A stretch of 64,000 nucleotides of DNA. Origin: Thermoplasmata archaeon. GTDB lineage: Archaea > Thermoplasmatota > Thermoplasmata > UBA10834. A program made the translations under genes and the position numbers. Positions within the stretch are counted from its first letter, which is position 1. The number at the start of each line of letters is the position of its first letter. This document shows, piece by piece, positions 1 to 64,000 of the stretch. Location: NCBI GenBank assembly GCA_041548485.1, contig JBFESP010000002.1, positions 10,632 to 74,631 of the forward strand. The letters run 5' to 3'. The notes below the pieces were generated by a model. The model was not told the DNA's origin. It saw nothing but the letters and a program-made list of their open reading frames with translations, and ran no database searches.

Positions 1-254
1 GGTCGTTCCTGAAGGGGAAGCCACTCGTGATAGGCTGTCCGAAACTGGACGAACATGAAGCCTTCCAGGACAAGCTCTCACGCCTTTTCAGGGATGCCAC
101 GCCGAGATCCGTCACGGTGGTCATCATGGAGGTTCCGTGTTGTTCTGGACTCGTCCAGATGGTTCGGGAGGCAATCAAGAGATCCGGACGGGAGGTCCCC
201 CTGGAGTCACACGTGATAGGCATCGACGGAAAGAGGGCGACTACCCCGCCATGA
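1..254 (+). CDS. C-terminal fragment of an uncharacterised Cys-containing protein; the frame is open to base 1, so the N-terminus lies outside the window
   Basis: ORF track 27..254 begins at a GTG, but the upstream in-frame codons 3..26 have no stop. Contains a VVIMEVPCCSGLV Cys pair. No confident family assignment. Confidence 0.35.
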   Translation, partial: SFLKGKPLVIGCPKLDEHEAFQDKLSRLFRDATPRSVTVVIMEVPCCSGLVQMVREAIKRSGREVPLESHVIGIDGKRATTPP

Positions 255-328
255 AGAACGGGGTATCCTCGGAGACGGTTCTGTGACGCGGAACTCTGGT
301 TCGGCTTCGCACCGCACACGATAAAACG

Positions 329-892
329 GTGAAGACGCATCACCGGGGAGACATGCCGGTTGAGATAAGCTTGACGAGCAGGGCGCGTACCGTCAGCCCT
401 CATCTCTTGGAGGAGGTCGAGAGGAGGATCAGGCAGCTTCGCCCGTACTTCCCAGAGATGAAGACGAAGATCACGATAGGCCTGACACGATCGTACGACG
501 GTATGGCCTTTCAGACGGATGAGGGACATGTCAGGCTGATGCTCGATATCAGGAAAGCCCGGAACGGGGACTACAAGGCGCCGACATACTGGACGCTGGC
601 ACACGAGCTGATGCACCTCGACCAGTTCAACAACGAGATGGTTCCGAGCGGCGAGAGGGCCTGTGACCTGCACACCCTCGCGCGGCTTCCTCCCAGATTC
701 ATCGACGACTCCCCCAGCTATCTCGTCATATCGAGGAGCATCCGAGACCGCTGGGACGAGGACCATGCTAAGCTGGCCCACAAACTCGCCATAGAGGCAC
801 TCACAAGGAGAAGGAGGGGATTGAGGAACTACATCTGCTGGTGGGAGGAGCGATTCGAGAATGCCGTGGAGTGGCATCGCAAGGGAACGTGA
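329..892 (+). CDS. hypothetical protein with an HExxH (AHELMH) zinc-metallopeptidase-like motif
   Basis: 187-aa ORF. The HELMH motif resembles SprT/WLM/DUF45-type minimal metallopeptidases. No other recognisable domain. Confidence 0.4.
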   Translation: MKTHHRGDMPVEISLTSRARTVSPHLLEEVERRIRQLRPYFPEMKTKITIGLTRSYDGMAFQTDEGHVRLMLDIRKARNGDYKAPTYWTLAHELMHLDQFNNEMVPSGERACDLHTLARLPPRFIDDSPSYLVISRSIRDRWDEDHAKLAHKLAIEALTRRRRGLRNYICWWEERFENAVEWHRKGT

Positions 893-1044
893 TGTGCCCT
901 CACTTGAAGGCAGCACACAACGCATGTTTCCTGGAAATAGGGCTCAGAGGGGTGTCTCGACTCAGTACGTCGACAAAACATAGTGAATGGAAGGGGTTTT
1001 CCTATAGGATTGCGTGGATCCAGGTTCCAGCGGCGTGTCACCCA

Positions 1045-1536
1045 CTACTCGAATTCCTTCCTGGATACTCCGACAAGGATCAGGCCGATCAACGCGAAGA
1101 GCGATCCCAGCATGAACGGTCCGATCACAAACAATCCCAGCACTCCGCCGACTATGGCAAGGCCCCAGGATTTGCGCAGCAGGCCGAGAACGCCCCCGAG
1201 CACTACCACCAAGCTGAGTATTATCACAATGATACCACAGACGTTCATTATGTCATCAATCACGTCTGTAACGCCCGCGACATCCATGCCGTAGGCGTCC
1301 AGGTCCTCGACATCGATTGCAAGCAAGATGCCGCCCAAAGCTAGACCCATTATCCCCGCTACCATTATCAAGGCTCCACCGATGACAGGGATAACAGTCT
1401 TCTTCTTCGGGGGGGCTGGACCTTCTGCTGGGGCTCTGAAATCATGTCCGCAATGCTGGCACACATTGGCATCCATAGCGATGGATCTGCCACAAGACAC
1501 ACACATTCTGCTACCTTGTTCGTCAGTTGATGCCAT
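1045..1536 (-). CDS. zinc-ribbon (CxxC...CxxC) membrane protein
   Basis: N-terminal MCVSCGRS...CQHCGH zinc ribbon followed by about 100 aa of Gly/Ala/Ile/Leu-rich transmembrane segments. Start chosen at the internal Met, upstream of which the ORF continues to 1566. Confidence 0.5.
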   Translation of the reverse strand: MASTDEQGSRMCVSCGRSIAMDANVCQHCGHDFRAPAEGPAPPKKKTVIPVIGGALIMVAGIMGLALGGILLAIDVEDLDAYGMDVAGVTDVIDDIMNVCGIIVIILSLVVVLGGVLGLLRKSWGLAIVGGVLGLFVIGPFMLGSLFALIGLILVGVSRKEFE

Positions 1537-1809
1537 CAACTGGCCTCCTAACCGAACCCCGTGCACTCAGGTCCACATCCCTAGGATTCAGCCACGTGTT
1601 AATCGACTCCGGGGTTTATATCTGTTTGGTTCAATCAAATAGGAACGACCACGGATGAGCTGGCTAGCCTAATCTGGAGGCGGTTACTGACTAGAATCGA
1701 CGCCTTTCCGAGGAGAGGAGTCACTGCGAATCGTCTCAGCGACGCAGGGCGTCCGGCAGACCATTCCCCGGTTGAAACGGAGGGTGATCTCACTAGCTGT
1801 GCGTGGGAG

Positions 1810-1884
1810 CGGGCGCGAAGGGATTCGAACCCTTGACCGCTTGCTTAGGAGGCAAGTGCCATATCCAGACTAGGCCACGCGCCC
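1810..1884 (-). tRNA. tRNA-Arg (anticodon CCT)
   Basis: Reverse complement GGGCGCGTGGCC...CTTGC-CTCCTAA-GCAAG...GGGTTCGAATCCC...CGCGCCCG folds as a cloverleaf with a 7-bp acceptor stem, a TTCGAAT T-loop and anticodon CCT. CCA is not encoded. Confidence 0.85.
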
Positions 1885-1984
1885 TTGCGTGAGCTCCGGA
1901 CGTCGCGAGTCGGACAACGCCCTTCGCATGATACCGATGGGAATCGAGATAAGAGGTTTGGGCGGTCTCTGCCTAATGGCCGGG

Positions 1985-2872
1985 TCAGGTCTCTCTGTCC
2001 TCGTCGGACAGTTCCTCGGGGGCCTTCTCCGCTGTCTTCTCCACGGTCTCCGGCTCTGCCTCCGCCTCCTTGGTCGGCTCCTTGGCAGGCTCCTCCGATG
2101 GCTCTTCCTCGGCAGGGGTCGGTTCATCCTCCTTGGGCTTCGGCTTGGCGTACTCCTCCACGAAGGACACTGTCTCCGCGTCCAGCACATCCCTGAGGTC
2201 AGTCACGACCCTGTATTTGGTGAGCAACCACTTCTGGTCGTACTTGCACGCGTCAGGCAGCTTGATCTTATAGTTGTGTCCGTGGTGCTCTATCTCGAAC
2301 CCTTCCGCGGTCCCGTACGACATCCTCAGTAGCAGCTCAGCGATCTCCTTCGGCTTCGTCGGCTTCTTGGTGATCTTGTACTTGTACTTGAGAGTCCGGC
2401 CAGCGAGCCTGTTGTTGAAATCTATCCTGACACGTCCGGCGGTCATCGCGACGATGGTGGCCCGGCGGTTCCTTATCGTGACCTCCATGCCAACCTGGGG
2501 CTCGATGTCCTGCTTGAGGAACTCGCGCATCGGGTGTAGCTCCACCAGCTTGGGATCCCTTGGCCCAGCACCCTTCTCGGGGGGAATCGTGAGATCATAC
2601 TCCTTACCGACCTCAGCCTTGAGCATATGCTCGTCTAGTCCCGGGAACAGCCTCTCCCTGCCGACTATCAGAGGCTGGGGTCCGTACACCATCTTCTCGT
2701 CGAAGATCTCATTCTCCTTGGCGAGCGACTCGTCCGTCGTGTCGAAAAGCTCATCGGAACCATCGATCCAGCCGCTGAACTCGGCCAAGACAAGATTACC
2801 CGCCTCAATCTTCCCAATCCGCGCTTCATCCTTCTTCTCATGGTGCTTCTTAGCACCCTCGTTCTCGGTCAT
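1985..2872 (-). CDS. long-type archaeal FKBP peptidyl-prolyl cis-trans isomerase with an acidic Lys/Glu/Pro-rich C-terminal tail
   Basis: FKBP core motifs (VYGPQPLIVG, DLTIPPEKGAGPRDPKLV) plus an insertion/IF domain. The C-terminal about 60 aa are a low-complexity KPKPKEDEPTPAEEEPSEEPAKE tail. Confidence 0.75.
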   Translation of the reverse strand: MTENEGAKKHHEKKDEARIGKIEAGNLVLAEFSGWIDGSDELFDTTDESLAKENEIFDEKMVYGPQPLIVGRERLFPGLDEHMLKAEVGKEYDLTIPPEKGAGPRDPKLVELHPMREFLKQDIEPQVGMEVTIRNRRATIVAMTAGRVRIDFNNRLAGRTLKYKYKITKKPTKPKEIAELLLRMSYGTAEGFEIEHHGHNYKIKLPDACKYDQKWLLTKYRVVTDLRDVLDAETVSFVEEYAKPKPKEDEPTPAEEEPSEEPAKEPTKEAEAEPETVEKTAEKAPEELSDEDRET

Positions 2873-3045
2873 CTGATATCACCGCTGGTGCGCGGTTTGT
2901 GCGATACATAGCCGCCATTTAAAGGTTGCTATAATCGGAGCGCACTGCCAGACGTGTCTCGGAGGAGACCGACGGCGCCGTCGAGCGGTCAGGGTCTGGT
3001 CAAAACCTATATGCCCCCTCCCTCATTACTCGGCCAGCCCCGGAC

Positions 3046-3118
3046 GCCACCGTAGCTCAGCAGGAAGAGCAGCTGACTTGTAATCAGCAGGCCGGGAGTT
3101 CAAATCTCCCCGGTGGCT
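3046..3118 (+). tRNA. tRNA-Thr (anticodon TGT)
   Basis: GCCACCGTAGCTCAGCAGG...GCTGA-CTTGTAA-TCAGC...GGGAGTTCAAATCTCCC-CGGTGGC-T cloverleaf. 7-bp acceptor stem, anticodon TGT. Confidence 0.85.
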
Positions 3119-3269
3119 CATGATCGTTCTGACGGAGAAGACCAGGGGGGATGTCGTGGTTGGGGGTGGCAGCCTCCGAAGACCGGAGCCAGAGGCTGCC
3201 TTCATCGTGAGAAATCAGGCTGCCGCCTTGAGGCGGTGAAAGGGGTTTTCTGCAGGCCACGATCTCAAT

Positions 3270-3998
3270 TCAGAGGAGCAGGATCGGCTTGCCCGGCCTC
3301 AGGGGGTACTTCTTACACTTGTAGCAGTACCATTCGTTGTACTGGGCTATGAACTTCAGCTCGGATTTGCAGGTAGGACAGACCTTCTTCCCGGACGTAG
3401 CGCCGCTCTTGGGGGCGTAGGCCTTGCACGCGTCGCAGTAGTGCCGCTTGTACTTCTCGATGTACCGCAGTTTGCCGTTGCACTTCGTACATGAGTTCGT
3501 ATTCTTCGGCGCCCGAGGCTTGGCCTTCGCCTTGTGGAGAGGATACTTCTTGCACGCGTAGCAGTACCATTCGTTGTGCCTCTGGACGAACTTCATCTCG
3601 CCAGAGCAGTCAGGGCAGTTCTTGACCTCCGGCCCCTTCTTTGGCGCTTCGGCCGGCGCCTTGGCAGGTTCGGGTTCCTCGATGGCCACGGGGGCGTACT
3701 TCTTACAGCTGTAGCAGTAGTCCCTCTGATACTTCTCAATCCACTTCAGAGGTTGCCCGCAGTTTGCGCACATACGGACCTCGACCGACTCCTTCGGGAC
3801 CTCGGGCTTCGGCTCCTCCGGGACGCTCGGTTCCTCCTTGGGCTGAGCTTCCTCGACCTCGGGTTCCTCAGCGATCTCCTGTTCGGGTTCAATCTCCTCA
3901 TCGGCGATGTATGAATTGCACTCGTAGCAGTACCACTTCTCCATGTGCTCGAGGAAATTGGGTTCTTCACCACAATTCGGACACTTCGATGCTTCCAT
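3270..3998 (-). CDS. protein of five tandem zinc-ribbon modules (C-x2-C ... W-Y-C-Y-x-C-x-K-Y) joined by acidic or basic linkers
   Basis: The translation shows five repeats of about 27 aa: KCPNCGEEPNFLEHMEKWYCYECNSY, RMCANCGQPLKWIEKYQRDYCYSCKKY, KNCPDCSGEMKFVQRHNEWYCYACKKY, NSCTKCNGKLRYIEKYKRHYCDACKAY, KVCPTCKSELKFIAQYNEWYCYKCKKY. Confidence 0.6.
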   Translation of the reverse strand: MEASKCPNCGEEPNFLEHMEKWYCYECNSYIADEEIEPEQEIAEEPEVEEAQPKEEPSVPEEPKPEVPKESVEVRMCANCGQPLKWIEKYQRDYCYSCKKYAPVAIEEPEPAKAPAEAPKKGPEVKNCPDCSGEMKFVQRHNEWYCYACKKYPLHKAKAKPRAPKNTNSCTKCNGKLRYIEKYKRHYCDACKAYAPKSGATSGKKVCPTCKSELKFIAQYNEWYCYKCKKYPLRPGKPILLL

Positions 3999-4235
3999 CT
4001 TCGTCAGCTCCGGTCTTCGCAGGGTTCGCCGAACGGAGGGATTCCCTCCTGGAGCGCCTCCTGCTCTCCTGTGTGAATCTACGGAGCCCGAGCGTATATG
4101 AACATGTCATCCTAAGAATCAACCATGATAACGGATGCGTTAGGGCGGCCAGCATCCTAGTAGCCTACGTGTAGAGCATGCCAATGAAGGTGAAGGACCG
4201 ATATCGATCAGCGGAATCCCGAAGGAGGGACCGAA

Positions 4236-4724
4236 ATGCAGGTTATCGCCGGGCACGGGAAGCGATTGGCGCGCGACCGAGGAGCAGGGATCGAGGGGCT
4301 GCCGCTGCAGCTGCTGATAATGGTGGTGGTGGCGGGCCTAGGTCTGACAATCATCATGGGTTGGATGAGCTCGATATCGGCACCTAGGTCGATAGGAGAC
4401 ATATTCGTTACGCCAGGAGAGATCATGGTCCGCGACCTGGACGGGGACGGAATCTACATCCGTGAAGGGCTGACCCTTGCTGTGACTGTGACCGACCAGG
4501 ACGGCGACAGGATCGAAGGGGCGACCGTCATACTAGAGGGGGGCAGTATTAGGACGGAAGACGGGAGCCCCGTCAGTGGGGTCACGGACTCGAGGGGGCA
4601 GGTCGTGTTCACAGACCTTGTTGTGGAACACTTCGGGCGGACCCTCTCGACAGTGACGGTCACAGTGGCGAAGGGCGACTACGGCATCGACTCGAGCTTC
4701 GAGATACCGGTGATCCCGAGCTGA
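4236..4724 (+). CDS. small secreted or membrane-anchored protein with a pilin-like (class III signal peptide-like) N-terminus
   Basis: Basic N-terminus, then GAGIEGLPLQLLIMVVVAGLGLTIIMG hydrophobic segment, then a Thr/Val/Asp-rich beta-type domain. First of three tandem paralogues. Confidence 0.5.
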   Translation: MQVIAGHGKRLARDRGAGIEGLPLQLLIMVVVAGLGLTIIMGWMSSISAPRSIGDIFVTPGEIMVRDLDGDGIYIREGLTLAVTVTDQDGDRIEGATVILEGGSIRTEDGSPVSGVTDSRGQVVFTDLVVEHFGRTLSTVTVTVAKGDYGIDSSFEIPVIPS

Positions 4725-4730
4725 TGACAG

Positions 4731-5216
4731 ATGGCTATAGCTGCTGACATGACTGCTCTCGAGGCGCTGCCGCTCAGGCTGTTGATCGTCGCTGTCGTCG
4801 CGGGCCTCTCGGTCGTCCCCGCAGCCGGCGCGTTGCAGACCCTTCAGGACAGGAGTTTCCTTGACAGGTGCGCAATCCAGCTGGAGAGCATCGTCAATAC
4901 CGCCCAGGTGGTGTCCCTTGAGGGCTTCGGCTCTAAGAGAACTATCGACCTCGACTTCCGTTCAGACGGTTCGCTCGGGATGAACCGGCTCGGGATCGGA
5001 GGATGCTGGGCGGACCCGACGTCGTCGAGCGTTGTCCTGGAGCTGTCCTCCGGTCGCAAGCTCATCCGCTCGGCGGATGAGCCGTTCGTATGGTTGGCGA
5101 CAGGGTCCCATGAATGCCTTGAGACTTCGTCGCCCCTCTTCACCCTCTCGTTGGCAGCGTCACAGCTTGATGGAAGCCCGCTGGTGATTTGCGAGGTGGT
5201 TCCGTGGACTTCGTGA
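4731..5216 (+). CDS. small protein with a pilin-like N-terminus, paralogue of the upstream gene
   Basis: TALEALPLRLLIVAVVAGLSVVPAAG N-terminal motif, shared with the 4236 ORF as (I/L)E(G/A)LPL(Q/R)LLI. Stop TGA at 5214-5216. Confidence 0.5.
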   Translation: MAIAADMTALEALPLRLLIVAVVAGLSVVPAAGALQTLQDRSFLDRCAIQLESIVNTAQVVSLEGFGSKRTIDLDFRSDGSLGMNRLGIGGCWADPTSSSVVLELSSGRKLIRSADEPFVWLATGSHECLETSSPLFTLSLAASQLDGSPLVICEVVPWTS

Positions 5217-5677
5217 TGTCGAAGGTCGGGCTGTCGGTCTGCGCGCTGATCACCGCCTCCGTGCTCGGAGCGGTTGTATCGGATTCAGGAGTGGACGAGA
5301 GGAGGCAAGAGCTACGCGTCGTCCTGCAGAGGATGTGCGACCTCATCTCCTCAGCCGCCCTGGCGGGCGGAGACTCAGTCAGGGTGTTCTGCGTACCGGC
5401 ACTGTCGACCGGGGAGCCGATACGGACAACGGTGACCGTCGACGGAGCGATCGTGTCGTCGGGTACGGCCTCGGAGATAGGCCACCCGTGCACGCGGGTA
5501 CACCTCTGGCATTGGGACGGACGCGACCTGAACGACAGCGTCATAGCGGACCTGGACCGATCGCACGTCGAGACGACCGTTCACACGGGGGAGACTCTCG
5601 AGATCTTCGCGATGTCCATGGTGGTGGGTGACATGCACCAGGTGCTCGTCTTCGTCCTGAGCGCGGGGCCGAGCTGA
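5216..5677 (+). CDS. small protein with an N-terminal hydrophobic anchor (MSKVGLSVCALITASVLGAVVS), third member of the tandem set
   Basis: Its ATG overlaps the stop of the preceding gene in a TGATG arrangement at 5214-5218. Hydrophobic N-terminus followed by a Val/Thr-rich domain. Confidence 0.45.
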   Translation: MSKVGLSVCALITASVLGAVVSDSGVDERRQELRVVLQRMCDLISSAALAGGDSVRVFCVPALSTGEPIRTTVTVDGAIVSSGTASEIGHPCTRVHLWHWDGRDLNDSVIADLDRSHVETTVHTGETLEIFAMSMVVGDMHQVLVFVLSAGPS

Positions 5678-5682
5678 AGGCG

Positions 5683-6918
5683 CTAGAACTTCCGCGATAT
5701 ATCCTCCACGGCGTGCGCGAACTCGTCCACCTCTCCGGTCGTGTTGTATATGTACATGGACGCGCGGACGGCGCCATCGATCCGTCGCGATTCGAAGAGG
5801 GTGTGACAACAGTGCATTCCAGCGCGCACCATTATGTTCCTCGAATTGTCAAGTATCATCGCAACATCATGGGGAACCATCCCCTTGATGTTGAAGCTCA
5901 GGATGCCTCCTCTCAGGTTCGGATCTGCAGGCGCAAGTATTCGGATGCCGTCGATCCCCCTCAAGGCCTTCGTCATCCTGCGGTTCAGAGCCACCTCGTG
6001 CTCAGCGACCGCATCCAGGCCGATACGGTTCAGATACCGAATCGCCGCCCCCGCCCCGATTATCCCGCTGTAATTCTGCAGGCCCGCCTCGAACCGCTCC
6101 GGAGGGGGCAGGAGCTCGAAGGAGTTCAGAGTGGCGCCCGTCACTCCATGGCCGCCGTATGCGAGTGGAGTGAGATGACGAGATGATTCGTTCTTGGCGT
6201 ACATGATGCCCAAGCCGGACGGACCTAACATCTTATGAGCCGACACGACGAGATAGTCCACATCGAGGAGCCCCACGTCGATGTGCATGCTGGGGGCAGT
6301 CTGGGCCGCATCGAACAGTACCTTCGCCCCCCGCGAGTGGGCCATCTCCACGACCTCTCGCGCAGGCAGGGTGTACCCGGTGACGTTGGACGTAAGACAC
6401 ACCGCGACCAACCGGGTCCTGTCGCTCAACGCATCCTCGAAGGCCTCGAGGTCAAACGTGCCGTCAGATGAGGACCTCACGACTCTTCGGCGGATGCCGT
6501 ACATCTCCGCCGCGCGGAGCAGAGGTACATGGACGGAGTTATGCTCGTAATCCGTAGTCACAACCTCATCACCCCTCGTCAGCCCGGACCCGAAAACGAC
6601 CGTGTTCAACCCTTCCGTGGCGTTCTTGAGGAAGGCGATCTCCGCGGGGTCGGCGGCACCGAAGAAGTTGGCTGCCTCCGCCCTGACGTCGTCGCACTTC
6701 AACGACACCTCGGTCGCCAGCCTGTGGGAGCTCCTGCCAGCACATGCGGGTGTTGACTCGTAGTATTCTCTCACCGCGTCGATCACGCATCTCGGTCGCA
6801 TCGTCTGGCACGCGTTATCGAAGTATATCGGCGGCTCCGTGCCCCCTTCCCCCGACAAGAGGGGGAAGTCTCTCCTTACCTCAGAAGCGTCCATGGCCGG
6901 GACGGCGATGCTCGTCAC
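5683..6918 (-). CDS. sufS: class II (SufS/CsdA-type) cysteine desulfurase
   Basis: PLP fold-type I aminotransferase class V. SAHKMLGPSG lysine motif and C-terminal RAGMHCCHTLF (the RAGHHCA-type active-site Cys loop of group II desulfurases). Confidence 0.8.
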   Translation of the reverse strand: MTSIAVPAMDASEVRRDFPLLSGEGGTEPPIYFDNACQTMRPRCVIDAVREYYESTPACAGRSSHRLATEVSLKCDDVRAEAANFFGAADPAEIAFLKNATEGLNTVVFGSGLTRGDEVVTTDYEHNSVHVPLLRAAEMYGIRRRVVRSSSDGTFDLEAFEDALSDRTRLVAVCLTSNVTGYTLPAREVVEMAHSRGAKVLFDAAQTAPSMHIDVGLLDVDYLVVSAHKMLGPSGLGIMYAKNESSRHLTPLAYGGHGVTGATLNSFELLPPPERFEAGLQNYSGIIGAGAAIRYLNRIGLDAVAEHEVALNRRMTKALRGIDGIRILAPADPNLRGGILSFNIKGMVPHDVAMILDNSRNIMVRAGMHCCHTLFESRRIDGAVRASMYIYNTTGEVDEFAHAVEDISRKF

Positions 6919-7008
6919 AGTTATTTCTCACTTTTCGAGATTCGAGCGTCTTCTTCTGCAGGAAACACGAAGCCTTTAAAAACCGAGCAGACATCACCTT
7001 GAATTGCC

Positions 7009-8220
7009 ATGCCCGAAAGACCCAGCAGGAGGATATACTTCGACCATGGAGCCACGACGTGCGTTCTTCCAGAGGTCACGGAAGCGATGGCCCCGTACGC
7101 ATCCGAGAAGTACGGGAACGCCTCTAGCATTCACTCGTTCGGACGGGAGGCCAGGATGGCCGTGGATAACTCCAGGACACAGGTGGCGGCTCTCATCGGA
7201 GCGGATCCCTCTGAGGTGGTGTTCACATCCAGCGGTACGGAGTCGGACAACCTGGCGATCAAGGGGACGGCCCTGCACAAGAGCCGCGGGAAGGGCCATC
7301 TCATAACGACGGACATTGAGCACAGTGCGGTGCTCGAACCCTGCGCGTATCTGAAGAGCAAGGGGTTCGAGGTGACCAGGCTGCCAGTCTCGAAGGACGG
7401 ATTCGTGGACCTGAGAGACGTCGAGGCGGCGATCAGAGACGACACGATCCTCGTGAGCATCATGACGGCCAACAGCGAGATCGGCACGATCCAACCCGTG
7501 CGCGAGATCGGCAGGATTGCGCACGCCAAAGGTGCGCTGTTCCACACCGATGCCGTCCAGGCGGCGGGCAAGATGTCCATTGATGTGGACAGGGACAACA
7601 TCGACCTCCTTTCGCTATCGTCACACAAGTTCCACGGGCCCAAGGGCATCGGTGCCTTGTACGTCAGGAAGGGAACCAAGGTCGAGCCACTCCTCCACGG
7701 AGGGGGACATGAGAGGAAGTTGAGGTCCTCCACCGAGAACGTCCCGGGTATAGTGGGTTTCGGCAAGGCGGCTGAGGTCGCCCAGAGAGACATGTCTACG
7801 ACGACCGAGAAGATGCGGCAGATGCGCGACCGCATCATCAAGACCGTGCCCGAGACCATATCGAATGCGTACCTGAACGGACACCCGACGAACAGGCTCG
7901 TGAACAACGCGCATCTCAGGTTCGATTTCATCGAGGGGGAGGGGCTGGTCCTCCATCTGGACATGCTGGGTATAGCAGCGTCGACGGGCTCGGCCTGCTC
8001 CACGGGCTCCCTAGAACCCTCACCAGTCCTACTTGCGCTCGGGCTGACACACGAGCAGGCCCACGGGAGCCTCAGGATAACACTAGGCCGGGAAAACAAT
8101 GATGAGGAGGTAGGCTATTTCCTGGAGGTGCTGCCCGGTATAGTGTCCAAGCTGAGGGAGATATCCCCCCTCAGCAAGGGGCCAATGTGCAACCCCGGAG
8201 GTGAATGTCGTGTACAGTGA
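7009..8220 (+). CDS. iscS: class I (IscS/NifS-type) cysteine desulfurase
   Basis: IYFDHGATT start, SSHKFHGPKGIGALYV, and the ASTGSACSTGS active-site loop typical of IscS/NifS. Confidence 0.85.
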   Translation: MPERPSRRIYFDHGATTCVLPEVTEAMAPYASEKYGNASSIHSFGREARMAVDNSRTQVAALIGADPSEVVFTSSGTESDNLAIKGTALHKSRGKGHLITTDIEHSAVLEPCAYLKSKGFEVTRLPVSKDGFVDLRDVEAAIRDDTILVSIMTANSEIGTIQPVREIGRIAHAKGALFHTDAVQAAGKMSIDVDRDNIDLLSLSSHKFHGPKGIGALYVRKGTKVEPLLHGGGHERKLRSSTENVPGIVGFGKAAEVAQRDMSTTTEKMRQMRDRIIKTVPETISNAYLNGHPTNRLVNNAHLRFDFIEGEGLVLHLDMLGIAASTGSACSTGSLEPSPVLLALGLTHEQAHGSLRITLGRENNDEEVGYFLEVLPGIVSKLREISPLSKGPMCNPGGECRVQ

Positions 8221-8584
8221 CAAGGTGATGGAACACTTCGCCAACCCCAGGAACGTCGGGGAGATAGCCGACCCTGACGGGGTCGGCAAGGTAGGCAACC
8301 CCCATTGTGGGGATGTCATGTGGCTGTACATCAAGGTCAAGGACGACATAATCACCGACATCAAGTTCAAAACCTTCGGATGCGGCGCCGCGATAGCCAC
8401 CAGCTCGATGACAACTGAGCTGGCCAGGGGAAAGACCATCGAGGAGGCGAAGAAGATCTCCAGAAAGGACGTCGCCCATGCCTTGGACGGGCTGCCCCCT
8501 GTGAAGATGCACTGCTCGAACCTCGCAGCCGACGCACTTCACGAGGCCATCAAGGATTACGAGGCCAAGAAGGCTAAGAAGTGA
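8201..8584 (+). CDS. iscU: Fe-S cluster assembly scaffold IscU/NifU
   Basis: YSDKVMEHFANPRNVGE, GNPHCGDVMWLY, GCGAAIATSS, HCSNLAADAL are the canonical IscU Cys/His ligand motifs. Overlaps the iscS stop; the start could instead be the GTG at 8210. Confidence 0.8.
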   Translation: MNVVYSDKVMEHFANPRNVGEIADPDGVGKVGNPHCGDVMWLYIKVKDDIITDIKFKTFGCGAAIATSSMTTELARGKTIEEAKKISRKDVAHALDGLPPVKMHCSNLAADALHEAIKDYEAKKAKK

Positions 8585-8655
8585 TCCCCAGGAGATGCCG
8601 GGCGAGAGCCAAGAAAGATTATTGTAGGCGCCGGACCTATCCGACTCAGACACAA

Positions 8656-9564
8656 ATGAACGAGCTGGAAGTAGACATCGCGGGGATCCACATGCGCAAC
8701 CCGACGATGCTCGCCTCTGGGATTCTGAACGAGACAGGGCGGAGCATGGTCGACGTCACCAAGGCCGGCGCGGGAGCGGTCGTCACGAAATCAGTCGGGC
8801 TCGAGCCGAGGGAAGGCAACCCAAATCCGTGCGTCGTGGAGCTCGGGTGTGGACTCATCAACGCGATGGGACTGCCGAACCCTGGAATCGACGCGTACCT
8901 TGAAGAGGTGGCTGTCGCACAAGAGGGCGGAGTGCCGGTCATAGGCAGCGCGTTCGGCGGCTCGGAGGAGGATATCGCCGAAGTTGCCAGACGTTTCGCC
9001 TCCGCGGGAGTGGCTGCGGTGGAGTTGAACCTGAGCTGCCCCCATGCAGAGGGGCTCGGGGCAGAGATCGGCTCGACCCCCGACATGGTCGAGAAGATAT
9101 GCAGAGCGGTCAAGGCCAGCGTAAAGGTCCCAATATTCGCCAAACTGACGCCGAACACGTCGTCCATCGTCTCGCTAGCATCAGCTGCCGAAGAGGGTGG
9201 CGCGGACGGAATCGTCGCAATCAACACCCTCAAAGCGATGGCGATATGCCCTGAGCTCGGTCGACCGATACTGAGCAACAGGTTCGGAGGGCTTTCTGGG
9301 GGTGCGGTCAGAGCGGTCGGCGTCAGATGCGTGTACGAGATATTCGACGCCGTCGCGATCCCGATCGTCGGGGTGGGCGGTGTAGCGACCTCGAAGGATG
9401 CGCTCGAGTACATCATGGCAGGAGCGACGGCAGTTCAGATGGGCACGGCCGTCTGGTCAGAAGGGCCTGGAGTGTTCTCCGATGTGTGCGACGGCCTCGG
9501 GGATTTCATGAAGGCGAACGGCTACGGATCTGTGGATGAGATGAGGGGGATTGCCCATCGATAG
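8656..9564 (+). CDS. pyrD: dihydroorotate dehydrogenase catalytic subunit (class 1B)
   Basis: MNELEVDIAGIHMRNPTMLASGIL..., NAMGLPNPG, LSCPHAEG, GVGGVAT motifs of PyrD. The ORF-track N-terminal extension (8581) is Arg-rich and unlikely. Confidence 0.8.
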   Translation: MNELEVDIAGIHMRNPTMLASGILNETGRSMVDVTKAGAGAVVTKSVGLEPREGNPNPCVVELGCGLINAMGLPNPGIDAYLEEVAVAQEGGVPVIGSAFGGSEEDIAEVARRFASAGVAAVELNLSCPHAEGLGAEIGSTPDMVEKICRAVKASVKVPIFAKLTPNTSSIVSLASAAEEGGADGIVAINTLKAMAICPELGRPILSNRFGGLSGGAVRAVGVRCVYEIFDAVAIPIVGVGGVATSKDALEYIMAGATAVQMGTAVWSEGPGVFSDVCDGLGDFMKANGYGSVDEMRGIAHR

Positions 9565-10342
9565 CGGCATCAGAGTCTTCGCCATCGCCGAGCAGACCGA
9601 CGAGACACCGACCATCCGAACGGTGCGTCTCGACGGATACATGCGAGTCCAGCCGGGACAGTTCGTAATGGTCTGGGTTCCTGGAAAGGACGAATTCCCG
9701 ATGTCGGTGTCCTATCCTGGAGAGCGTTTCGGTATAACTTACAAGGTCGTAGGAGAAGGAACCAGACACCTGTCCGTCATGAAGCCAGGGGAGAAGATAG
9801 GCGTACGAGGACCTTACGGGAAGGGTTACAGCATCGAAGGAGAAAGCGTCCTCGTCGTGGCAGGCGGGACCGGGATGGCGGCACTCGCCCCTATGGTGGA
9901 ACAGGCCGTGGAATCCAACGCTTCCGTGACCGTCGTGCTTGGCGCCAGGACGCGATCGGAACTCCTCTTCAGGGCCAGGTGCGAGCGGTCCGGAGCGGCG
10001 GTGCACATAACGACGGATGATGGTAGCGAAGGCTCCAAGGGTCTTGCGACCGACAAGGCGGGGGAGCTTCTGGAGGCGGGAGACCACGACATGATGTATA
10101 CCTGCGGCCCGGAGAGGATGATCGTCGGGCTGCTGGAGCTCTCCAGAGCGACTGGAGTCCCGGTGCAGGCCTCGCTGGAACGATACATGAAATGCGGCAT
10201 CGGAGTCTGTGATTCCTGCGCGATCGACGGGAAACATGTGTGTGTGGACGGCCCCGTCTTTACCCATGAGGTGTTGTCCAAGCTATCAGACCTAGGTCGG
10301 ACTCGGCTGAGTCCGTCGGGCGGACGGATACCTATTGACTAG
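9551..10342 (+). CDS. pyrK: dihydroorotate dehydrogenase electron-transfer subunit
   Basis: FAD/NAD-binding ferredoxin-reductase fold (GQFVMVWVPG, VAGGTGMAAL) and C-terminal CGIGVCDSC 2Fe-2S cysteines. Overlaps the pyrD stop. Confidence 0.8.
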   Translation: MPIDSGIRVFAIAEQTDETPTIRTVRLDGYMRVQPGQFVMVWVPGKDEFPMSVSYPGERFGITYKVVGEGTRHLSVMKPGEKIGVRGPYGKGYSIEGESVLVVAGGTGMAALAPMVEQAVESNASVTVVLGARTRSELLFRARCERSGAAVHITTDDGSEGSKGLATDKAGELLEAGDHDMMYTCGPERMIVGLLELSRATGVPVQASLERYMKCGIGVCDSCAIDGKHVCVDGPVFTHEVLSKLSDLGRTRLSPSGGRIPID

Positions 10343-10404
10343 CACCAGGATACACGACTCTCGGAAGGGGGCAGGAGCGGCCATTCTTCCTGCGCTCCCT
10401 GCCG

Positions 10405-11685
10405 TCATTCTTCTCCGCAGTTCTGCGTTCCCGCATATCCGGAGAGTATGGTTTCCACAATCGCCCAGAACTCATCATCGGACACACGGCCATGCTGCTC
10501 GCCCTTACGTTTGATCTCGCGGACGATCTCGCATACCTGATCCTGAGTGGCTTCCACTTCCCGCTCGGATAGGCGATTCCTCACAATCGACGTTCCCGAG
10601 TGCTTCCCCAAGACAAGACGGCGACGGTTTCCCACAGATTCGGGAGATACGCACTCGTAAGTCATCGGGCAGTTCAGGACTGCAGCGACGTGGATTCCTG
10701 ATTCGTGCGAAAACGCATTCGACCCGATCCATGGCTGGTTCGTAGGCAGGGAGGTCCCCGCCGCCTCGAACACGACCTTTCCGAGTTCCGTCAGCCCTTC
10801 GGTTGATATTCCGATGTCCTTTCCGTACAAGTTCTTGAGGACCATCACCAGTTGTTCGAGGGGCACGTTGCCCGCCCTCTCGCCAATGCCTCCGACCGTT
10901 GTGGCGATGGCCTCAGCTCCCGCGGACAGGGCGGCAATGGAGTTGATAGTCGCGAGGCCGAAATCGTTGTGCAGATGCGCAGAGAGCGGAACACCCACCA
11001 CGGACCTTATTCCACCCACCACATGCGAGATCGCCTCAGGGGACGCGCAGCCGAGCGTGTCCGTGACCCCAACGCGTTCCGCCCCCGCCGCCTTGCAGGC
11101 CTTGTAGATGGCCTTCACAAACTGAAGGTCCGAACGCGTCGTATCCTCGGTGCTCATGCTGACTCTCAGACCGTGATCCACGGCGTAGGCCGTAGCCTTC
11201 GCCGCCCGGTCGAGCACCTGGTCGCGTGACATTTTCAGCTTGTACCGTAGGTGGAGGTCGCTCGTCGCGATGAAGAGGAGGACCATGTCAACATCGCAGT
11301 CGACCGCCGCATCGATGTCCTGCTCAAGGGTCCTCGCGAGACACAGAATTTCAGCGTCCAACCCCAGTCCAGCTACGGCCCTGACCGATTCGCGCTCGGA
11401 ACCAGACACTGCGGGAAAGCCAGCTTCGATCTGGTGGACACCGACTTCGTCCAGCTTGTGCGCTATTGCCACCTTCTGCTCCAGGCTGAAGCGCACCCCA
11501 GGCATCTGCTCGCCATCCCTCAGAGTGCTGTCGTACACCACCACTCTCTCAGGAAGCGGTGGAATGTCCAACTTGTTGAAAAGGCTCAACGAATCTATGT
11601 CCACGTTCGCACAAATCGGCGGTTGAGTATAAAGTTTGTTCTCGCTCCCGTGTGGCAGCTGGCCGTCAGCACGCAGTGACCGCAT
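10405..11685 (-). CDS. 2-isopropylmalate / homocitrate / citramalate synthase family protein (HMGL-like pyruvate carboxyltransferase domain)
   Basis: VVVYDSTLRDGEQ..., HLHNDFGLATINS, typical LeuA/CimA/AksA/NifV motifs. About 426 aa with no long LeuA regulatory domain. Start set at Met50 (11685) because the longer ORF (to 11832) would run through tRNA-Cys. Confidence 0.7.
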   Translation of the reverse strand: MRSLRADGQLPHGSENKLYTQPPICANVDIDSLSLFNKLDIPPLPERVVVYDSTLRDGEQMPGVRFSLEQKVAIAHKLDEVGVHQIEAGFPAVSGSERESVRAVAGLGLDAEILCLARTLEQDIDAAVDCDVDMVLLFIATSDLHLRYKLKMSRDQVLDRAAKATAYAVDHGLRVSMSTEDTTRSDLQFVKAIYKACKAAGAERVGVTDTLGCASPEAISHVVGGIRSVVGVPLSAHLHNDFGLATINSIAALSAGAEAIATTVGGIGERAGNVPLEQLVMVLKNLYGKDIGISTEGLTELGKVVFEAAGTSLPTNQPWIGSNAFSHESGIHVAAVLNCPMTYECVSPESVGNRRRLVLGKHSGTSIVRNRLSEREVEATQDQVCEIVREIKRKGEQHGRVSDDEFWAIVETILSGYAGTQNCGEE

Positions 11686-11713
11686 GAATGTCGAAATCCA
11701 TCCATTATGAAAA

Positions 11714-11722
11714 CAATATATA
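11714..11722 (+). promoter_or_regulatory. putative TATA box (AATATATAT) about 27 nt upstream of the predicted tRNA-Cys 5' end, with an A-rich BRE-like stretch (GAAAAC) just upstream
   Basis: Direct reading of 11708-11722. Spacing to the tRNA start at 11749 fits archaeal promoters. Confidence 0.35.
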
Positions 11723-11748
11723 TGGTCTCGATGATTGACGCGTGCAGA

Positions 11749-11822
11749 TGCCGGGGTGACAGAGAGGCCATGTGGCGGACTGCAGATCCGCAGACAGGAG
11801 TTCAAATCTCCTTCCCGGCTCC
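11749..11822 (+). tRNA. tRNA-Cys (anticodon GCA), with encoded 3' CCA
   Basis: GCCGGGG...GCGGA-CTGCAGA-TCCGC...GGAGTTCAAATCTCC-TCCCGGC-T-CCA. 7-bp acceptor stem (one G-U), discriminator U, anticodon GCA. Confidence 0.85.
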
Positions 11823-11926
11823 AAATTATCAAGTTTGATTGATAACTTTATAGCCATGCTGACTATTCGCGGTTCAGAGGGCATCCAACACAATTCTGCG
11901 TAGCCTCTCGAATACATGCGATTTCG

Positions 11927-12307
11927 GTGTGTGATATGAAAACACCATGTGAACTAGTGGTTGGTAAGATCCTTCCATCGCTCAGGGCATCGGTAGTGAA
12001 GGAGCTTTCGGGAATGCACGACATGAAACAATCCGAGATAGCCAGGAAGCTTGGAATAACCCAGGCCTCGGTGAGTCAATATCTGAGTGAGGCCAGAGCC
12101 GGGGACGGAAGAATGATCGAGCGGTTCCCGAAGATTCTGTCCTACGCACAGAACATCTCGGAGAAGATTGTTGCAGGGGAGAGCAGGCGTCAATGGTACG
12201 GCGTCCTTTGCGAGGCATGCAGGGACATACGAGAAGACGAAGAGTTCTGCAAGATGCACAGGATAGCCACGAACATCAGCGGATGCAACATCTGCAAGAA
12301 GAAGTGA
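11927..12307 (+). CDS. putative HTH transcriptional regulator with a C-terminal Cys4 cluster (CEACRD...C..C..NIC)
   Basis: The helix-turn-helix stretch QSEIARKLGITQASVSQYL and four cysteines within the last 45 aa. Family not assigned. Confidence 0.5.
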   Translation: MCDMKTPCELVVGKILPSLRASVVKELSGMHDMKQSEIARKLGITQASVSQYLSEARAGDGRMIERFPKILSYAQNISEKIVAGESRRQWYGVLCEACRDIREDEEFCKMHRIATNISGCNICKKK

Positions 12308-12749
12308 TGTCACCGTATCGATCTGGAAAACGACGGTCTGGGCGAGGGCGGCGACCGCTAGCCTCCGTTTCAGGTTCGAGGCCCCCTACCAGCTTCTCGG
12401 AGTAGTCCGATCTCAATCCAGGTCCAGGTCGTCCCATATTCGTCGATGCCATAGTCGCAGTCGAACGGGGAGCGGGTCACCCCCTATCTGTAAGACGGCA
12501 AAACTGCAGGCAGTCGTACCACGACCCGCCGTCGTGACACGCTGTAGCGTGGTTGTAGCATGAAATCTCTGGATTGGAGTCTTGGCACAAACCTCGAAAT
12601 ACTCACTGGAGAAGATGGTACTGATTGACAAGGAGCCCGGGAGCAACGGAAAGTCGAACTTAGCCGCGTGTAGAGATAAAGAATAAAGAAAGGTGTTCGA
12701 CGCCCAATTCGGACATCAACCCACCTTATGATAGGTTTGTCTGGTTCGA

Positions 12750-13505
12750 CTAGCTGCGCCCACCCGCGGGCAGGAGCGTCAGTTCGACCCAGGTCGATGA
12801 CGAGTCGGCATACACCTCTGTGAACTCGGTCGACACATCGTCAACTCCCGTAATCGTTATCCCCTGCGACACGGTGTCCGCGTACGGCACGTTGTCAGGC
12901 AGCGCTGAACCGATGCTGAAGGTCAGCCTGTAAGCACCCTCTCCACAGCCGAGGAGTCTCGTGTCCCAGTTGTATCCGAACAGAAGACATCCGAGTTGGT
13001 TCACCTCGGCCGAGTACGCGTCGGTGGGTCCGTCCGCCCACAATCCCTCAGCCACCGTGCCATCCCAAACGGATCGGATCACAGCCTTCGAGACAGGGTC
13101 GATCTCCTCGATCTTGAACTCTGCTCGTATCGTGTAGACCGACGCATCGTGGACGTAGTCCCAGAGTATGACCTCCGTACGGATCTTCGCACCAGCCTTG
13201 AACTGGTGCAGCACTATGTCGTCCGACCAGTTGGCCAAGACGTCGACTGGCTCTCCGTAGGCCATGAGGTCGTTCCCGGTCGTCTCGTTGACGAATGGTC
13301 CGAGGTCGAATAGTTCGCCCGTGACATATATTCCCGCAGCGCCGACAATCTCGCCGAAGGCGATGTTCTGATTCAGTTCGAACCCCATCACTTCGGGCTT
13401 GTCCTTCTGATTTCCATTCTCACCCGCAGCCACATTAACGGACAGCGCCGAGAATACAAGCACAACCATGGCTACGACTGATACACATGCTTTCATTGCT
13501 TTCAT
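12750..13505 (-). CDS. secreted hypothetical protein (N-terminal signal peptide)
   Basis: MKAMKACVSVVAMVVLVFSALSVNVAAGE signal-like N-terminus followed by a beta-rich sequence. No recognisable family. Confidence 0.5.
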   Translation of the reverse strand: MKAMKACVSVVAMVVLVFSALSVNVAAGENGNQKDKPEVMGFELNQNIAFGEIVGAAGIYVTGELFDLGPFVNETTGNDLMAYGEPVDVLANWSDDIVLHQFKAGAKIRTEVILWDYVHDASVYTIRAEFKIEEIDPVSKAVIRSVWDGTVAEGLWADGPTDAYSAEVNQLGCLLFGYNWDTRLLGCGEGAYRLTFSIGSALPDNVPYADTVSQGITITGVDDVSTEFTEVYADSSSTWVELTLLPAGGRS

Positions 13506-13746
13506 TTTTACCCCCTTCTCCTCGACCCGATAACAGGCTGATCGCGGCTTACTGACAAGCCTCGCTGGATCGCAAGTTCGTGCAGTCCGGAGATAGGTGA
13601 TATCGCTTCTGGTTCAAGATTAGAAGAGTAGTTCATTACTAGAAAAGAAGCGGATGCAGGTCGCTCAGGTTAGGACTGCTAACATGGGCAAATTCCAGGC
13701 AACGAAGATATATAACGATTTGTCAATGCCCTGTCAAGGTCTAACC

Positions 13747-14685
13747 ATGCGCAAGGCGAAAACCCTAGACAGCATCTTGGAAGCGATTGGAGGCACCCCA
13801 ATCGTAAGGCTCGGAAGGATCGTGCCTGACGATGTTGCGACGGTATACGCCAAGATTGAGTCACTCAACCCTATGGGCTCGGTCAAGGACAGAATCGCGA
13901 AGGGGATGATCGACGATGCCGAGAAACATGGCTTCATCCGCGAGGGAACGACGATAATCGAACCGACCTCGGGCAACACGGGCATAGGCCTCGCGATGGT
14001 CTGCGCGGTCAGAGGATACCGACTGATATTGACGATGCCTGACACGATGACCGTCGAACGAAGGAGGCTCCTCGAAGCTCTGGGCGCGGAGCTGGTGCTC
14101 ACACCAGGCAATCAGGGCATGAACGGTGCGATGCAGCGGGCAGAGGACTTGAGCCGGACGGTGGCCGACTCGATTGTTCTGCAACAGTTCAGGAATGCAT
14201 CGAACCCGGCAACACACGCGCAGACGACCGCCGTCGAGATAACGGAGACTTTCGATTCATTGGATGCATTTGTCGCGGGGGTGGGATCCGGGGGCACAAT
14301 ATCAGGCGTCGGACGGGTGCTCAAGCAGAGGTTCCCGGGAATCAGGATAATCGCTGTTGAGCCAACCGACTCGGCGGTGCTGTCGGGAATGGAGCCTGGA
14401 GCGCACGGGATTCAGGGCATAGGAGCGGGGTTCGTGCCGGATATACTGGACACGAGCGTCTACGACTCCGTGGTGGCGGTCTCGACGGAGGATGCTTCCG
14501 CCATGACACGCGCGCTCGCGAGGATGGAGGGTCTGTTTGTCGGAATATCTTCTGGCGCTGCGGTGCATGCCGCGCTCGATGTGGCCAAGGAACTGGGACC
14601 TGGAAGATCCGTGCTGGCAATCCTGCCAGACACCGGGGAAAGATATTTGAGCACTGACCTGTTTGAGGGGAAATCCCATGCCTGA
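13747..14685 (+). CDS. cysK: cysteine synthase A (O-acetylserine sulfhydrylase), PLP-dependent
   Basis: [25 protein letters not shown] (PLP lysine), [18 protein letters not shown] are the canonical CysK/CysM motifs. Start at the Met preceding RKAKTLDS. Confidence 0.85.
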
Positions 14686-15400
14686 GCCAGTGAAGGACGA
14701 CGTGGACGTAGTCATGGAACGCGACCCCGCGGTTAAGAGTCGTGCAGAGGCGACTCTCTTCAGTCCCGGTCTGCACGCGATAAGGTTCCACAGGCTGTCC
14801 CACAGGCTCTATCGGAAGGGGAGGCACAAAACCGCGAGAGCAGTGAACTACTTGGGCCGGGTGCTAACAGGAGCCGATATCCACCCAGGTGCAACCATCG
14901 GGGAACACTTCTTCATCGACCACGCGACTGGCGTAGTCATAGGTGAGACCTCGGAAATTGGCAACAACGTCTCGGTCTACCAGGGAGTCACGCTTGGAGG
15001 CGTGAGCACTGAGAAGAAGAAGCGTCACCCCACCATATGCAACAATGTTGTCATCGGGGCGGGCGCGACGATACTCGGCCCGATAACCATCGGGGACAAT
15101 GTTCGAGTCGGGGCGGGATCGGTGGTTGTCAAGTCCGTTCCTCCGAACTCGACTGTCGTTGGCATTCCCGCCAAGATAGTGAAGCGTACGGGGACGACCA
15201 CCATAGACCTCCACCACGACGAGTTGCCAGATCCCGTCGTCAATGCTTTCGTGGACATGTGTCACAGCTTGTCGGAGATGGAGTATCGGCTGGAGACGAT
15301 CGAGAGGAAGCTCGGCGTGAAGTCCCCGATGAGAATCTCCCCGGAGGAGCCAGCGGAGGCCGCCAAAGAACTCAAATGTCCTCTTGAGGAGAAGCATTAA
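14678..15400 (+). CDS. cysE: serine O-acetyltransferase
   Basis: SAT N-terminal helical domain plus left-handed beta-helix hexapeptide repeats ([41 protein letters not shown]). Overlaps the cysK stop. Confidence 0.8.
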
Positions 15401-15433
15401 TAGCCTCTCCAGGCATTGAAGGCGCGGACGGCC

Positions 15434-16891
15434 ATGTCGCTTGTTCTATACAACACCCTCACGAGAAGGAAGGAGCCTTTCCAGCCGATCGAGGATGGAA
15501 AGGTCGGCATGTACGTGTGCGGGGTCACCGTCTACGACAAGAGTCACCTGGGGCACGCGAAATCGGCCATCAACTTCGACCTGATAGTCCGTTACCTGCG
15601 GCACAGGGGCTACGAGGTCAATCACATCACCAACTTCACAGACGTGGACGACAAGATAATCAAGAGAGCCAGGGAACTGTCAATGGATCCCATGACCCTC
15701 TCGAAGCAGATCATAGACGATTACTTCCGCTCCATGGACGCTCTGAAAGTCGGAAGGGCGACCGCATATCCCAGGGCGACCGAGACCATGGGCGACATCA
15801 TCGACATGGTAGAGGGGTTGGTGCGGAAGGGTATCGCATACGAATCGAACGGCTCTGTCTACTTCAGCGTCCGGAGGGCGAAGGAGTACGGCAAGCTGTC
15901 AGGTCAGACTCTTGACCAGATGGTCGCCGGAGCCAGGATAGACCCAAGCGAGGACAAGCGCGATCCGATGGATTTCGCGGTCTGGAAGGCTGCGAAGCCG
16001 GGTGAGATATCCTGGACGAGCCCTTGGGGAGAGGGAAGACCCGGGTGGCACATCGAATGCTCGGCCATGTGCCTGAAGCACATAGGCACGACCGTTGACA
16101 TCCACGGCGGTGGGACGGATCTGATATTCCCCCATCATGAGAACGAGATCCTCCAATCGGAGGCGTACAACGATGCTCGGTTCGTCAAGTACTGGATGCA
16201 CAACGGGATGTTGACGATAGACGAGGAGAAGATGTCTAAATCGCTGAAGAACTTCTTCCTGATCGACGACGTCCTAGCGAGGTACTCACCCGAGGTGGTC
16301 AGGTTCTTCATGCTGAACGCAAACTACAGGCATCCGCTGGAATATGATTCAAGCTCGCTTGACGATTCTAGAAGAGCGCTTGAAACGCTTCAGAACTCGT
16401 ATGACGAGATGAAGGCTCATGTGGCCCTCGCTGACGGGGAGGACGACGCTGAACGGCTGTGCGGAGACGTCTGGTGCGATTTCGAGACCAAGATGGACGA
16501 TGATTTCGCGTCGCGCGATGCGATCGCGGTCATGTACGACCTCGCCAGGGAGGTGAACAGACTCAGGGGCGAAGGACGTCTGAGCAGGAAAGGCGCAGAG
16601 AGCGTCGTCGGGGTCTTCGACAAGTTCAACAACCTGTTCGATGTGCTCGTCTCGGAGAGCCGGCTCAAGTTGGTGAGGGAGGGGGCGCAAGCATTGGACG
16701 AAGCGGATATCGACAGGATGCTTTCTCAGGACCACATCCCGGACGGGGATGTGGATCGACTCGTAAGAGCGAGACAGGAGGCCCGCAAACGCAAGGATTT
16801 CGCCACTGCAGACACCATCAGGGGCTCGCTCGCCGAGAAGGGTGTCGACATCCAGGACACCCAAGAGGGCGCCGTATGGAAACGGAAGTGA
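15434..16891 (+). CDS. cysS: cysteinyl-tRNA synthetase
   Basis: MYVCGVTVYDKSHLGHAKS (HIGH region), KMSKS (EKMSKSLKNF), class I Rossmann fold, C-terminal anticodon-binding domain. Confidence 0.9.
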   Translation: MSLVLYNTLTRRKEPFQPIEDGKVGMYVCGVTVYDKSHLGHAKSAINFDLIVRYLRHRGYEVNHITNFTDVDDKIIKRARELSMDPMTLSKQIIDDYFRSMDALKVGRATAYPRATETMGDIIDMVEGLVRKGIAYESNGSVYFSVRRAKEYGKLSGQTLDQMVAGARIDPSEDKRDPMDFAVWKAAKPGEISWTSPWGEGRPGWHIECSAMCLKHIGTTVDIHGGGTDLIFPHHENEILQSEAYNDARFVKYWMHNGMLTIDEEKMSKSLKNFFLIDDVLARYSPEVVRFFMLNANYRHPLEYDSSSLDDSRRALETLQNSYDEMKAHVALADGEDDAERLCGDVWCDFETKMDDDFASRDAIAVMYDLAREVNRLRGEGRLSRKGAESVVGVFDKFNNLFDVLVSESRLKLVREGAQALDEADIDRMLSQDHIPDGDVDRLVRARQEARKRKDFATADTIRGSLAEKGVDIQDTQEGAVWKRK

Positions 16892-17916
16892 CGGCTGAGT
16901 CGGCCAGGAAGAAGGCCGAGCTGCTCGCAGGCGGACCTGTTCTGCTACCGCGGGATTTCAAACCACCCTTTCCTCCCAGCAGATCGACCGCCGGCCCCGG
17001 AGCCGGGCACCCAGAGATGGTGTTCTCATTCGGAGGGACGAGGGCGAAGAAGGCCATATCGCGCGATTCTGGAGATTTCCTCCTGAGGGATAGCGGCGGA
17101 ACGCTCAGCATAATGAGGGAAGGCAAGCCGTTCATCAAGGAGGTCGAGCTTCAGCCGACCCTGCTCCACGCACCGTTCCAGGCGTTCATCAATGTCGACA
17201 GCAGGTGCGCGTACCGCTGCGTCTTCTGTGGATCCCATCGACTGGAACCGCACGCGACCAAGAATCTCACTGACGACAGGATAGTCGATATGGCTGTGAA
17301 CGCTTCCAAGGAGCGCGGGTTCACGGGGGTCGCCCTGACAAGCGGCGTGGCAAGATCGCCCGCTGACACCACATTGAGGCTGGCAAGGCTGATCGAGCGC
17401 ATACGCGGAGCCCTGCCCGAAACGTCCATCGGGGTCGAACCGTACGTCACGCTCCCGAACCAGGTAGATACGTTGCTGGAGGCAGGGGCCGACGAGATCA
17501 AGATGAACATCGAGTCTTTCGACCGCGACTTGTTCGGGGAGATCTGCCCGGACAGGGACTACGACGTCATCCTCCACGGCATCAGCCACGCCTGCGAGGT
17601 GTTCGGCAGGAACAAGGTCTGCTCGAACATTATCTTCGGCCTGGGAGAAACGGATGAGACAATCCTCAACGGCGTGACGGTCCTGGCCGATATGGGAGCT
17701 GTCGCCACGCTCAGGGCGATAAGGGTGAACGAGCTGAACATAGCCGACCTGGACCGCGTCTTGGGGGACATGCAGCCGGTCACCGCCGACAGAATGCTGA
17801 GCCTCGCAAGGGGACAGAAGAGGATCCTTCAGGGCCATGGTCTCAGCCCGCTCGGATTCAAAACGATGTGTCACGCATGTCTCGCCTGCGACATCGTGCC
17901 GTTCTGGGATGTCTGA
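16876..17916 (+). CDS. radical SAM domain protein, function unknown
   Basis: CAYRCVFCG (CxxxCxxC) cluster motif at about aa 110. Overlaps the cysS stop by 16 nt. No subfamily assigned. Confidence 0.65.
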   Translation: METEVTAESARKKAELLAGGPVLLPRDFKPPFPPSRSTAGPGAGHPEMVFSFGGTRAKKAISRDSGDFLLRDSGGTLSIMREGKPFIKEVELQPTLLHAPFQAFINVDSRCAYRCVFCGSHRLEPHATKNLTDDRIVDMAVNASKERGFTGVALTSGVARSPADTTLRLARLIERIRGALPETSIGVEPYVTLPNQVDTLLEAGADEIKMNIESFDRDLFGEICPDRDYDVILHGISHACEVFGRNKVCSNIIFGLGETDETILNGVTVLADMGAVATLRAIRVNELNIADLDRVLGDMQPVTADRMLSLARGQKRILQGHGLSPLGFKTMCHACLACDIVPFWDV

Positions 17917-17922
17917 TGAACG

Positions 17923-19590
17923 TCACCTATGAGTGAATACGCATCTCACCTTCGGGACGACCTGTTCCACTCGCACGAACCCGAACCTCTCCAACTGGAC
18001 GGAGGCGTCCTTCGCAGCGACTATCCCGCGCTCCGCAAAGCCCTCCCTGGTGCTGCCGTCGGTCATCAGCACCTCGGCCTCGACCGCAGCCTCCGGTGCC
18101 CAATGGGCGATTGGAACTCCTTCCTTCAGCACTCCAAGATCGTTCCCGTCATATCGCAGGGCGTCTCCGTCGTAGACGACATTGCAGAGGTCCTTGAGCC
18201 GAAGGCGTCCACCCTTCTCGGGCAAGTCGACCCTGCTGAGGTACACGGAACCACCCTTTGGCACCTCCAGCTCCCGGACACCCCTCTCCGGGTGAGCCGG
18301 GTGAAGGGAGGCTCGAGCAGCCAGGTCTGAGGACGACTCCAGCCTCAGCTTGAGGGGGTCGTCGACAAAGAAGTATCGGTTCGAAGAATCGTCGATCAGA
18401 TCCCTGTTGAAGGAGTGCAGCGTCTTCCAGGAGAACTCAATGTCGACCTCCTTCAGACCTGTCTCTACCCAGTACCGACGGATCGCCTCTGGCCTGACGC
18501 CTCGTCTCCTAAGAGCGGAGAGAGTGCCGAGTTGCGGGTCGTCCCACCCAGTATACTTTCCCTCTGCGATGCCGGTAGACATCCCGGAGGTCGAGAGCTG
18601 AGCATCCTCGATCGACACTCGGCCGTAGTGTATGTACACGGGCATCTTCCAGCCAAGGTAGTCGAAGACATACTCCTGCCTGTAGGTATTGTTGAGATGG
18701 TCTTTGCCCCTTAGGACATGCGAGAGATCGAGCTCGTGATCGTCGACTGCGACGGCCAGATTCATCAGAGGGTATACACGGTACTTCGACCCCGTCCTGG
18801 GGTGCGGGGTCTCATCTATCCTGAGCGCAACGAAGTCCCGAATCGCCGGGTTCGGATGGGCGAGGTCGGTCTTCACGACCAGGGATGCCTCCTCCTGGCC
18901 GAAGGTCCCATCGAACATCCCGTCCCATCGCGCGAGCTGGTCTGACACGGCCTGCTCTCGGTGGGGACAGGGGTTCTTCGCGTTCTTGAGGTCGCGCCAA
19001 TCATCGGGCCTGCACGTGCACACATACGCCTTCCCGAGCTCGAGAAGGCGTTTGGAGACCTCGTAGTACAGCTCGAACCTGTCGCTCTGGACGACAGTCT
19101 TGTGTATCTTCACCCCTAGCCACTCCAAGTCCGCAGGTATCGAGTCGTATCCGGCAGGATCGACCCTCGCTGGATCCGTGTCCTCGAACCTGTTGTAGCA
19201 CACACCACCATAGCGTTTGACGTACTCGTCGTTGAGGATGGCCATCCTGCTGTGACCGAGGTGGAGCGGGCCAGATGGATTCGGGGCGACGCGCATCCTC
19301 ACCTCGCCCGTCACGCCAGTCAAATCCGGGAGTTCGAGGTCCTTCGGCCTCGACCCCTTCACCAGCAGCTCGGGCGCGACATCCTCGAGGCTCCTCCTCT
19401 GGGAATCGGTGGACATCGCATTGACTTCCGATAGAACTCCCTTCGCAAGCGACGCGATCTCCTTGGCCCGCGGTCTCAGGTCAGGGTTCTCAGCCATGAC
19501 CTTTCCCAAGACTGCACCTAGATTCGCCCTTCCGTCATAAATGACGGCGTTCTGTAGGGCATACTTGCGAACGAGCGCTCGGAGGTCCAC
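17923..19590 (-). CDS. gltX: glutamyl-tRNA synthetase, archaeal type
   Basis: VRMRVAPNPSGPLHLGHSRMAILN (HIGH-type motif), about 555 aa with the archaeal or eukaryotic-type C-terminal anticodon-binding domain. Confidence 0.85.
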   Translation of the reverse strand: MDLRALVRKYALQNAVIYDGRANLGAVLGKVMAENPDLRPRAKEIASLAKGVLSEVNAMSTDSQRRSLEDVAPELLVKGSRPKDLELPDLTGVTGEVRMRVAPNPSGPLHLGHSRMAILNDEYVKRYGGVCYNRFEDTDPARVDPAGYDSIPADLEWLGVKIHKTVVQSDRFELYYEVSKRLLELGKAYVCTCRPDDWRDLKNAKNPCPHREQAVSDQLARWDGMFDGTFGQEEASLVVKTDLAHPNPAIRDFVALRIDETPHPRTGSKYRVYPLMNLAVAVDDHELDLSHVLRGKDHLNNTYRQEYVFDYLGWKMPVYIHYGRVSIEDAQLSTSGMSTGIAEGKYTGWDDPQLGTLSALRRRGVRPEAIRRYWVETGLKEVDIEFSWKTLHSFNRDLIDDSSNRYFFVDDPLKLRLESSSDLAARASLHPAHPERGVRELEVPKGGSVYLSRVDLPEKGGRLRLKDLCNVVYDGDALRYDGNDLGVLKEGVPIAHWAPEAAVEAEVLMTDGSTREGFAERGIVAAKDASVQLERFGFVRVEQVVPKVRCVFTHR

Positions 19591-19866
19591 GGTCTCTCGA
19601 TGGATGGGTATCTATAAAAAAGGTGCCAACTACCCTGCCCTGAAGAGCGGGCTAACCTTGGAGACGGTCCCATGGACAGACGACGCCGGCGGCCACGGCA
19701 ACGTACCGTCCAACACGCTTCCGGACGGACTCGCGATGAGCGGGACTAAGACTGATGACTGGCCAGGAGCGGCAAAGAGCGTCCGCATGAAGGCAGCCTC
19801 GGACACGAAAGGATAGATATACGCTCTCGGGCATCCAGAACCGGTGATCTTCTGTCCATCAGGTCC

Positions 19867-21117
19867 ATGCTGGAAGGTCTCGAGGAGACCGTTGTTGTGA
19901 AGGGACGGGTCTCTCGCGACCTGGAAGTCACGAAGTATCTTCTGAAAGCCAAGGACAACCCTGTCTTCTTCGAGAACCTCGACGGACACAAGGCAATCGG
20001 GAACCTCTGGGCCAGACGTGAACGGGTCGCGGAGGCCCTCAAGACGGCGCCGGAGGAGCTGTCGCTCAGGATGCTCGAGGCGATGGATTCGCCGACCACT
20101 CCTCAGGAGATCGACCGGGCGCCGTTCGAGGAGAACGTGCTCACGGAGTTCGACCTCAGAGAGTCGGCGATACCCAAGTTCTACCAAGGGGACGGGGGAA
20201 GGTACATCACAGCTGGCGTCGTCATAACGGAGCTGGACGGCAAGAAGAACTTGTCGTTCCACAGGATGATGCTGATAGGGGAGAAGCAGCTCGCGATACG
20301 CGTGGTCCCGAGGCACCTGCACGCGCTCCACAAGAGAGCGGTGGCTGTAGGGGAGGAGCTGAAGGTTGCCGTGGCAATCGGCCTGTGTCCGTCTGTCCTT
20401 CTGGCTGCAGCCACGACGGTGGAGCTCGGGAAGGATGAGCTGGCGATTGCGAACACCCTGAGACAACTCTGCCTCGGAGAACCAGTTGCGGTACGGAGAA
20501 CCGAGAGCGGGCTGCTCGTCCCCGCGTACGCGGAGTACGTGTTGGAGGGGAGGCTGACTGACAGACTCACGGATGAGGGACCCTTCGTGGACATCACCGG
20601 GACCCAGGACTCTGTCAGGAAGCAGCCGGTGGTCGAGATAGACCGAATCTACTACAGGGACGACGCTATATTCCAGATCATACTTCCGGGCGCCGACGAA
20701 CACTACCTGATGATGGGGCTACCTAGAGAACCCGTGATCAGGAAGGCGGTCGGGGTAGCCGTACCTGAGGTGCACGGTGTCAGACTCACCGAGGGGGGAT
20801 GTTGCTGGCTCCACGGAGTGGTCTCAATAACCAAGCAGAGGGAGGGCGACGGTGTGAACGCCATAATGGCCGCACTGGGAGCGCACACATCGATGAAGCT
20901 CGTCACGGTCGTAGACGACGACATCGACATCTACGACGACCGTGAAGTCGAGTGGGCGGTCGCCACCAGGTTCCAGAGGCACAAGGGCCTCGTGACTGTA
21001 AGGAAGGCGAGAGGAAGCAGCCTCGACCCCAGCGCGGACGAAACCACGACCAAGATCGGCATCGACGCCACGAAACCGATCGGCGGCGTTGGCTTCGATC
21101 GCGTCCAACCCTCCTGA
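19867..21117 (+). CDS. UbiD-family (prenylated-FMN dependent) decarboxylase
   Basis: DGGRYITAGVVITELDGKKNLSFHRMMLIG and HYLMMGLPREP motifs, typical of 3-octaprenyl-4-hydroxybenzoate carboxy-lyase-like enzymes. About 416 aa. Confidence 0.8.
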   Translation: MLEGLEETVVVKGRVSRDLEVTKYLLKAKDNPVFFENLDGHKAIGNLWARRERVAEALKTAPEELSLRMLEAMDSPTTPQEIDRAPFEENVLTEFDLRESAIPKFYQGDGGRYITAGVVITELDGKKNLSFHRMMLIGEKQLAIRVVPRHLHALHKRAVAVGEELKVAVAIGLCPSVLLAAATTVELGKDELAIANTLRQLCLGEPVAVRRTESGLLVPAYAEYVLEGRLTDRLTDEGPFVDITGTQDSVRKQPVVEIDRIYYRDDAIFQIILPGADEHYLMMGLPREPVIRKAVGVAVPEVHGVRLTEGGCCWLHGVVSITKQREGDGVNAIMAALGAHTSMKLVTVVDDDIDIYDDREVEWAVATRFQRHKGLVTVRKARGSSLDPSADETTTKIGIDATKPIGGVGFDRVQPS

Positions 21118-21200
21118 GCGGAGGAGGCTCAGATATCGCGGTGTCAGGCGGAAACTCTTAAATACAGTTCCGTCCTCACAAATACCAGAGGCATGGGACC

Positions 21201-21518
21201 ATGGTTACAATAACGCCGAAGGCCTGCGAGACAATCAAATCGATTATCGCGGAAGAGAAGAAGAACGATCCAATCAGAATAGTGTTCGCCGGGTACTCGT
21301 GTTCCGGTCCTTCATTCATGATGGCTTTTGACAAGAAGAAGGGCGACGACCTTGAACTCAAAGAAGATGGCATCACCCTGATCTACGAGAAGGGACTCGA
21401 GGAGAACCTCAAAGACGCGACGATAGACTCCGTCGACACCCCTCAGGGACCTGGAGTGGTCGTAAGAGTCAAAACCGCCGAAGGAAGCTGCGGAAGCACA
21501 TGCGCTGGATGCCACTAG
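21201..21518 (+). CDS. HesB/IscA-family Fe-S cluster insertion protein
   Basis: ITPKACETIKSII, GYSCSGPSF and C-terminal CGSTCAGC resemble the three conserved cysteines of A-type carriers. Confidence 0.55.
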   Translation: MVTITPKACETIKSIIAEEKKNDPIRIVFAGYSCSGPSFMMAFDKKKGDDLELKEDGITLIYEKGLEENLKDATIDSVDTPQGPGVVVRVKTAEGSCGSTCAGCH

Positions 21519-21572
21519 ATTCGGCTATCTTTCCGGAAAGGTTACATAAGCAGGAGCGGTTGTCAGAGATTC

Positions 21573-23882
21573 GTGTTCCTTGAGCACGACCTGATCACAC
21601 CATCCAGTATAGAGTTCAGAGAGTATCAGTCGAACATCGCTCATGCTGCACTTGAGGAGTCGACGTTGGTGGTCCTCCCGACGGGCATGGGGAAGACCAT
21701 CGTAGCACTGTTTGTCATAGCGGAGGTGTTGAAATCAAAGCGAGGGAGGGTGCTCTTCATGGCGCCCACCAAGCCGCTCGTCGAGCAGCACGCGAAGTTC
21801 CTGAGGGATAATCTGATGGGCCACGAACCGGTGGTCTTCACAGGGGAGGTTACCCCCGAGGAACGCAAGAATCTCTGGACCAGCAGCAGGCTGATAGTGT
21901 CAACCCCACAGGTCGTGGCGAACGACCTGGAATCCGACATCGTGGACATATCCGAGATAGACCTCGTCGTATTCGACGAGGCGCATCGGGCGGCCGGGGA
22001 TTACGCATACGTCGCCATCGGCAAGGCGTTCACGGAACGAGGCGGTCTCTCCCTCGGAATGACCGCGTCCCCCGGGTCAGATGTCTCTAAGATAGCTGAG
22101 GTCTGCGAGAACCTCGGCATCACCTGGGTCGAGATCCGGTCGGAGTTCGACGACGACGTCGTCGAATACATACAACAGGTCAAGACGGAGTTCATCGGCG
22201 TTGGGATGCAGGAGGGGATGTCCGGGATTATATCGCTCCTGAAGAAGATTCTCGACGAACAGATCGCCAAGCTGCGCGCCGCTGGACTCTTGGACCCGAA
22301 GAAACCCGTCACGACCCGGGACCTGCTCGCCGCAGGCGCGACCATAAGGGCACAGCTGAATTCGGGAAAGAAGTCGTACAGTCTGTTCAGCACAGCGAGC
22401 GTACAGGCGCTCGCCATGAAGGTCAACCACGGCATCGAACTGGCCGAGACGCAGGGCAGAGGCGCCCTCGAGAGCTATCTGGACAAACTGGTCAGGCAAG
22501 CCGAAGAGAACAAGCGTTCGAAAGCCTCCAGGACCCTGGTGAAGGACTTTCGCTTCCAGCAGGCGAGGGAGCAGCTCCACCTGATGGTGAACGACCATCC
22601 AAAACTCGACGAGCTCATTCCTATACTGAGAACGCAGTTCGCGGGGAAGCCAGAGTCCAGGGCGATAGTGTTCACACATTACCGGGACACGTGCGACCAG
22701 ATCACGAAACGCCTGGAAGATATTGAGGGGGTCAGGCCGGTAAGGTTCGTCGGCCAGGCCAGCAAGGGCGAGGACATTGGACTCAAGCAGAAGGAACAGC
22801 GAGAGGTCATAGAATCGTTCCAGGAGGGGAGATACAACGCCCTCGTCGCGACATCGATCGCCGAGGAGGGACTGGACATCCCGGCGACGGACCTCGTGGT
22901 GTTCTACGAGCCAGTGCCTTCGGAGATACGCACCATCCAGCGGAGGGGGAGGACGGGAAGGAGGCAGGCGGGCAGGGTGATCGTCCTCGTGACGAAGGGC
23001 ACGAAGGACGAGGCGTACCTCTGGTCCTCCCGGAAGAAAGAGATGCAGATGCGCAGAGAGCTCGACGAGCTCAGGAGGAAGCTCCGGGCGCGCAGGGGGT
23101 TGCCAGAGAAGGCAGGCTCGAAGGGCACGCTCGGCCGCGAGGAGATCTCAGAGATGATGACCCCACGTGTGCTCACCGAGCGGGGGGAGCTGTCTAGGAA
23201 GACAGCGGATAGACCCGGCCAGAGATCGCTGTCGCAGTACGGGGAGGACGGTGGACACATCCTTAGAGTATCCGGAAGAATTGCAGGCACGACAGTTGCC
23301 GCAGAGCTTGAGAAGGCCGGATTCAACCTCGAGGACGAAGACATGGAGGTCGCGGATGTGGTCGTATCAAACAGGGTGGCGGTCACCATCAGGACTGTCC
23401 AGGAATTCATACGCGCGATCTCCGACGGAACGATGTTCTCCCATCTCGGCGAGATGAATCGCCGGTACAGGAAACCCATATTGATCGTGCAAGGTCCGTC
23501 TGAGGGGAAGGGCGCCCAGGCAGTGAACGCTGCGATATTCAACGCCCTCGACGGGCTTCTCTCGGAGTTCGGCATGCCGGTGCTCTCCACGCTGAATGCG
23601 GGTGAGACTGTCGAGGCGCTCTCCGCACTCCACAGGCAGGAGGATGTGCACGGAGGAGTCGGGCGGGAAGGCCAGACAACCCTGGGCCCGTCCGATGGGC
23701 AGCTCTTCCTGGTGCAGGGGCTACCGAACGTGTCCGCCACGCTGGCGCAGCGGCTTCTGGAAAGGTTCGGTGGCGTCGATGGCATCGCGGACGCGACGCC
23801 CGAACAGCTGACTGAGGTCGAGGGTGTGGGAAGGGTTATTGCAGAAGGGATTCATACAGTGAAGCGGAAGAGGTTCGACTAA
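21573..23882 (+). CDS. hef: Hef/FANCM-like helicase-nuclease (DEAH helicase + ERCC4-like domain + HhH2)
   Basis: LVVLPTGMGKT (motif I), VFDEAHRAAG (motif II), helicase C motifs (TSIAEEGLDIP, QRRGRTGR). The C-terminal ERCC4-like region ADVVVSNRVAVTIRTVQEF sits where GDxxxSxRVAxERKxxxDF is expected. HhH2 (LVQGLPNVSATLAQRLLERFGGVDGIADA). Confidence 0.8.
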   Translation: MFLEHDLITPSSIEFREYQSNIAHAALEESTLVVLPTGMGKTIVALFVIAEVLKSKRGRVLFMAPTKPLVEQHAKFLRDNLMGHEPVVFTGEVTPEERKNLWTSSRLIVSTPQVVANDLESDIVDISEIDLVVFDEAHRAAGDYAYVAIGKAFTERGGLSLGMTASPGSDVSKIAEVCENLGITWVEIRSEFDDDVVEYIQQVKTEFIGVGMQEGMSGIISLLKKILDEQIAKLRAAGLLDPKKPVTTRDLLAAGATIRAQLNSGKKSYSLFSTASVQALAMKVNHGIELAETQGRGALESYLDKLVRQAEENKRSKASRTLVKDFRFQQAREQLHLMVNDHPKLDELIPILRTQFAGKPESRAIVFTHYRDTCDQITKRLEDIEGVRPVRFVGQASKGEDIGLKQKEQREVIESFQEGRYNALVATSIAEEGLDIPATDLVVFYEPVPSEIRTIQRRGRTGRRQAGRVIVLVTKGTKDEAYLWSSRKKEMQMRRELDELRRKLRARRGLPEKAGSKGTLGREEISEMMTPRVLTERGELSRKTADRPGQRSLSQYGEDGGHILRVSGRIAGTTVAAELEKAGFNLEDEDMEVADVVVSNRVAVTIRTVQEFIRAISDGTMFSHLGEMNRRYRKPILIVQGPSEGKGAQAVNAAIFNALDGLLSEFGMPVLSTLNAGETVEALSALHRQEDVHGGVGREGQTTLGPSDGQLFLVQGLPNVSATLAQRLLERFGGVDGIADATPEQLTEVEGVGRVIAEGIHTVKRKRFD

Positions 23883-23894
23883 GAGGTGGTTAAC

Positions 23895-24068
23895 ATGGCG
23901 GAGAAGAAGTGCCCTCTTTGCGACAACAACTGCCTGCTCAAAATCATCGCGACGAAGGACGAACGGCTGTGCGAGGTCGATGTCTGCTCCATGTGCGGCG
24001 CCACTTATCCCCACGAGAAGGGCGGCGGAGACGCGAAGGCCATTGATGCAGAAGACGAGGGGCGATAG
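23895..24068 (+). CDS. small zinc-ribbon protein (CPLC...C...CSMC)
   Basis: 58-aa ORF with two CxxC pairs, lying between hef and rpoL. Confidence 0.4.
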   Translation: MAEKKCPLCDNNCLLKIIATKDERLCEVDVCSMCGATYPHEKGGGDAKAIDAEDEGR

Positions 24069-24150
24069 GCGGCGTCAGGCATGCTGGCCATGCGGACCAT
24101 GCGGCAGCAAGCTTTATGAACCGATTGACTATACGAGGGGTTCGAGCATC

Positions 24151-24426
24151 ATGGAACTCAAGCTCATAGAGAAGAAGAAGAACCTCATGAGGATAGAGGT
24201 CGAGGATGCCGATGAGACGTTGGTGTACCCTCTGATACACGAGCTGATGCAGGACACGAACGTCGAGGATGCGAGATACTCGACAGGGCATCCGCAGCTC
24301 GACAAAGCGGTCCTGACCGTCGTCGTCAAGGACGGAAAGCCGCAAGCTGCCCTCAAGAAGGCCGCGAAGTCGCTCGCGAACCAGTACCTCGAGGCCAGGC
24401 AGCTGATAGAGAAGCAGCTTGGTTGA
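24151..24426 (+). CDS. rpoL: DNA-directed RNA polymerase subunit L (Rpb11 homologue)
   Basis: MELKLIEKKKNLMRIEVEDADETLVYPLIHELMQDTNVEDARYSTGHPQLD matches the RpoL/Rpb11 fold sequence pattern. About 91 aa. Confidence 0.8.
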   Translation: MELKLIEKKKNLMRIEVEDADETLVYPLIHELMQDTNVEDARYSTGHPQLDKAVLTVVVKDGKPQAALKKAAKSLANQYLEARQLIEKQLG

Positions 24427-24483
24427 CCCTGCGGTCGTTGACCCCGAAAGTTATTACTCCTATTCACTGGATTCTGCAGATGT

Positions 24484-25767
24484 ATGACTGAGGAAGCGGA
24501 CCTCGGCCTGGAGACATTCCTGAGCCGAGATATCCCCGGCATAGGGGGGAAGCTCCGGATGACTCCGGAGGATTTCGTGGTGGATGAGATCTCGATCCAC
24601 CCCTCGGAAACACCCTCTGGACAGATTGTCATCGCGCGCGTGTGGCACCGCAACTGGGAGGCTAACAGGCTCGTAAGAAGGCTTGGCAGCAACCTGAGGG
24701 TCGGGCGCGGAAGCATAGGATTCGCAGGCACCAAGGACGGGCGGTCGGTCGCGACGCAGCTGATGTCGTTCAGAGCGGACATCGAAGCTGTCCGAGCGCT
24801 CGAGATACCTGACGTGCGCATACTGGAGGCCTACAGGTCGAACAGGATGATCTCGATCGGAGACCTCATCGGCAACAGATTCTCGGTCAGAGTCTCCGAT
24901 GTCGGATGCGACGGGGGCGTCCGTGAGACGTGTGACGCAGTCAGAGGGGAACTGGAAAGCATAGGCGGGTTCCCCAACTTCTTCGGGGTTCAGAGGTTCG
25001 GATCTGTCAGGCCCATCACACACCAGATAGGTAGAGACCTGGTCAGAGGTGACATAGAGGGGGCGGTCATGAAGTATGTGGCCAATCCGCTGGGAGATGG
25101 CTCAGAGGGCGACGATGCCCGACGAGCGCTCCAGGAAACCAGGGACTTCGAGAGGGCGGCGAAGGAACTCCCTACCAGGTTCACCTTCGAGAGGACAATG
25201 GTCGCGTATCTGGTGGAACGCCCTGGGGACTACATCGGCGCACTCAGGCGACTGCCGAGGAACCTGCTGATGATGTTCGTCCACGCCTATCAATCGTTCA
25301 TGTTCAACAGAATCCTCAGCGAGAGGATGCGGAGAGGCCTCCCAGTACACGAACCGATCGAGGGTGATTTCGTGCTCCCCCTCGACAAGAACGGCGTCCC
25401 CGACCATGACAATCCCATTGACGTCACAGAGGACAATATCGACAAGGCGCGGAGGAACGCTGCGGAGGGGAAAGCCTTCGTCGGCGGCATTCTATACGGC
25501 ACGGACTCGACCTTTGCGGAAGGGATCATGGGTGAGATTGAGCGCAACGTGGTGGAGATGGAGAAGATCGAAGCGCGGGACTTCCAGATCGTAGGCCTGA
25601 GAGAAGCATCCTCCAGGGGTTCCAGACGGGAGCTTCTTGCGCCCGTGAGAGACCTTACAATCGACCACGCCGATGACGGCGTGCTCTTCACCTTCTCGCT
25701 CAACAAGGGCTGCTACGCCACCTGCCTACTGAGGGAGTTCATGAAGGCGGGGGTCTCGCAGTACTGA
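24484..25767 (+). CDS. truD: tRNA pseudouridine synthase TruD/Pus7 family
   Basis: FAGTKDGRSVATQ (GxKD catalytic Asp motif) and overall TruD length and architecture. Confidence 0.7.
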   Translation: MTEEADLGLETFLSRDIPGIGGKLRMTPEDFVVDEISIHPSETPSGQIVIARVWHRNWEANRLVRRLGSNLRVGRGSIGFAGTKDGRSVATQLMSFRADIEAVRALEIPDVRILEAYRSNRMISIGDLIGNRFSVRVSDVGCDGGVRETCDAVRGELESIGGFPNFFGVQRFGSVRPITHQIGRDLVRGDIEGAVMKYVANPLGDGSEGDDARRALQETRDFERAAKELPTRFTFERTMVAYLVERPGDYIGALRRLPRNLLMMFVHAYQSFMFNRILSERMRRGLPVHEPIEGDFVLPLDKNGVPDHDNPIDVTEDNIDKARRNAAEGKAFVGGILYGTDSTFAEGIMGEIERNVVEMEKIEARDFQIVGLREASSRGSRRELLAPVRDLTIDHADDGVLFTFSLNKGCYATCLLREFMKAGVSQY

Positions 25768-25816
25768 ATCTGGCGACCAACACAAACTAGGTCAACTCGC
25801 GCATCCATATGCTCGG

Positions 25817-26005
25817 ATGATGTCACCGTTGAAGAAGAGCCGGAGAAGACCGAAGTCGGTCCTGACGTGTCCCCAGTGCGGCTCAGCTGACCTCTACTAC
25901 GAGGCCGCGCTGATCACGGGATACAAGTATCACTGCAAGAAATGCGGATACATCGGCCCCTTCGTCATCGAGAAAGACCTGCCGGGCGAGGAGCCCGAAG
26001 AGTAG
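25817..26005 (+). CDS. small zinc-ribbon protein (CPQCG...CKKCG)
   Basis: 62-aa ORF with two CxxC pairs. Confidence 0.4.
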   Translation: MMSPLKKSRRRPKSVLTCPQCGSADLYYEAALITGYKYHCKKCGYIGPFVIEKDLPGEEPEE

Positions 26006-26010
26006 TGGTC

Positions 26011-27234
26011 TCAGGCGAACATCGGCCCGGACTCGAGGACCCTCTGGTCGCCTTCGTCCAACACCTTGGATATGGCCTTCTCAAGATCGGACATGGTCAC
26101 GATGTCACGGTTCTCGCGTATGGCGAACATGCCCGCCTCGGTGCATATGGCCTTGATGTCTGCGCCCGTGGCGCCGTCGGCCTTCCCAACGAAGTCTTCT
26201 ATGACGACCGTCTCGTCAAGGTTCATGCGCCGGGAGTGAATCTTGAATATCTCGACCCTGGCGTCGTAGCCGGGTATGGGTATCTCGATTATCCTGTCAA
26301 ATCGTCCTGGCCTCAACAGGGCCTCGTCTAGTATGTCCGGCCTGTTCGTTGCGCCGACGATCTTGACGTCGCCGAGCGGGTTGAACCCGTCGAGCTCCGC
26401 CAGTATCTGCATGAGAGTGCGTTGGACCTCGCGGTCGCCTGACGTGGCCAGCTCGAGCCGCTTCGCCCCGACGCTGTCCAGCTCGTCTATGAATACTATC
26501 GAAGGGGCCTTCTGCCGTGCGAGGTCGAAGAGCTCTCTTACCAGTCGAGCGCCTTCGCCGATGTACTTCTGAACGAGTTCCGAACCGACGAATCGAATGA
26601 ACGTCGCGTTGGTCTGTCTCGCCACGGCCTTCGCCAGGAGTGTCTTCCCGGTTCCAGGGGGACCCACCAATAGCACACCCTTCGGAGGATCGATCCCCAC
26701 GCGCTTGTAGAGTTCCGGCCTCAGGAGAGGGTCCTCGACAGCCTCCCTTATCTCGACAATCTGCTCCTGCAGGCCGCCGATGTCGTCGTACAGTGTCTCG
26801 GGCTTCTCTATGATCTCGGCACCCACGACTATCGGGTCCAGAGATGCTGGCAACACACCCATGACGGCCAGCGTCTGCTTGTTCAGGGCCACGCGGGCGC
26901 CCACCTCCATCAACTCGGTGGAAACGTAATCGGAAGTGTTGACGACGAAATCTGGACCCGTGGAACTCTTCACTACCACGCGGCCGTCCGCCAGGATGTC
27001 TTTGATCTGACCGATTATTAGGGGAGGGGCCTTCAGTCTCTCGAGTTCCGCCTTCAGGCGCTTGAGCTCCTTCTGCAGCCTTATCAGCTCACCCTCGACG
27101 AACCGCTTCTCACCCTCGACTCTGCGAGCTTCCTCTACTAACTCTAGGTTCCTTTCCTCAAGTACCGACGATCGTCTCTGTATCTCGTCGTACAGCTCTG
27201 AAGATTGCTCAGTTGGCAATGCGGTGCACCCCAT
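26011..27234 (-). CDS. pan: proteasome-activating nucleotidase (AAA+ ATPase)
   Basis: N-terminal coiled coil ([16 protein letters not shown]), OB domain, Walker [16 protein letters not shown], Walker B VFIDELD, 407 aa. Confidence 0.9.
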
Positions 27235-27332
27235 TCTTGAAGGCTAGTCTCGCGGCCCGACCAGATTTATAACGATATAAGGTTAAATACTCTATTTATC
27301 CTTTGCTGACTCTGTCTAGAAGTGTGTTTTTC

Positions 27333-27830
27333 ATGGTCTGCGAGTTGTGCGGCAAGGACGTCACCTTCTGCAAGAAGGTGGTGATAGAGGGTGTGCTACT
27401 AGGGGTTTGCGCCGAATGTGCAAAATTCGGCACTGAGGCAGAGAAAGGGCGACACGCTCCCGCAGGCCCGCAACCCGTTATCGAGCAGCGCCTTGAGCGA
27501 AGGGAGAAACGGCAGAAGCAGCGGGATGTCTATTCCGACGGTGGACAGGAGGTCCTCGTCGACGACTATGGCGCTCGGGTCAGGAACGCACGCTCGCGCA
27601 CAGGGATGACGCAGAAGGAGCTCGCGTCCAAGCTGAACGAGAAGCTGACCGTCGTGAGCAAGGTCGAGTCCGGAGTCGTCAGACCCGATGAGAAGCTCAT
27701 AAGGAAACTACAGAAGGAGCTCGGAATCGTTCTCAAGGAGACACCTCCGCCCGATGTAGACGTCAAATCTACTTCGTCGGGCCTCGGGTCGCTCACGCTT
27801 GCAGATCTCATCAAGATGAAAGGGAAGTGA
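27333..27830 (+). CDS. archaeal MBF1-like HTH transcription factor with an N-terminal zinc ribbon
   Basis: CELCGKD...CAECAKFG zinc ribbon followed by an XRE/MBF1-type HTH (MTQKELASKLNEKLTVVSKVESG). Confidence 0.65.
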   Translation: MVCELCGKDVTFCKKVVIEGVLLGVCAECAKFGTEAEKGRHAPAGPQPVIEQRLERREKRQKQRDVYSDGGQEVLVDDYGARVRNARSRTGMTQKELASKLNEKLTVVSKVESGVVRPDEKLIRKLQKELGIVLKETPPPDVDVKSTSSGLGSLTLADLIKMKGK

Positions 27831-27859
27831 CGCCCCTCAGCGGATGACCGGAGAAATGG

Positions 27860-28351
27860 TCAGCCGCGATGGCTCTCTCGCCCCAGAACCTCGCTTGCCG
27901 CACGCTCGATGAAAGCGCCGTCGACGTCGACCCCGTAGTCGCCTGCCACGAGTAGCGCTGCAGGCTCTATGTCGATGCCCATCATCTCCTGCTTCCTGTT
28001 CACCTTTGAGACGATCTCGCGCTTCGGCACGGACATGGACTTCGATATCGTCTCGACTATCTCGGAGAAGAGGTCTCTCGAGCGCTTCTTCGCTGTCTGC
28101 TTGAGCGCATCGGGTGTTGGCTTGTAGTCTATTGGGATATCAATCCCGCTGAAATCGAATGTGGGCAGGAGGTTGCCGTCTATCCTCTTCAGGAAACCTG
28201 CGGTGAGGCCCGCATCGAGCAGCTTCTGCGCGTCCTTCGGCGAGAACCATCTGAGGTCCATCGAGGCTGAGAACACGAATTCCTTCTCCGTCAGAACCTC
28301 CTTGCCCTTCCTCCTGAAGAGAACTGCTATGCTTCTCTGAACTTCACTCAT
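27860..28351 (-). CDS. conserved archaeal hypothetical protein
   Basis: 163-aa ORF with no recognisable catalytic motif. Overlaps the downstream gene by a few nt. Confidence 0.45.
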   Translation of the reverse strand: MSEVQRSIAVLFRRKGKEVLTEKEFVFSASMDLRWFSPKDAQKLLDAGLTAGFLKRIDGNLLPTFDFSGIDIPIDYKPTPDALKQTAKKRSRDLFSEIVETISKSMSVPKREIVSKVNRKQEMMGIDIEPAALLVAGDYGVDVDGAFIERAASEVLGRESHRG

Positions 28352-28949
28352 CTTGCATCAGGCTCCCGTGATCCTCGGTCACCATGTAGTCGACGCCAAG
28401 CTTCTCGAGCCGGGGCATGTCCGGTGCGGACGCGATGACCCCCAGTGTGAAGCCGTGCTCCTTCCGGGCTTCCGCAGCCTCCTCCACCAGCGCCATCGGC
28501 ACCACGACGTCGGCTACTCCGACCTCCGCAACCTCTCGGAACAAATCGGAGATGGCCCGGCCCGCTACTTCGGGGTCAAAACTCACGATCCCATCCCGGA
28601 AGTCTACTTTGAACGTAATGTTCTCGGACAACTTAAAAGCTCCTCTGAGCTCAGACAAATCGACGAGGGTGCTGGTGCCGACAACCGCCCTCTCGGCACC
28701 CGTGATGAGCATGTCTATGACGTTGTTGGAGTACCTCACTCCTCCCTCGTACATGGTGGGCAATTCGTCGCTGATCCTCTGCGCGACGTCGAGTTGCGGT
28801 TTGTTCTTGAACACGCCGTCGAAGTCTGCGAGGTACAGCTTCTCAAACCTCTCCGACAAGCCCGACGCGGTCTCAAAAGCCCTGCTCTTCGACGGGGTTC
28901 GCTGGAGCGGGTTGCGTGCCTCGATTGCTATGTATGGGACAATCTTCAT
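28344..28949 (-). CDS. HisA/HisF-family TIM-barrel protein (archaeal HisA/HisF-related)
   Basis: (beta/alpha)8-like pattern: MKIVPYIAIEA, YLADFDGV, MYEGGVRYSNNV, VVGTSTL, VADVVVPMA. Family assignment tentative. Confidence 0.45.
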   Translation of the reverse strand: MKIVPYIAIEARNPLQRTPSKSRAFETASGLSERFEKLYLADFDGVFKNKPQLDVAQRISDELPTMYEGGVRYSNNVIDMLITGAERAVVGTSTLVDLSELRGAFKLSENITFKVDFRDGIVSFDPEVAGRAISDLFREVAEVGVADVVVPMALVEEAAEARKEHGFTLGVIASAPDMPRLEKLGVDYMVTEDHGSLMQDE

Positions 28950-29087
28950 GTCAGCGGTTTGCGCAGAGCGCTGACTGAATACTAAAGGTGTTCGATATGC
29001 GGAACGCTGCCCTCAAGGGGGAGGGCGACACGCCTGACATGACGTCGCCCCTGGACTATTAGATGGGCAGACAGGTATGTGCTAAGG

Positions 29088-29095
29088 CTTATATA
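29088..29095 (+). promoter_or_regulatory. putative TATA box (CTTATATA) upstream of the thermosome gene
   Basis: Direct reading. About 90 nt upstream of the thermosome start codon, which implies a leader of about 60 nt. Confidence 0.3.
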
Positions 29096-29182
29096 GAAGT
29101 TCTAGCATATACGAGCCTGGGCCCCGGCGGATAAGCTTGCTTGGGACCGGGACAGGACAATCGTTCGAAGCGGAGGCATAAC

Positions 29183-30814
29183 ATGATGGGCCAGACACCG
29201 ATTCTGATATTGAAGGAAGGAACCAAGAGGGAGAAGGGCAAGGGTGCCCAGTTCAACAACATCACCGCGGCGAGAACCATCGCTGACTCGGTGAGAAGCA
29301 CCCTGGGCCCCAGAGGAATGGACAAGATGCTGGTGGACAGCATGGGAGATGTTGTCATCACGAACGACGGCGTGACGATTCTGAAGGAAATCGACGTCGA
29401 GCACCCCGCCGCCAAGATGCTGGTGGAAGTGGCTAAGACGCAGGATGACGAGTGCGGCGACGGTACAACGACCGCCGTGATACTCGCTGGTGAGCTACTG
29501 AAGAAGGCGGAGGCGCTGATCGAGCGGAACGTTCACCCGACGGTCATATCCGGAGGATTCAGGATGGCTGCTCAGAGGTCCAGGGACATCCTCGAGGAAC
29601 TCGCCATTAAGGTCAACCCAGACCAGAAGGAGATTCTGATGGACATCGCGAGAACAGCGATGATATCAAAGAGCGTCTCCTCGTCCAGAGACCTGCTTTC
29701 CGGCGTCGCAGTGGACGCGGTGAGCGCGGTCGCCGAGAAGAAGAGCGACGGCACATGGACCGTCGACGACGACAATATACAGGTCGTCAAGAAGCGTGGC
29801 GGATCGATGGACGACACACAGATGATTGCTGGGATAATCGTCGACAAGGAGGCGGTACACGCGGCCATGCCCAAGCGTGTGGAGAAGGCGAAGATCGCCC
29901 TGGTCGACTCGGCACTCGAGGTCAAGAAGACGGAGATTGACGCGAAGATAGAGATCACCGACCCGAGCCAGCTGCACGCGTTCCTCGACGAAGAGGAGAA
30001 CATGCTCAGGAAGATGGTCGGCATCGTCAAGAAGTCAGGCGCAAACGTGCTTTTCTGCCAGAAGGGCATAGATGACCTTGCTCAGCACTACCTATCGAAA
30101 GAGGGCGTATACGCTGTCAGGCGGGTCAAGAAGAGCGACATGGAGAAACTCGCCAAGGCGACTGGCTCCAACCTCGTGACCAAGCTCGACGACCTCAGAG
30201 CCGGGGACCTCGGCACCGCGAAGCTCGTCGAGGAGAAGAAGATCGCTGAGGACAGGATGACCTTCGTCACAGGCTGCAAGAATCCGAAGGCCGTCTCAGT
30301 GTTGATACGCGGAGGAACCGAGCACGTCATAGACGAGATTGACAGATCCCTGAACGATGCAGTGAGCGTCGTGGCAGTTGCAGTGGAGGATGGTAAGCTC
30401 GTCACAGGTGGGGGTTCAACAGCGACCGAGCTGGCACAGAGGATCAGGGATTACGCAGCGTCCGTCGGAGGCAGGGAACAGATGGCAATAGATGCCTTCG
30501 CCAGCGCACTCGAAGTGGTCCCGACGGCTCTTGCAGAGAATGCCGGTCTCGACCCGATCGATGTCCTGATTGAGCTGAGAAAAGCCCACAAGTCGGGCAA
30601 GGTCTATGCTGGAATCAATGTGCTCACCGGCAAAGTCGCCGACATGAAGAAGGAGAAGGTCTTTGAGCCTCTTCGCGTCGGCAAGCAGGGCATAAGCTCA
30701 GCAACGGACGCCGCCGTTATGATCCTCAGGATCGACGACGTCATAGCGTCGAAGGGCGGCGCCGGTGGAAAGAGCCCACAGATGCCAGACATGGGTGATG
30801 GCGGCTTCGATTGA
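29183..30814 (+). CDS. ths: thermosome subunit (group II chaperonin)
   Basis: [51 protein letters not shown] are hallmark group II chaperonin motifs. Start at the [10 protein letters not shown] Met. Confidence 0.9.
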
Positions 30815-30906
30815 GCAGGCACTCCAACAAACCCCTTTTTCCTTTCAACGATGATGCGAAGTGACATCGGGCGTGGTAACAACACCCGACCTGGAGGCGA
30901 CGACTG

Positions 30907-31524
30907 ATGCCGGAGGAAACAGAGGACTCTCTTCCCTCGGAGGAAGACACACAGCCCACAGTCAGCGGCGCAGAGGAGAACGCGCCGGTGGAGGATCTTC
31001 TGACCGTGAAAGATCGGCGGATACAGGAGTTGACTGACACCCTGAAGAGGACCCAGGCTGAGTTCGAGAACTACAAGAAACGGGTGAACCGTGAGTGGTC
31101 GGAGAAGACCAAACTCGCTGGGGAACGTATCGTAGGTGACCTCCTGGCAGTCCTCGACACCTTCGACAAGGCCCTGGAGAGAACCAACGACGCGGATGAC
31201 GCCGCAGCTCAGTCGGACGGACTCGAAGGCATACGCAGACAGCTGCTTCAAACCCTGCAAAGGGCGGGCCTCAGAGAGATGGACTCTCGTGCCCCGTTCG
31301 ACCCTTTCAAGCACGAGGCGCTGATGCGCGAAGAGACGGACGACGGGGACGATGGGGTTATCCTCGAAGTGTTTCAGAAGGGCTACATGATGGGAGATAA
31401 GGTGATCAGGACCGCGAAGGTCAGAGTCTCCGCAAAGAAGAGGATGGACGAGGCCGACGCCGCCGTCGAGGCGGAAGGCGTCTCAGATCATCATGACGAT
31501 CAACACGAAGAAGAGAACGAATAG
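30907..31524 (+). CDS. grpE: nucleotide exchange factor GrpE
   Basis: Acidic N-terminus, coiled coil (LKRTQAEFENYKKRVNRE) and C-terminal beta domain (FDPFKHEALM...VFQKGYMMGDKVIRTAKV). Confidence 0.85.
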   Translation: MPEETEDSLPSEEDTQPTVSGAEENAPVEDLLTVKDRRIQELTDTLKRTQAEFENYKKRVNREWSEKTKLAGERIVGDLLAVLDTFDKALERTNDADDAAAQSDGLEGIRRQLLQTLQRAGLREMDSRAPFDPFKHEALMREETDDGDDGVILEVFQKGYMMGDKVIRTAKVRVSAKKRMDEADAAVEAEGVSDHHDDQHEEENE

Positions 31525-31533
31525 AAGGAGAGA

Positions 31534-33426
31534 TTGCGTATGGCAGAATCTAAGGAGAAGATCATTGGCATCGACCTGGGAACCAGCAACTCAGCTGCGG
31601 CCGTGATCGAGGGAGGAAGAGCTACGATCGTCCCGAGTGCAGAGGGCACGAGCTTGGGAGGCAAGGCGTTTCCGTCCTACGTGGCATTCACGAAAGACGG
31701 ACAGATGCTGGTAGGTGAACCGGCTAGAAGGCAGGCGGTGTCGAACCCGGAGAACACCGTCTTCGCGATCAAGCGCAAGATGGGTACGGACCACAAGACG
31801 AGAATACTGGACAAGGAGTACACCCCGCAGCAGGTATCGGCGTTCATACTTCAGAAGATAAGAAGGGATGCCGAATCCTTCCTTGGGGTCCAGGTGAAGA
31901 AGGCCGTGATAACCGTGCCCGCCTACTTCAACGACAACCAGAGGCAGGCGACGAAAGACGCTGGAGAGATTGCGGGCCTTGAGGTGGTCAGGATCATCAA
32001 CGAGCCGACGGCGGCCGCCCTGGCGTATGGTCTGGACAAATCCGAGAAGGAGCAGAAGATCATGGTCTTCGATCTAGGGGGTGGCACGCTTGATGTCACC
32101 GTCATGGATTTCGGGGATGGTGTGTTCGAAGTCATCTCCACGAACGGAGATACCCAGCTCGGCGGGACGGACATGGACAACGCGCTCGTCGCCCACATAG
32201 CCAGCGAGTTCAAAGCCGAACACGGGATAGACGTGTCCAACGACGGGATGGCGGTCCAGCGCATAAGGGAGGCGGCCGAGAAGGCGAAGATAGAGCTGTC
32301 CTCCACGATGGAGACTGAGATCAACCTTCCGTATCTAACCGCGGACGCGTCGGGTCCGAGGCACCTCGCTCTGAAGTTGACAAGGGCCAAACTCGAGGAT
32401 CTCGTGAAACCCACCGTGGACAGATGCAAGGGCCCGGTCGTGCAGGCACTCAAGGATGCCAAGCTCGAACCCGAGAAGATAGACAAGATAATACTGGTCG
32501 GCGGACCCACGAGGATGCCGATTGTCCACAGGCTCGTTGAGGACATCGTCGGCAAGAAGATCGAACGCGGAGTGGACCCCATGGAGTGCGTCGCGATGGG
32601 CGCCGCGATACAAGGCGGTGTGATAGAGGGAACCGTGAAGGACATCCTTCTGCTGGATGTTACGCCGCTTTCGCTCGGAGTCGAGACCCTCGGAGGTGTG
32701 TTCCATAAGCAGATCGAGAGGAACACGACCATCCCTACCAGGAAGAGCGAGGTGTTCTCCACAGCCGCGGACGGTCAGACGAGCGTGGAGATCCACATCC
32801 TGCAGGGTGAGCGCCCGATGGCGGTCGACAACGTGAGCCTCGGGAGATTCCACCTTATGGGCATTCCGCCGGCGCCCAGGGGCGTTCCGCAGATAGAGGT
32901 GACCTTCGACATAGACGCAAACGGGATCATAGATGTCAAGGCGAAGGACACTGGAACAGGGAAGGAGCAGAAGATCACCGTAACGGCGACGACGAAGCTT
33001 GAACAGAGCGACATTGACCGCATGATCAAGGATGCTGAAACCTATGCCGAGGAAGACCGGAGCAGGAAAGAGAACGTGGACATCAAGAACCGCGCCGAGG
33101 CGAAGGTCTACGAGGTCGAGCGCATCCTCGAGGAGACGGGCGACAAGATTCCTCAGGATTTGAAGGACAGGATCAGCAAGCTCTCCGAGGAATTGAAGAC
33201 GACTGTCGCATCAAACGACGACATTGTGGCCGTGAAGCAGAAGTTGGAGGAGCTGGAGAAGGCGCTCCTCGAGGTCGGCAAGAAAGTGTACGAGGCTGCG
33301 GCCGCAGAGCAACAGGCACCGCCGCAGCAGCCGCCGGAGGGGGGAGCTGGCTCTGATGCGGGCGACGGCGATGGTTATGTCGATGCCGAGTACAAGATAG
33401 TGGACGACGAAGAGGGGGAGAAGTAG
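31534..33426 (+). CDS. dnaK: molecular chaperone DnaK (Hsp70)
   Basis: [36 protein letters not shown], and the EEVD-like acidic C-terminus. Confidence 0.95.
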
Positions 33427-33513
33427 CTCTCGACCAAAACCTCTTTCATCATCTTCCCGTCTCTCCGTAGAGACAGCGGTTGCCGTCCAAGTACGCACGG
33501 ATGAGGTCTGCAG

Positions 33514-34671
33514 ATGCCATCGAAGCGAGATTACTATGATGTTCTCGGCGTTAGCAGGGACGCTGGCGTCGACGAAATCAAGAAGGCATATCGCAGGCTC
33601 GCACTCAAACACCATCCGGACAAGAACAAGGAGCGCCCCAAGGAAGCCGAGGAGAAGTTCAAGGACCTGTCCGAGGCATACGAGGTTCTGGCGGACCCAG
33701 ACAAGAGAGCCAGGTACGACCAGTACGGCCACTCTGGTGTCGAGAGCACCTTCCGAGGTGGAGGGTTCGATTGGTCTGACTTCACACACTTCGAGGACAT
33801 CAGCGACATATTCGGGGGATCCTCCGGATTCGGCTTCGGAGGCAGCATATTCGAGCAGTTCTTCGGAGGGAGACCCAGGTCGGGTCCGCGCGAGGGACGT
33901 TCGCTTAGGTATGACATCGAGATATCGCTCCTGGATGCCGCTTCCGGCGCCGAGAAGGAATTGAGAATCCCCCATTCAGTACAGTGCAAGTCGTGCGAAG
34001 GACAAGGAGCCAAAGCGGAAGACATCAAGACCTGCTCGACATGCAGCGGAGCAGGCCAGGTGAGACGAGGGCAGACCCGCGGAAACACCAGCTTCGTCTC
34101 GATAGCGGCCTGCCCGACGTGCAGGGGCTCTGGCAGGCAGATCACCAAACCTTGCACAACATGCAGCGGCGCTGGCGCCACAGACACGACGAGCACAATC
34201 AAAGTCTCCATCCCCAGGGGAGCCGAGGAGGGGATGAGACTGAGGATCAGAGGGGCTGGCGAAGCAAGCGCGGAGGGAGGAGCTCCGGGTGACCTATTCA
34301 TCGTGATCCACATAGCCCCGCACGAACTCTTCGAAAGAGACGGAGGAGACCTCTACATCGACGCACCGATCTCCTTCTCTGAAGCCGCCTTGGGGGGGAA
34401 GATCCAAGTCCCGACACTCGACGGTTCAGCGCTGGTCACGATCCCACCGGGAACACAGACCGGTACGGTCTTTCGCTTGAAGGGGAAAGGGATGCCGGAC
34501 ATTCGGGGCCGCGGAAGCGGGGACGAATTCGTTAGGGTGCAAGTGATGACACCCACGAAACTCAACTCTGAGCAGAAAGAGATGCTACGAAGATTCTCTG
34601 AATCGGTCGGTCAATACGGGAAGACCGGTGCCAGGAAGATGCGGTTCTCGGACTTCCGGAAGAAGTCCTAG
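33514..34671 (+). CDS. dnaJ: co-chaperone DnaJ
   Basis: J domain ([33 protein letters not shown]), G/F-rich region, four CxxCxGxG zinc-finger repeats, C-terminal domains. Confidence 0.9.
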
Positions 34672-34712
34672 ATGAAAACATATTTATCGACTGCAATCAG
34701 AATCTCCACCAG

Positions 34713-35468
34713 ATGAGAGTCGTTGGAATCCTCACCGATGATTCGAGGGTGTATTTCGAGATCTTGACAGCTCTGCGTTCTGAAGGGTTGAAGCACGTAT
34801 CCCTGGAATTCTCAGAGCCGTTGCCGACCGACGTTGCCGTGATAGTGTCGACGGAGGGTGAGAGGCATCGGATACCGTTTGAAAAGATCGTCACACACCC
34901 AGACACTGACGTCGCGATGGAGGAGGTTAGGAGCATCCTGGCAGGGGACAAGGACCTGACGACGGTGGTCATTGGAATCGACCCGGGGAACAGGCCGGGA
35001 ATCGTCGCCGTTGCGAGTGACGGAACGACTCTGATGAGGATGCAGGCAAGTGATCCAGAGGGAGTGCAGCCACTCGTCGGCGAGGTGGCTAACAGGTACC
35101 CGTCCTCCAGGCTAGTGGTCCGCATCGGCAACGGAGATCGTACAAACAGGAACAGGATATTCAACATGCTCTGGGATTGCGGCTACTCGGTCGAGATCGT
35201 CGACGAGCGGAACACGACGAAACGGTCGAAGACGCCCGACGAAGATGCTGCGTACGAAATCGCGCTGATGCCGGGTTACGCTCCGAGGAGTCGGCAGGAG
35301 GTAGCCCCACAGCCGGGCGAGATACGCAACATACAACGACTGAGTAGGCTGCGGAGCGAAGGAGAGCTGACCGTTTCAAGGGAGCTCGCGGAGGCGGTCG
35401 CCTCAGGCAGAATATCCATGGAAGAGGCGATAGTCGAACAGAGGAGGCTCGGGGCGAGTGGGCGCTAG
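34713..35468 (+). CDS. hypothetical protein with a RuvC/YqgF-like (RNase H-fold) nuclease signature
   Basis: VVIGIDPGNRPGIVAVASDG and VEIVDERNTTKRSK resemble the YqgF/RuvC GxDxG...DERLTT motifs, with an extra N-terminal domain of about 95 aa. Confidence 0.4.
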   Translation: MRVVGILTDDSRVYFEILTALRSEGLKHVSLEFSEPLPTDVAVIVSTEGERHRIPFEKIVTHPDTDVAMEEVRSILAGDKDLTTVVIGIDPGNRPGIVAVASDGTTLMRMQASDPEGVQPLVGEVANRYPSSRLVVRIGNGDRTNRNRIFNMLWDCGYSVEIVDERNTTKRSKTPDEDAAYEIALMPGYAPRSRQEVAPQPGEIRNIQRLSRLRSEGELTVSRELAEAVASGRISMEEAIVEQRRLGASGR

Positions 35469-36424
35469 AACAGGTGGTCGTCCGTGACTCTGGCGCATCC
35501 CCCGACGCTGCACTCGATCGTCTCTATTCCGAGCCGTCGAATCCTGTCTCTCACGACAGGGACGATCTCGGGAGATGTGTTGACGTAGACCGTGGCGCCG
35601 GTGTCGATAGAGAAATGAGCCTGTATACCCTCGCTGCGCATCTTCTTCACTTCGAGAATCACACTGACTGTCTCTGGCCGCCACAGTATGAGTTCTTCTA
35701 GACCGGTCATCGTAATGCCGTGAAGAATGAGCGAATCCTTCTCCGCGAGTTCACCCAGGCGGATGCGGTCTCTTCGCCTTATGGCGCTCTGCATCTCGGC
35801 TATCGCCCCATGAATGTAGGCGAGCCTCGAATGGAAGAACGGCGACGCCAGGACATCCTTGTGGGCGTCGTCTGTGAGCTTGTGCGCTGGAATCAGCGCC
35901 ACGACGATGCCCATCTGGAACTCCTCGGAGGCGATCTGGTAGGAATAGGACTCCTCGTCGTCGTGACCAGTTCGCCACAGTGAGAACGCCCCCGTGACTG
36001 ATCTCGCCGCGGATCCCGCCCCCCTTCTGGCGATCGTCGACATCTCCTCGAGAGAGAGTTCGAGCCCAGCAGCCGAACACGCCGCCACTGAAAGCGCAGC
36101 AAACCCCGACGCAGAGGCTCCGAGGCCGACGTTGGACGGGAAGTTGTTCTTCGACTCCATTCTGAAGCTGCTCTCGACGCCGCTCCTTCGCCTCACCTCA
36201 TCAACGACAGACTGGATCCGCTCCATCTCCCTCTGGGAAGCCGCCTTCCCGTCGATCGTCGCGGAATCACCGGCGACACCGACGAACTCGATCGTCGTGT
36301 GCGTCTCCGTCGGGGCGGTGGCAACAGATATGGAATCGTGGAACGGTATTCGCAGACGCTCGTCCTTCAGCCCATGGTACTTGATGAGCCCCTGGATAGG
36401 ATGTGCCTTTGCGGACGATTTCAC
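35465..36424 (-). CDS. diphosphomevalonate decarboxylase-family protein (GHMP kinase superfamily); mevalonate pathway
   Basis: PSNVGLGASASGFAALSVAAC ATP-binding P-loop typical of MVD and its Thermoplasma-type paralogues. About 319 aa. Confidence 0.7.
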   Translation of the reverse strand: MKSSAKAHPIQGLIKYHGLKDERLRIPFHDSISVATAPTETHTTIEFVGVAGDSATIDGKAASQREMERIQSVVDEVRRRSGVESSFRMESKNNFPSNVGLGASASGFAALSVAACSAAGLELSLEEMSTIARRGAGSAARSVTGAFSLWRTGHDDEESYSYQIASEEFQMGIVVALIPAHKLTDDAHKDVLASPFFHSRLAYIHGAIAEMQSAIRRRDRIRLGELAEKDSLILHGITMTGLEELILWRPETVSVILEVKKMRSEGIQAHFSIDTGATVYVNTSPEIVPVVRDRIRRLGIETIECSVGGCARVTDDHLF

Positions 36425-36433
36425 AGTAACACC

Positions 36434-36838
36434 TCACACGTCGAACAGGATGGTCAGAGTCTTGCCCTCGTTATCGATCACAAGATTATGATATGTGACT
36501 CCTTTAACAACCGATCGCTTGGGATGGCGTGACGGGTCAAACTGCTCCCCTCTGGCAATCGCCTCGAGATTCAGTCCCGTCACCTCCACTTCGAACTCCT
36601 TGAACACGTAGTTGTCGGTGTCGTGGAGAAACAAGAGTTCCTGCAGGAAATCTACCAGGAGCTGTTCCTCGCTGTCTGCGCTGATAACCACCTTCACCTC
36701 GCCTACGGTCTCCACCGTCGAAACGTCGGTCATCAGGTCGAACAGAGCGAATGCGGCGTTAGCGAACCTCGCCGAAATCGTCTCGCCGAAGGCCTCGACC
36801 AGTGCATCGGCCGTGTGGTCCAGAAGTCGATACCTCAT
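36434..36838 (-). CDS. archease (RtcB / tRNA-processing accessory protein)
   Basis: MRYRLLDHTADALVEAFGET...AFALFDLM N-terminal archease signature, about 134 aa. Confidence 0.75.
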   Translation of the reverse strand: MRYRLLDHTADALVEAFGETISARFANAAFALFDLMTDVSTVETVGEVKVVISADSEEQLLVDFLQELLFLHDTDNYVFKEFEVEVTGLNLEAIARGEQFDPSRHPKRSVVKGVTYHNLVIDNEGKTLTILFDV

Positions 36839-36866
36839 CTATCTGGAAAGAGAAGTCGCCAGTATA

Positions 36867-37553
36867 TCAAGGCTGTGCCATCTTGGATACTCCGTGGTAC
36901 GCACACAGCCTCGACAACTCACAAACGTCGCAGAGCGGGGTCAGGGCCTTGCACCTTCTTCTGCCGTGCTCAATCAGGTTCAGGTGCATGCTGTAGTACT
37001 CCTTCCCCGGAACGAGCGCCTCGAGTTCCTTCTGCGCCTTCTCCCTTGTGGCGCGAAGGCTAAGAAGACCTAGGCGTCCGCTAACTCGATGGACATGCGT
37101 ATCAACAGGGAAGACCGGTTTCCCGAACGAGAAGAGAAGCACGATTGCCGCAGTCTTGGGGCCGACGCCATCGATCGACGACAGCCATTCGGTCGCCTCC
37201 TTGGCCGGCATCTGGGAGAGGAAGGAGAGTTCTAGACTGCCAGCCTCCTCCATGACACGGCCCAGGGCACTAACAATCCTCCTCGCCTTGATGTCTGCAA
37301 GGCCACCTGACCTTATTACCGATGCGATCTCTGAAGGGTCCGCGTCCAGCAATGTCTCCCAGTCCGGGTATCGCTCCTTCAACCTCTCGAACGCTCTGTG
37401 TGAATTCACGTCACTCGTGTTTTGCGAAAGTATCGTCCCAACAAGCGTATCCAACGGGTCCGCGTTGGAGCGGCGCGATTTGCGACCGTACGCCAGCGTG
37501 AGTGCAGAGTTCACCTCATTCGCCTTCTTCCGCAGCGCATCCGACATCGACAA
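36867..37553 (-). CDS. nth: endonuclease III (HhH-GPD DNA glycosylase with a 4Fe-4S cluster)
   Basis: LVGTILSQNTSD, HhH-GPD (SIDGVGPKTAAIVLLF, VDTHVHRV), C-terminal C-x6-C-x2-C-x5-C (CKALTPLCDVCELSRLC). Confidence 0.85.
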   Translation of the reverse strand: MSMSDALRKKANEVNSALTLAYGRKSRRSNADPLDTLVGTILSQNTSDVNSHRAFERLKERYPDWETLLDADPSEIASVIRSGGLADIKARRIVSALGRVMEEAGSLELSFLSQMPAKEATEWLSSIDGVGPKTAAIVLLFSFGKPVFPVDTHVHRVSGRLGLLSLRATREKAQKELEALVPGKEYYSMHLNLIEHGRRRCKALTPLCDVCELSRLCAYHGVSKMAQP

Positions 37554-37679
37554 CGGTCACCTCGACGGGCATGGTCGCGGTCGGACAAATAAGATGCGGA
37601 CGAGCGTCGTCGACTTGAGGGCTCCACGGGACGGCGCGAACACGGAAGGATTTATATCGCTCCAGCCAATCATTCGCCC

Positions 37680-38486
37680 GTGAACATCTGCGTGATCGGC
37701 TGCGGCGCTATCGGAATCGCCATAGCCCGGGCTGTTGAAGACATCCCGAGCATTGCGAACGTGTACCTGACGGACAGGTCTAAGGAGTGTGCAACGCTGC
37801 TTCAGGACAAGCTGATTAAGGTCAAGTATGTCCCGGACATCGTGCCAATAATCGGGGACATACGATTGGTTGTCGAAGCCGCAAGCCAGGATGCCGCCAG
37901 ATACTACATACCCCTTGCGCTCTCTGCTGGAGTCGATGTGCTCATCATGAGCGTTGGAGTTCTTCACGACGAATCATTCCGGGATGACATCTACCGGCTG
38001 GCTGAAAGAAAGGGTGGAAAGATTTACGTTCCCAGCGGAGCTGTAGGAGGGATAGACGCTCTATCTGCTGCCAAGCTAGAGGATATCGAAGAAGTAACCC
38101 TCACGACGACGAAACCTCCTTCGGCGTTCGGGAACAGCGAATACCTGAAATCCATAGGGATTGTCCCGTCCGACGTGCGCGTCAGGACACAGGTCTTCGA
38201 GGGATCGGCCAAGGAGGCTGTGAGACACTTTCCCCAGAACATCAATGTGGCTGCGACAATAGCCCTGGCAGGCGTCGGCTTCGACAAGACTCTGATCAAG
38301 ATCGTATGCGACCCGCAGGTGAAGACGAATGAACACCACCTCCAAGCGAGAGGTAGGTTCGGCGAGATTGACGTCGTCACGAGAAACGTGCCATCCCCGC
38401 GGAACCCGAAGACTAGCTACCTGGCGGCCCTATCAGCCATATCGGCGATCGAGAAGATCGTCGGGGTGAAGTGGATAGGAGCATAG
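37680..38486 (+). CDS. nadX: L-aspartate dehydrogenase
   Basis: MNICVIGCGAIG Rossmann, YVPSGAVGGIDAL, TTKPPSAFG, FPQNINVAATIALAG, SPRNPKTSYLAALSAI, all matching NadX. Confidence 0.85.
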   Translation: MNICVIGCGAIGIAIARAVEDIPSIANVYLTDRSKECATLLQDKLIKVKYVPDIVPIIGDIRLVVEAASQDAARYYIPLALSAGVDVLIMSVGVLHDESFRDDIYRLAERKGGKIYVPSGAVGGIDALSAAKLEDIEEVTLTTTKPPSAFGNSEYLKSIGIVPSDVRVRTQVFEGSAKEAVRHFPQNINVAATIALAGVGFDKTLIKIVCDPQVKTNEHHLQARGRFGEIDVVTRNVPSPRNPKTSYLAALSAISAIEKIVGVKWIGA

Positions 38487-38567
38487 CCGCATCATTTCTT
38501 TATACACTGAGCTGCATCCTGGACGAGTGGTCCTGTGGCGACAAAGGAGAGATGGATATTCTCGTCC

Positions 38568-39620
38568 ATGAAAAAAGACGTCGACGCGGTCGTCCTCATG
38601 AACGCCGTCGAGCCCAACCTGGATTGCAGCTTCTTCTATGCCACAGGGATTCCTAACGGGCTTTTTGAGGGCTGTTTGGCAATCATCCGACCTTCTGGGC
38701 TTGAAGTGCTCACCTCTGAATTAGAGGCCTTGAGCGCCCAGGAGGCAGGTGTGAAGACGCGAGTGTTCGAGAACGGCGACGAACGCATGAAACTGATGAA
38801 ACGCAGATTGTCACGCTTCAAGCGGATAGGAATCAACTCCAGGGAACTCACTCTGGCCAATCACAGGCTCATAAAGAGGGCCTGCGGGAAAGCGAGACTG
38901 GTGGACGTCTCCGAGGACCTGTTCGGGGCAAGGATGATCAAGCAACCGGATGAGGTCAGACGCATTTCCAGAGCGTGCAAAATAGCGTCCGAGGTGGGCA
39001 GATCCATCCCGACCTTCGTTTCGGAAGGTATGCTCGAAACTGAAGCAGCAGCCGAGATCAGTTACAGGATGATGCGTCTTGGGGCGGCGGGACCGGCCTT
39101 CACGACTGTGGCTGCATTCGGTGCCAAGAGCGCTGAACCGCATTACACACCTTCGAAGAGAAGGCTCAGGAAGGGGAATCTCGCGCTTTTCGATTTCGGA
39201 GCGTCTTTCGAGAGGTACGTCTCGGACATAACCCGGACTTTCGTGTGCGGGACACCTAGCAGGAGACAGAAGGAGATGCACGAGGTCGTCCTGAGAGCGC
39301 AAGAAGAGGCGTTGGACTTGATCGGGGACGGCGTCCATGGCGAAGATGTCGACGATGCAGCCAGGAATGTGATCGACGCCAGCAAGTTCAAGGGCTGCTT
39401 CGTACACAGCACAGGCCATGGCCTGGGCATATCGGTCCACGACCCCGGGTCGATATCCTCAGCCAGAGACATGGTCCTGCGCGAGGGCATGGTCCTCACA
39501 GTCGAACCTGGCGCGTACATCGCTGGCTTTGGCGGTGTCAGGATTGAAGACGACGTTCTTGTGACAAAGAACGGCTGCAAGCCGCTCACCGCATGCCCTA
39601 AGGGTCTCAGGCGCATCTAG
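38568..39620 (+). CDS. M24-family Xaa-Pro aminopeptidase / dipeptidase
   Basis: Creatinase-like N-domain plus pita-bread catalytic domain (HYTPSKRRLRKGNLALFDFGA, HSTGHGLGISVHD, VLTVEPG, RIEDDVLV metal-ligand motifs). Confidence 0.75.
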   Translation: MKKDVDAVVLMNAVEPNLDCSFFYATGIPNGLFEGCLAIIRPSGLEVLTSELEALSAQEAGVKTRVFENGDERMKLMKRRLSRFKRIGINSRELTLANHRLIKRACGKARLVDVSEDLFGARMIKQPDEVRRISRACKIASEVGRSIPTFVSEGMLETEAAAEISYRMMRLGAAGPAFTTVAAFGAKSAEPHYTPSKRRLRKGNLALFDFGASFERYVSDITRTFVCGTPSRRQKEMHEVVLRAQEEALDLIGDGVHGEDVDDAARNVIDASKFKGCFVHSTGHGLGISVHDPGSISSARDMVLREGMVLTVEPGAYIAGFGGVRIEDDVLVTKNGCKPLTACPKGLRRI

Positions 39621-40000
39621 ACGATCGACGGAAGGCTCAGATCGAGAAGGGCGTCCATGAGGGCATCGATCATGAATATCAGCGTCACACCTATCAGTGA
39701 TACGATCATTGATGCCAGCCAGTCATCTGAGACCGCCAGCTCCTCGACCAAGACGAATCTTACGACCACCACGAGGATGACGAAGGACAGTAGGAGCATC
39801 AAATCGGAGAAGACGTGTTCCCTGCTCATGTTGCTCACCGCAGTGACGACGAATACGAAGACGAGCGTGACGATCAACAACCGCAAGAAATGCTCAGGAC
39901 CTGCGGACCAGTCCTGAGCGACCACAGCTGCGCTGGCATAGAAGACGAGCAGGACGACCATCACCGCCACCAAGAGCAGCCCTAATTCTACCGCGTCCAT
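39617..40000 (-). CDS. small hydrophobic membrane protein
   Basis: Three or four predicted TM helices (LLLVAVMVVLLVF, LLIVTLVFVFVVTAV, LLLSFVILVVVV). The start is uncertain. Confidence 0.3.
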   Translation of the reverse strand: MDAVELGLLLVAVMVVLLVFYASAAVVAQDWSAGPEHFLRLLIVTLVFVFVVTAVSNMSREHVFSDLMLLLSFVILVVVVRFVLVEELAVSDDWLASMIVSLIGVTLIFMIDALMDALLDLSLPSIV

Positions 40001-40032
40001 AGCAGAACCGAATCTCGTCAGAGAACTTATCT

Positions 40033-40641
40033 CTATCCCTTTTTCTGCCTGCCTCTCGGGATTGCGATGATCTCTCGGACTTCCATGTTGAAGAACGAAT
40101 TCGCGTGCGCGGGCCTGACCACGCAGGCAGTATCGGCCCCTTCCCCGGTGCCTCCGATGACAGCAACCTCGAAATTGCCACACGGAATCGCCCCATTATC
40201 CGCTGCCATGACCGCCACCTCCACACACACCTTCAGTCCCTGCCCGAACAGCGATCTGAGCGCTTCGGATATCGCCTCGACCCGAGATGACCCGCCAAGC
40301 TTACGGGTCACTGATCGCTCCAAACCTGAGAGGGCGTGAGAAGACCTCACGACCCTGGCTCCTGACTGTGTGAGCCTCTCATAGGTCTTGTCATCCATAT
40401 CCACGACGCCCTCTCCGGAGAATCCTGCGTGGGAAGTGACGACCACAATCCGGACATCTGAGCCAGCGAATCTAGACAGAACCTTGAAGGCGGTCTCGCC
40501 GGAATTACTTGCCACGACGACGTGTCCTATTCCTGTTCGTCTCAAACATCGCCCCACAGCATCGAGAACCGCGTCCGTGTTCTCCTTGCCAGGCCGATCG
40601 AAATAGACTACCTCCGATACAGCCATGTCATCCCGGACCAT
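40033..40641 (-). CDS. pyruvate kinase C-terminal (alpha/beta) domain-like protein
   Basis: VVASNSGETAFKVLSRFAGSDVRIVVVT resembles the PK_C motif (T.SG.TA..VS.YRP...I.A.T). The ORF-track N-terminal extension (to 40968) is implausible, so the start is set at the MVRDDM Met. Confidence 0.4.
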   Translation of the reverse strand: MVRDDMAVSEVVYFDRPGKENTDAVLDAVGRCLRRTGIGHVVVASNSGETAFKVLSRFAGSDVRIVVVTSHAGFSGEGVVDMDDKTYERLTQSGARVVRSSHALSGLERSVTRKLGGSSRVEAISEALRSLFGQGLKVCVEVAVMAADNGAIPCGNFEVAVIGGTGEGADTACVVRPAHANSFFNMEVREIIAIPRGRQKKG

Positions 40642-40665
40642 AAAATGTGGTACCCCTAAATAAAA

Positions 40666-41739
40666 ATGTCGCCAGGAACGATTCGGCAAGACTCGGAAAG
40701 CATTATTTACGCTTATCAGGTTCAAGGGGACGTGGCGATCTTCTTCAACGAGGAGTTCTGTAATCACGTTCAGAGCCCGTTCCATCCGGAGTCTCCCGAG
40801 AGATTGAAGGGCATAGTCCAGAAGCTGAAGCACCACGGATTGTGGGAAGACGTAATCCGCTCGGAAGCGGGAAATGCAGAGCATCTCAAACTCATCCATG
40901 ATGAGGATTACGTGGACTTCATCCGCACGTGCGGCGAATGCAACATCACCATGGACACATCCGTCCACAGCGATACCTACGCTATTGCAGCCCTGTCAGC
41001 CGAATGTGCGATTGACGCGGTGGCACACTCGAAGAAGAAGGAAGAGCCGTCGTTCGCCTTGACGAGACCTCCAGGTCATCACGCGGGTGCGAACTATGGT
41101 ATGGGGTTCTGCTACTTCAACAACATAGCAGTAGCTGCCGCCCATCTGCTAGACCGGGGGGACAAGAGGATTGCGATTATCGATTCCGATGTACACCACG
41201 GAAACGGCACGGAACAGGTGTTCGCAGGGAGATCGGATGTGCTATACATCTCAATACATCAGACGGGCATCTTCCCGGGAACGGGGAGCGTTGACTTCCT
41301 TGGGAAGGGCGACGGAGAAGGGTTCACAATCAACTTGCCACTGGACTCGGGCTGCGGGGATTCGACATACGACCACTTCTACTCCGATATCGTCCTACCA
41401 GTCGTCCAGCAGTTCTCACCAGACGCAATCCTCGTCAGCTTAGGAGTCGATTGCCATTACAGGGATCCGCTCGCATCCATGAGCCTATCGTCTATAGGTC
41501 ACGTGAGAGGAGCGATGGAGCTGGTGCGCCTTTCTGAGTCTTGCGCGAAGAGGCTGACTTTCTTCCTTGAAGGTGGATACGACGTACCCGCTCTCTCGGA
41601 GGTGGTGACCGGCGTCGTCGGTGTCCTCAGGGGGGTGGACATCCCCCTGGAGTTCAGGGAAGTGCTGGACAACAGCTGCCTAGGACGCATCGCCATCGAA
41701 CGATGCAGGACGAATGCCTCCGAACACTGGGACCTATGA
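40666..41739 (+). CDS. histone deacetylase / acetoin utilisation (AcuC)-family deacetylase
   Basis: RPPGHHA, DSDVHHGNGTE, GGGY-type (FLEGGYD) motifs of class I/II arginase-fold deacetylases. Confidence 0.8.
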   Translation: MSPGTIRQDSESIIYAYQVQGDVAIFFNEEFCNHVQSPFHPESPERLKGIVQKLKHHGLWEDVIRSEAGNAEHLKLIHDEDYVDFIRTCGECNITMDTSVHSDTYAIAALSAECAIDAVAHSKKKEEPSFALTRPPGHHAGANYGMGFCYFNNIAVAAAHLLDRGDKRIAIIDSDVHHGNGTEQVFAGRSDVLYISIHQTGIFPGTGSVDFLGKGDGEGFTINLPLDSGCGDSTYDHFYSDIVLPVVQQFSPDAILVSLGVDCHYRDPLASMSLSSIGHVRGAMELVRLSESCAKRLTFFLEGGYDVPALSEVVTGVVGVLRGVDIPLEFREVLDNSCLGRIAIERCRTNASEHWDL

Positions 41740-42891
41740 GCTCGGTTTTCTCCTCCTAGCGTCCAGGCGTTTCTCGCGCTCCTTTCTGATGTTCTTCTCC
41801 ATCATGTCGAGAGCGGTATCCAGCGACCGGTACAGATCCCAATCACTGGCCTTTGAGTAGTACATCCCACTGTCGGTGGTCAGCCTAGCGCCGAGGCTGG
41901 ATTTGGTCTTAAGGCCGCCCTGATGGTAGGACGTCACGTGGACGGAGAAAACCTTCGGTGGCTCCATCTTGTCAATCCTCTTCATCGACCTGCCGATGAG
42001 ATCGTACATGATCTCGTAGACCTCGGGATCCTCCGCATCGAGGCCTGTGATCTGTACATAGACACCCTCCTGAGGCCTGAGGCTGATAATCTGCTCCATG
42101 ATGTCGGTATGCGATACAACGCCGACCAGTTTCATCTCATCAGCGACGAACAGTGTAGAGAGATTCTTCGAGAGCATAATGGAGACGACTCTGTCGAGAG
42201 TGTCGGTGGGAGACACGGAAACGGGGTGCGTGTTCATGACGCTGCCCACCCTCACATCCGCGGGCTCTCTGTCCCCCCTGACCTCGTTCGGTGGTTTCGA
42301 TGCTCTCGGAGACCAGACGACCTCCAATATCTCCGTCATCCCAATCGCTCCGATGAGCAGATTCTGATCTGCGACAACCGGAAGCGTCTTCTCATTCAAA
42401 CTCTTCATGAGAATCTGGGCATTCCTCACAGGTTCGTTCTCAGCGACCGTGACGGGAGCCGTGCTCATTATCGACCCCGCCGTTCTGCGTCTCAGCTCGT
42501 CCATTTTGGACATTACCCGAATGATGTCGGTCCGCGACAGGAATCCCACGAGCTTGTGGTTCCTCACCACCGGGGCTCCCCTCACACCAGTCGACATAAG
42601 CTCCTCAGCGGCGCTCACGATGGTCATGTCTTCTTCCAGCTTTGGGCAGGGGACCATTATGTGCTCGACCTTTGCGGTGAGAGGCAAGTTCCGCCTCGAC
42701 AACAGAGAGTAGTAGCTCACAAGCCCGAGCGGCTTTTCGTCCTCGATGACTGGAATCTCCCTGACGCGCTCCTTCTTCATTCTAGATATGACTTCGGATA
42801 CCGTCTCGCCCTTGCTAACGGTCACACGAGGCGTGCTCATGACATCCTTCACGAGAAGCTTGCTGATCTCAGTTGCCTTCAATTTGAACAC
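41734..42891 (-). CDS. CBS-domain protein (four CBS motifs) with a C-terminal HPF/RaiA (ribosome hibernation factor)-like domain
   Basis: Four CBS repeats (VKDVMSTPRVTV..., VEHIMVPCPKL..., AGSIMSTAPVTV..., VGSVMNTHPVSV...). The C-terminal about 90 aa (VFSVHVTSYHQGGLKTKSSLGARLTTDSGMYYSKASDWDLYRSLDTALDMMEKNIRKEREKRL) aligns by eye to YfiA/HPF (VHV..h...a.l.v.g....a.a...DmYaAID.l.dKLeRQLrKhKeK). Confidence 0.6.
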   Translation of the reverse strand: MFKLKATEISKLLVKDVMSTPRVTVSKGETVSEVISRMKKERVREIPVIEDEKPLGLVSYYSLLSRRNLPLTAKVEHIMVPCPKLEEDMTIVSAAEELMSTGVRGAPVVRNHKLVGFLSRTDIIRVMSKMDELRRRTAGSIMSTAPVTVAENEPVRNAQILMKSLNEKTLPVVADQNLLIGAIGMTEILEVVWSPRASKPPNEVRGDREPADVRVGSVMNTHPVSVSPTDTLDRVVSIMLSKNLSTLFVADEMKLVGVVSHTDIMEQIISLRPQEGVYVQITGLDAEDPEVYEIMYDLIGRSMKRIDKMEPPKVFSVHVTSYHQGGLKTKSSLGARLTTDSGMYYSKASDWDLYRSLDTALDMMEKNIRKEREKRLDARRRKPSS

Positions 42892-43174
42892 TTCCTAGCA
42901 ATACGAGGCGTGGAAAACACATCTGGGTTTCATGCCTAGTCATAGCAATCAGACTCCCCCATCTAAATACTTTCTGTGCTGCATCCATTGCTGATAATTT
43001 CGTCAATGATTTATAGCCTCGACCCAATCCGGTAGAACGAGGTCGCCGTATAGTCTCGTCACGGACGGGTTTAGGGCATGGGGGGCTGGGATTACGAACG
43101 ACAAGTCAGCGAGTGCAGGCAGGAGAGTTGGTCCAGGGGAGGACGATGGAGGGACATCCCCACAGGGACCTCCC

Positions 43175-44395
43175 CTTGAATTCCTGACGCTGGATGATTT
43201 TGACGTAAAAGGCAAGCGGGTCCTCCTGAGGGTGGACATCAACTCGCCTGTCGACGAGCGCACATTGAAGGTTGAGGACGGGTCGAAAATCGCTTCCGCC
43301 GTTCCGACGTTGAGGGAGCTGATTGACCGCGGAGCCAGGTTGGTGGTTCTTGCACATCAAGGACGACCAGGCGACTACGACTTCATAACGCTGAACGAAC
43401 ATGCTGACTGGCTGAGCAGGTACTCTGGTAAGAAGGTGAGGTATATCAACGACACATTCGGACCCCATGCGAAGAAGGCCATCGATTCCTTGGGGGAAGG
43501 AGAGTGCGTCCTACTGCAGAATGTAAGGAATTTCTCGGGGGAGCAGCTCAAACTCACGCCTGAGGAGCACGCGCAGTCTCCCATGGTGAAGGCCCTTGCC
43601 CCCAAGTTCGACCTGTTTGTGAATGATGCGTTCGCATCCGCTCACAGATCGCACGCGTCCCTCCTGGGGTTCACGACCGTTCTGCCTTCCGCCGTCGGGA
43701 GGCTGATGGAGAAAGAAGTGAGGGCCATGTTCGAAATCCTCCGAACCCCTTCAAGACCGGCCACGTTTGTGTTCGGCGGCACCAAGTTCGCGGACGCCCT
43801 TCCGGTCATAAGGAGGCTGGCTGAATCCGACCGTGTGGACCACGTGCTCATCGCAGGTCTGGCTGGCTACACCTGCCAGTGGATCATGGGTCACAGGATA
43901 GGCTCTGGTACGGAGAAACTCGCGCGCCGAGACGTCACGGATAAGATCAGAGAAGCCGCGAGGGTTCTAATAAACGACCATGGTGACAAGATCGCCTTGC
44001 CGGTCGACTGTGCCGTCGAGGAGGGCGGAAAACGAATTGAATATCCTCTCGATGACCTGCCGGAGGAGGCGGCGATACTCGATATTGGCTCTGTGACGAT
44101 TGAGAGGTTCAAGGCCGTTGTCGAGCTGTCGAAGACCGTGTTCCTGTCCGGCCCGCCAGGCGTATACGAGCGGGAGGGGTTCGCCACTGGCACACGCGAA
44201 CTGTTCGAAGCCATAGCTTCGTCGGGAGCATATTCCGTCATCGGAGGGGGGCATTCTGGTGCGGCGGCGCATCAGCTCGGCATGAGCGAGCGGTTCTCCT
44301 ACATCAGCACCGGAGGTGGGGCGATAGAACGCATGATACTCGGCAAGAGTATGCCAGTCATCGAAGCTCTGAAGGCCTCTGCGAATCGAGGTTAG
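43175..44395 (+). CDS. pgk: phosphoglycerate kinase
   Basis: LTLDDFDVKGKRVLLRVDINSPV N-terminal signature, plus later conserved motifs. The canonical N-terminus lies upstream of the ORF-track GTG (43232); the likely start is the TTG at 43175 (M/L-EFLTLDDFDV). Confidence 0.85.
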   Translation, partial: LEFLTLDDFDVKGKRVLLRVDINSPVDERTLKVEDGSKIASAVPTLRELIDRGARLVVLAHQGRPGDYDFITLNEHADWLSRYSGKKVRYINDTFGPHAKKAIDSLGEGECVLLQNVRNFSGEQLKLTPEEHAQSPMVKALAPKFDLFVNDAFASAHRSHASLLGFTTVLPSAVGRLMEKEVRAMFEILRTPSRPATFVFGGTKFADALPVIRRLAESDRVDHVLIAGLAGYTCQWIMGHRIGSGTEKLARRDVTDKIREAARVLINDHGDKIALPVDCAVEEGGKRIEYPLDDLPEEAAILDIGSVTIERFKAVVELSKTVFLSGPPGVYEREGFATGTRELFEAIASSGAYSVIGGGHSGAAAHQLGMSERFSYISTGGGAIERMILGKSMPVIEALKASANRG

Positions 44396-45030
44396 CTGTA
44401 CGGAAAGCTCTTCTTTCCGCCGCCTCCGAGGATGGTGCCTCCGAGAGACCTGGCCCTGACGAGCCCCCTCAACGGCACACTGTCAATTTCATTCAGGCTG
44501 CCCTTGTTGACCAGTACGAGTGTGAGGACGGGCACCCCACCGGCTTCCTTGATGTCGGTTATCGCTCCCTTGATCGTGGCACCAGTACTCAGCACGTCAT
44601 CCACGATGATGATCTTCTTGCCGTTGCCGACCGAGGCGTAGTTCGAGCTGAAGGCGCCCCCGCTCTGACTCTCCGCATGGGGCCTGTACACACCGAGGTC
44701 GATGCCGAGGACCTCGGACAGCTTCGCGGCAAACGGTATACCGTTTATGGACACACCGAGCACAACCTCCGCATCCTGGTCCTGCTTGCCAAGTTCTTCG
44801 AGGGCTATGTCGGCCATCAGCTCGGCCATCAATCCAATTCTGTATCCCGAGACCCCCACAGACCTCCATCCTATCTTCACGTCGGACGGTGGAAGGCCTT
44901 CCGGACCGTATTCCACGAGATAATTGACAGTGTCAATGGAAAGGTGCAGTTCATCCGCTACATCGCGGACGCTCAGGCCTTTCTTCCTTAGCATCTTGGC
45001 ATTTGCTGCCAGCTCTTTAACGTCTACCAT
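44392..45030 (-). CDS. GfcR-like regulator: N-terminal HTH fused to an orotate/PRPP phosphoribosyltransferase-like domain
   Basis: HTH (LSVRDVADELHLSIDTVNYLV) followed by the PRTase fold (KKIIIVDDVLSTGATIKGAI PRPP-binding motif). Confidence 0.7.
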   Translation of the reverse strand: MVDVKELAANAKMLRKKGLSVRDVADELHLSIDTVNYLVEYGPEGLPPSDVKIGWRSVGVSGYRIGLMAELMADIALEELGKQDQDAEVVLGVSINGIPFAAKLSEVLGIDLGVYRPHAESQSGGAFSSNYASVGNGKKIIIVDDVLSTGATIKGAITDIKEAGGVPVLTLVLVNKGSLNEIDSVPLRGLVRARSLGGTILGGGGKKSFPYS

Positions 45031-45066
45031 CTTGCCACCGGATTCAAAGAGTACGATGTTACGATA

Positions 45067-45990
45067 TTAACCTTTCTCTGCGGGGCGCGACTCCAGGCTC
45101 TCCACCATCGCAACAAGGGCCCGATTCAACGGTGTGGCCACTCCGACCCCAGCACCTATCTGGCATATGTGTCCGTTTATACTCGATATCTCGGTCTTGC
45201 GACCGAGTTCGACATCCCTCAGCATGCTCGACCGATTGTGCGCGGTCTCCTGCGCCACGGCCCTTGCACGCCTGTAAACGGATGTCTCGGGCAGAACGAT
45301 CCCCGCCGCACTCGCCACAGATTCACACTCGAGACATATCTCAGACATGAGCCTGGAGGTCGTCCTGCTTTCGAGCAATGCCCCGTTCGCCACCCGCAGC
45401 ACCGCGGTGAGGGGATTGATGGATGCGTTCACGATCGCCTTTGCCCATATCTCACCATTCATCTCCATCGTAACGGACGATGGTATACCGGCCTTTCTGA
45501 AGACGGATGAGATGTAGGCCGCGGACTCCTTGTCGATGTCGGCGCCGATGATTGTTCTGCCAATTCCCGCAATCTGAACGATTCCAGGGGACGCGAGAGA
45601 TGCACCCATAGTCGTGGTGCCACCGAAGGCAGACTGCCCGAACCACTCGCGAAGCGTCTCGATGTTGCCTAGCCCGTTCTGAAGCGTCAACACCTTGGTG
45701 TTGGCATTCACCCAATGTCTGCAAACTTCTGCTACCGCTCTCGTGTTGTACGACTTCGTCGTTATCAGCATCAAGTCGGGAGGGTCAAGCCCATCAATGC
45801 TCTGGTACGCCTCGGCATCTACCTTCTTCCTGACGACGCCTCGGAGCTCCAACCCGCTCTTCCGGATGGCTTCGACATTCGCGGCTCGTCCGATTAGAAC
45901 CACTTCATGCTGCTCGGCAAGCATGCCGCCGAAGGCACTTCCGAGAGACCCCGCCCCGTAAACGCAGATTCTCATCTGACCTTGAACCAC
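45067..45990 (-). CDS. panE: 2-dehydropantoate 2-reductase (ketopantoate reductase)
   Basis: MRICVYGAGSLGSAFGGMLA Rossmann, ITTKSY, NGLGN, ApbA_C domain (KAIVNASINPLTAVL...SMLRDVELGRKTEI). Confidence 0.75.
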   Translation of the reverse strand: MVQGQMRICVYGAGSLGSAFGGMLAEQHEVVLIGRAANVEAIRKSGLELRGVVRKKVDAEAYQSIDGLDPPDLMLITTKSYNTRAVAEVCRHWVNANTKVLTLQNGLGNIETLREWFGQSAFGGTTTMGASLASPGIVQIAGIGRTIIGADIDKESAAYISSVFRKAGIPSSVTMEMNGEIWAKAIVNASINPLTAVLRVANGALLESRTTSRLMSEICLECESVASAAGIVLPETSVYRRARAVAQETAHNRSSMLRDVELGRKTEISSINGHICQIGAGVGVATPLNRALVAMVESLESRPAEKG

Positions 45991-46175
45991 TATATTATCT
46001 GCCTATTTGTTGCTTACCGAGCGACGGGCACGATTGGCGGAGCTTAGGAGGTCTGAGAGACCTAGTCGAAGTCTCCCTCCACACGTCGGAAGCCGTGCCT
46101 GTGACTATCTCTCCATTGCCGGAAAGCAGTGGGGATGAAAGAATTAAGAACACGCAGAGACAAGTACGACCCGAG

Positions 46176-47195
46176 ATGTCCGAAGGCCCCCTGACCACAT
46201 ATTGGAGCATTCTAGATGGCACTTCAGAACCCAGGTACCTCGAATCGAAGCGCAAGTCTACGGATGTCGACCTAGATGCTGACACAGAAACCCTCTGGAC
46301 AGCCCACGAACGAGCAGTAAGGTACTCCGGGAGGAGTGACGGACCATCACTCCTTGACCTTAAGATCGAGCTGGCGGGCCGAATGCTCAGAGGGTGCTCC
46401 ATGTGTGAGAGGGCATGTGGAGTGAACAGGATTGAAGGAGAGGTCGGTCATTGCGGAGTGTCGGACACACGGATATCAAGCGAGTTCTTGCACATGGGTG
46501 AGGAGCCGGACCTTGTACCATCTCACACGATATTTCTCTCCGGGTGTACTTTCGACTGCGTCTTCTGTCAGAACTGGGACATATCCACGCGACCTGATTC
46601 AGGTGAGGCGGGCGAACCGGTCGCCCTCGCCGGGGTGATTGCGCGAAAGGCCTCTCGGGCCGAGGCGTTGACGGGCGGAATGTGGCGGGCTCCGGCGAGG
46701 AATGTCAACTGGGTGGGTGGCGACCCCACCTCTCACATATGCTTCATCCTCGAAACGCTCAGAGAGTGCAGCGCACGAACCCCTCAGATATGGAATTCCA
46801 ACATGTACCTGACCGCGCCAGCGCTGAGACTACTCGAGGGCGTCATCGACTTGTATCTCACCGATTTCAAGTACGGCAACGACGATTGCGCCAAACGCCT
46901 GTCGAATGTGGAGAATTACACAGACGTCGTCAGGCGGAATCACAAGGCCGCGAGGTCGAATGCGGAGATGGTTGTCAGGCATCTCGTGCTACCCAACCAC
47001 ATCGACTGCTGCACCAAGCCAGTACTCAGCTGGATTGCTGACAACCTGAGCGGAGTCAGGGTGAACGTCATGGCGCAGTACAGGCCCGCACACAGGGCGC
47101 GCGAGCACCAGGATATTTCCCGGCCCCTAAGGTCTTCGGAGTACAGGGAGGCAGCAACCTTCGCTGGTGATTTGGGCTTGGACTTATGTGGCTGA
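46176..47195 (+). CDS. radical SAM protein, PflA-like activating-enzyme family
   Basis: N-terminal CSMCERAC Cys motif followed by GCTFDCVFCQNWDIS (CxxxCxxC radical SAM cluster, CQN-type as in PflA/AmmeMemoRadiSam proteins). Start uncertain (46095-46176). Confidence 0.65.
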   Translation: MSEGPLTTYWSILDGTSEPRYLESKRKSTDVDLDADTETLWTAHERAVRYSGRSDGPSLLDLKIELAGRMLRGCSMCERACGVNRIEGEVGHCGVSDTRISSEFLHMGEEPDLVPSHTIFLSGCTFDCVFCQNWDISTRPDSGEAGEPVALAGVIARKASRAEALTGGMWRAPARNVNWVGGDPTSHICFILETLRECSARTPQIWNSNMYLTAPALRLLEGVIDLYLTDFKYGNDDCAKRLSNVENYTDVVRRNHKAARSNAEMVVRHLVLPNHIDCCTKPVLSWIADNLSGVRVNVMAQYRPAHRAREHQDISRPLRSSEYREAATFAGDLGLDLCG

Positions 47196-47251
47196 CGGCC
47201 GGAGGCCAACACCCTCGAATGGATTAAGTACGGCGACTCTAATCATTCCAC

Positions 47252-48145
47252 GTGGATTCGTCAGAGGCAATAAGTATCATCGCGTTTCTAGGAGCCGCAG
47301 CGACTCTTGGGTGCGCTTCACTCCTGGACATCCGAACAAGACGAGTGCCTAACCGGTTTTGGATCTTCCTTTCCCTGCTCGGGATTATCCTCATCTTGCT
47401 GAGAATCATGGTGGACGAAGAGCGTGCGGAGTTTGCGCTCATCCTCGTGCCAATCGTCGCAGTCCTGTCAGATGTGTACCTTGACACCGAAGGGGACTCG
47501 ATGTTGGCCAGGAGCGCTCCTGTCATGAAGTACGCCACGGCACTAGTCGCCGTGGTAGCTCTGGGGGTTTTGTGGGCAGATGACAGCTACTTCCAGTCCC
47601 TTCTCGCAGTGCCAATAATGATGATGGTGTTTGTGGCATTGTACGCGTTGGACATCATCAAGGGCGGAGCGGACGCGAAGGCGTTGATCGCACTGGCCGT
47701 CGTCTTTCCATTCGTCCCGGCCATAGGCAATCTTCCTCTCGTCGTTCCACTAGATTCGACTGCAAGCGTGCTGTTTCCGTTTGCATTCGCGGTGTTGATA
47801 GATGCGGCAATCCTCGTCCTATTCCTACCACTCGGATTCCTTGTCCGCAACCTGGCATCCCGTGATATCAAGCTCCCCCAGATGCTACTCGGCTACATGA
47901 TCGATTCAGGCACGGATGCGCCTGGGTTCATCTGGCTCATGGAGCGTGTCGAAGACGGGAGGCACAGGATATATACCCGCCCTGCAGGAGATGAGGATGC
48001 ATCAGAGGAGCTGAAGAAGTTGAGGGAACATGGCAGACCGAAGGTGTGGGTCACTCCAAAGATACCATTCATAGTGCCCATATTCGCCGGACTCATCATA
48101 GCGACCATCGCCGGCAACCTCCTGTTCCTACTGTTCGGATTCTGA
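47252..48145 (+). CDS. flaK: A24-family archaeal prepilin/preflagellin peptidase (FlaK-like)
   Basis: SLLDIRTRRVPNRFWIFL (first catalytic Asp motif), IKGGADAKALIALAVVFP (second Asp, GGADxK), C-terminal PKVWVTPKIPFIVPIFAGL. Multiple TM helices. Aligns closely to methanogen FlaK. Confidence 0.8.
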   Translation: MDSSEAISIIAFLGAAATLGCASLLDIRTRRVPNRFWIFLSLLGIILILLRIMVDEERAEFALILVPIVAVLSDVYLDTEGDSMLARSAPVMKYATALVAVVALGVLWADDSYFQSLLAVPIMMMVFVALYALDIIKGGADAKALIALAVVFPFVPAIGNLPLVVPLDSTASVLFPFAFAVLIDAAILVLFLPLGFLVRNLASRDIKLPQMLLGYMIDSGTDAPGFIWLMERVEDGRHRIYTRPAGDEDASEELKKLREHGRPKVWVTPKIPFIVPIFAGLIIATIAGNLLFLLFGF

Positions 48146-48199
48146 AGAATGCCAATCAGAAGATGTCACAGGACTGATCGGCAGATCGTGCGTGCCCCC

Positions 48200-49222
48200 C
48201 TAGACTACAATATTCAGGGAGCGACCACATCCCCTACAGAGATTCCCTTCGAGGGCGTTCCTCGAGATTGAGAGTCCAGTCCTCTCAATCGCAAGGGTTC
48301 CGCACTCTGGGCAGAAGGTGTCATCGCGGTCGCCAGCATGGACATTTCCGAGGTATACGAATTCGAGGCCTGCCTTTCGCGCGACGTCAAAGGCAAGGTC
48401 CAGAGTCTTCATCGGAGTTATCGGAACCTTCGTCAGTCTGTAGTCGGGGTGAAAGGCCGAGAAATGCACGGGGATGTCCGTTCGGAGGCTGTCTCTCACC
48501 CAGTTCACGAAGCCCTCCAACTCTTCGACGGAGTCGTTGTGGCTAGGGATGACAAGATAGGTCAACTCAAGGTGAATCCCCAGTTCGACGGCCCGCTCGC
48601 AAGTCTCGAGCACGGGCGCAAGATGACCTCCGCAGATATCGCGATAGAACTCCTCTCTGAACGACTTGACATCGATATTCATAGCGTCAATGAGGCCCCT
48701 GAGTTCCATCAGTGGCGATTCGCAGATGTATCCGTTGGTAACGTAACTCGTCCTGAGACCAGCCTCGTGGGCGATGCGTGAGGCGTGAGTTGTGAATTCA
48801 TGCCAAATCGTAGGTTCGTTGTAGGTCCATGAAACAGACTTGGCGTCCCAAGACCTCGCGTGACGTACGACGTCCTCCGGAGACAACTTCGTGAGGGAGG
48901 TCTCTGACGGAGAGGCTCTCGAGATGGAATGGTTCTGACAATGACGGCATGTGAGATTACAGCCGACCGAGCCGAAGGATACGGCCGTCGTCCCTGGTAG
49001 GAAATGGAAGAGGGGTTTCTTCTCAATCGGGTCGGGGTGTATCGACGATGCCAAGCCGTATGTCAAAGAGTAGAGCTTGCCATCCCTGTTCTCCCTTACC
49101 CCGCACAGTCCGCGTTTCCCTGTCGCGATCAGGCAGTTGTGAGGACAGAGCAGGCATCTTATCTGCGTCCCATCCGCCTCGTAGAACCTTGCCTCATGAT
49201 TGACGGGATCTGAAGTGCTCAT
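48200..49222 (-). CDS. AmmeMemoRadiSam-system-type radical SAM enzyme (PflA-like)
   Basis: CLLCPHNC...CGVR N-terminal Cys motif and GCNLTCRHCQNHSIS radical SAM cluster, characteristic of the AMMECR1/Memo-associated radical SAM family. Confidence 0.7.
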   Translation of the reverse strand: MSTSDPVNHEARFYEADGTQIRCLLCPHNCLIATGKRGLCGVRENRDGKLYSLTYGLASSIHPDPIEKKPLFHFLPGTTAVSFGSVGCNLTCRHCQNHSISRASPSETSLTKLSPEDVVRHARSWDAKSVSWTYNEPTIWHEFTTHASRIAHEAGLRTSYVTNGYICESPLMELRGLIDAMNIDVKSFREEFYRDICGGHLAPVLETCERAVELGIHLELTYLVIPSHNDSVEELEGFVNWVRDSLRTDIPVHFSAFHPDYRLTKVPITPMKTLDLAFDVARKAGLEFVYLGNVHAGDRDDTFCPECGTLAIERTGLSISRNALEGNLCRGCGRSLNIVV

Positions 49223-50171
49223 ATCCCCGGTTCTCCAGCCTCTCCCTCTTGCCGCTGTCGATAAGAATGTTCTCCTCCCCACTGGTGACCTTCCCGATAA
49301 CTGTCAGTGGACACCCTATGTCGGATGCCAGATTTGCCAGGTCGGTTTCAGCCTCTCGTTTGATTGTGAAGAGCAGCTCATAATCATCGCCGAAGTTGAG
49401 GACTAAGGATTTCTGGCGTTCTAGGTCGTGGAAAGCCAGCTCCACTTCCTTCGCCTTGGAGATGCGAGAATAGTCGATTTCGTAGGTGAGTCCTGAGCTC
49501 CTCGCCAGCTCGAATATCGATGATGATAGTCCATCAGAAATATCCATGCAAGAGGTCACGAACCCGGCGCCTGCGAGAGCTGCGGCCTCCTTAAGCCTTG
49601 GACGGGGGCGCATCAGAGCAGTCTCCGCCTCTCCGAGAGACAGATTGCGCTTCAAGGAGTAGTAACCAGCACCGGCTCTACCGAGTTCGCCGGAGGTAGC
49701 CACGAGGTCTCCAGGTCTAGCGCCTTTTCTCAGCAGGATGTTGTCCCTAGCCACCTCGCCGACCGCAGTACCGCAAAGCGTGAGTGTCTCGTGTTCCTTG
49801 GTGTCGCCCCCGACGATGCTCGTGCCGAAATGCCGCGCGCAGTCGTTCATGCCGTCTACGATCTGCTCAAGATAGTCGATTGGGTGCCCGCGGGTGATCC
49901 CTACCGCTGTGACGACCGCCAGAGGGCGACCGCCCATAGCTGCGATATCGCTGAGATTGACAGCGACAATCGACCAGCCGACATCGTAAGGACCCATACC
50001 CTTCGGGATATGCGTTCTCGGTGCCATCATATCGGTCGTCACCAGGAGGTATCTGTCGCCCATGTCGATTGCGGCACAGTCGTCCCCGATGCCCACCTCG
50101 GCGTCGCTTCTGACGATTCTGTCGATTATCCTAATCGCTCCGCGCTCACCCAGAGTCCCAAGGGTCTTCAC
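49194..50171 (-). CDS. thiL: thiamine-monophosphate kinase (AIR synthase-related fold)
   Basis: GIGDDCAAIDMGDRYLLVTTDMM, GGDTK, PurM-like N and C domains, ThiL-like length. Confidence 0.7.
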   Translation of the reverse strand: MKTLGTLGERGAIRIIDRIVRSDAEVGIGDDCAAIDMGDRYLLVTTDMMAPRTHIPKGMGPYDVGWSIVAVNLSDIAAMGGRPLAVVTAVGITRGHPIDYLEQIVDGMNDCARHFGTSIVGGDTKEHETLTLCGTAVGEVARDNILLRKGARPGDLVATSGELGRAGAGYYSLKRNLSLGEAETALMRPRPRLKEAAALAGAGFVTSCMDISDGLSSSIFELARSSGLTYEIDYSRISKAKEVELAFHDLERQKSLVLNFGDDYELLFTIKREAETDLANLASDIGCPLTVIGKVTSGEENILIDSGKRERLENRGYEHFRSRQS

Positions 50172-50293
50172 AAGGACAGCAGATTGCTGTTTCGTAATTA
50201 AGCCTTTTCAGAGGGTTGGACAGTCTTTAAGAAGACCATGACACAGCTTAACGTACTAATAGGCGAATCAGTATTCTTGCCCGGTAATCTGAA

Positions 50294-51538
50294 ATGAGAG
50301 TCGAGGTGCCCTACGGAGAGGGAACGGAGATAGTGGAGGTCCCAGATGCCAACATGGGAGAGGTCGCCTACCCGAACGAGTTGCCTGAGGCCGACGAGAT
50401 GGAGCTGTTGCAGGAGGCCGTTGACAACCCAATTGATTCTGCGAGCCTCGACGAGTTCCTCCAGGGAGCGAGCAACGTGCTGGTAATCGTCAACGACGCG
50501 ACACGCCCTACTCCCACCGCGAAGATTCTTGACCTGATCGGGTCGACCCTGGATGGTGTAGGGGCGGAATACGTCGTGGCAACTGGCATGCATAGACCTC
50601 CGACAGAGGAGGAATTCAGGTTCGTGTTCGGCCCCCGATATGACTCGATCAAGGAGAGGGTACACTCGCATGATTCCAAGAACAGCGAGTTGGTGCACTT
50701 CGGAACCACTACAAGAGGAACAGATGTGCGGATGAACAAACTCGTCCAGGAGGCTGACCGTATAGTGGTCATTGGGAGCGTCGAACCCCATTACTTCGCG
50801 GGATACACGGGAGGCAGGAAAGCCTTCCTGCCTGGCGTCGCAGCCTACGGAACCATAGAGCAGAACCACAAGTTGGCACTAACCCGTGAAGCCCAGGCAC
50901 TCAACCTGAAGGGTAATCCGGTCCACGAGGATATGCTCGAGGCGATGTCGTTCCTCAACGGGAAGGAGATATTCTCCATCATGGCGGTGTTGGACAAGGA
51001 GCACAAGGTGTGCTCCGCTTACGCGGGAGATATTGACTCGACTTTCGAGGTCGCTGTGAGGAAGGCCGACGAGGTCTTCGTCGTCAAGATGAAGAAGACG
51101 GACATTGTCGTTGCGGTCACTTCGTTCCCTCACGATATTGACCTATACCAGTCCCAGAAGGCCCTTGATAACGCGAAGCACTCCGTCAGAGACGGCGGAA
51201 TTCTAATTCTAGTGAGCGCCTGCAGAACCGGCGTCGGAGCTGACACTTTCCTGAAACTCCTGGCAAGCGCGACGACGCCGAACGAAGCTCTTGAGAAGAT
51301 ATCCCGAGAGTTCAAGCTCGGCTATCACAAAGCAGCAAAGATGGCCGAGATAGGTCTCAGAATGAGGATGTTCGCAGTCACCGGACTCGAGCCGGAGATT
51401 GCCGAGAAGGCTCACATGGTTCCAATGCCCTCCCTCCAAGAGGCTGTGGACAGAGCCCTGGCGGAGCTTGGGTCTGAGTCAAAGGTGACCTTTATAATGG
51501 ACGCTGTGATTACTGTCCCGAAAGTCGAGTCAGACTGA
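50294..51538 (+). CDS. larA: LarA-family (nickel-pincer nucleotide-dependent) 2-hydroxyacid racemase/epimerase; lactate racemase homologue
   Basis: DUF2088-type N-domain, VEPHYFAGYTGGRKAFLPG (the NPN-binding Lys region) and the following His, about 414 aa. Confidence 0.75.
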   Translation: MRVEVPYGEGTEIVEVPDANMGEVAYPNELPEADEMELLQEAVDNPIDSASLDEFLQGASNVLVIVNDATRPTPTAKILDLIGSTLDGVGAEYVVATGMHRPPTEEEFRFVFGPRYDSIKERVHSHDSKNSELVHFGTTTRGTDVRMNKLVQEADRIVVIGSVEPHYFAGYTGGRKAFLPGVAAYGTIEQNHKLALTREAQALNLKGNPVHEDMLEAMSFLNGKEIFSIMAVLDKEHKVCSAYAGDIDSTFEVAVRKADEVFVVKMKKTDIVVAVTSFPHDIDLYQSQKALDNAKHSVRDGGILILVSACRTGVGADTFLKLLASATTPNEALEKISREFKLGYHKAAKMAEIGLRMRMFAVTGLEPEIAEKAHMVPMPSLQEAVDRALAELGSESKVTFIMDAVITVPKVESD

Positions 51539-51582
51539 TGATTCGTTGACCATACATCGCGTCGAAGGGCAAGGAGGGTACT

Positions 51583-52680
51583 GTGGTGGAAGCAGAAAGA
51601 GCGAAGAGGTTCGAGATGGAGATGCTCACATGCACCTTCTGCGGATTCTGCAAGAGCGTCTGTCCCTACTTCGAGGACAACCAATGGGAACCGGCCGTTG
51701 CTAGAGGCAAGGTCATTCTTGCCTACGGCCTAGTAGGAGGAGACCTTGAGCCGGATGATTCCGTCGTGAAGCGAATCTACCAGTGCACGACCTGCAAGGA
51801 CTGTGAACGAAGGTGCCCCTCCAACATCAAAGTGATTGAAATCGTCAAGGCCGCCAGGGGCGATCTCGTCAAGGCAGGTCATATGCTTCCTGCGCACTCG
51901 AAGATCGTGAAGAACATCGAGAAGACGAAAAACCCGTACGGAGAGACGAAGAAGGCGGATTTCGGCGTTCCTTCGAAGGAGGCGGAGATCGGTTACTTCA
52001 TCGGATGCACAGCGCGCTATCGAACCACAGAGATCGCAGAACATTCCATTTCGATTCTGAAGAAGCTCGGCATTGACTTCACGCTCATCGACGAGGTGTG
52101 TTGTGGAAGCACGCTCCATAGAATCGGGCTGCCTCAGGAGGATATCGAGGGGATGATGAATGCGAACCTTGAGGAAGTTAAAAGACTCGGCATCAAGAAG
52201 CTCCTCTTCACGTGCGCAGGCTGCCTGCACATGTTCAAGGAGGAATACACGAAACACACTTCCTATGGGTTCGAGGTCGAGCACATGACCCAATTCCTCG
52301 CGAGGCATGACCTCAAACTGAAGCCACTCAGGAAGAAGATCACGTATCATGACCCGTGCCACATCGGCAGACACATGAAGATCTATGACGAACCCCGCAC
52401 ACTCCTCAGAATGATACCGGAAGCAGAGTATGTGGAGATGAGCGAGAGTAAGGAGACTTCTAGGTGTTGTGGTGGTGGTGGAGGGGTTCGCGCGGCGGAT
52501 CCCGCTGCCGCGCAGAGAATCGCTTCCAGACGTTTGGAAACGGCTTCCGAAATCGCGGATCTGCTCATCACGTCCTGTCCGTTCTGCGTGAGCACTTTGA
52601 GACAGGGGAACGAACTGACTAATGCCGACATAGAGATAATGGACATAACCGAGCTGATCGATGACCTTCTGGAAGTCTAG
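51583..52680 (+). CDS. Fe-S oxidoreductase with a 4Fe-4S dicluster domain and two CCG (cysteine-rich) domains (GlcF/LutA/HdrD-like)
   Basis: CTFCGFCKSVCP and CTTCKDCERRCP ferredoxin motifs, two CCG-type motifs (CCGSTLH..., CCGGGGG...), and the PFC terminal motif. Confidence 0.75.
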   Translation: MVEAERAKRFEMEMLTCTFCGFCKSVCPYFEDNQWEPAVARGKVILAYGLVGGDLEPDDSVVKRIYQCTTCKDCERRCPSNIKVIEIVKAARGDLVKAGHMLPAHSKIVKNIEKTKNPYGETKKADFGVPSKEAEIGYFIGCTARYRTTEIAEHSISILKKLGIDFTLIDEVCCGSTLHRIGLPQEDIEGMMNANLEEVKRLGIKKLLFTCAGCLHMFKEEYTKHTSYGFEVEHMTQFLARHDLKLKPLRKKITYHDPCHIGRHMKIYDEPRTLLRMIPEAEYVEMSESKETSRCCGGGGGVRAADPAAAQRIASRRLETASEIADLLITSCPFCVSTLRQGNELTNADIEIMDITELIDDLLEV

Positions 52681-52697
52681 ACAGGAGGTACTGTGAC

Positions 52698-53585
52698 GTG
52701 AGCACTTCTGCTTCGGCTCTAAGGGTGGGGTCGAGGACGTTCCGGTTCGGCCCCCCGGTGGTGATGGGAGTCATCAATGCCACAACTGATTCCTTCTCGG
52801 GCGACGGCCTAGGAGAGGATACGGGAAGAGCTGTGAAAACGGGATTGCGCATGTTCGCCGCTGGAGCCGTGTTCGTCGACATAGGAGGGGAGTCGACCAG
52901 GCCTGGCGCGGACACTGTACCGACTGATGAAGAGATAAGAAGGACTATCGGGATCGTGAGAGAGTTGGCCAGAAGACATCCTGGCAGAGTCTCCATCGAC
53001 ACGATGAAGGCCGAGGTGGCAAGAGAGGCACTCGAAGCTGGAGCGGCCGTGGTGAACGACGTCAATGGCCTGAGGGGGGAAGGCATGGCGGAGGTGATTG
53101 CTGAGCATGACGCATCAGTCATTATCATGCACATGCAGGGAACCCCGAGAACGATGCAGAAATCACCCAAGTACGGAGATGTCATGGCGGACATATCTGC
53201 CTTCCTTGGGGATAGGATTGCGGCCGCCGAGAAGGCGGGGATACGCGCCAACAAGATAATGATCGACCCTGGCATCGGCTTCGGGAAGAGCCTCGATCAC
53301 AACCTCGAGATACTCACGAGGCTACGAGAGCTGCGCTCGCTGGGAAAGGCAATCGCAATCGGCGTGTCCAGGAAGTCCTTCATCGGCAAGATCACCGGCA
53401 GCTCGGTCGACGACAGGCTGGGTGGATCGCTAGCTACAGCGGTTCTTGCGGCTGCGAATGGTGCCAATGTCATAAGAGCTCACGACGTCCCGGAAACGGC
53501 CCAGGCGTTGCGAGTGGCTTGGCATATCATTCGACTGGCTGATGGCGAACCGCGAAAGTATTTAATCCAGACAGCTATGGGGTGA
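52698..53585 (+). CDS. folP: dihydropteroate synthase
   Basis: MGVINATTDSFSGDG, VDIGGESTRPG, pterin-binding TIM barrel motifs (IDPGIGFGK, IGVSRKSFIG). Confidence 0.85.
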   Translation: MSTSASALRVGSRTFRFGPPVVMGVINATTDSFSGDGLGEDTGRAVKTGLRMFAAGAVFVDIGGESTRPGADTVPTDEEIRRTIGIVRELARRHPGRVSIDTMKAEVAREALEAGAAVVNDVNGLRGEGMAEVIAEHDASVIIMHMQGTPRTMQKSPKYGDVMADISAFLGDRIAAAEKAGIRANKIMIDPGIGFGKSLDHNLEILTRLRELRSLGKAIAIGVSRKSFIGKITGSSVDDRLGGSLATAVLAAANGANVIRAHDVPETAQALRVAWHIIRLADGEPRKYLIQTAMG

Positions 53586-53637
53586 ATGGGCAACACCCCC
53601 AAGGTCATCTCTGCCCACGGAAGACTTAGGTGATCGT

Positions 53638-55452
53638 GTGTCTTCACCTGACAGAACTTTCACACCCGACGAACCGGCGTCAGGTTCGCGCACCACCTCG
53701 GGCTCCTCGAACGACCATGAAAGGGTGATTCTGGAAATCGCCGGAGGGCTTCAAGCTCTGAAGAGGATACTCAGATCTGAGGTCGGCTTGTTCGAGAAGG
53801 AAATCCTGTACAGAGCGGGGCTGGCCGGGGCGGGAGAATACTACGAGAAGAAACAATCGAATCTGAAACCAGGTCCTCCGGCATCCACTCTGGACGAGAT
53901 TCTTCGCGTCTACTCCGCGGAAGGTCTCGGCGATTACAGGGTTGAGAAGATCGATGAGGGAACGCGGACTGCTGAAATAACAGCGAAGAGAGGATTCGAG
54001 ACCCTGACTTTTGGCGTTTCCAGCGAACTGCGGGCCAACCCTTCATGCTCGTACACCTCAGGGTTTCTGGCAGGCATCTGTAAACAGGTCTTCGACGATG
54101 AGGAGACCGGGGCCGGCGAGATTCTCGCCCACGAAACCGAATGTGTCTGTCAGGGAAAAGAAATGTGCAGATTCGTCGTCGCGCCGGCCGGAGAGCTGGA
54201 GAGAATTGGGCACAAGGTGGAGACGGAGGAGGAATCGATATCTGAGCATACGCTCAAGCTCAACGAAGAGATACTCCTCCGAAACCTCGATCTTCAGAAC
54301 CTCGCACTTGCGCTCGAGAGGAAAGTACGGAAGCGTACGGAGGAGCTCAGGAGATCTGAGGACAACTATCGGTCCCTGATCAACCTTTCACCCGACCCGA
54401 TCCTAATCATCGCTATGGACGGCAGGATTCTGTCCGTGAACCGTTCCTGCCTGACCCTGCTTGGATACGGAGACCAGGGTGACCTCAAGGGTCGTCACAT
54501 CGATGACATCCTACCTCAGGACTCCGATGCTTTCCCTGCATTGAAATGGGCACTGGACAAGGAAGGCTCCGTTCACAACTTCCAGATGAATCTGGATACG
54601 AAATCGAACGGAATTGTGACCGTGGAGGCGTCCGCAAGGGTTGCAGAGATCGATAAGGAGGGCTGTATCCAGGCGACACTACGAGACGTGACCGAGAGAA
54701 GCAGACTTGAGAGACAGCTAGTGGAAGCCAAAGAGGAATCCGAATTCCTAAACGATTTGCTGTCCCACGACATTATCAACTACACGACCGCGGCGATGCA
54801 TTTCCTGGACAAGCTTGAGAGGGCACAGGGCCTCTCTGAATCGGAACGAAAGAACATGAGAACCGTATCGAAGGCAATCCGTGGAGCCCACGAATTGTCA
54901 TCGGTCGTAAGAGACGCCAGAAGAGTCGTGGCCCTCGGAAGCAAGGACTGTGAATCGAAGGACTTGGTGGCCGTGCTCCGCGACGCGATAGGTGATTCTA
55001 GGAGAGCCTACCCGGACCGGAGGGTGACCGTCAACTTCAGCCCGCCGACTGAACCATGCAGGGTTAGAGGCAGCCCTCTGTTGACGAGGCTCTTCTCGAA
55101 CCTGTTGACGAACGCCATCAAGTTCGACCACAACGATGAGGTCGTCGTGGACGTGGATATCACACCGGCTCATGAGGAGGAGGATGACTACTGGAGTGTC
55201 AGAGTCGCAGACCACGGGCGAGGAGTACCGGACGACGAGAAGCCGAAGATCTTTGGCAGATACTACAGGCAGGACCACTCAGTTCCTGGAGCAGGGCTGG
55301 GCCTTCATCTGGTGAGTCATCTCGTCGAGTGTTGCGGAGGGACGATACGAGTTGAGAATAGGGTCGAAGGAGACCACAGGAAGGGCACGGTCATGGTCAC
55401 GAATCTTGTGAAGGTCAGTAACGACCAGAACCAGAATGGGCGCCTACGTTGA
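53638..55452 (+). CDS. sensor histidine kinase with N-terminal V4R-like domain, PAS domain and HATPase_c
   Basis: V4R-like Cys pattern (SCSYTSGFLAGIC...ETECVCQGKEMCRFVV), PAS (LINLSPDPILIIAMDGRILSVNRS), dimerisation/His region (LSHDIINY), ATP-binding G boxes (DHGRGVP, GAGLGLHLV). No adjacent response regulator. Confidence 0.75.
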   Translation: MSSPDRTFTPDEPASGSRTTSGSSNDHERVILEIAGGLQALKRILRSEVGLFEKEILYRAGLAGAGEYYEKKQSNLKPGPPASTLDEILRVYSAEGLGDYRVEKIDEGTRTAEITAKRGFETLTFGVSSELRANPSCSYTSGFLAGICKQVFDDEETGAGEILAHETECVCQGKEMCRFVVAPAGELERIGHKVETEEESISEHTLKLNEEILLRNLDLQNLALALERKVRKRTEELRRSEDNYRSLINLSPDPILIIAMDGRILSVNRSCLTLLGYGDQGDLKGRHIDDILPQDSDAFPALKWALDKEGSVHNFQMNLDTKSNGIVTVEASARVAEIDKEGCIQATLRDVTERSRLERQLVEAKEESEFLNDLLSHDIINYTTAAMHFLDKLERAQGLSESERKNMRTVSKAIRGAHELSSVVRDARRVVALGSKDCESKDLVAVLRDAIGDSRRAYPDRRVTVNFSPPTEPCRVRGSPLLTRLFSNLLTNAIKFDHNDEVVVDVDITPAHEEEDDYWSVRVADHGRGVPDDEKPKIFGRYYRQDHSVPGAGLGLHLVSHLVECCGGTIRVENRVEGDHRKGTVMVTNLVKVSNDQNQNGRLR

Positions 55453-55465
55453 TACGGTTCTTGTG

Positions 55466-55541
55466 TGGTGGGCCCGTCGCGATTTGAACGCGAGTTACCA
55501 GCACCCCAAGCTGGAAGGATACCAAGCTACCCCACGGGCCC
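55466..55541 (-). tRNA. tRNA-Pro (anticodon GGG), with encoded 3' CCA
   Basis: Reverse complement GGGCCCGTGGGGTAGC...CCAGC-TTGGGGT-GCTGG...TCGCGTTCAAATCGCGA-CGGGCCC-A-CCA. Immediately downstream of rpoN on the same strand. Confidence 0.85.
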
Positions 55542-55570
55542 GAAAAGAAGGAGAATGGCAGAGGGACGCC

Positions 55571-55759
55571 TCAGTAGGGAGCCACCTCATCAATCAGGTT
55601 TGCATGCGTCAGTATCATCCGCCTGCAGCAGTATCGCTCGAGACGCAATGCGTCGAGAACCTCCTTCGGCGACTCCCCCATATCGGTCCTCCTGACGAAC
55701 TCCTCAAACGCGCTACCTACAACCCTGCCGCAAGTGAAGCATCGAACTGGGATTATCAT
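55571..55759 (-). CDS. rpoN: DNA-directed RNA polymerase subunit N (Rpb10 homologue)
   Basis: [15 protein letters not shown]...[10 protein letters not shown] zinc-bundle signature, 62 aa. Confidence 0.85.
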
Positions 55760-55763
55760 TCTA

Positions 55764-56162
55764 TCACCTGTAGGACTTCTGACGCTTCTTCCTCGCGCCT
55801 CTTCCGAGCGGCTTCTTCGGGAGTTTCCTTCTCGGATCGGACACGAGAAGAGACCGATCGTATTTCGAATAGAGCTCCTGCAAGTCTCCGTCCCCTAGGA
55901 ACCGTACGAGCCCCTTCGCTATAGCCGTCCTGGAGGCAGCCGCCTGACCCATGAACCCGCCACCCTGTACGTTGATGTCGATATCAACCTTCGAGGCTCT
56001 GTCGCCGGCAAGCATGAGTGGTTCCTTGATCTTGACTCTCGCGAGATAGGGTTCGAAAATCTCCAATGGGACGCTATTCACGCGGACCAGCCCGCGGCCC
56101 TTTCTGACGGTTGCTCTCGCGACCGCGCTCTTCCTCTTGCCGCTGACTACGACGACCTTCAT
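55764..56162 (-). CDS. rps9: 30S ribosomal protein S9 (uS9)
   Basis: [12 protein letters not shown]..., [21 protein letters not shown]-terminal basic tail ...KKRQKSYR. Confidence 0.9.
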
Positions 56163-56166
56163 GACA

Positions 56167-56583
56167 TCACATCCTCCTGGAACCGAGTTCTCTGGAGATC
56201 TCCTCGAGATACACGTATCGGACCAGACGCGGCTTCTTAGCCACCTCCGGGCTCTCGGCCTTTATCTCACGAAGCTCCGACGGGACACCTACATACACTC
56301 TCAGCCGCTTGTATGCTTCCTTCCCAGAAGTCTTCCTATAATCCAACATGCCCCTGACAGTGCGCCTGAATATCATGTCGGCGGATCGGGGATATTTCGG
56401 GCCGCTGATGTCCTTTCCACGGGCCCGCCTCTGGGCGTAGTGCTCTAGAAGCTGTGCCTTTCTGCCGGAAATCTTGACCTTCTGCGCGTTGACAATGGTG
56501 ATCTCCTCGCCGTTGAGCAGCCGCTTGGCCACATGCGTGCAGAGTCTCCCGAGGACCTGCTCCTGCGCGTCTATGACTGCCAT
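56167..56583 (-). CDS. rpl13: 50S ribosomal protein L13 (uL13)
   Basis: MAVIDAQEQVLGRLCTHVAKRLLNGEEITIVNAQKVKISG is the uL13 signature. Confidence 0.9.
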   Translation of the reverse strand: MAVIDAQEQVLGRLCTHVAKRLLNGEEITIVNAQKVKISGRKAQLLEHYAQRRARGKDISGPKYPRSADMIFRRTVRGMLDYRKTSGKEAYKRLRVYVGVPSELREIKAESPEVAKKPRLVRYVYLEEISRELGSRRM

Positions 56584-56587
56584 ATGA

Positions 56588-56971
56588 TCACCCCATTATC
56601 CTCACTTTCGATCCCTTGGGGTTGCTCTTGACAAGCTCCTCCAAGGAAAGGCTTCTACCTCCGGCGCTCGCAACCTTCTCCTTCGCTTGGCCAGTGCACC
56701 GGAATGCAGCCACGGTCACCTTCTTCTTCAAATCGCCCGCGCCCAGCAACTTGCCCGGAACGACGATGACGTCGTCCTCGTTGGCGTGCCTATCTATCTT
56801 TCCCACGTTGACCTCAGCCCAGTGACTAGCGGGGCCCTCAAGTCTCAACGCGATGTCTCGCCAGATAGGCGCCTCGTTGGTCCTGCTAGCATCCTTCAGA
56901 TGCTGCACCAGGGTCAAGAGGTGGGGGTTCGTTTTCCTGCTGTTTCTTCCCATTTCTGACTCCTCCGACAT
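56588..56971 (-). CDS. rpl18e: 50S ribosomal protein L18e
   Basis: NPHLLTLVQHLK...APIWRDIALRL...VIVVPGKLLGAG, the typical archaeal L18e, in its conserved position upstream of L13-S9-RpoN. Confidence 0.8.
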   Translation of the reverse strand: MSEESEMGRNSRKTNPHLLTLVQHLKDASRTNEAPIWRDIALRLEGPASHWAEVNVGKIDRHANEDDVIVVPGKLLGAGDLKKKVTVAAFRCTGQAKEKVASAGGRSLSLEELVKSNPKGSKVRIMG

Positions 56972-57133
56972 CAGAGAGCAGGCGAGTAAATGTACGTTCT
57001 ATTTATAAAGCTTTGGATATCATCGGAATGCTGGCCAGACGCGGCAGATGGGATGCTGAGGTGGGTTCCCGCAGACCTCTGCGCCCCGGTCATGGTCCGC
57101 GACAACCAGAGCTGGAGCCAAGAGAAGATATAT

Positions 57134-58231
57134 ATGGCCTATGCAATACTCGACAACTCCAGCCTACTTCGGGGGTTATTGTCAGGGATGATTCGTTTTG
57201 GCTCGGCCGGAATACCACTGTCCTGCAAGGGGAGGACCCTGAGGGACGGTATAGCGGACGTACACAACCTGGGCCTGACCGCCATGGAAGGGCAGCTCGT
57301 CAGGGCGAGTGTGCAGGAGAGGTCTGCCGAATCCGAGGAGATTGGCTCTTCTCCGAGGGAACTCGCGACAGACATGGTTATCGAAATCGTTCGACGGAAG
57401 GACACGAAGGATGAGATTATATCGGACCTCGACGAGCCAATAAAGAGCGGCGACACCCTCGTCGTCCTCTCGAGCGGTATCACCAGAAGCTACTCGGAGC
57501 TGAGAGACCTGAGGATGATGGCGGAAGAACTCGACGTCCAGCTCTCGATACACACACCATACTATATGGACATCATAAGCGAGGGGGAACTCTGCTTCAA
57601 GAGCATGGACTCGATCAGATGGGCGGGACTCATAGCGAACGAGCTTGGAGCCAGGATGGTGGTGACCCATATCGGGCTCTACGGCGACGTCACCGCCAAG
57701 ACCGCTCACAAGAGAGCCAAGGAGAGACTCGCTGAGCTCGCGAAGTGGTACAAGAAGCACGGCATCAAAACACCCATCGGCCTGGAACTCAGCGGAAGGC
57801 AAGAGGTCTACGGGTCGCTGAGCGAAGTCACCAGACTCTGCAAGGACACGAAACAACTCGTTCCTGTGATCAACTTCGCCCATTACCACTCGAGGGAGGG
57901 GGGTTTGCTCAGGGAGCCCAAGGATTTCGATAAGTTGTTGGATACCGCGAAGGCTGTGTCAGATGGAGAGGTATACACCCACTTCTCCGGCGTGGAGCAC
58001 GAAGGGGGTAACGAGAAGCGGTTCACTTCAATCAAGAAGGGTGACCTCCGGTTCGAACCTCTGGCCGAGGCGCTGGTGGACAGAAACGAACCCACCACAG
58101 TCATCTCCAGCTCCCCCCTCCTGGAGCACGATGCGATGTACATGAAGGTCATATTGGAGAGGGTGCTCGCCAAGAAGGTCTCGAAGGAGATGAAGGACGA
58201 CTCAAAGAAGAGGAAAGCTGGATCGAAATGA
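57134..58231 (+). CDS. endonuclease IV / xylose-isomerase-like TIM-barrel family protein (AP_endonuc_2), with an insertion of about 45 aa relative to E. coli Nfo
   Basis: IRFGSAGIP..., QLSIHTPYY, RMVVTHIG, IGLELSG, VINFAHYHS, THFSG parallel the Nfo metal-ligand blocks, but some ligands appear substituted. Start uncertain (57134 or 57188). Confidence 0.5.
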   Translation: MAYAILDNSSLLRGLLSGMIRFGSAGIPLSCKGRTLRDGIADVHNLGLTAMEGQLVRASVQERSAESEEIGSSPRELATDMVIEIVRRKDTKDEIISDLDEPIKSGDTLVVLSSGITRSYSELRDLRMMAEELDVQLSIHTPYYMDIISEGELCFKSMDSIRWAGLIANELGARMVVTHIGLYGDVTAKTAHKRAKERLAELAKWYKKHGIKTPIGLELSGRQEVYGSLSEVTRLCKDTKQLVPVINFAHYHSREGGLLREPKDFDKLLDTAKAVSDGEVYTHFSGVEHEGGNEKRFTSIKKGDLRFEPLAEALVDRNEPTTVISSSPLLEHDAMYMKVILERVLAKKVSKEMKDDSKKRKAGSK

Positions 58232-58764
58232 AGGAGAGCACCGACTACATAATGAAGTTCATTCGAGACACCCTCGACGATGTCATCGAGGGCACTGAGA
58301 AGTTCGTGGACTTGATCATATCCTCACCGAAGATCTTCATCTACGGGGTTGGACGGTCCGGGTTGATAGCCAAGGCATTTGCCATAAGGCTCGTTCAGAT
58401 GGGGCTCGAAGTGTACTTCGTCGGGGAGACCATCACCCCAATCGTAGGGGAAGGTCACCTCGTGATCATAGTCTCGCACACCGGCGAAACCATGTCATGC
58501 ATACAGACGGCGAACATAGTCAGACGAGTCGGGGCGAAGGTCATTACCATCACGTCGAACGACCATTCGAAATTGGCGACTGCGTCGAATCTCGTGATTC
58601 AAATCAAGCCCGAGGAGGATGGGGACAGAAAGAGACTCGCGCCCCTCGGGACGCTGTTCGAAGACGCAACTCTCGTCTACCTCGACGGCATAGTGGCACA
58701 GATCATGGACAAACTCGGCCAGAGCGAGGGGTCGATGCGCAGACGTCATGCGATATGGGTATGA
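58228..58764 (+). CDS. SIS-domain protein, probable 6-phospho-3-hexuloisomerase
   Basis: Single SIS domain (IFIYGVGRSGLIAKAFAIRLVQMG, VIIVSHTGET), about 170 aa as for archaeal PHI. Confidence 0.55.
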   Translation: MKESTDYIMKFIRDTLDDVIEGTEKFVDLIISSPKIFIYGVGRSGLIAKAFAIRLVQMGLEVYFVGETITPIVGEGHLVIIVSHTGETMSCIQTANIVRRVGAKVITITSNDHSKLATASNLVIQIKPEEDGDRKRLAPLGTLFEDATLVYLDGIVAQIMDKLGQSEGSMRRRHAIWV

Positions 58765-58771
58765 GCCGTGG

Positions 58772-60007
58772 TCAGGAGTCCTTCGACTCATCCCCACCTG
58801 GGATGTCATCGGGACGGCGAGCCTTCCGCCTCATCCTACGTGCGATGAATATCAGAGAGACCAGAGCGACGAATCCACACACCACGACGAAGGCGATGAT
58901 ATGTTCCTGGATCCAGTCTCTTACGCTTCCGATGAATCCGGATTCATAGATTCCCAACGTCGAGCCATGAGAAACCATGGTCGTACGGTTGTCCACTGGA
59001 AGAATGGTGTGCAACACCATTCCTGCACCAGTAGTGAAGTAGGATGAGTCGACGAGAGCGGAAGTACCGGAGACCACCCCATCCATCATAGCCTCGGTCT
59101 CCCAGAAGTAGAATGCCTGGACGACACCGTCTTCCTTCGCGAACCGGGTCTTCTGCACCAAGTCCGATGTCTCCCTGAACTCATGGGAGTAGTTCTCCTC
59201 CATCTCCCTTTCGTCCACCAGGGCGGAGACCTCCGTCGTTGCCGTGCCGCCGATCGGTGAATCCTCCACCAACTGGAACATATTCGTTGAGCCGCCACCC
59301 TGGAGCATCTGCTCGAGCACGACACCATCAACATCGACATGGTCGTTCAGCCTCAATGTGAAATTCATCCTCATCTGCGTCTTGCCGTCGATGATGTAGG
59401 TTCCACCAGGGCTCTCGCAAACCACAGACTCCTCGGCAAGGAAGAACCAGAACGACAGCAATGCCCAATCAGGAACCACGAGAGTCTCGTTCTCGCCGAC
59501 GACATAGGCGTGGACGGAGGCGTTCATGCCGACAACGACATACTGGCCATACTGACTGCTGTGGCCTTGCTCGGGCGTCGAGAGGTTCCAGTCCACGTGG
59601 TTCGAATCAAGGAAGACGGTGAACTCTGCCTCCGGCGGGTCGAAAATGCCATCTCCGTCTGTGTCGTTGAACAGGTACATCCTGGGGCACCCCACCTCGA
59701 ATGTCGGGCTGAAGGGGTCGAGTTCATGCCTGAATATCACCCTGGGCCAGTCGCTAGTGATAGCCACGCTGAAATTCCCCGAGAGCAGGTTGATCTTATG
59801 TGGAAGGTCTATGCTGACGTACAGCTCGTAATCATCAGAATCGGCGCCGCTGGAGACCATGGTCGAAGTGACCAGCATGGCGAGGCCAAGCGAGGCAGCG
59901 AGAATCCTCTTCGGAGCTGCAGCAGCCACCGTTCTTCCTCGGACGACCACAAGACGCACGTGGGGAAAAAGTTTCTCATGCAGGGGCGAAGCTGTCGACG
60001 GCCACAC
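58772..60007 (-). CDS. secreted surface protein with an N-terminal signal peptide and a C-terminal transmembrane anchor plus basic tail
   Basis: ILAASLGLAMLVTSTMVSSGA signal-like segment, several N-x-S/T sequons, C-terminal IIAFVVVCGFVALVSLIFIARRMRRKARR anchor. Directly downstream of the JAMM gene on the same strand. Confidence 0.5.
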   Translation of the reverse strand: MWPSTASPLHEKLFPHVRLVVVRGRTVAAAAPKRILAASLGLAMLVTSTMVSSGADSDDYELYVSIDLPHKINLLSGNFSVAITSDWPRVIFRHELDPFSPTFEVGCPRMYLFNDTDGDGIFDPPEAEFTVFLDSNHVDWNLSTPEQGHSSQYGQYVVVGMNASVHAYVVGENETLVVPDWALLSFWFFLAEESVVCESPGGTYIIDGKTQMRMNFTLRLNDHVDVDGVVLEQMLQGGGSTNMFQLVEDSPIGGTATTEVSALVDEREMEENYSHEFRETSDLVQKTRFAKEDGVVQAFYFWETEAMMDGVVSGTSALVDSSYFTTGAGMVLHTILPVDNRTTMVSHGSTLGIYESGFIGSVRDWIQEHIIAFVVVCGFVALVSLIFIARRMRRKARRPDDIPGGDESKDS

Positions 60008-60023
60008 GAGGGGGATGATGCCT

Positions 60024-60647
60024 TCAGCCTTGCGTGCTAGCCCTGAGACGCCTCAACTTCGGCCCGCCCTCAGAGACGAGCGCAAACGGCACTTCGGCGT
60101 ATCCACCCTCCGAGAGTTTGAAGACCTTGACCTCCCTGTTGACTGGATCGACCACCAGAGCACAGTGATAAGGCTGGTCGAAAAGGGTTCTCTGGGTACG
60201 CAGATCGGTCCGGGAGAGGAAACATGTGTGTCCGGGATGGGAATGGTACCATCCGACTATGACGTAGTCGAATCCCGCACCGTCGAGTTCCTTGAAGAGC
60301 CCTGGCAACGCGTCCGGATCGAACCTGACCTTAGCCGGCGTATTCTCTAGGTCGGTCGTCCCGATGTTCATGACCACGGCATAGGCTTTCCCCCTCCATA
60401 CACTCACCTCGCCCAGCAGTAGCCCCATGACTTCTAGGCGGTCCGGGGCGGCCTTGACCGCCTGGTGCCGTATTCTGCTCTCAGCCAGCGTCGAAATGTA
60501 CAAATCGAACGCCTCTCCGGACCTTGACATCTCCTCGTACAAGCCAATCGACTCCTCGGATAGCCAATCATGTGGACGAGGGGCCACTGGTGGAGCGCGT
60601 TCAGGGACATCCCTCCTGCTCTCTCCAACGACTTTAGGCCTGGCCAT
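60024..60647 (-). CDS. JAMM/MPN+ metalloisopeptidase (Rpn11/HvJAMM-like deubiquitinase/desampylase)
   Basis: EVMGLLLGE (conserved Glu), VGWYHSHPGHTCFLSRTDL (H-x-H-x7-S-x2-D JAMM zinc motif). Confidence 0.85.
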   Translation of the reverse strand: MARPKVVGESRRDVPERAPPVAPRPHDWLSEESIGLYEEMSRSGEAFDLYISTLAESRIRHQAVKAAPDRLEVMGLLLGEVSVWRGKAYAVVMNIGTTDLENTPAKVRFDPDALPGLFKELDGAGFDYVIVGWYHSHPGHTCFLSRTDLRTQRTLFDQPYHCALVVDPVNREVKVFKLSEGGYAEVPFALVSEGGPKLRRLRASTQG

Positions 60648-61161
60648 TCATCTCACCGATGACCCTGATGCGCCTATCGGACTGGTCGACCGATACGGGG
60701 GGTGTGTACGCGCTGCGGTTGAAGTATTCGGCCGCTCTCGTGCATGTGTCGCTGCCAAAAGGGTTGGCGGGATTCGGATTCACGAGGAGCCACTCGATCC
60801 CTCTCACGAAGGCGAGAAGCGTCGAGCTGAAGTCCCAGTTCTCAAGAAGCTTCGTACAGACGTAACCGCCGTCCTCCGGCGGCATTATGTTCGGATGGAA
60901 TATAGCCGTGCGCCACTTCACGATGGGCTTCTCTGCGGGGTACTCATCGGTGATCAAGACCGCCATCCGGTGGACGAACCGATGAACCACCTTTCCGTCT
61001 TCCCAGCACGGACCCGGTACACGCAGGAACGTCACGTTGATGAGTATCGGGAATGAGGAGAGCCAGGAGTCAGATACCGATATGTGGTGTCTCAGCTCCC
61101 GCTGGCATATCTCTACCTCGTTCTTCAGCCTGATCCGCAGAACGTCCTTTGGGAGGGCCAT
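60634..61161 (-). CDS. UBC-fold ubiquitin-conjugating enzyme (E2)-like protein
   Basis: AIFHPNIMPPEDGGYVCTKLLENWDFSSTLLAFVRGIEWLLVNPNPANPFG reproduces the E2 active-site signature: HPN, catalytic Cys 10 residues later, W, and the LL..PNP..P motif. Confidence 0.85.
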   Translation of the reverse strand: MALPKDVLRIRLKNEVEICQRELRHHISVSDSWLSSFPILINVTFLRVPGPCWEDGKVVHRFVHRMAVLITDEYPAEKPIVKWRTAIFHPNIMPPEDGGYVCTKLLENWDFSSTLLAFVRGIEWLLVNPNPANPFGSDTCTRAAEYFNRSAYTPPVSVDQSDRRIRVIGEMNGQA

Positions 61162-61166
61162 CTTGA

Positions 61167-61355
61167 CTATCCGCCCTCGGGGTCGGGAATGAGCTCCAGC
61201 GTGTCGTCTTCCCGGACACCTGCATCCTTCAGGGCGGTGCTGCCCCTGAGCACCTTCTTCCCTTTGCGAACCACATACGCGCCCATATCCTTGTTCCAGA
61301 AGGTGGCTGCGCTCTCGATTATCTCGTCGACCGTGTTCTCGTGATCCAACTCCAT
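61167..61355 (-). CDS. ubiquitin-like small protein (beta-grasp) ending in Gly-Gly followed directly by the stop codon
   Basis: 62-aa ORF MELDHENTV...GKKVLRGSTALKDAGVREDDTLELIPDPEGG*. Its size, C-terminal GG and position between the E1 and E2 genes support the call. Confidence 0.7.
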   Translation of the reverse strand: MELDHENTVDEIIESAATFWNKDMGAYVVRKGKKVLRGSTALKDAGVREDDTLELIPDPEGG

Positions 61356-61466
61356 CTCAACCGTAGCACCTGTCTCGGCGTTCTTGACCTTGATTCGGTA
61401 CGGCAGAAAACCACCAGTGTCTGGACCGCTGAGACGACCTTAATCCTTTCGCCTACGTGTAGTCGC

Positions 61467-62282
61467 TCATCTGGCGTGAACGGGGCATGATGGATCGATG
61501 GGTACCTCGAACTCCTCTGAGACGTTACGCCTTCCATCGTAGTAGAACGCGGTCGAAAGCAACAGATCCTCCCGACCGGATACAAACTTCAACGCTTCAC
61601 GAACCATTACAGCCGATATCACGCTCGTCGTCGTGATCTCGGCAGCCAACCTCGGCTCGTGGAAGACCACATCCGCACCTGTGCAACTGAACCGGATTCC
61701 TGCCACACGCGCGTGTGAGCTGTTCATCCCACACTGAAGGCATGGGCCCTCAGGAGGACTCACAATCGCCACCTTCCCCGAGAGACCATCCATTCCGCCA
61801 TCAATGTATGGTTTGTTGGAGTGGTACGAGTGAGAGTTCACGTGCATCCTCGCGACGATGTTGTCCAGACATCCGAGAACGATATCATGCCTGGTGAAGA
61901 TGTCGGGTGGGGCGCGCTCCACCGGCTCGGTGACAGCCTCTACCTTGAGTCCTTCTCCGATGCGCTCCATGCCCCTTGCTAGCGCTTCCGCCTTGAACCT
62001 CCGGCCCCCCGAATCATTCATGTTGAAGAATAGGCATCGGTTGAGGTTCGAGCCCACCACGCGGTCCATATCCACTATCGTCACTTTCCGAAACCCGGAC
62101 AGTGCAAGGTTCTTGCCGACCTCGTTCCCGAGAGCTCCTGCTCCCACCATGAGCACCTTCGCCCTGAATATCGCGTCCACGTCCAGCCATTCGATCCTTC
62201 GGGACCTGTCGAACCTATCCTCGTCCGTGGCGCCAGGGCGGATGACTTCCTCCATGGCGGGGTAACGAGCGAACTGGCACAA
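61467..62282 (-). CDS. ThiF/MoeB/E1-like ubiquitin-activating enzyme
   Basis: KVLMVGAGALGNEVGKNLALSGFRKVTIVDMDRVVGSNLNR (Rossmann ATP-binding plus the SNLNR motif of E1/ThiF/MoeB), and the C-terminal CLQC...C..C zinc motif region. Confidence 0.85.
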   Translation of the reverse strand: MCQFARYPAMEEVIRPGATDEDRFDRSRRIEWLDVDAIFRAKVLMVGAGALGNEVGKNLALSGFRKVTIVDMDRVVGSNLNRCLFFNMNDSGGRRFKAEALARGMERIGEGLKVEAVTEPVERAPPDIFTRHDIVLGCLDNIVARMHVNSHSYHSNKPYIDGGMDGLSGKVAIVSPPEGPCLQCGMNSSHARVAGIRFSCTGADVVFHEPRLAAEITTTSVISAVMVREALKFVSGREDLLLSTAFYYDGRRNVSEEFEVPIDPSCPVHAR

Positions 62283-62292
62283 AAACCTTCAG

Positions 62293-63459
62293 TTAGTTCC
62301 AAACCAGTTTGCCGTCGACCATCAACAGCTTCTCCTTCGCAGGATCCTTTCCAACAACCGCGATCGTCGGCGATTTGACGAGCCCGTCCAGATGGATCAG
62401 CGCGTCTGCGTCGCCATCGTAGTTGCTGCCGACAGCGAAATGGCATGTGCCGTACACCTTCTCATCCTCAAGCATGTTGGCGACTATCCTGGCCTTCCTG
62501 TTCAGGCCGATCCCGAGCTCTCCTATGGCGCTCGAGTTCCTCTCGTACTTCCGAGCCTCTGAGGCTTTGAGCTCTCCCTTGGCCGCCATCTTCCTCGTGT
62601 TGCGTTCGCCTAGCCGTATGGATTTCCTGAGAAGGTCTGCCTCGGATGAGCCGGTGATCCTCTTGGCGAACCCGTCCTCGACGTCGACCACGATTGGCCG
62701 GCGAATCACTATCTCTCCGTCGTTGAGGGCGATCGAACCGTCGAACGCTATCGTGCCGTTGGTGGATCCAAGCGCGGGGGATATGTAGACCTCTCCGGAG
62801 GGGACGTTACCGGCGCTCCCGAGCTTCCTGAAGTCTCCGTCGTCTGCCTTCGGATGCCTCCCCCTAACACCGACCGTTATGTCGGTGCCGGAGGGCGCGG
62901 TCACCCTGATGGCGTATGAGTTCTTGAGCGCCTGAACGACACGTCTGCAATCGGCCCTGAGCACGCCATAATCTATCGGAACCGTCCTGGCGAAGCTGTC
63001 AGGAGTGATGCCGGGGGACCAGAAGGCCCGCATCCGGCCTTCGCCATAGAGCATGTCGAACAAGCTGTCGTAGCTCCGCTTCCCCTTGTACCCGTGCTTG
63101 AGTCCGTGCCGGTCCATACCCATGCGGTCCTTGCTTATCGACACGGTCGCCTGGGGCTCTGCGGAGAGGGCTCTCATCACCTCATCCTCGGTGTAGTCGA
63201 ACTGGCCCTTCTCCTTCTGGAACGCCAGGACTGGCACGGCCTTCGATTCCAGGGCCGCATCAAACAGAGCCATCGCGACATCGCGTGTGCCGGGGTTCGG
63301 GTTGGAGATGATCAGAAACCGATCGTTGCGCTTGATGGCGAGAACATCCTTCATCGCAGCTCGAGCGGCCCTCACCAACGAGCGGGAATACGCCTTCCCA
63401 CCCCCGAAGCCGACAGATTCGGGCATACCCACGTAAAGCCACCCGTCCCTCTTAAGCAT
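62293..63459 (-). CDS. M29-family aminopeptidase (aminopeptidase T / AmpS-like)
   Basis: GTDITVGV, PSGEVYISP, HFAVGSNY, IHLDGLV blocks parallel Thermus aminopeptidase T (GTDLTVGL, PTEEVFTAP, HIAFG, VHVDWMI). Confidence 0.7.
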   Translation of the reverse strand: MLKRDGWLYVGMPESVGFGGGKAYSRSLVRAARAAMKDVLAIKRNDRFLIISNPNPGTRDVAMALFDAALESKAVPVLAFQKEKGQFDYTEDEVMRALSAEPQATVSISKDRMGMDRHGLKHGYKGKRSYDSLFDMLYGEGRMRAFWSPGITPDSFARTVPIDYGVLRADCRRVVQALKNSYAIRVTAPSGTDITVGVRGRHPKADDGDFRKLGSAGNVPSGEVYISPALGSTNGTIAFDGSIALNDGEIVIRRPIVVDVEDGFAKRITGSSEADLLRKSIRLGERNTRKMAAKGELKASEARKYERNSSAIGELGIGLNRKARIVANMLEDEKVYGTCHFAVGSNYDGDADALIHLDGLVKSPTIAVVGKDPAKEKLLMVDGKLVWN

Positions 63460-63513
63460 TGAGCCTGGCAGCCGCGGTGACGAGTCGGTGACTGTATGGT
63501 GCCGCTGGCGGTT

Positions 63514-64000
63514 CTACCTGTTGAGGTAGTCCGTCGGCACGACGGACCCGATCATCTCCTTGTCGTACTTGGACAGGAGCGACAGGACCTCCTTCTTCGC
63601 CCCGGTCTCTATCGGAGCGCACCTGTGCTCAGATATGAGACGCTTCGCTTCCTCCCTAGCGGCCAGCCGCATAGGCTCCTCCGCGCTTCCAGCCACGGGA
63701 GGCATCATCGCGAGCTTCGGCAGCATGTTCTCGTTTCTGAAGTGTCTCAAAGTGTGAGGGTCCTTCATGAAGTACCCGCCTGGGCCGACCCGCGCAATGG
63801 CGTCGAAGGCCATGGTGGCCTCGTTGACGTCCACTCCCCTCCATGCCCTCAGCACGTTTCGCCACATCTCGCAGTCCATGACGACCTGTTCCACAGACTC
63901 GCATCCTGATCGTTCGAATCCGCCCACGCCGACGACTTGGTCCGCGCCGGCCATCGCGGGCAGCAGTCCGCTTATCGCCTTCTGATAGCCGATCTCGAAA
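63514..64000 (-). CDS. MttB-superfamily (trimethylamine / glycine-betaine:corrinoid) methyltransferase, C-terminal part only; the N-terminus lies beyond the window edge
   Basis: The frame is open to position 64000. DAIARVGPGGYFMKDPHTLRHFRNE resembles the conserved MttB C-terminal block (EVGPGGHFL...HTR.H). Confidence 0.55.
   Translation of the reverse strand, partial: FEIGYQKAISGLLPAMAGADQVVGVGGFERSGCESVEQVVMDCEMWRNVLRAWRGVDVNEATMAFDAIARVGPGGYFMKDPHTLRHFRNENMLPKLAMMPPVAGSAEEPMRLAAREEAKRLISEHRCAPIETGAKKEVLSLLSKYDKEMIGSVVPTDYLNR

Follow-up and report, generated by a model that had tools for sequence, protein, structure and literature searches.

A tandem zinc-ribbon protein family of uncultured Thermoplasmata as a candidate multivalent adaptor

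Zinc ribbons are among the commonest small domains of archaea, yet for most zinc-ribbon proteins that stand alone no function is known. In bacteria, topoisomerase I binds single-stranded DNA through its tandem C-terminal zinc ribbons (D5-D9 of E. coli TopA), and zinc-ribbon paralogues of ribosomal proteins serve as a zinc reserve. In Haloferax, C(P)XCG zinc-finger micro-proteins are reported to affect swarming and biofilm formation (PMC6562870), and a 2026 preprint presents a stand-alone zinc-ribbon protein as the missing archaeal membrane anchor of the Z ring (bioRxiv 10.64898/2026.07.16.738847). This protein, CdpC of Haloferax volcanii (HVO_0399, DUF7093), tethers FtsZ1 to the membrane through two zinc ribbons on a long disordered linker; its N-terminus holds a C3H zinc site within an amphipathic membrane-binding helix (L3, L7, L8), and its C-terminal ribbon binds FtsZ1. 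The same preprint mentions remote relatives with several zinc ribbons, without known function and present 'in all classes of Thermoplasmatota', in which its authors call the linker 'not apparent' (bioRxiv 10.64898/2026.07.16.738847).

Here we describe a five-ribbon protein encoded in a 64,000-nucleotide stretch of DNA from a Thermoplasmata archaeon (the window). It has the CPxCG knuckle and single-ribbon fold in common with ribosomal protein eS31 (S27ae) and the archaeal C(P)XCG micro-proteins, but these are single- or double-ribbon proteins of less than 70 aa, whereas the window protein is a five-ribbon array with disordered spacers. The TopA D5-D7 domains are likewise serial, basic and aromatic-rich Cys4 ribbons that form a polyvalent ssDNA-binding array; the window protein differs in having no topoisomerase domain and no topoisomerase-type zinc finger among its Pfam matches, and its linkers are long and disordered. 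With CdpC it shares an archaeal and probably cytoplasmic setting, a fast-evolving disordered linker and zinc ribbons as the conserved functional ends. Compared by the published description of CdpC and its DUF7093 model only, the two proteins differ in ribbon number (two versus five) and in the ...LRPxKPxLL tail, which CdpC lacks.

The gene and its array of modules

The coding sequence lies on the minus strand and begins with ATG (Table 1). Against the 93%-identical orthologue of locus L001, substitutions in the minus-strand frame number 8, 10 and 32 at codon positions 1, 2 and 3, respectively. A 177-aa open reading frame on the opposite strand (3641-4174, +) would be the true gene if the cysteine periodicity were accidental and there were no gene here, a reading whose probability we regard as negligible and which is rejected by two stops that interrupt this frame in the 93%-identical orthologue, by substitutions in the overlap that number 3, 17 and 5 at its own codon positions, the maximum at position 2 being position 3 of the minus-strand frame and thus counting against the plus-strand frame, and by 137 protein homologues with identity down to ~34%. 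The tandem zinc-ribbon frame is a real, conserved archaeal gene, as an earlier sequence-only reading of this DNA had held in preferring the minus-strand protein. A GGAG (GGGAG in L018) stands ahead of the ATG in 35 of 35 upstream sequences.

Table 1. Features of the zinc-ribbon gene, its product and its upstream region.
Feature	Residues (aa)	Positions in the window	Strand	Basis or remark
Coding sequence, 242-aa tandem zinc-ribbon protein		3270..3998	-	Stop codon 3270-3272; open reading frame, substitution pattern, 137 homologues
C-terminal peptide LRPGKPILLL	233-242	3273..3302	-	Conservation 0.84; not folded in model
Module 5, type B ribbon, VCPTCKSELKFIAQYNEWYCYKCKKY	206-231	3306..3383	-	Cys map, model; conservation 0.78
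Module 4, type A ribbon, SCTKCNGKLRYIEKYKRHYCDACKAY	169-194	3417..3494	-	Cys map, model, module comparison
Module 3, type B ribbon, NCPDCSGEMKFVQRHNEWYCYACKKY	127-152	3543..3620	-	Cys map, model
Module 2, type A ribbon, MCANCGQPLKWIEKYQRDYCYSCKKY	76-101	3696..3773	-	Cys map, model, conservation
Acidic linker, predicted disordered, net charge -15	32-73	3780..3905	-	pLDDT <50; conservation 0.38
Module 1, acidic ribbon, KCPNCGEEPNFLEHMEKWYCYECNSY	5-30	3909..3986	-	pLDDT ~90; conservation 0.86
Shine-Dalgarno-like GGAG		4008..4011	-	9 nt 5' of ATG; invariant in nine aligned close loci
Putative promoter block, conserved		4088..4131	-	Palindrome TTATCA-N4-TGAT (4118-4131), purine-rich BRE-like stretch, TATA-like TTCATATA (4095-4102)
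First small divergent gene		4236-4724	+	N-terminal hydrophobic helix
Second small divergent gene		4731-5216	+	N-terminal hydrophobic helix
Third small divergent gene		5189-5677	+	N-terminal hydrophobic helix

All 20 cysteines of the protein fall within the ten CxxC pairs of five modules (C6-C27, C77-C98, C128-C149, C170-C191 and C207-C228), each of the form C-x2-C-x14-C-x2-C. When the same residues were shuffled 100,000 times, 94,032 shuffles held no module, 5,903 held one, 65 held two and none held three or more; the five tandem zinc-ribbon modules first noticed in the sequence are therefore upheld by both the cysteine map and the shuffles. The W-Y-C-Y-x-C-x-K-Y motif originally assigned to every repeat is exact in modules 3 and 5, but modules 1, 2 and 4 deviate from it (WYCYECNSY, DYCYSCKKY and HYCDACKAY, respectively). 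The closest partner of module 2 is module 4 (14 of 29 residues identical) and that of module 3 is module 5 (18 of 29), giving the order (A-B)(A-B) after module 1; DNA identity between the repeats is 60-72%. The acidic and the basic, Pro-rich linkers described in the same reading are both found, the acidic one as residues 34-66 and the later ones basic and Pro-rich, and the protein as a whole is acidic in its N-terminal half and basic in its C-terminal half (aa 74-242, pI 9.4). It contains no hydrophobic segment, the top 19-residue Kyte-Doolittle score being -0.01. Elsewhere in the window, only an ordinary DnaJ carries several CxxC motifs.

AlphaFold2 predicts five separate zinc-ribbon knuckle/beta-hairpin units with pLDDT ~90, joined by linkers below 50 (residues 37-70, 108-122 and 157-164), and a pTM of 0.27. 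Paired strands surround each C-x2-C-x14-C-x2-C unit, as in a zinc ribbon, and the model contains neither another globular domain nor a helix at the N-terminus. In the model, then, the modules are structurally independent and the linkers disordered, which bears out the beads-on-a-string arrangement proposed from the sequence. Each module is predicted to bind one metal ion, probably zinc, though the sequence would also be compatible with a rubredoxin-like iron site. Rather than a binding surface, the conserved aromatic residues may make up no more than the small hydrophobic core of each ribbon.

The family and other carriers of the module

The 137 homologues (E<=1e-3) all come from uncultured Thermoplasmata or Thermoplasmatota MAGs, and tblastn gave no match among plasmid records. 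Module number varies, a point that the sequence-only reading had raised: orthologues carry 5, 6 or 7 modules, with 5 or 6 in 118 of 120 family sequences and 5-7 in a distant sister clade, from which the C-terminal peptide is absent. Alignment indicates that module 2 of the 6-module orthologues is missing or decayed in the 5-module forms, and that the acidic linker of the window protein (aa 32-73) takes the place of linker, module 2 and linker together. One sequence, P0158, in which an ATPase-like N-terminus is fused to the last two modules and the tail, may be an assembly chimera and was left out of the analysis.

Conservation, taken as the average frequency of the most common residue, is 0.73-0.86 in the modules, 0.84 in the tail and 0.29-0.47 in the linkers. 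Module 1 is the most conserved segment, and the N-terminal MEASKCP is nearly invariant. Modules at equal positions in different proteins are more alike (identity 0.57-0.81) than modules at different positions (0.36-0.55), indicating that every bead is individually constrained. The charge polarity is a family trait: net charge runs from -9 to -17 in the first linker or linkers and is positive in the linkers and modules that follow. In the clade of the window protein the tail follows a nearly invariant consensus, Y-x-L-R-P-x-K-P-x-L-L-[LFIM]-COOH, with R234, P235, P238 and L241 invariant across 117 sequences.

Searches of Pfam and NCBIfam returned generic zinc-ribbon models only, with no topoisomerase-type zinc finger and no DUF7093 either among the Pfam matches of the window protein (E<=10) or among the 25 families most matched by 117 members. 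The likeness to double zinc ribbons suggested earlier is borderline: DZR_2 (PF18912), at 28.2 bits, just clears its cut-off of 27, and DZR (PF12773), at 25.1 bits, falls short of its cut-off of 27.3; each of the two matches 116 of 117 family members at E<=1. Both models describe consecutive C-x2-C...C-x2-C ribbons, as found here, but they are generic and carry no function, and the ribbons of the window protein are separated by linkers instead of forming packed pairs. None of the family's own traits is captured by them: neither the WYCYxCKKY signature nor the (A-B)(A-B) order, and neither the charge polarity nor the tail.

Other resemblances are more distant. Neither the TFIIB-type nor the TFIIS-type likeness that had been suggested is borne out. 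For Zn_ribbon_TFIIB the score is 15.4 bits, its cut-off being 22. No TFIIS family is among the Pfam matches, and the link to that type is confined to a fold-level resemblance to TFS4/Rpb9, below significance (E 0.011). The model also contains no further globular domain, whereas TFIIB adds a cyclin-fold core to its ribbon and TFIIS a domain II and an acidic hairpin. Searched against the PDB with Foldseek, the model had no match at E<=1e-3; TFS4/Rpb9 came top (E 0.011-0.07, below significance), and all local fold matches were zinc ribbons, none of them significant, including P. abyssi RPA with an rmsd of 1.2 Å over 26 residues. By sequence, the PDB yielded nothing below the E of 0.087 at which eS31 chains align with module 1. 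Ribosomal protein eS31 itself was rejected as an identity (PF01599, 13.0 bits against a cut-off of 22.3), and with matches this weak, the 'ribosomal protein S27AE' label that JGI gives some homologues is an over-annotation. NCBIfam NF011481, a DUF1610-type RNA-binding ribbon, reached E 0.0064 with 16.5 bits against a cut-off of 61.

The array had been called unusually iterated, which proved overstated. Arrays of 2-10 modules of the same type are common in the phylum, with 744 and 204 representative clusters at E<=1e-3 and E<=1e-10, respectively. The same module type also occurs fused to Ser/Thr kinases, archaeal AAA ATPases, an MMPL transporter, VWA proteins and SAP proteins with two TM segments; cell-division genes were looked for next to this last SAP/TM ribbon family and none was found.

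A multivalent adaptor and other binding functions

The explanation we favour, at somewhat better than an even chance, is that the protein is a soluble cytoplasmic adaptor or scaffold in which five autonomous Cys4 ribbons on disordered linkers provide multivalent binding. Both the location and the mode of binding are what we infer from its composition and architecture. Metal-binding ribbons of ~26 aa would be strung on intrinsically disordered linkers, and the four closely spaced basic C-terminal ribbons, with their short basic linkers, would act jointly as a polyvalent binding array for a repetitive or polymeric partner. Candidates for this partner are protein filaments, with FtsZ suggested by analogy with CdpC, and nucleic acids or other polyanions; none of the tests run identified a ligand or partner. 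The conserved acidic N-terminal ribbon and the long acidic linker might form a second interaction or an autoinhibitory arm, and the C-terminal ...LRPxKPxLL[LFIM]-COOH could be a short linear motif that docks into a partner protein. The occurrence of the module on kinases, ATPases, a transporter, VWA and SAP proteins suggests adaptor behaviour, for which haloarchaeal CdpC would be a precedent. Against the adaptor count the purely generic nature of the zinc-ribbon models matched, the absence of a significant PDB match by sequence or by fold, and the chance that the aromatic residues belong to the ribbon cores and that the adjacency to the three membrane-protein genes is plain synteny.

A specific version of the adaptor explanation, and one compatible with it, is single-stranded nucleic-acid binding, which we hold to be possible but doubtful. 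Each of the four basic ribbons would grip a few nucleotides via exposed Tyr, Trp, Lys and Arg, the acidic arm would be an intramolecular competitor, and the tail would recruit a partner in replication, repair or RNA processing. The high pI of aa 74-242, the short basic linkers and the conserved positions rich in K, R, Y and W are consistent with this, as are the nucleic-acid association of the best, non-significant local fold matches (TFS4/Rpb9 and P. abyssi RPA) and the JGI labels 'ssDNA-binding Zn-ribbon topoisomerase 1' and 'RNA-binding Zn-ribbon' on some homologues. However, the Pfam matches include no topoisomerase-type zinc finger, the fold matches all have E >= 0.011, and the MMPL transporter, kinases and VWA proteins that carry the module have no obvious need of DNA or RNA binding.

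A broader form of the adaptor idea, which we think unlikely as it stands, would make the protein the hub of a new archaeal scaffolding system, in which the WYC-type module reads one common structure such as the FtsZ ring or the nucleoid. The same module would bring kinases, AAA ATPases, transporters and membrane-anchored SAP proteins to that structure, while the free-standing protein of 5-7 beads would cross-link or organise it and recruit a further partner through its C-terminal peptide.

More improbable by a small degree is a division factor in the manner of CdpC, one or more ribbons binding the globular domain of FtsZ and the array bundling or anchoring the filaments, as the analogy would have it. 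The plan is shared, for in the model of the window protein a long, variable and disordered linker lies between conserved terminal ribbons, and multi-zinc-ribbon relatives of CdpC are reported from Thermoplasmatota. Yet the N-terminus (MEASKCPNCGEEP) has MEASKCP and a Cys4 site (C6, C9, C24, C27) in place of the L3/L7/L8 amphipathic helix and C3H site of CdpC, and DUF7093 is missing from the Pfam matches at the scope given above. The linker, prominent here, is the very feature said to be 'not apparent' in the Thermoplasmatota relatives, and a scan of the whole window for the tubulin/FtsZ signature GGGTG[ST]G found none, nor was a recognisable division gene present among the scanned neighbour genes.

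Promoter, conserved neighbours and wider meaning

Upstream of the gene, the conserved block at 4088..4131 is probably a promoter, by analogy with the archaeal BRE/TATA organisation. Its palindrome, ATCA-N4-TGAT, is exact, with a variable spacer, in all loci of the clade whose sequence extends upstream of the gene; the window holds two such sites where 0.08 are expected by chance. The same palindrome accompanies a small HTH gene (11927-12307), whose 126-aa product bears a C-terminal Cys/His cluster. A structured 5' leader was considered but is not put forward: a GCAGG...CCTGC stem is conserved, but RNAalifold gave no more than -6.4 kcal/mol and a covariation term of -0.05. Rfam finds only tRNAs in the window.

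The gene lies, as first described, between tRNA-Thr and a cluster of small genes, with tRNA-Thr(UGU) at 3046-3119(+) just past its stop codon and the small genes at 4236-5677(+). We consider it rather improbable, to about the same degree as the CdpC-like role, that the zinc-ribbon protein is functionally tied to this divergent, pilin-like trio, either as a transcriptional regulator acting on the intergenic region they share or as a cytoplasmic assembly or chaperone factor. The divergent pairing is found in essentially all loci of the clade, and the first small gene also adjoins the zinc-ribbon gene in the distant clade (L042-L045, L050), where identity of the zinc-ribbon protein falls to 27-32% and leuA replaces FKBP on the opposite flank. 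Inserts of 1-6 kb are seen towards tRNA/FKBP but in no case between the zinc-ribbon gene and the first small gene. Linkage in distant lineages was assessed via distant zinc-ribbon relatives; the homology search with the first small gene itself returned close relatives only, at >=68% identity among the 120 matches listed.

Against such a tie, csd, nifS, nifU and pyrD are collinear with the trio just as faithfully, so the adjacency may be inert synteny, and the trio is predicted to be mostly extracytoplasmic whereas the zinc-ribbon protein is predicted to be cytoplasmic. In the model of the first small gene's product, residues 1-18 are disordered and residues 24-47 form a TM helix, alongside an Ig-like sandwich. 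The N-terminal sequence, ..G-[AS]-[GS]-I-E-G-L-P-L-Q-L-L-I.., is open to reading as a pilin-type x-x-S-x-E-x-x-x-L motif, but Pfam, NCBIfam and fold matches gave no pilin, the last being generic Ig-like only, and the scanned neighbours include no pilus ATPase or platform gene. Any functional link between the zinc-ribbon gene and the neighbouring membrane proteins would be deduced from gene order.

The conserved block also includes two cysteine desulfurases and NifU, and this neighbourhood fits a metal store, buffer or redox protein, whose five Cys4 sites would hold a zinc reserve or rubredoxin-like iron. The arrangement of the 20 cysteines as ten CxxC pairs, a C-x2-C-x14-C-x2-C spacing near that of the rubrerythrin-type FeCys4 site, a weak match to NCBIfam NF033497 (E 0.046) and the palindrome in common with the HTH gene point the same way. 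We nevertheless judge this very improbable: the residues that are not ligands are strongly and position-specifically conserved, as is the C-terminal peptide, which argues for specific macromolecular recognition, and electron transfer has no use for long disordered linkers.

If the multivalent adaptor that we favour turned out to be an ordinary nucleic-acid binder, its interest would be local. Whatever its ligand, the family offers a strongly conserved, well-defined, single-locus handle for finding what this module type binds, by way of the individually conserved beads, the charge polarity, the invariant C-terminal peptide and the conserved promoter operator. Were that ligand FtsZ or the nucleoid, the fusions of the module to kinases, ATPases and transporters would become interpretable too.

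The ZR gene and its modules

The five-module zinc-ribbon protein ZR is the product of a real gene. A pattern search finds the five tandem modules described in the sequence-only reading, which use up all 20 cysteines, and 100,000 shuffles of the protein's own residues gave at most two such modules. The WYCYxCxKY signature proposed in that reading holds exactly in modules 3 and 5 and approximately in the others, and the acidic linker it quoted lies at residues 34-66, the later linkers being short, basic and proline-rich. The gene sits where it had been placed, between the small-gene cluster gene1-gene3 and tRNA-Thr(UGU), which lies directly beyond the ZR stop codon. Most differences from the 93% identical orthologue of locus L001 fall on third codon positions of the minus-strand frame (32 substitutions, against 8 at first and 10 at second positions). 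In the same orthologue two stop codons interrupt the opposite ORF, 3641-4174(+), which was rejected as a true gene.

Features of the ZR region and related sites, in window numbering (modules in ZR residues)
Feature	Position	Strand	Description
173-aa protein	1045-1566	-	one N-terminal zinc ribbon, then hydrophobic segments
tRNA-Arg	1809-1884		
FKBP26-type isomerase	1985-2872		
tRNA-Thr(UGU)	3046-3119	+	
ZR coding sequence	3270-3998	-	ATG start, 242 aa
ZR modules	C6-C27, C77-C98, C128-C149, C170-C191, C207-C228		each C-x2-C-x14-C-x2-C (pattern search)
Ribosome-binding site	~9 nt before ZR ATG	-	GGAG motif
ZR leader	3999-4087	-	
Conserved 44-nt block	4088-4131	-	GTTATCA-N4-TGATT...GA(A/T)(A/G)ACATG-TTCATATA-CGCTC
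gene1	4236-4724	+	
gene1-gene3	4236-5677	+	each with an N-terminal hydrophobic helix
tRNA-Cys	11750-11823		
Second palindrome	11826-11840	+	TTATCAAGTTTGATT, extendable to TTATCAA-N6-TTGATAA
126-aa HTH protein	11927-12307	+	
DnaJ	33514-34671	+	CXXCXGXG zinc domain

An AlphaFold2 model of ZR, built with a 117-sequence alignment, bears out the suggestion that the modules fold independently, with five separate ribbons (pLDDT ~90) of short paired strands around the knuckles. The pLDDT falls below 50 at residues 37-70, 108-122 and 157-164 and at the extreme C-terminus, the pTM is 0.27 and inter-module packing is not predicted; as modelled, ZR is beads on a string. No hydrophobic (membrane) segment was found in ZR. 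Foldseek of the model against the PDB gave no match at E<=1e-3; above that value, the nearest local hits were two-ribbon TFS4/Rpb9 proteins, an RPA ribbon and Trm112-like ribbons. A PDB sequence search reached a best E of 0.087. In Pfam, DZR_2 is matched narrowly (28.2 bits, cut-off 27), but DZR, Zn_ribbon_TFIIB, S27a and other models score below their cut-offs; the NCBIfam scan gave solely sub-threshold ribbon matches, and 117 family members scanned one by one matched solely generic ribbon models. These profile matches place ZR outside every curated functional family, as a zinc-ribbon array.

A slowly changing, charge-polarised family

Among 5.8 billion proteins searched, 137 ZR homologues reach E<=1e-3, with identities from 93% down to ~34%. 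They all stem from metagenomes or from MAGs whose labels read Thermoplasmata, Thermoplasmatota or 'Methanobacteriota archaeon', and their names are without exception hypothetical or loose automatic ones. A genome scan in which each GTDB species was represented once gave 40 loci, all in uncultured Thermoplasmata or Thermoplasmatota. Six modules are present in 90 of the 120 homologues listed and five in 28. The alignment shows that the window's clade is missing module 2 of the six-module form, at which position some five-module relatives still align a decayed, cysteine-free remnant. A sister clade of distant relatives (~27-32% identical to ZR by tblastn) has five to seven modules. Repeat number, whose variation the sequence-only reading had proposed to check, therefore does vary, but slowly.

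Identity is 0.57-0.81 when one module position is compared between different proteins, and 0.36-0.55 between different positions. Within ZR, modules 2 and 4 (14/29) and modules 3 and 5 (18/29) are alike, giving an (A-B)(A-B) order, and the duplications are old, since the module copies are only 60-72% identical in DNA. Conservation across the family is 0.73-0.86 in the modules, 0.29-0.47 in the linkers and 0.84 in the last nine residues. The N-terminus (MEASKCPxCG) and C-terminus (Y-x-L-R-P-x-K-P-x-L-L-[LFIM]) are near-invariant, the latter being absent from the sister clade. Residues 1-73 of ZR have a pI of 4.05 and residues 74-242 one of 9.4; family-wide, the first linker(s) carry a net charge of -9 to -17 and later linkers +1 to +3, and linkers shorten toward the C-terminus.

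Gene neighbourhood and putative control region

Essentially every locus shows the order pyrD, nifU and nifS (leftward), csd (rightward), gene3, gene2 and gene1 (leftward) and ZR (rightward), with ZR divergent from gene1. In the sister clade, gene1 (N-terminus ...SIEGLPLQLMIMGII...) is directly upstream and divergent in 5/5 loci examined, with a leuA-like gene now downstream of ZR. The ZR-gene1 pairing is thus very stable, but csd, nifS, nifU and pyrD are equally so, which leaves functional coupling of ZR with the small genes as a candidate only. The tRNA-Thr, FKBP26-type isomerase and tRNA-Arg genes move together as a block; 1-6 kb of extra DNA between the ZR stop and tRNA-Thr in L009, L015, L017, L025, L032, L033 and L035 suggests a recurrent insertion hot spot next to that tRNA gene.

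For a surface protein, gene1 shows unusual conservation: every one of the best 120 relatives listed is at least 68% identical, and it has an invariant N-terminal motif, IEGLPLQLLIMVV.AGLGLT...GWM. In its model a disordered N-terminus leads into a TM helix (24-47), followed by an Ig-like sandwich; a fold search gave solely generic Ig-like matches. No pilin family in Pfam or NCBIfam matched gene1, for which the 'pilin-like' label is plausible.

Two further zinc-site proteins were noted. The 173-aa protein, which many relatives also keep close to the FKBP gene, has a ribbon of a different type from ZR's and weak UPF0547 and Zn_ribbon_3 matches. The sole other multi-CxxC protein in the window is an ordinary DnaJ, unrelated to ZR.

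The ZR intergenic region is poorly conserved apart from one 44-nt block. Its palindrome, TTATCA-N4-TGAT, is exact, with a freely varying spacer, in every clade locus that includes upstream DNA, and occurs twice in the window against 0.08 expected by chance. From these motifs we infer a putative operator at the palindrome and, in the purine-rich stretch and TTCATATA, a putative BRE and TATA facing ZR. The leader, ~25 to ~80 nt long across the clade, retains in the closest 11 loci a GCAGG...CCTGC pairing around a variable GC-rich hairpin; RNAalifold scored this stem weakly (-6.4 kcal/mol), with no covariation support (term -0.05).

The second copy of the palindrome begins 3 nt past tRNA-Cys, with TATA-like CTTTATAG next and, ~90 nt downstream, the gene for an HTH protein of 126 aa, which matches HTH_3, ArsR and sigma70_r4-like models weakly and has a C-terminal CxxC...C..H...CxxC cluster. 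L001, L002, L006, L008 and L039 have this site beside tRNA-Cys as well; in L041 it carries one mismatch. The HTH protein may autoregulate and also control the ZR gene.

Module reuse and candidate ligands

A ZR profile search of 1.84 billion representatives gave 744 clusters at E<=1e-3 (204 at E<=1e-10), of which only a handful are the orthologous family. The others share ZR's module type, C-P-x-C-x3-L-x-[FYW]-[IV]-x-[EQK]-Y-x-R-[WY]-[YW]-C-x2-C-x2-Y, in arrays of two to ten copies with often acidic or proline-rich spacers. Iteration, taken to be unusual from the sequence, is therefore not so in this phylum. The module is fused to, among others, Ser/Thr kinases, an MMPL transporter, a VWA domain, archaeal AAA ATPases with inserted ribbons and a recurrent SAP-domain protein that ends in two TM helices; such promiscuity is expected of a targeting or interaction module for a common cellular ligand.

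The SAP architecture recurs in Thermoplasmatota outside the window (P0135, P0140, P0141, P0145, P0152 and others) as two ribbons of ZR's WYC type, a long Pro/Ala/Glu-rich spacer, SAP, two ribbons and two C-terminal TM helices, and looks like a membrane-anchored DNA tether; its loci L046-L049 showed no informative neighbours. In the ATPase_2/AAA proteins P0171, P0183 and P0418-P0424, two WYC-type ribbons are inserted past the Walker A region. P0158, which joins an ATPase_2/AAA-type N-terminus to the ZR family's last two modules and exact tail, is possibly an assembly chimera.

In ZR itself, five Cys4 ribbons, each under its own constraint, are strung on disordered spacers in a soluble chain: an N-terminal acidic arm comes first, then a basic C-terminal array of four closely spaced ribbons and, last, an invariant C-terminal peptide. 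Multivalent binding of a polymeric or repetitive ligand is the putative role of the ribbon array; the acidic arm could add a second contact or an autoinhibitory one, and the tail may act as a short linear motif that docks onto a partner. One candidate ligand is nucleic acid, in keeping with the charge, with conserved positions rich in aromatic residues and lysine, and with the base rate among archaeal ribbons; the tandem ribbons of topoisomerase I provide a precedent for such binding.

By analogy, a protein filament such as FtsZ is another candidate. Haloferax volcanii CdpC tethers FtsZ1 to the membrane by means of two ribbons that a long disordered linker connects, and the same work pointed to multi-ribbon relatives in Thermoplasmatota (bioRxiv 10.64898/2026.07.16.738847). 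ZR has neither CdpC's N-terminal amphipathic helix with its C3H site nor a DUF7093 match, and is therefore not classed as CdpC, although it may work in a comparable manner. The ZR gene is a genuine, conserved one with a clear structure, and what is distinctive in its product is an iterated, charge-polarised, tail-bearing zinc-ribbon architecture confined to one archaeal lineage.

Follow-up and report, generated by a model that had tools for sequence, protein, structure and literature searches.

A conserved gene trio of Thermoplasmatota that probably encodes an unstudied pilus-type subunit set or surface anchor complex

In the 64,000-nucleotide stretch of Thermoplasmata archaeon DNA analysed here (the ‘window’), three small genes follow one another on the same strand, each encoding a protein with a hydrophobic N-terminus. 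What do these proteins build: a pilin-like structure whose subunits are cut by a prepilin peptidase, or a complex of membrane anchors that are never cut? The trio probably represents an unstudied pilus-type subunit set or surface anchor complex. We tentatively favour pilin-like subunits that an A24 peptidase processes and that form a stoichiometric set, a reading to which we give a little less than an even chance. Surveys of archaeal type IV filaments begin from the genes for the ATPase and platform, and from the class III signal rule in its canonical form. Neither approach would pick up a trio that stands alone and whose signature deviates. All examined genomes of one Thermoplasmata clade retain the trio, and one of its components occurs in haloarchaea as well; the cell surfaces of the organisms concerned have barely been studied. 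If the proteins are prepilin-peptidase substrates, the known substrate motif would be widened, and a conserved subunit set added. If they are left uncleaved, the trio would be a pilin-like core envelope complex. Under either reading, two Pfam families, DUF7311 and DUF7382, are placed in a context, with a hypothesis about them that can be tested.

Table 1. Features of the gene trio and the candidate processing enzyme (positions in the window)
Feature	Position	Strand	Basis or remark
Ribosome-binding site GGAGG, 7 nt 5' of the ORF1 ATG	4224..4228	+	sequence reading
ORF1, ‘type A’, 162 aa	4236..4724	+	255 homologues, 66-93% identity
ORF1 residues 19-35, IEGLPLQLLIMVVVAGL, N-terminal signature in common with ORF2	4290..4340	+	hhalign
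ORF2, ‘type B’, 161 aa	4731..5216	+	27 homologues
ORF2 residues 10-26, LEALPLRLLIVAVVAGL, ORF2 copy of the shared signature	4758..4808	+	family comparison
Ribosome-binding site GAGGTG, within the end of ORF2, 5 nt 5' of GTG 5204	5193..5198	+	sequence reading
ORF3, ‘type C’, 157 aa from GTG 5204 (153 aa from ATG 5216)	5204..5677	+	N-terminal conservation
TGATG; ORF2 stop (5214-5216) overlaps an in-frame ORF3 ATG (5216-5218)	5214..5218	+	
FlaK/PibD-type A24 aspartyl peptidase, 297 aa, candidate processing enzyme	47252..48145	+	Arc_PepC_II 1.2e-13, Peptidase_A24 1.3e-5

The three same-strand ORFs of the preliminary description are borne out (Table 1), and so is their coding status. Judging from homologues and composition, all three are real genes: database searches return homologue clusters for each (255 for ORF1, 27 for ORF2 and 9 for ORF3), and codon-position composition is that of coding DNA (GC3 0.75–0.83 versus GC2 0.45–0.50). 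The TGATG junction said to couple ORF2 to ORF3 is present, but its ATG, which had been taken as the ORF3 start, is probably not a start codon but Met5 of the protein. We place the start at the upstream GTG because the N-terminus that this gives, M-D-F-[VI]-x-S-K-V, is conserved (38 loci), and because a ribosome-binding site precedes it. The two genes then overlap by 13 nt, and the arrangement is still an overlapping, coupled one.

The order of the trio is the same in 38 of 38 related species genomes. Junctions between the genes are 4-nt overlaps or a few bases long, and such tightness suggests co-translation in a fixed ratio. The trio recurs, with different flanking genes, in distant Thermoplasmatota (loci L043, L044, L046 and L051), and is present in 55 of the 69 metagenome loci that have enough downstream sequence; metagenome loci with the trio come from gut, rumen, termite and fermenter samples. 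Complete genomes that carry it include CP070732.1, CP070736.1, CP070748.1 and OY970070.1. The trio lies in a housekeeping synteny block, and ORF1, at about 70% identity, is as well conserved as the genes for NifS, cysteine desulfurase and DHOD nearby. For pilins, conservation and synteny of this housekeeping kind are unusual. The slow evolution of ORF1 is also unlike that of an adhesin, a role that had been suggested for these proteins. Type A proteins are found, too, in Halobacteria. A tblastn search of plasmids with ORF1 returned solitary Haloterrigena genes only, and one with a DUF7311-type member returned nothing.

As first described, each protein has an N-terminal hydrophobic helix. There is one hydrophobic segment per protein, beginning at residues 26, 17 and 8 in ORF1, ORF2 and ORF3, respectively, with a maximal 19-residue Kyte–Doolittle mean of 2.15–2.45. 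ORF1 and ORF2 share, in addition, a basic leader followed by the signature D-x2-3-[GA]-[GAS]-[ILV]-E-[GAS]-L-P-L-x-L-L-I. In ORF1, this reads D14-R-G-A-G-I-E20-G-L-P-L-Q-L-L-I, after a leader that varies among homologues; in ORF2, it reads D6-M-T-A-L-E11-A-L-P-L-R-L-L-I, after a short one. This sharing had been noticed by eye, and profile–profile comparison of the two families with hhalign confirms it (32 columns aligned, E 4e-6, 87%). The likeness is confined to those N-terminal 32 columns; the globular parts are unrelated, and ORF3 has no detectable similarity to either protein (hhalign probabilities 0.4–4%). To call the genes ‘three paralogues’, then, was to overstate the case, and on the hhalign results we reject deep paralogy of the trio beyond the N-termini of ORF1 and ORF2. 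The pilins of one system likewise have a common N-terminus and different globular domains.

Once the two profiles are merged into one, a search recovers 240 cluster representatives, with type A and type B both among them; a 641-aa repeat protein (P0175) was dropped from the family set as a false positive. Among 283 family sequences, the Glu of the signature is present in 97%, and Gly, Ala or Ser follows directly in 96%. The leader varies in sequence and in length (6–74 residues), and everything downstream of it is near-invariant. The hydrophobic segment of ORF1 is the best conserved part of that protein, almost invariant across the 255 homologues, and for this reason the N-termini are, as far as conservation can tell, not ordinary Sec signal peptides. 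Were these ordinary Sec-secreted proteins, their hydrophobic segments would be cleaved signal peptides. Each N-terminus does have a basic region and then a hydrophobic stretch, but Sec signal peptides are poorly conserved, whereas here no part of ORF1 is better conserved than the hydrophobic segment, which ORF2 shares. The helix predicted for ORF2 runs unbroken to residue 64, moreover, and the sequence that follows the ORF1 helix, SISAP, has Pro at a position that blocks signal peptidase I. We consider secretion of this kind very improbable.

Beyond the membrane segment, the three proteins differ. In ORF1, the transmembrane (TM) helix extends to about W43 and is followed by an Ig-like beta-sandwich at residues 80–145. 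The best Pfam match of ORF1, DUF7382 (PF24107; 25.7 bits, E 1.1e-5), is just below the gathering threshold of 27.4; weak matches to CarboxypepD_reg and Big_1 accompany it. Of 148 family representatives, 36 match DUF7382, and a homologue from the haloarchaeon Haloterrigena, whose N-terminus is the same, passes the threshold at 37.9 bits. From these matches we infer that ORF1 carries a DUF7382-type Ig-like domain, its own score being below the threshold. ORF2 does not match the Pfam DUF7311 model (PF23993) itself; 17 of 41 family representatives do (best 32.2 bits, cutoff 27). Full-length profile homology connects the two: the ORF2 family aligns with the DUF7311-matching subset, which includes P0257 (32.2 bits) and P0266 (29.4 bits; gathering threshold 27), over 157 columns (hhalign, E 1.3e-26, 99.7%). 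By this criterion, ORF2 is a divergent member of DUF7311. Both are uncharacterised archaeal families with no described function, and the window proteins lie below both thresholds. In our literature search, no relevant work on DUF7382, DUF7311, DUF7310 or the peptide motif came up. Genes for DUF7310 and DUF7311 may lie in haloarchaeal pilus loci, but our argument makes no use of this.

Structure prediction had been proposed as a check, and for ORF2 it gives the arrangement expected of a pilin. The AlphaFold2 model (mean pLDDT 85.4) has a 50-residue N-terminal helix (15–64) and then eight beta strands. ORF3 reads M-D-F-V-M-S-K-V directly into its TM helix, after which come another helix and a domain rich in beta structure, where the stretch HLW-W-G..LN-x-S/T is conserved. 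Its N-terminus, M-(M/I)-[DE]-[FWY]-x-x-[SAT]-[KR], is found at 38 close loci and in the distant trios. The AlphaFold2 model of ORF3 is unusable (pLDDT 47, from a nine-sequence alignment), and neither ORF3 nor ORF2 has a match in Pfam or NCBIfam. Searches of PDB sequences with all three family profiles found nothing, and Foldseek found no pilin among solved structures for the ORF2 model (best E 0.2). Cys47 and Cys154 of ORF2 co-vary (both Cys in 24 sequences, neither in 3), and 14 of 16 clade members retain the N110-x-S sequon of ORF3. Together, the covarying Cys pair and the conserved N-glycosylation sequon point to a location outside the cytoplasm.

Is the shared N-terminus a class III signal? 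By the archaeal rule, the hydrophobic domain is immediately preceded by Gly, Ala or Ser at −1, with a charged residue at −2 (PMC4371748, a review). The residue before [ILV]-E is Gly, Ala or Ser in 98–100% of sequences. If cleavage (↓) occurred here, in the register [GAS]↓[ILV]-E, position −2 would be charged in only 6 of 91 type A sequences and in 27 of 63 of type B. The register E-[GAS]↓L-P fits about 96%, yet it places Pro at +2, and [KR]-G↓G fits 47 of 91 type A sequences. Among 137 type B N-termini, 85 have [KRDE][GA] immediately before [LIV]-E. In the window, ORF1 fits the rule as R-G↓A-G-I-E or as E-G↓L-P; ORF2 (DMTA-LE) fits solely as E-A↓L-P, again with Pro at +2; and ORF3, having no leader, fits only loosely, as K-V-G↓L. 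Most family members thus fit the rule in one register or another, but no single register satisfies it in all of them. The Haloterrigena homologue reads DDRA-IEGLP, and resembles the PibD sites RA↓VS and RA↓LS listed in the same review (PMC4371748). The class III-like character ascribed to the N-termini thus stands in part: a small residue does follow charged ones before the hydrophobic stretch, but there is no common register, and ORF3 is leaderless. The accompanying caveat, that Pro three residues after Glu departs from the classical motif, was correct.

Pilin profiles do not recognize the proteins. The trio has no match to Pilin_N/DUF1628, Class_IIIsignal/DUF361, Arch_flagellin or arch_flag_Nterm in Pfam and NCBIfam at E up to 10, and 148 family representatives have none to pilin, class III signal, TadE, Flp or archaellin models at E up to 0.01; the profile comparison suggested at the outset goes, in this respect, against pilins. 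The pilin-like features are of another kind. All three proteins have a single hydrophobic segment of about 20 residues at the N-terminus, nearly invariant in the ORF1 family, and in the predicted model of ORF2 (pLDDT 85) a long helix is joined to a beta-rich globular domain.

The enzyme for such processing could be at hand. A FlaK-type peptidase had been reported near 47.3 kb; it is there, 42 kb from the trio, with both catalytic Asp motifs (LLDIRTRRVPN and GGADAK), and is apparently intact. Equally sound was the observation that no assembly ATPase or platform gene adjoins the trio. We looked for pilus machinery in ten neighbourhoods, 38 genome loci and 120 metagenome loci, the last collected with a degenerate DNA pattern. 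Neither the window nor the homologous loci (about 170, roughly 1.5 Mb) contain a secretion-ATPase motif, and neither T2SSE nor T2SSF occurs in eight Pfam-annotated neighbourhoods of the trio. The ten window ORFs of at least about 400 aa that we scanned are all housekeeping genes or have no Pfam match.

These results bring forward a close rival, which we consider quite possible. The proteins may be uncleaved, type II signal-anchored components of a heterotrimer that sits permanently at the surface of the Thermoplasmatota envelope, independent of type IV machinery, and in which GIEGLPL serves as a membrane-interface or subunit-contact motif. In keeping with this, the trio sits in its housekeeping block and never beside ATPase or platform genes in the loci examined; ORF1 evolves as slowly as core enzymes, with a nearly invariant TM helix; ORF3 lacks any sort of leader; the family as a whole offers no canonical cleavage register; and no pilin profile or solved pilin structure matches. 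A basic N-terminal tail before a TM helix is, in any case, also predicted by the positive-inside rule. A plain anchor, however, leaves three things unexplained: the fixation of Gly, Ala or Ser (98–100%) immediately ahead of the hydrophobic stretch; the 30 N-terminal residues common to two proteins that are otherwise unrelated; and the textbook R-A↓ or K-G↓ sites of haloarchaeal and many type B members. The 50-residue helix predicted for ORF2 is, likewise, the pilin arrangement.

If the proteins are instead processed pilin-like subunits, as we favour, events might run as follows. The three genes, one tightly coupled operon, would be translated into bitopic proteins, each with its N-terminus in the membrane and a globular domain outside the cell. 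ORF1 and ORF2 would have a distinctive class III-like signal, in which a basic leader is followed by D-x2-3-[GA]-[GAS]-[ILV]-E-[GAS]-L-P-L, and the FlaK/PibD-type A24 peptidase of this genome would cut it on the cytoplasmic face. The conserved hydrophobic helices could then pack together, and DUF7382-type, Ig-like ORF1, DUF7311-type, helix-plus-beta ORF2 and helix-plus-beta ORF3 would assemble in fixed proportion. The product might be a priming or tip complex of the minor-pilin type, or a short pseudopilus; its assembly would fall to a type IV filament ATPase and platform whose genes lie elsewhere. A bolder proposal, which we think unlikely, is that the trio, with its DUF7382-like type A, DUF7311-like type B and unclassified type C, supplies every subunit of a core surface assembly of Thermoplasmatota that has yet to be described, with its own prepilin-like signature, D-x2-3-[GA]-[GAS]-[ILV]-E-G-L-P-L. 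The proteins would then belong to a new branch of type IV filament subunits whose processing site is non-canonical, or else form a heterotrimer that derives from pilins and now functions without a filament motor in largely wall-less archaea.

Several known systems invite comparison. The bacterial minor pseudopilins GspI, GspJ and GspK of type II secretion systems (T2SS), and the Tad pseudopilins TadE and TadF, are dissimilar, co-encoded subunits with a conserved N-terminal helix that form tip or priming complexes. The N-terminus of TadE (roughly G-x4-E-F-x-L-x2-P) is loosely like the G-G-I-E-G-L-P-L of the trio. In pseudopilins, however, Glu is at +5, whereas in the trio it lies at +2/+3, counted from the nearest conserved Gly, and Pro comes three residues later; TadE, Flp_Fap, T2SSG and N_methyl have no Pfam match in the trio or its family, and Foldseek found no solved pseudopilin. 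Among archaea, the epdA, epdB and epdC genes of Methanococcus maripaludis, which encode minor pilins, make up a single transcription unit of small pilin-like genes that differ from one another; genes for the major pilin, ATPase and platform are at other sites, and a dedicated A24 peptidase carries out processing (PMC4187195). The trio resembles these in being three small, dissimilar, co-encoded genes with no motor genes beside them. Epd cleavage sites, though, are canonical ([KR]-G↓Q-[IV], with Glu at +5), and the epd genes lie beside eppA (PMC4371748); the trio has another signature, no DUF361/Class_IIIsignal match, and its candidate peptidase is 42 kb away. BasA, BasB and BasC of the Sulfolobus bindosome assembly system are also a group of three small proteins of pilin-like character, believed to build a short structure within the envelope that does not protrude (PMC4187195). 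The basABC genes share their locus with the ATPase gene basE and the platform gene basF, whereas the trio has no such genes in the loci examined.

A last comparison is with the archaellum stator proteins ArlF and ArlG (FlaF/FlaG), which have been described as envelope anchors (PMC12448462). By analogy, the trio might be a set of periplasmic stators or anchors whose uncleaved, archaellin-like helices and beta-sandwich domains tether a rotary or pilus machine to the envelope. We think this improbable: no member has an archaellin or FlaF/FlaG-type Pfam match or any other sequence-profile match to these proteins, and the trio lies outside any arl operon, with no arl genes nearby in the neighbourhoods examined. 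The abundance of the trio in gut, rumen and fermenter metagenome loci may also count against it. The architecture is nonetheless similar, for ArlF and ArlG are small and bitopic, with an uncleaved archaellin-like helix and a beta-sandwich, and the members of the trio are small, with beta-rich domains and an N-terminal helix that lacks an obvious leader most clearly in ORF3, the protein in which the resemblance is closest.

Three consecutive small genes, ORF1, ORF2 and ORF3, occupy positions 4236-5677 on one strand; they are real genes, and form a module. In all three frames GC3 is 0.75-0.83 and GC2 0.45-0.50, consistent with coding. The same-strand ORFs and the TGATG junction (5214-5218) of the preliminary description are confirmed, but ORF3 probably does not begin at that junction. 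The ORF3 family conserves the N-terminus M-D-F-[VI]-x-S-K-V across 38 related loci; in the window this starts at GTG 5204, with GAGGTG (5193-5198) just 5' of it, and we therefore place the start there.

Features of the window and of homologous loci (L-numbers)
Feature	Position	Strand	Remark
Zinc-ribbon and hydrophobic-segment gene	1045-1566	-	173 aa
Zinc-ribbon gene	3270-3998	-	242 aa; divergent neighbour of trio
ORF1	4236-4724	+	GGAGG 7 nt 5' of ATG
ORF2	4731-5216	+	start 6 nt past ORF1 stop
ORF3	5204-5677	+	157 aa; 13-nt overlap with ORF2
Cysteine desulfurase gene	5683-6918	-	convergent neighbour of trio
Radical SAM gene	46095-47195	+	flanks A24 peptidase gene
A24 peptidase gene	47252-48145
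Radical SAM gene	48200-49282	-	flanks A24 peptidase gene
L003, Cas12f1-like_TNB fragment	16317-16628		103 aa
L052, lone type A gene	11956-12483		175 aa; Haloterrigena alkaliphila plasmid NZ_CP084320.1 19552-20079
L043 trio			255/139/128 aa
L044 trio			161/140/166 aa
L046 trio			154/152/162 aa
L051 trio			160/147/157 aa

Trio order and flanks are identical in all 38 Thermoplasmata MAGs that emerged when one genome of each species was scanned. Database homologues form 255 clusters for ORF1 (66-93% identity), 27 for ORF2 (45-90%) and 9 for ORF3 (54-99%). Among relatives, identity to the window protein is ~70% for ORF1, comparable to NifS, cysteine desulfurase and DHOD, and drops to ~45% for ORF2 and ~30% for ORF3. 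A merged ORF1+ORF2 profile gave 240 representatives (50% clustering), and all those with a taxon name are Thermoplasmata or Thermoplasmatota. P0175, a protein of 641 aa with eight PLPLRLLVVCC-containing repeats (E 7.5e-21 to this profile), is a low-complexity false positive and no relative. Contigs of distant members again carry three small genes in succession, joined mostly by 4-nt overlaps and set among other flanks (ABC transporter, SHMT, ribosomal genes). Searching metagenomes with a degenerate DNA pattern that encodes GIEGLPLQLMI turned up 120 stretches, many of them of gut, rumen, termite or fermenter origin; the second gene is present in 62, and the full trio in 55, of the 69 with sufficient downstream sequence. 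The Haloterrigena plasmid gene of the ORF1 family (type A; ...GRDDRA-IEGLPIRLVI...) has no adjoining gene of the ORF2 or ORF3 families (types B and C), and near-identical copies occur on two further Haloterrigena plasmids.

The trio had been described as three paralogues. This holds for the N-terminus of ORF1 and ORF2, whose families share 32 alignable columns there (E 4e-6) and none beyond, but neither for the remainder nor for ORF3, which has no significant similarity to the other two even in broad alignments. What the three have in common is architecture, a single N-terminal hydrophobic helix followed by a globular part of ~120 residues, and not demonstrable common descent.

Types A and B share the core signature [GA]-[GAS]-[ILV]-E-[GAS]-[LIM]-P-L-[QRK]-L-[LM]-I (283 sequences), with the Glu in 97% and G, A or S right after it in 96%. 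A nearly fixed Asp or Asn lies N-terminal to the core, preceded by a basic leader variable in sequence and in length (6-74 residues). The archaeal class III rule, as a review gives it, requires that position -1 be G, A or S and that position -2 be charged (PMC4371748). Most family members fit it, but not in one common register (the arrow marks the putative cleavage point). [KRD]-[GA]↓[LIV]-E fits 85 of 137 type B N-termini and [KR]-G↓G-I-E fits 47 of 91 type A representatives; E-[GAS]↓L-P fits nearly all sequences, yet places Pro at +2. ORF1 fits as R-G↓A-G-I-E or E-G↓L-P, ORF2 (A-D-M-T-A-L-E-A-L-P) only as E-A↓L-P, and the Haloterrigena homologue (D-D-R-A-I-E-G-L-P) is similar to haloarchaeal PilA sites, R-A↓V-S. 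Type C proteins lack a leader; M-(M/I)-[DE]-[FWY]-x-x-[SAT]-[KR] leads directly into the helix. This inconsistent register and the leaderless ORF3 argue for the main alternative, a heterotrimer held in the envelope by uncleaved signal anchors, which we consider a serious possibility; the housekeeping-like conservation of ORF1 points the same way.

No member matches pilin, class III signal, TadE, Flp or archaellin models, and PDB sequence searches with the trio families found nothing. Residues 80-145 of ORF1 give sub-threshold Ig-like matches to DUF7382 (25.7 bits, cutoff 27.4), CarboxypepD_reg and Big_1; the Haloterrigena homologue exceeds the DUF7382 threshold (37.9 bits). ORF2 itself has no direct Pfam match, but DUF7311 is matched by 17 of 41 type B representatives, two above threshold and nearly full length, and the ORF2 family aligns with this subset over 157 columns (E 1.3e-26). 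ORF3 matched no family in Pfam or NCBIfam. The family is known so far only as two DUFs; the literature searched mentions neither DUF7311, DUF7382 nor the signature motif, and the trio appears to be undescribed as a module.

The AlphaFold2 model of ORF2 (mean pLDDT 85.4) has an unbroken helix (15-64) and then eight strands, arranged as in a type IV pilin or pseudopilin. A Foldseek search for solved relatives was negative (best E 0.2). Two cysteines of ORF2, Cys47 on the helix and Cys154 on the final strand, show perfect co-variation in 27 homologues (both in 24, neither in three), which suggests a disulfide between the two elements and an extracytoplasmic location. The ORF3 model is unusable (pLDDT 47); an N-x-S/T sequon is kept in 14 of 16 clade members.

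The A24 peptidase, a FlaK/PibD-type candidate processing enzyme, is genuine as first described: it matches Arc_PepC_II and Peptidase_A24 and carries both catalytic Asp motifs. Its gene is not linked to the trio, and no pilin or machinery gene adjoins it (46095-49282). The Walker A/Walker B pattern of FlaI/PilB/TadA-type ATPases is absent from the window and ~170 homologous loci (~1.5 Mb), and Pfam-annotated neighbourhoods hold neither T2SSE nor T2SSF. Ten window ORFs of at least ~400 aa were scanned: nine are housekeeping and one has no Pfam match. That the trio is unlinked to machinery in every locus examined again favours uncleaved anchors.

The pilin-like interpretation first given is thus partly supported, and we prefer, tentatively, to read the trio as a stoichiometric set of pilin-like subunits with putative cleavage, which would assemble in fixed proportions into a minor-pilin-type priming complex or a short pseudopilus. 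Like the pilins of one system, the otherwise unrelated ORF1 and ORF2 retain a common, conserved hydrophobic N-terminus, with a fixed small residue and nearby charges before it and a variable leader; the ORF2 model joins a helix to a beta domain, translation is tightly coupled, and the genome encodes an A24 peptidase. [quoted passage not shown] An ArlF/ArlG-like stator is unlikely, and ordinary Sec secretion very improbable.

The gene most persistently found next to the trio is that of the convergent cysteine desulfurase (class V aminotransferase): the window's clade has it there, as do 58 of 72 metagenome loci of other lineages (L053 onwards), in a block that also holds LigT, a low-molecular-weight phosphatase and DHOD. 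We take this for synteny of great age; no functional link is obvious. The divergent zinc-ribbon gene is present in 38 of 38 close genomes and not in distant lineages; its product has five zinc-ribbon repeats (CPxC ... WYCYxCxxY), acidic Pro-rich linkers and weak DZR/DZR_2 matches. Another protein (1045-1566) combines an N-terminal zinc ribbon (UPF0547/Zn_ribbon_3) with several hydrophobic segments, and in relatives its gene is conserved beside the FKBP gene. In one relative, a Cas12f1-like_TNB fragment, probably the remnant of a transposon-associated nuclease, lies between genes for the DHOD electron-transfer subunit and a homocitrate synthase-like protein.

Follow-up and report, generated by a model that had tools for sequence, protein, structure and literature searches.

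What a single archaeal gene that appears to join four CBS domains to an HPF/RaiA-like domain encodes, and what its product might do, is the question raised by the minus strand of the 64,000-nucleotide stretch of Thermoplasmata DNA analysed here (the window). The complete open reading frame at 41734..42891 (−) is a genuine gene for a protein of 385 amino acids. Its GTG start, placed from the reading frame and the start context, lies two codons past an in-frame TAG and is where the N-termini of the orthologues line up, and the stop codon occupies 41734-41736. The names under which the gene is deposited are 'CBS domain-containing protein', 'AcuB' or 'transcriptional regulator'.

The HPF/RaiA (Ribosomal_S30AE) domain was delimited to approximately residues 276-381 (41749..42066, minus strand) from sequence profiles, structural models, Foldseek matches and an R-h-x-T-D-x-G motif. 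Pfam matched Ribosomal_S30AE to residues 299-375 of the window protein with an E-value of 1.1e-4 and a borderline score of 23.3 bits, 0.4 short of the 23.7-bit gathering cut-off, and 32 of the 35 orthologues matched the same family individually, the best with an E-value of 5e-7. When the tail alone was searched against the PDB with phmmer, the top three matches were T. thermophilus HPF/protein Y (E ~1e-4), and a 20-sequence profile of the tail returned 12 matches, nine of them HPF/RaiA/YfiA-type chains. The preliminary description, made from the letters of the DNA, had aligned the last 90 residues by eye to YfiA/HPF. HMMER pairs DWDLYRSLDTALDMMEKNIRK with DADLYAAIDRAVDRLETQVKR, a register identical to that of the by-eye alignment (DMY.AID...DKL.RQL.K), but the domain is longer than was thought, at about 105 residues, and its β1-α1 unit had been left unaligned.

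Since Foldseek searches with the full-length model were dominated by CBS tetrads, a model of the tail alone was made to probe the HPF fold, and the predicted structures had pLDDT values of 81.5 for the full protein and 87.1 for the tail. The modelled tail is composed of a β-strand (278-282), an α-helix (289-307), three β-strands (312-325, 328-339 and 343-350) and a terminal α-helix (353-381), and Foldseek ranks 1-38 in the PDB were all ribosome-bound HPF/RaiA/YfiA/pY chains (best E 3e-7, TM 0.72-0.74). The combined evidence for the tail is well beyond chance expectation, and the profile search and structure prediction that the preliminary description had proposed as checks both came out in its favour. 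The protein might instead be a generic CBS regulator with a C-terminal part that has no kinship with HPF/RaiA and is simply a helix or linker of the kind associated with CBS domains, as the sub-threshold S30AE score and the precomputed Pfam assignments, which give CBS alone for most orthologues, could be taken to mean. Against this stand tail-only sequence searches of the PDB that are almost exclusively HPF-type, and the reading is effectively refuted by the S30AE matches of the orthologues, the tail model and its Foldseek neighbours, so that we consider it exceedingly improbable.

The closest relative of the whole protein in the PDB is the ribosome hibernation factor HibA of Pyrococcus abyssi (PAB0961; TK1186 in Thermococcus; PDB 9SR9-9SRF and 9T7H), which is the AHA protein of Haloferax volcanii (HVO_2384). 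A single-sequence search aligned residues 14-381 with 6-381 of chain 9SR9_H in one alignment (E 1.2e-17), the clade profile aligned 13-382 with 5-382 (E 1.4e-26), and BLASTP against P. abyssi HibA gave 23% identity over 384 amino acids (E 1e-19). The identity of the 9SR9 chain as the P. abyssi protein was confirmed, and 9SR9_H ranks ahead of the Sri proteins in both the single-sequence and the profile searches. Two PDB matches extend into the tail, 9SR9_H and 9L96, of which 9SR9_H alone aligns end to end; no publication on 9L96 was found in the literature. The R-h-x-T-D-x-G motif of the tail is common to the window protein, 9SR9 and 9L96. Tail-only HMMER searches of the PDB, with either the single sequence or the 20-sequence profile, gave no match at E ≤ 1 to the tails of P. 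abyssi HibA or 9L96, and hhalign of the Thermoplasmata against the Thermococcales tails gave a weak match from shallow alignments (E 6.5e-4, probability 27%, 53 columns). Chains of the 9SR entries and of 9L96 were likewise absent among the listed Foldseek PDB matches of the full and tail models. Because the tail-to-tail searches are weak, the link of the tail to HibA rests on the end-to-end alignment, the R-h-x-T-D-x-G motif and the common HPF fold, and the putative sequence homology to the P. abyssi tail specifically is claimed for the motif only. Domain architecture, HPF fold and end-to-end homology to a solved HibA structure are supported directly, as is the conservation of the loop described below. 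The 385-residue protein is very probably a HibA/AHA-type ribosome hibernation factor of this uncultured Thermoplasmata archaeon, a function assigned by homology.

HibA/AHA was described in 2025-2026 by three groups as a major archaeal ribosome-hibernation system, and cryo-EM together with genetics showed that it silences 70S ribosomes and protects them (PMC13324472, PMC12934967). The published work comprises cryo-EM, assays of translation inhibition in vitro, the phenotypes of knock-outs and the binding of AMP and ATP, finds the HPF domain where bacterial HPF sits on the 30S subunit, and establishes ribosome binding and translation inhibition for P. abyssi, T. barophilus and H. volcanii only (PMC13324472, PMC12934967). 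Knock-outs in T. barophilus and H. volcanii affect stationary-phase recovery and lead to ribosome loss. The P. abyssi CBS tetrad prefers AMP over ADP over ATP, and a clear nucleotide effect on HibA ribosome binding has not yet been reported. The fusion of four CBS repeats to an HPF domain occurs in 42-47% of archaeal genomes (PMC13324472, PMC13454478), which removes the earlier suggestion that it is unexpected in an archaeon; the automatic JGI names of close relatives already read 'CBS domain-containing protein/ribosome-associated translation inhibitor RaiA'. The archaeal distribution of the fusion, another check that had been proposed, likewise favours the preliminary description and includes at least 35 Thermoplasmata species, all uncultured. 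One group favours an early transfer from Bacteria (PMC13324472) and another inheritance from LUCA (PMC12934967), and the present results favour neither origin.

An extended loop follows the third CBS repeat at residues 193-213 (42253..42315, minus strand; WSPRASKPPNEVRGDREPADV), aligned to approximately residues 188-207 of P. abyssi HibA. In the P. abyssi protein residues 190-207 form the PTC loop, the segment that reaches into the peptidyl transferase centre (PMC13324472), and in the end-to-end alignments the loop of the window protein matches this segment in position and length. Its conservation (0.76) is on par with that of the folded domains, with W193, P201 and G206 invariant, and model confidence within it is low (pLDDT <50 at 196-208). 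By alignment and conservation, the loop is the predicted counterpart of the HibA PTC loop, termed loop 3 in AHA.

The N-terminal portion contains four CBS stretches (Pfam E 1.5e-43), modelled as four β-α-β-β-α units, in keeping with the N-terminal module of HibA/AHA, where two Bateman modules make up a disc. CBS1 spans approximately residues 14-65 (42697..42852, minus strand), with approximate boundaries taken from Pfam and secondary structure; CBS2 (approximately 75-127; 42511..42669, minus strand), CBS3 (approximately 138-192; 42316..42480, minus strand) and CBS4 (approximately 214-270; 42082..42252, minus strand) were placed from Pfam, the orthologue alignment and the model, and the best CBS stretch in Pfam is 215-268, within CBS4. 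The ribose-binding motif, as read from the sequence, is degenerate in CBS1 (GLVSYYS, without the Asp), canonical (G-h-h-S-x-x-D) in CBS2 (GFLSRTD, with S119, R120 and D122 invariant within the clade), altered in CBS3, where Glu replaces Asp (GAIGMTE), and canonical in CBS4 (GVVSHTD, with D263 invariant). The canonical, invariant CBS4 motif and the Glu-type CBS3 motif are suggestive of a possible adenine-nucleotide site at the CBS3/CBS4 interface. P. abyssi HibA carries Asp-type motifs in CBS1, CBS3 and CBS4, whereas the window protein has canonical motifs in CBS2 and CBS4, a Glu variant in CBS3 and no such motif in CBS1; given this differing pattern, ligand sites and stoichiometry may differ, and intact CBS2/CBS4 sites in place of CBS1/CBS3/CBS4 could represent a different ligand logic in the Thermoplasmata clade.

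Foldseek of the full model against the PDB placed the CBS tetrad closest to SriA on the Methanosarcina acetivorans ribosome (9znf_4, E 4e-21, target TM 0.83; E 2.1e-23 in the profile search), followed by MJ1225, Dri and AMPK-γ. In published trees HibA is derived from a SriA-like (CM-5) ancestor, and SriA as best structural match of the tetrad agrees with this origin. The likeness to AMPK-γ also bears on whether a CBS tetrad with an HPF-fold domain might serve a non-ribosomal role, as an HhpR/CM-3 regulator or as a protein related to AcuB/IMPDH or similar to AMPK-γ. Relatives are named 'acetoin utilization protein AcuB', 'predicted transcriptional regulator', 'dehydrogenase' or 'IMP dehydrogenase', partial CBS-level NCBIfam matches to HhpR, IMPDH, CcpN and PrdR are seen, a variant GNAT acetyltransferase was recovered together with the H. 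volcanii orthologue (PMC12607858), and replication and recombination proteins were pulled down with Thermococcales HibA (PMC13324472). The NCBIfam scores, however, are far under their cut-offs (47.8 bits against 520 for HhpR, 60.7 against 481.5 for IMPDH and 51.5 against 260 for CcpN) and cover the CBS repeats only, and the names PrdR, IMPDH, CcpN, HhpR and DS11 antiphage were all rejected for these two reasons. A catalytic, ACT or DNA-binding domain is absent, the best full-length relative is the ribosome-bound HibA, and the PTC-type loop and HPF domain are both conserved; a non-ribosomal role therefore appears very unlikely to us, and assignment to HibA/AHA is preferred.

The gene is flanked by pgk (phosphoglycerate kinase; 43078..44395, plus strand; PF00162, E 1.3e-103), from which it diverges as had been described, and by a convergent gene for an HDAC-family deacetylase (40666..41739, plus strand; PF00850, E 1.7e-81), whose 3' end overlaps that of hibA by 6 nucleotides; both are reported as context only. 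The probable ATG of pgk (43078) lies in a different frame from the pgk coding sequence, and the run of six G at 43080-43085 may be an assembly error. Nothing relevant emerged when the window was scanned with Rfam and for tandem repeats. Of the 35 loci representing Thermoplasmata species, 34 have the order pgk, hibA, deacetylase, with HibA identities as low as 48%, and so do loci L001 and L002; the remaining locus is cut off on the pgk side and retains the deacetylase. This order forms part of a clade-wide syntenic order of radical SAM, PanE, PRTase, PGK, HibA, HDAC, PK_C, M24 peptidase and Asp dehydrogenase genes.

The conserved, overlapping position of the deacetylase gene raises the possibility that reversible acetylation of lysines provides a further layer of control over this HibA, with the neighbour as its deacetylase. 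HVO_2384 (AHA) of H. volcanii is reported to be acetylated at K311/K313 and to co-purify with inactive Pat2 acetyltransferase, but was not acetylated by Pat2 in vitro (PMC12607858). The two genes are convergent and so would not be co-transcribed, and with the entire region syntenic in the clade their adjacency carries no specific signal. No deacetylase is found near hibA in the Thermococcales loci of P. abyssi and T. kodakarensis, and adjacency as a sign of a functional link was rejected given the Thermoplasmata synteny and this absence. Such control is very improbable in our estimation; were it to operate, the energy state would be read twice, as AMP/ATP through the CBS tetrad and as acetyl-CoA through acetylation.

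From the homologous proteins of P. abyssi and H. volcanii we infer that HibA in the window organism would bind ribosomes and nucleotides and play a corresponding physiological role. In stationary phase or under stress, the HPF/RaiA-like domain would lie in the mRNA/tRNA channel of the 30S subunit and cover its A and P sites. The basic C-terminal end (residues 366-385, 41737..41796, minus strand; KNIRKEREKRLDARRRKPSS; net charge +7, pI 11.7), for which we also infer a ribosomal role, would be directed to the mRNA exit channel. The disc of four CBS repeats at the N-terminus is predicted to dock on the 50S subunit, with the post-CBS3 loop inserting into the peptidyl transferase centre. We propose that, with the two domains tethered, an idle 70S ribosome would be held together, translation blocked and functional rRNA sites shielded from degradation. 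The CBS tetrad would bind adenine nucleotides, and engagement or release is probably tied to energy status, such that the coupling of adenylate sensing to ribosome binding put forward earlier would agree with the characterised HibA/AHA proteins (PMC13324472, PMC12934967).

The fusion of a four-CBS protein to an HPF/RaiA-like domain proposed in the preliminary description thus stands, on the Pfam CBS and orthologue S30AE matches, the models, Foldseek and the HibA/AHA family match, and the architecture recognised from raw sequence is that of the system published in 2025-2026, in which the universal HPF module is combined with an AMPK-γ-like energy sensor. The gene is an ordinary member of this already described family; it adds a divergent, uncharacterised Thermoplasmata clade and no further new biology. 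The practical value for the window is one of annotation, and the gene should be annotated hibA. As judged from their sequences, at least 35 uncultured Thermoplasmata species would use the HibA route.

Compared with other known systems, the tail shares its fold and topology, and detectable sequence similarity, with bacterial and plastid HPF/RaiA (YfiA, protein Y, pY; PF02482), in which the domain is free-standing or accompanied by the long-HPF dimerisation domain. In the window protein it is instead C-terminal, following 275 residues of CBS tetrad and with 4 residues past its last helix, so that the bacterial type, with HPF as N-terminal or sole domain, does not apply; a 100S-type dimerisation domain is absent, and the β2-β3 hairpin and terminal helix are longer than in the HPF-type chains of 90-105 residues matched by Foldseek. 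The Sri proteins (SriA of M. acetivorans, 9ZNF, and SriB-D), ARC-A/P and Dri (two tetrads, 655 amino acids) are stand-alone CBS-tetrad hibernation factors without an HPF domain. The sri genes are clustered, whereas the 64-kb window holds a single CBS-tetrad gene and no second, Sri-like one, which together with the HPF tail rules out a stand-alone SriA-type factor. AMPK-γ and MJ1225 likewise fold into a disc of four CBS repeats (query-normalised TM ~0.55-0.57), with adenylate binding expected, but lack the HPF domain and the PTC-type loop and exert their regulation on a kinase instead of the ribosome. HibA itself differs from the window protein in sequence (23% identity, with similarity to the Pyrococcus tail alone barely detectable) and in the gene context of its Thermococcales loci, and resembles it in length class (392 versus 385 amino acids) and in the order of its parts, with four CBS repeats, a loop after CBS3 and a C-terminal HPF/RaiA-fold domain that finishes in a long helix and basic residues.

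The gene at 41734..42891 on the reverse strand, here termed hibA, encodes a 385-residue protein from a GTG start with an in-frame TAG two codons before it, exactly the open reading frame delimited in the preliminary description. This N-terminus is common to 34 aligned orthologues, many of which have ATG at that position. Four CBS stretches are present in the protein (Pfam, E 1.5e-43), and the AlphaFold2 model built on a 35-sequence alignment (mean pLDDT 81.5, pTM 0.75) places four CBS units N-terminal to the tail elements. CBS tetrads dominate the Foldseek matches of the whole model, which include SriA on the M. acetivorans ribosome (E 4e-21, target TM 0.83), MJ1225, Dri and AMPK-gamma.

The preliminary description had proposed a fusion of four CBS domains with an HPF/RaiA-like hibernation domain, and had suggested a profile search, structure prediction and a survey of distribution as checks. 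Residues 299–375 match Ribosomal_S30AE (PF02482, E 1.1e-4, 23.3 bits), a score 0.4 bits under the curated cut-off and hence borderline on the single sequence, while 32 of 35 family members scanned singly match at E < 0.01, the best at 5e-7. HMMER pairs DWDLYRSLDTALDMMEKNIRK with DADLYAAIDRAVDRLETQVKR, the same register that had been drawn by eye. Compared with all PDB sequences, the tail alone (112 aa) finds T. thermophilus protein Y/HPF in the top three places (E about 1e-4) followed by further HPFs, and a 20-sequence tail profile matches 12 chains, nine of them of the HPF/RaiA/YfiA type. The modeled tail is composed of a β-strand (278–282), an α-helix (289–307), three further strands (312–325, 328–339 and 343–350) and a terminal helix (353–381). 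Its Foldseek matches in the PDB at ranks 1–38 are all HPF/RaiA/YfiA/pY hibernation factors, chloroplast and bacterial (best E 3e-7, TM 0.72–0.74, rmsd about 2.5 Å), and the first unrelated match follows at E 7e-3 and TM 0.37. The last 20 residues of the protein are strongly basic (net +7), which would fit the position of this end in P. abyssi, at the mRNA exit channel.

Among PDB sequences the whole protein matches best to 9SR9_H, a 392-residue chain aligned in one stretch (14–381 versus 6–381, E 1.2e-17), and the clade profile extends over 13–382 versus 5–382 (E 1.4e-26); the BLASTP alignment spans 384 columns at 23% identity (E 1e-19). This chain, deposited under the name 'Dehydrogenase', was identified by database search as a P. 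abyssi protein (100% identity), and 9SR9 and its sister entries are cryo-EM structures of the hibernation factor HibA on the 70S ribosome (PMC13324472). By the definition of Madru et al. (Nat Commun 2026, PMC13324472), HibA consists of a four-CBS module (residues 1–269), a PTC loop (190–207) wrapped around the adenine equivalent to A2602, which is universally conserved, and a C-terminal HPF/RaiA-fold domain (270–387) bound in the mRNA/tRNA channel of the 30S subunit. The PTC loop aligns in sequence with residues 193–213 of the protein studied here (WSPRASKPPNEVRGDREPADV, reverse strand), which, with a mean column identity of 0.76 and with W193, P201 and G206 invariant, are conserved like the folded domains, and residues 196–208 have pLDDT < 50 in the model; low model confidence combined with strong conservation is expected of a loop ordered only on its partner. 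A tail motif, R-h-x-T-D-x-G-h-aromatic, is common to this protein, P. abyssi HibA and 9L96_a, a second archaeal chain of this architecture, and is invariant in the clade (R336–T339). Searched alone against the PDB, as single sequence or profile, the tail matched bacterial HPFs and not the Pyrococcus tail, and profile-profile comparison of the Thermoplasmata and Thermococcales tails, from very shallow alignments, gave a weak match (E 6.5e-4, probability 27%) over 53 columns covering β3-β4-α2. The proposed fusion is supported by the CBS and S30AE profiles, the HPF-fold tail model and the end-to-end alignment with 9SR9_H, and we assign the gene to HibA/AHA, a known family of factors for ribosome hibernation in archaea.

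The closest proteins are 91–93% identical, and every named relative derives from a metagenome-assembled genome of Thermoplasmata/Thermoplasmatota; among species representatives, 'Thermoplasmata archaeon SG225.bin4' is nearest (92%). A full-length copy occurs in about 35 species-representative genomes of Thermoplasmata, with identity down to 48%, and bacterial matches in that scan are confined to the CBS repeats. Several relatives are labelled 'CBS domain-containing protein/ribosome-associated translation inhibitor RaiA' by the JGI pipeline. PDB 9L96 chain a (also in 9L98, 9L9C and 9L9V), a 406-residue 'CBS domain-containing protein' with four CBS domains and an HPF-like tail, matches CBS4 and the tail (E 3.4e-11); a literature search for these entries found no citing paper.

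Upstream, hibA is divergent from pgk (forward strand; PF00162, E 1.3e-103), as originally described. Downstream lies a convergent HDAC-family deacetylase gene (40666–41739, forward strand; PF00850, E 1.7e-81), whose 3' end overlaps that of hibA by 6 nt. This order is retained in all 35 Thermoplasmata species-representative loci reaching far enough, one locus ending before pgk. Because the whole neighbourhood is syntenic in the clade, and Thermococcales hibA loci have different surroundings without the convergent deacetylase, the adjacency is lineage synteny and not evidence of a functional link. The pairing draws interest only through the H. volcanii orthologue, for which acetylation at K311/K313 and co-purification with an inactive Pat2 acetyltransferase are reported (PMC12607858); from this and the conserved neighbour one might speculate, circumstantially, that acetylation regulates the hibernation factor in this clade, which we consider very improbable. 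No second CBS-tetrad gene was found within the 64-kb window, in agreement with published data that hibA and sri genes are anticorrelated.

A 212-residue phosphoribosyltransferase-domain protein (44392–45030, reverse strand), overlapping the pgk stop by 4 nt, is encoded, in relatives, within the conserved block that includes hibA. At 40033–40968 (reverse strand), a mechanical 311-residue ORF, the 5' part of which overlaps the deacetylase gene, matches PK_C (the pyruvate-kinase C-terminal α/β domain) only from residue 132 onwards; its true start is probably internal, since one related locus has the orthologue called at 213 residues. In pgk, the stretch from the upstream stop (about 43007) to GTG 43232 (forward strand) has no ATG, GTG or TTG in the reading frame, and this GTG sits within the conserved 'RVD' motif. 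In relatives the protein begins with 'MGA(G/R)(I/M)TN', about 45 codons before LTLDDF; the matching ATG (43078–43080, forward strand), followed by a G6 run (43080–43085), is one base out of frame. In a close relative, L004, ATG+G5 is in frame, and L003 has another ATG five codons later. The lack of an in-frame start at 43078–43232 reflects an assembly error in the homopolymer, a genuine frameshift or a start of non-canonical type. Elsewhere, ARAGORN predicts a tRNA-Pro(GGG) at 55466–55541 (reverse strand), absent from the Rfam gathering-threshold scan of the window, which reported the other three tRNAs there.

The architecture, mechanism and distribution of the HibA/AHA family are already published, and we infer every function of the present protein by homology. 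HibA inhibits translation and binds AMP > ADP > ATP, and its deletion in T. barophilus causes loss of 70S and delayed recovery (PMC13324472). In H. volcanii the same protein was described independently and named AHA; two AMP molecules lie at its CBS3/CBS4 interface, and its 'loop 3' occupies the PTC (Souza et al., bioRxiv 2026, PMC12934967). Since HibA is counted in 42% of species of archaea (PMC13454478) or 47% of genomes (PMC13324472), the fusion is no longer, as the preliminary description had it, unexpected in an archaeon; the bacterial-derived module, raised there as a possibility, corresponds to one of two published views, early transfer from Bacteria (PMC13324472), the other being vertical inheritance from LUCA (PMC12934967). 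Bacterial HPFs (90–105 aa) have a shorter β2-β3 hairpin and last helix than the present tail; a longer terminal helix is also reported for the H. volcanii protein (PMC12934967), and two archaeal-specific insertions for the HPF domain of HibA (PMC13324472). Of the four CBS domains, CBS2 and CBS4 retain the canonical ribose-binding motif G-h-h-S/T-x-x-D, CBS3 carries Glu in it and CBS1 lacks it, whereas P. abyssi HibA has it in CBS1, CBS3 and CBS4, so that the nucleotide sites may differ. The protein is divergent from characterized HibA/AHA, yet has the defining features that can be tested in sequence, namely the four CBS domains, the PTC-type loop, the HPF-type tail and full-length homology.
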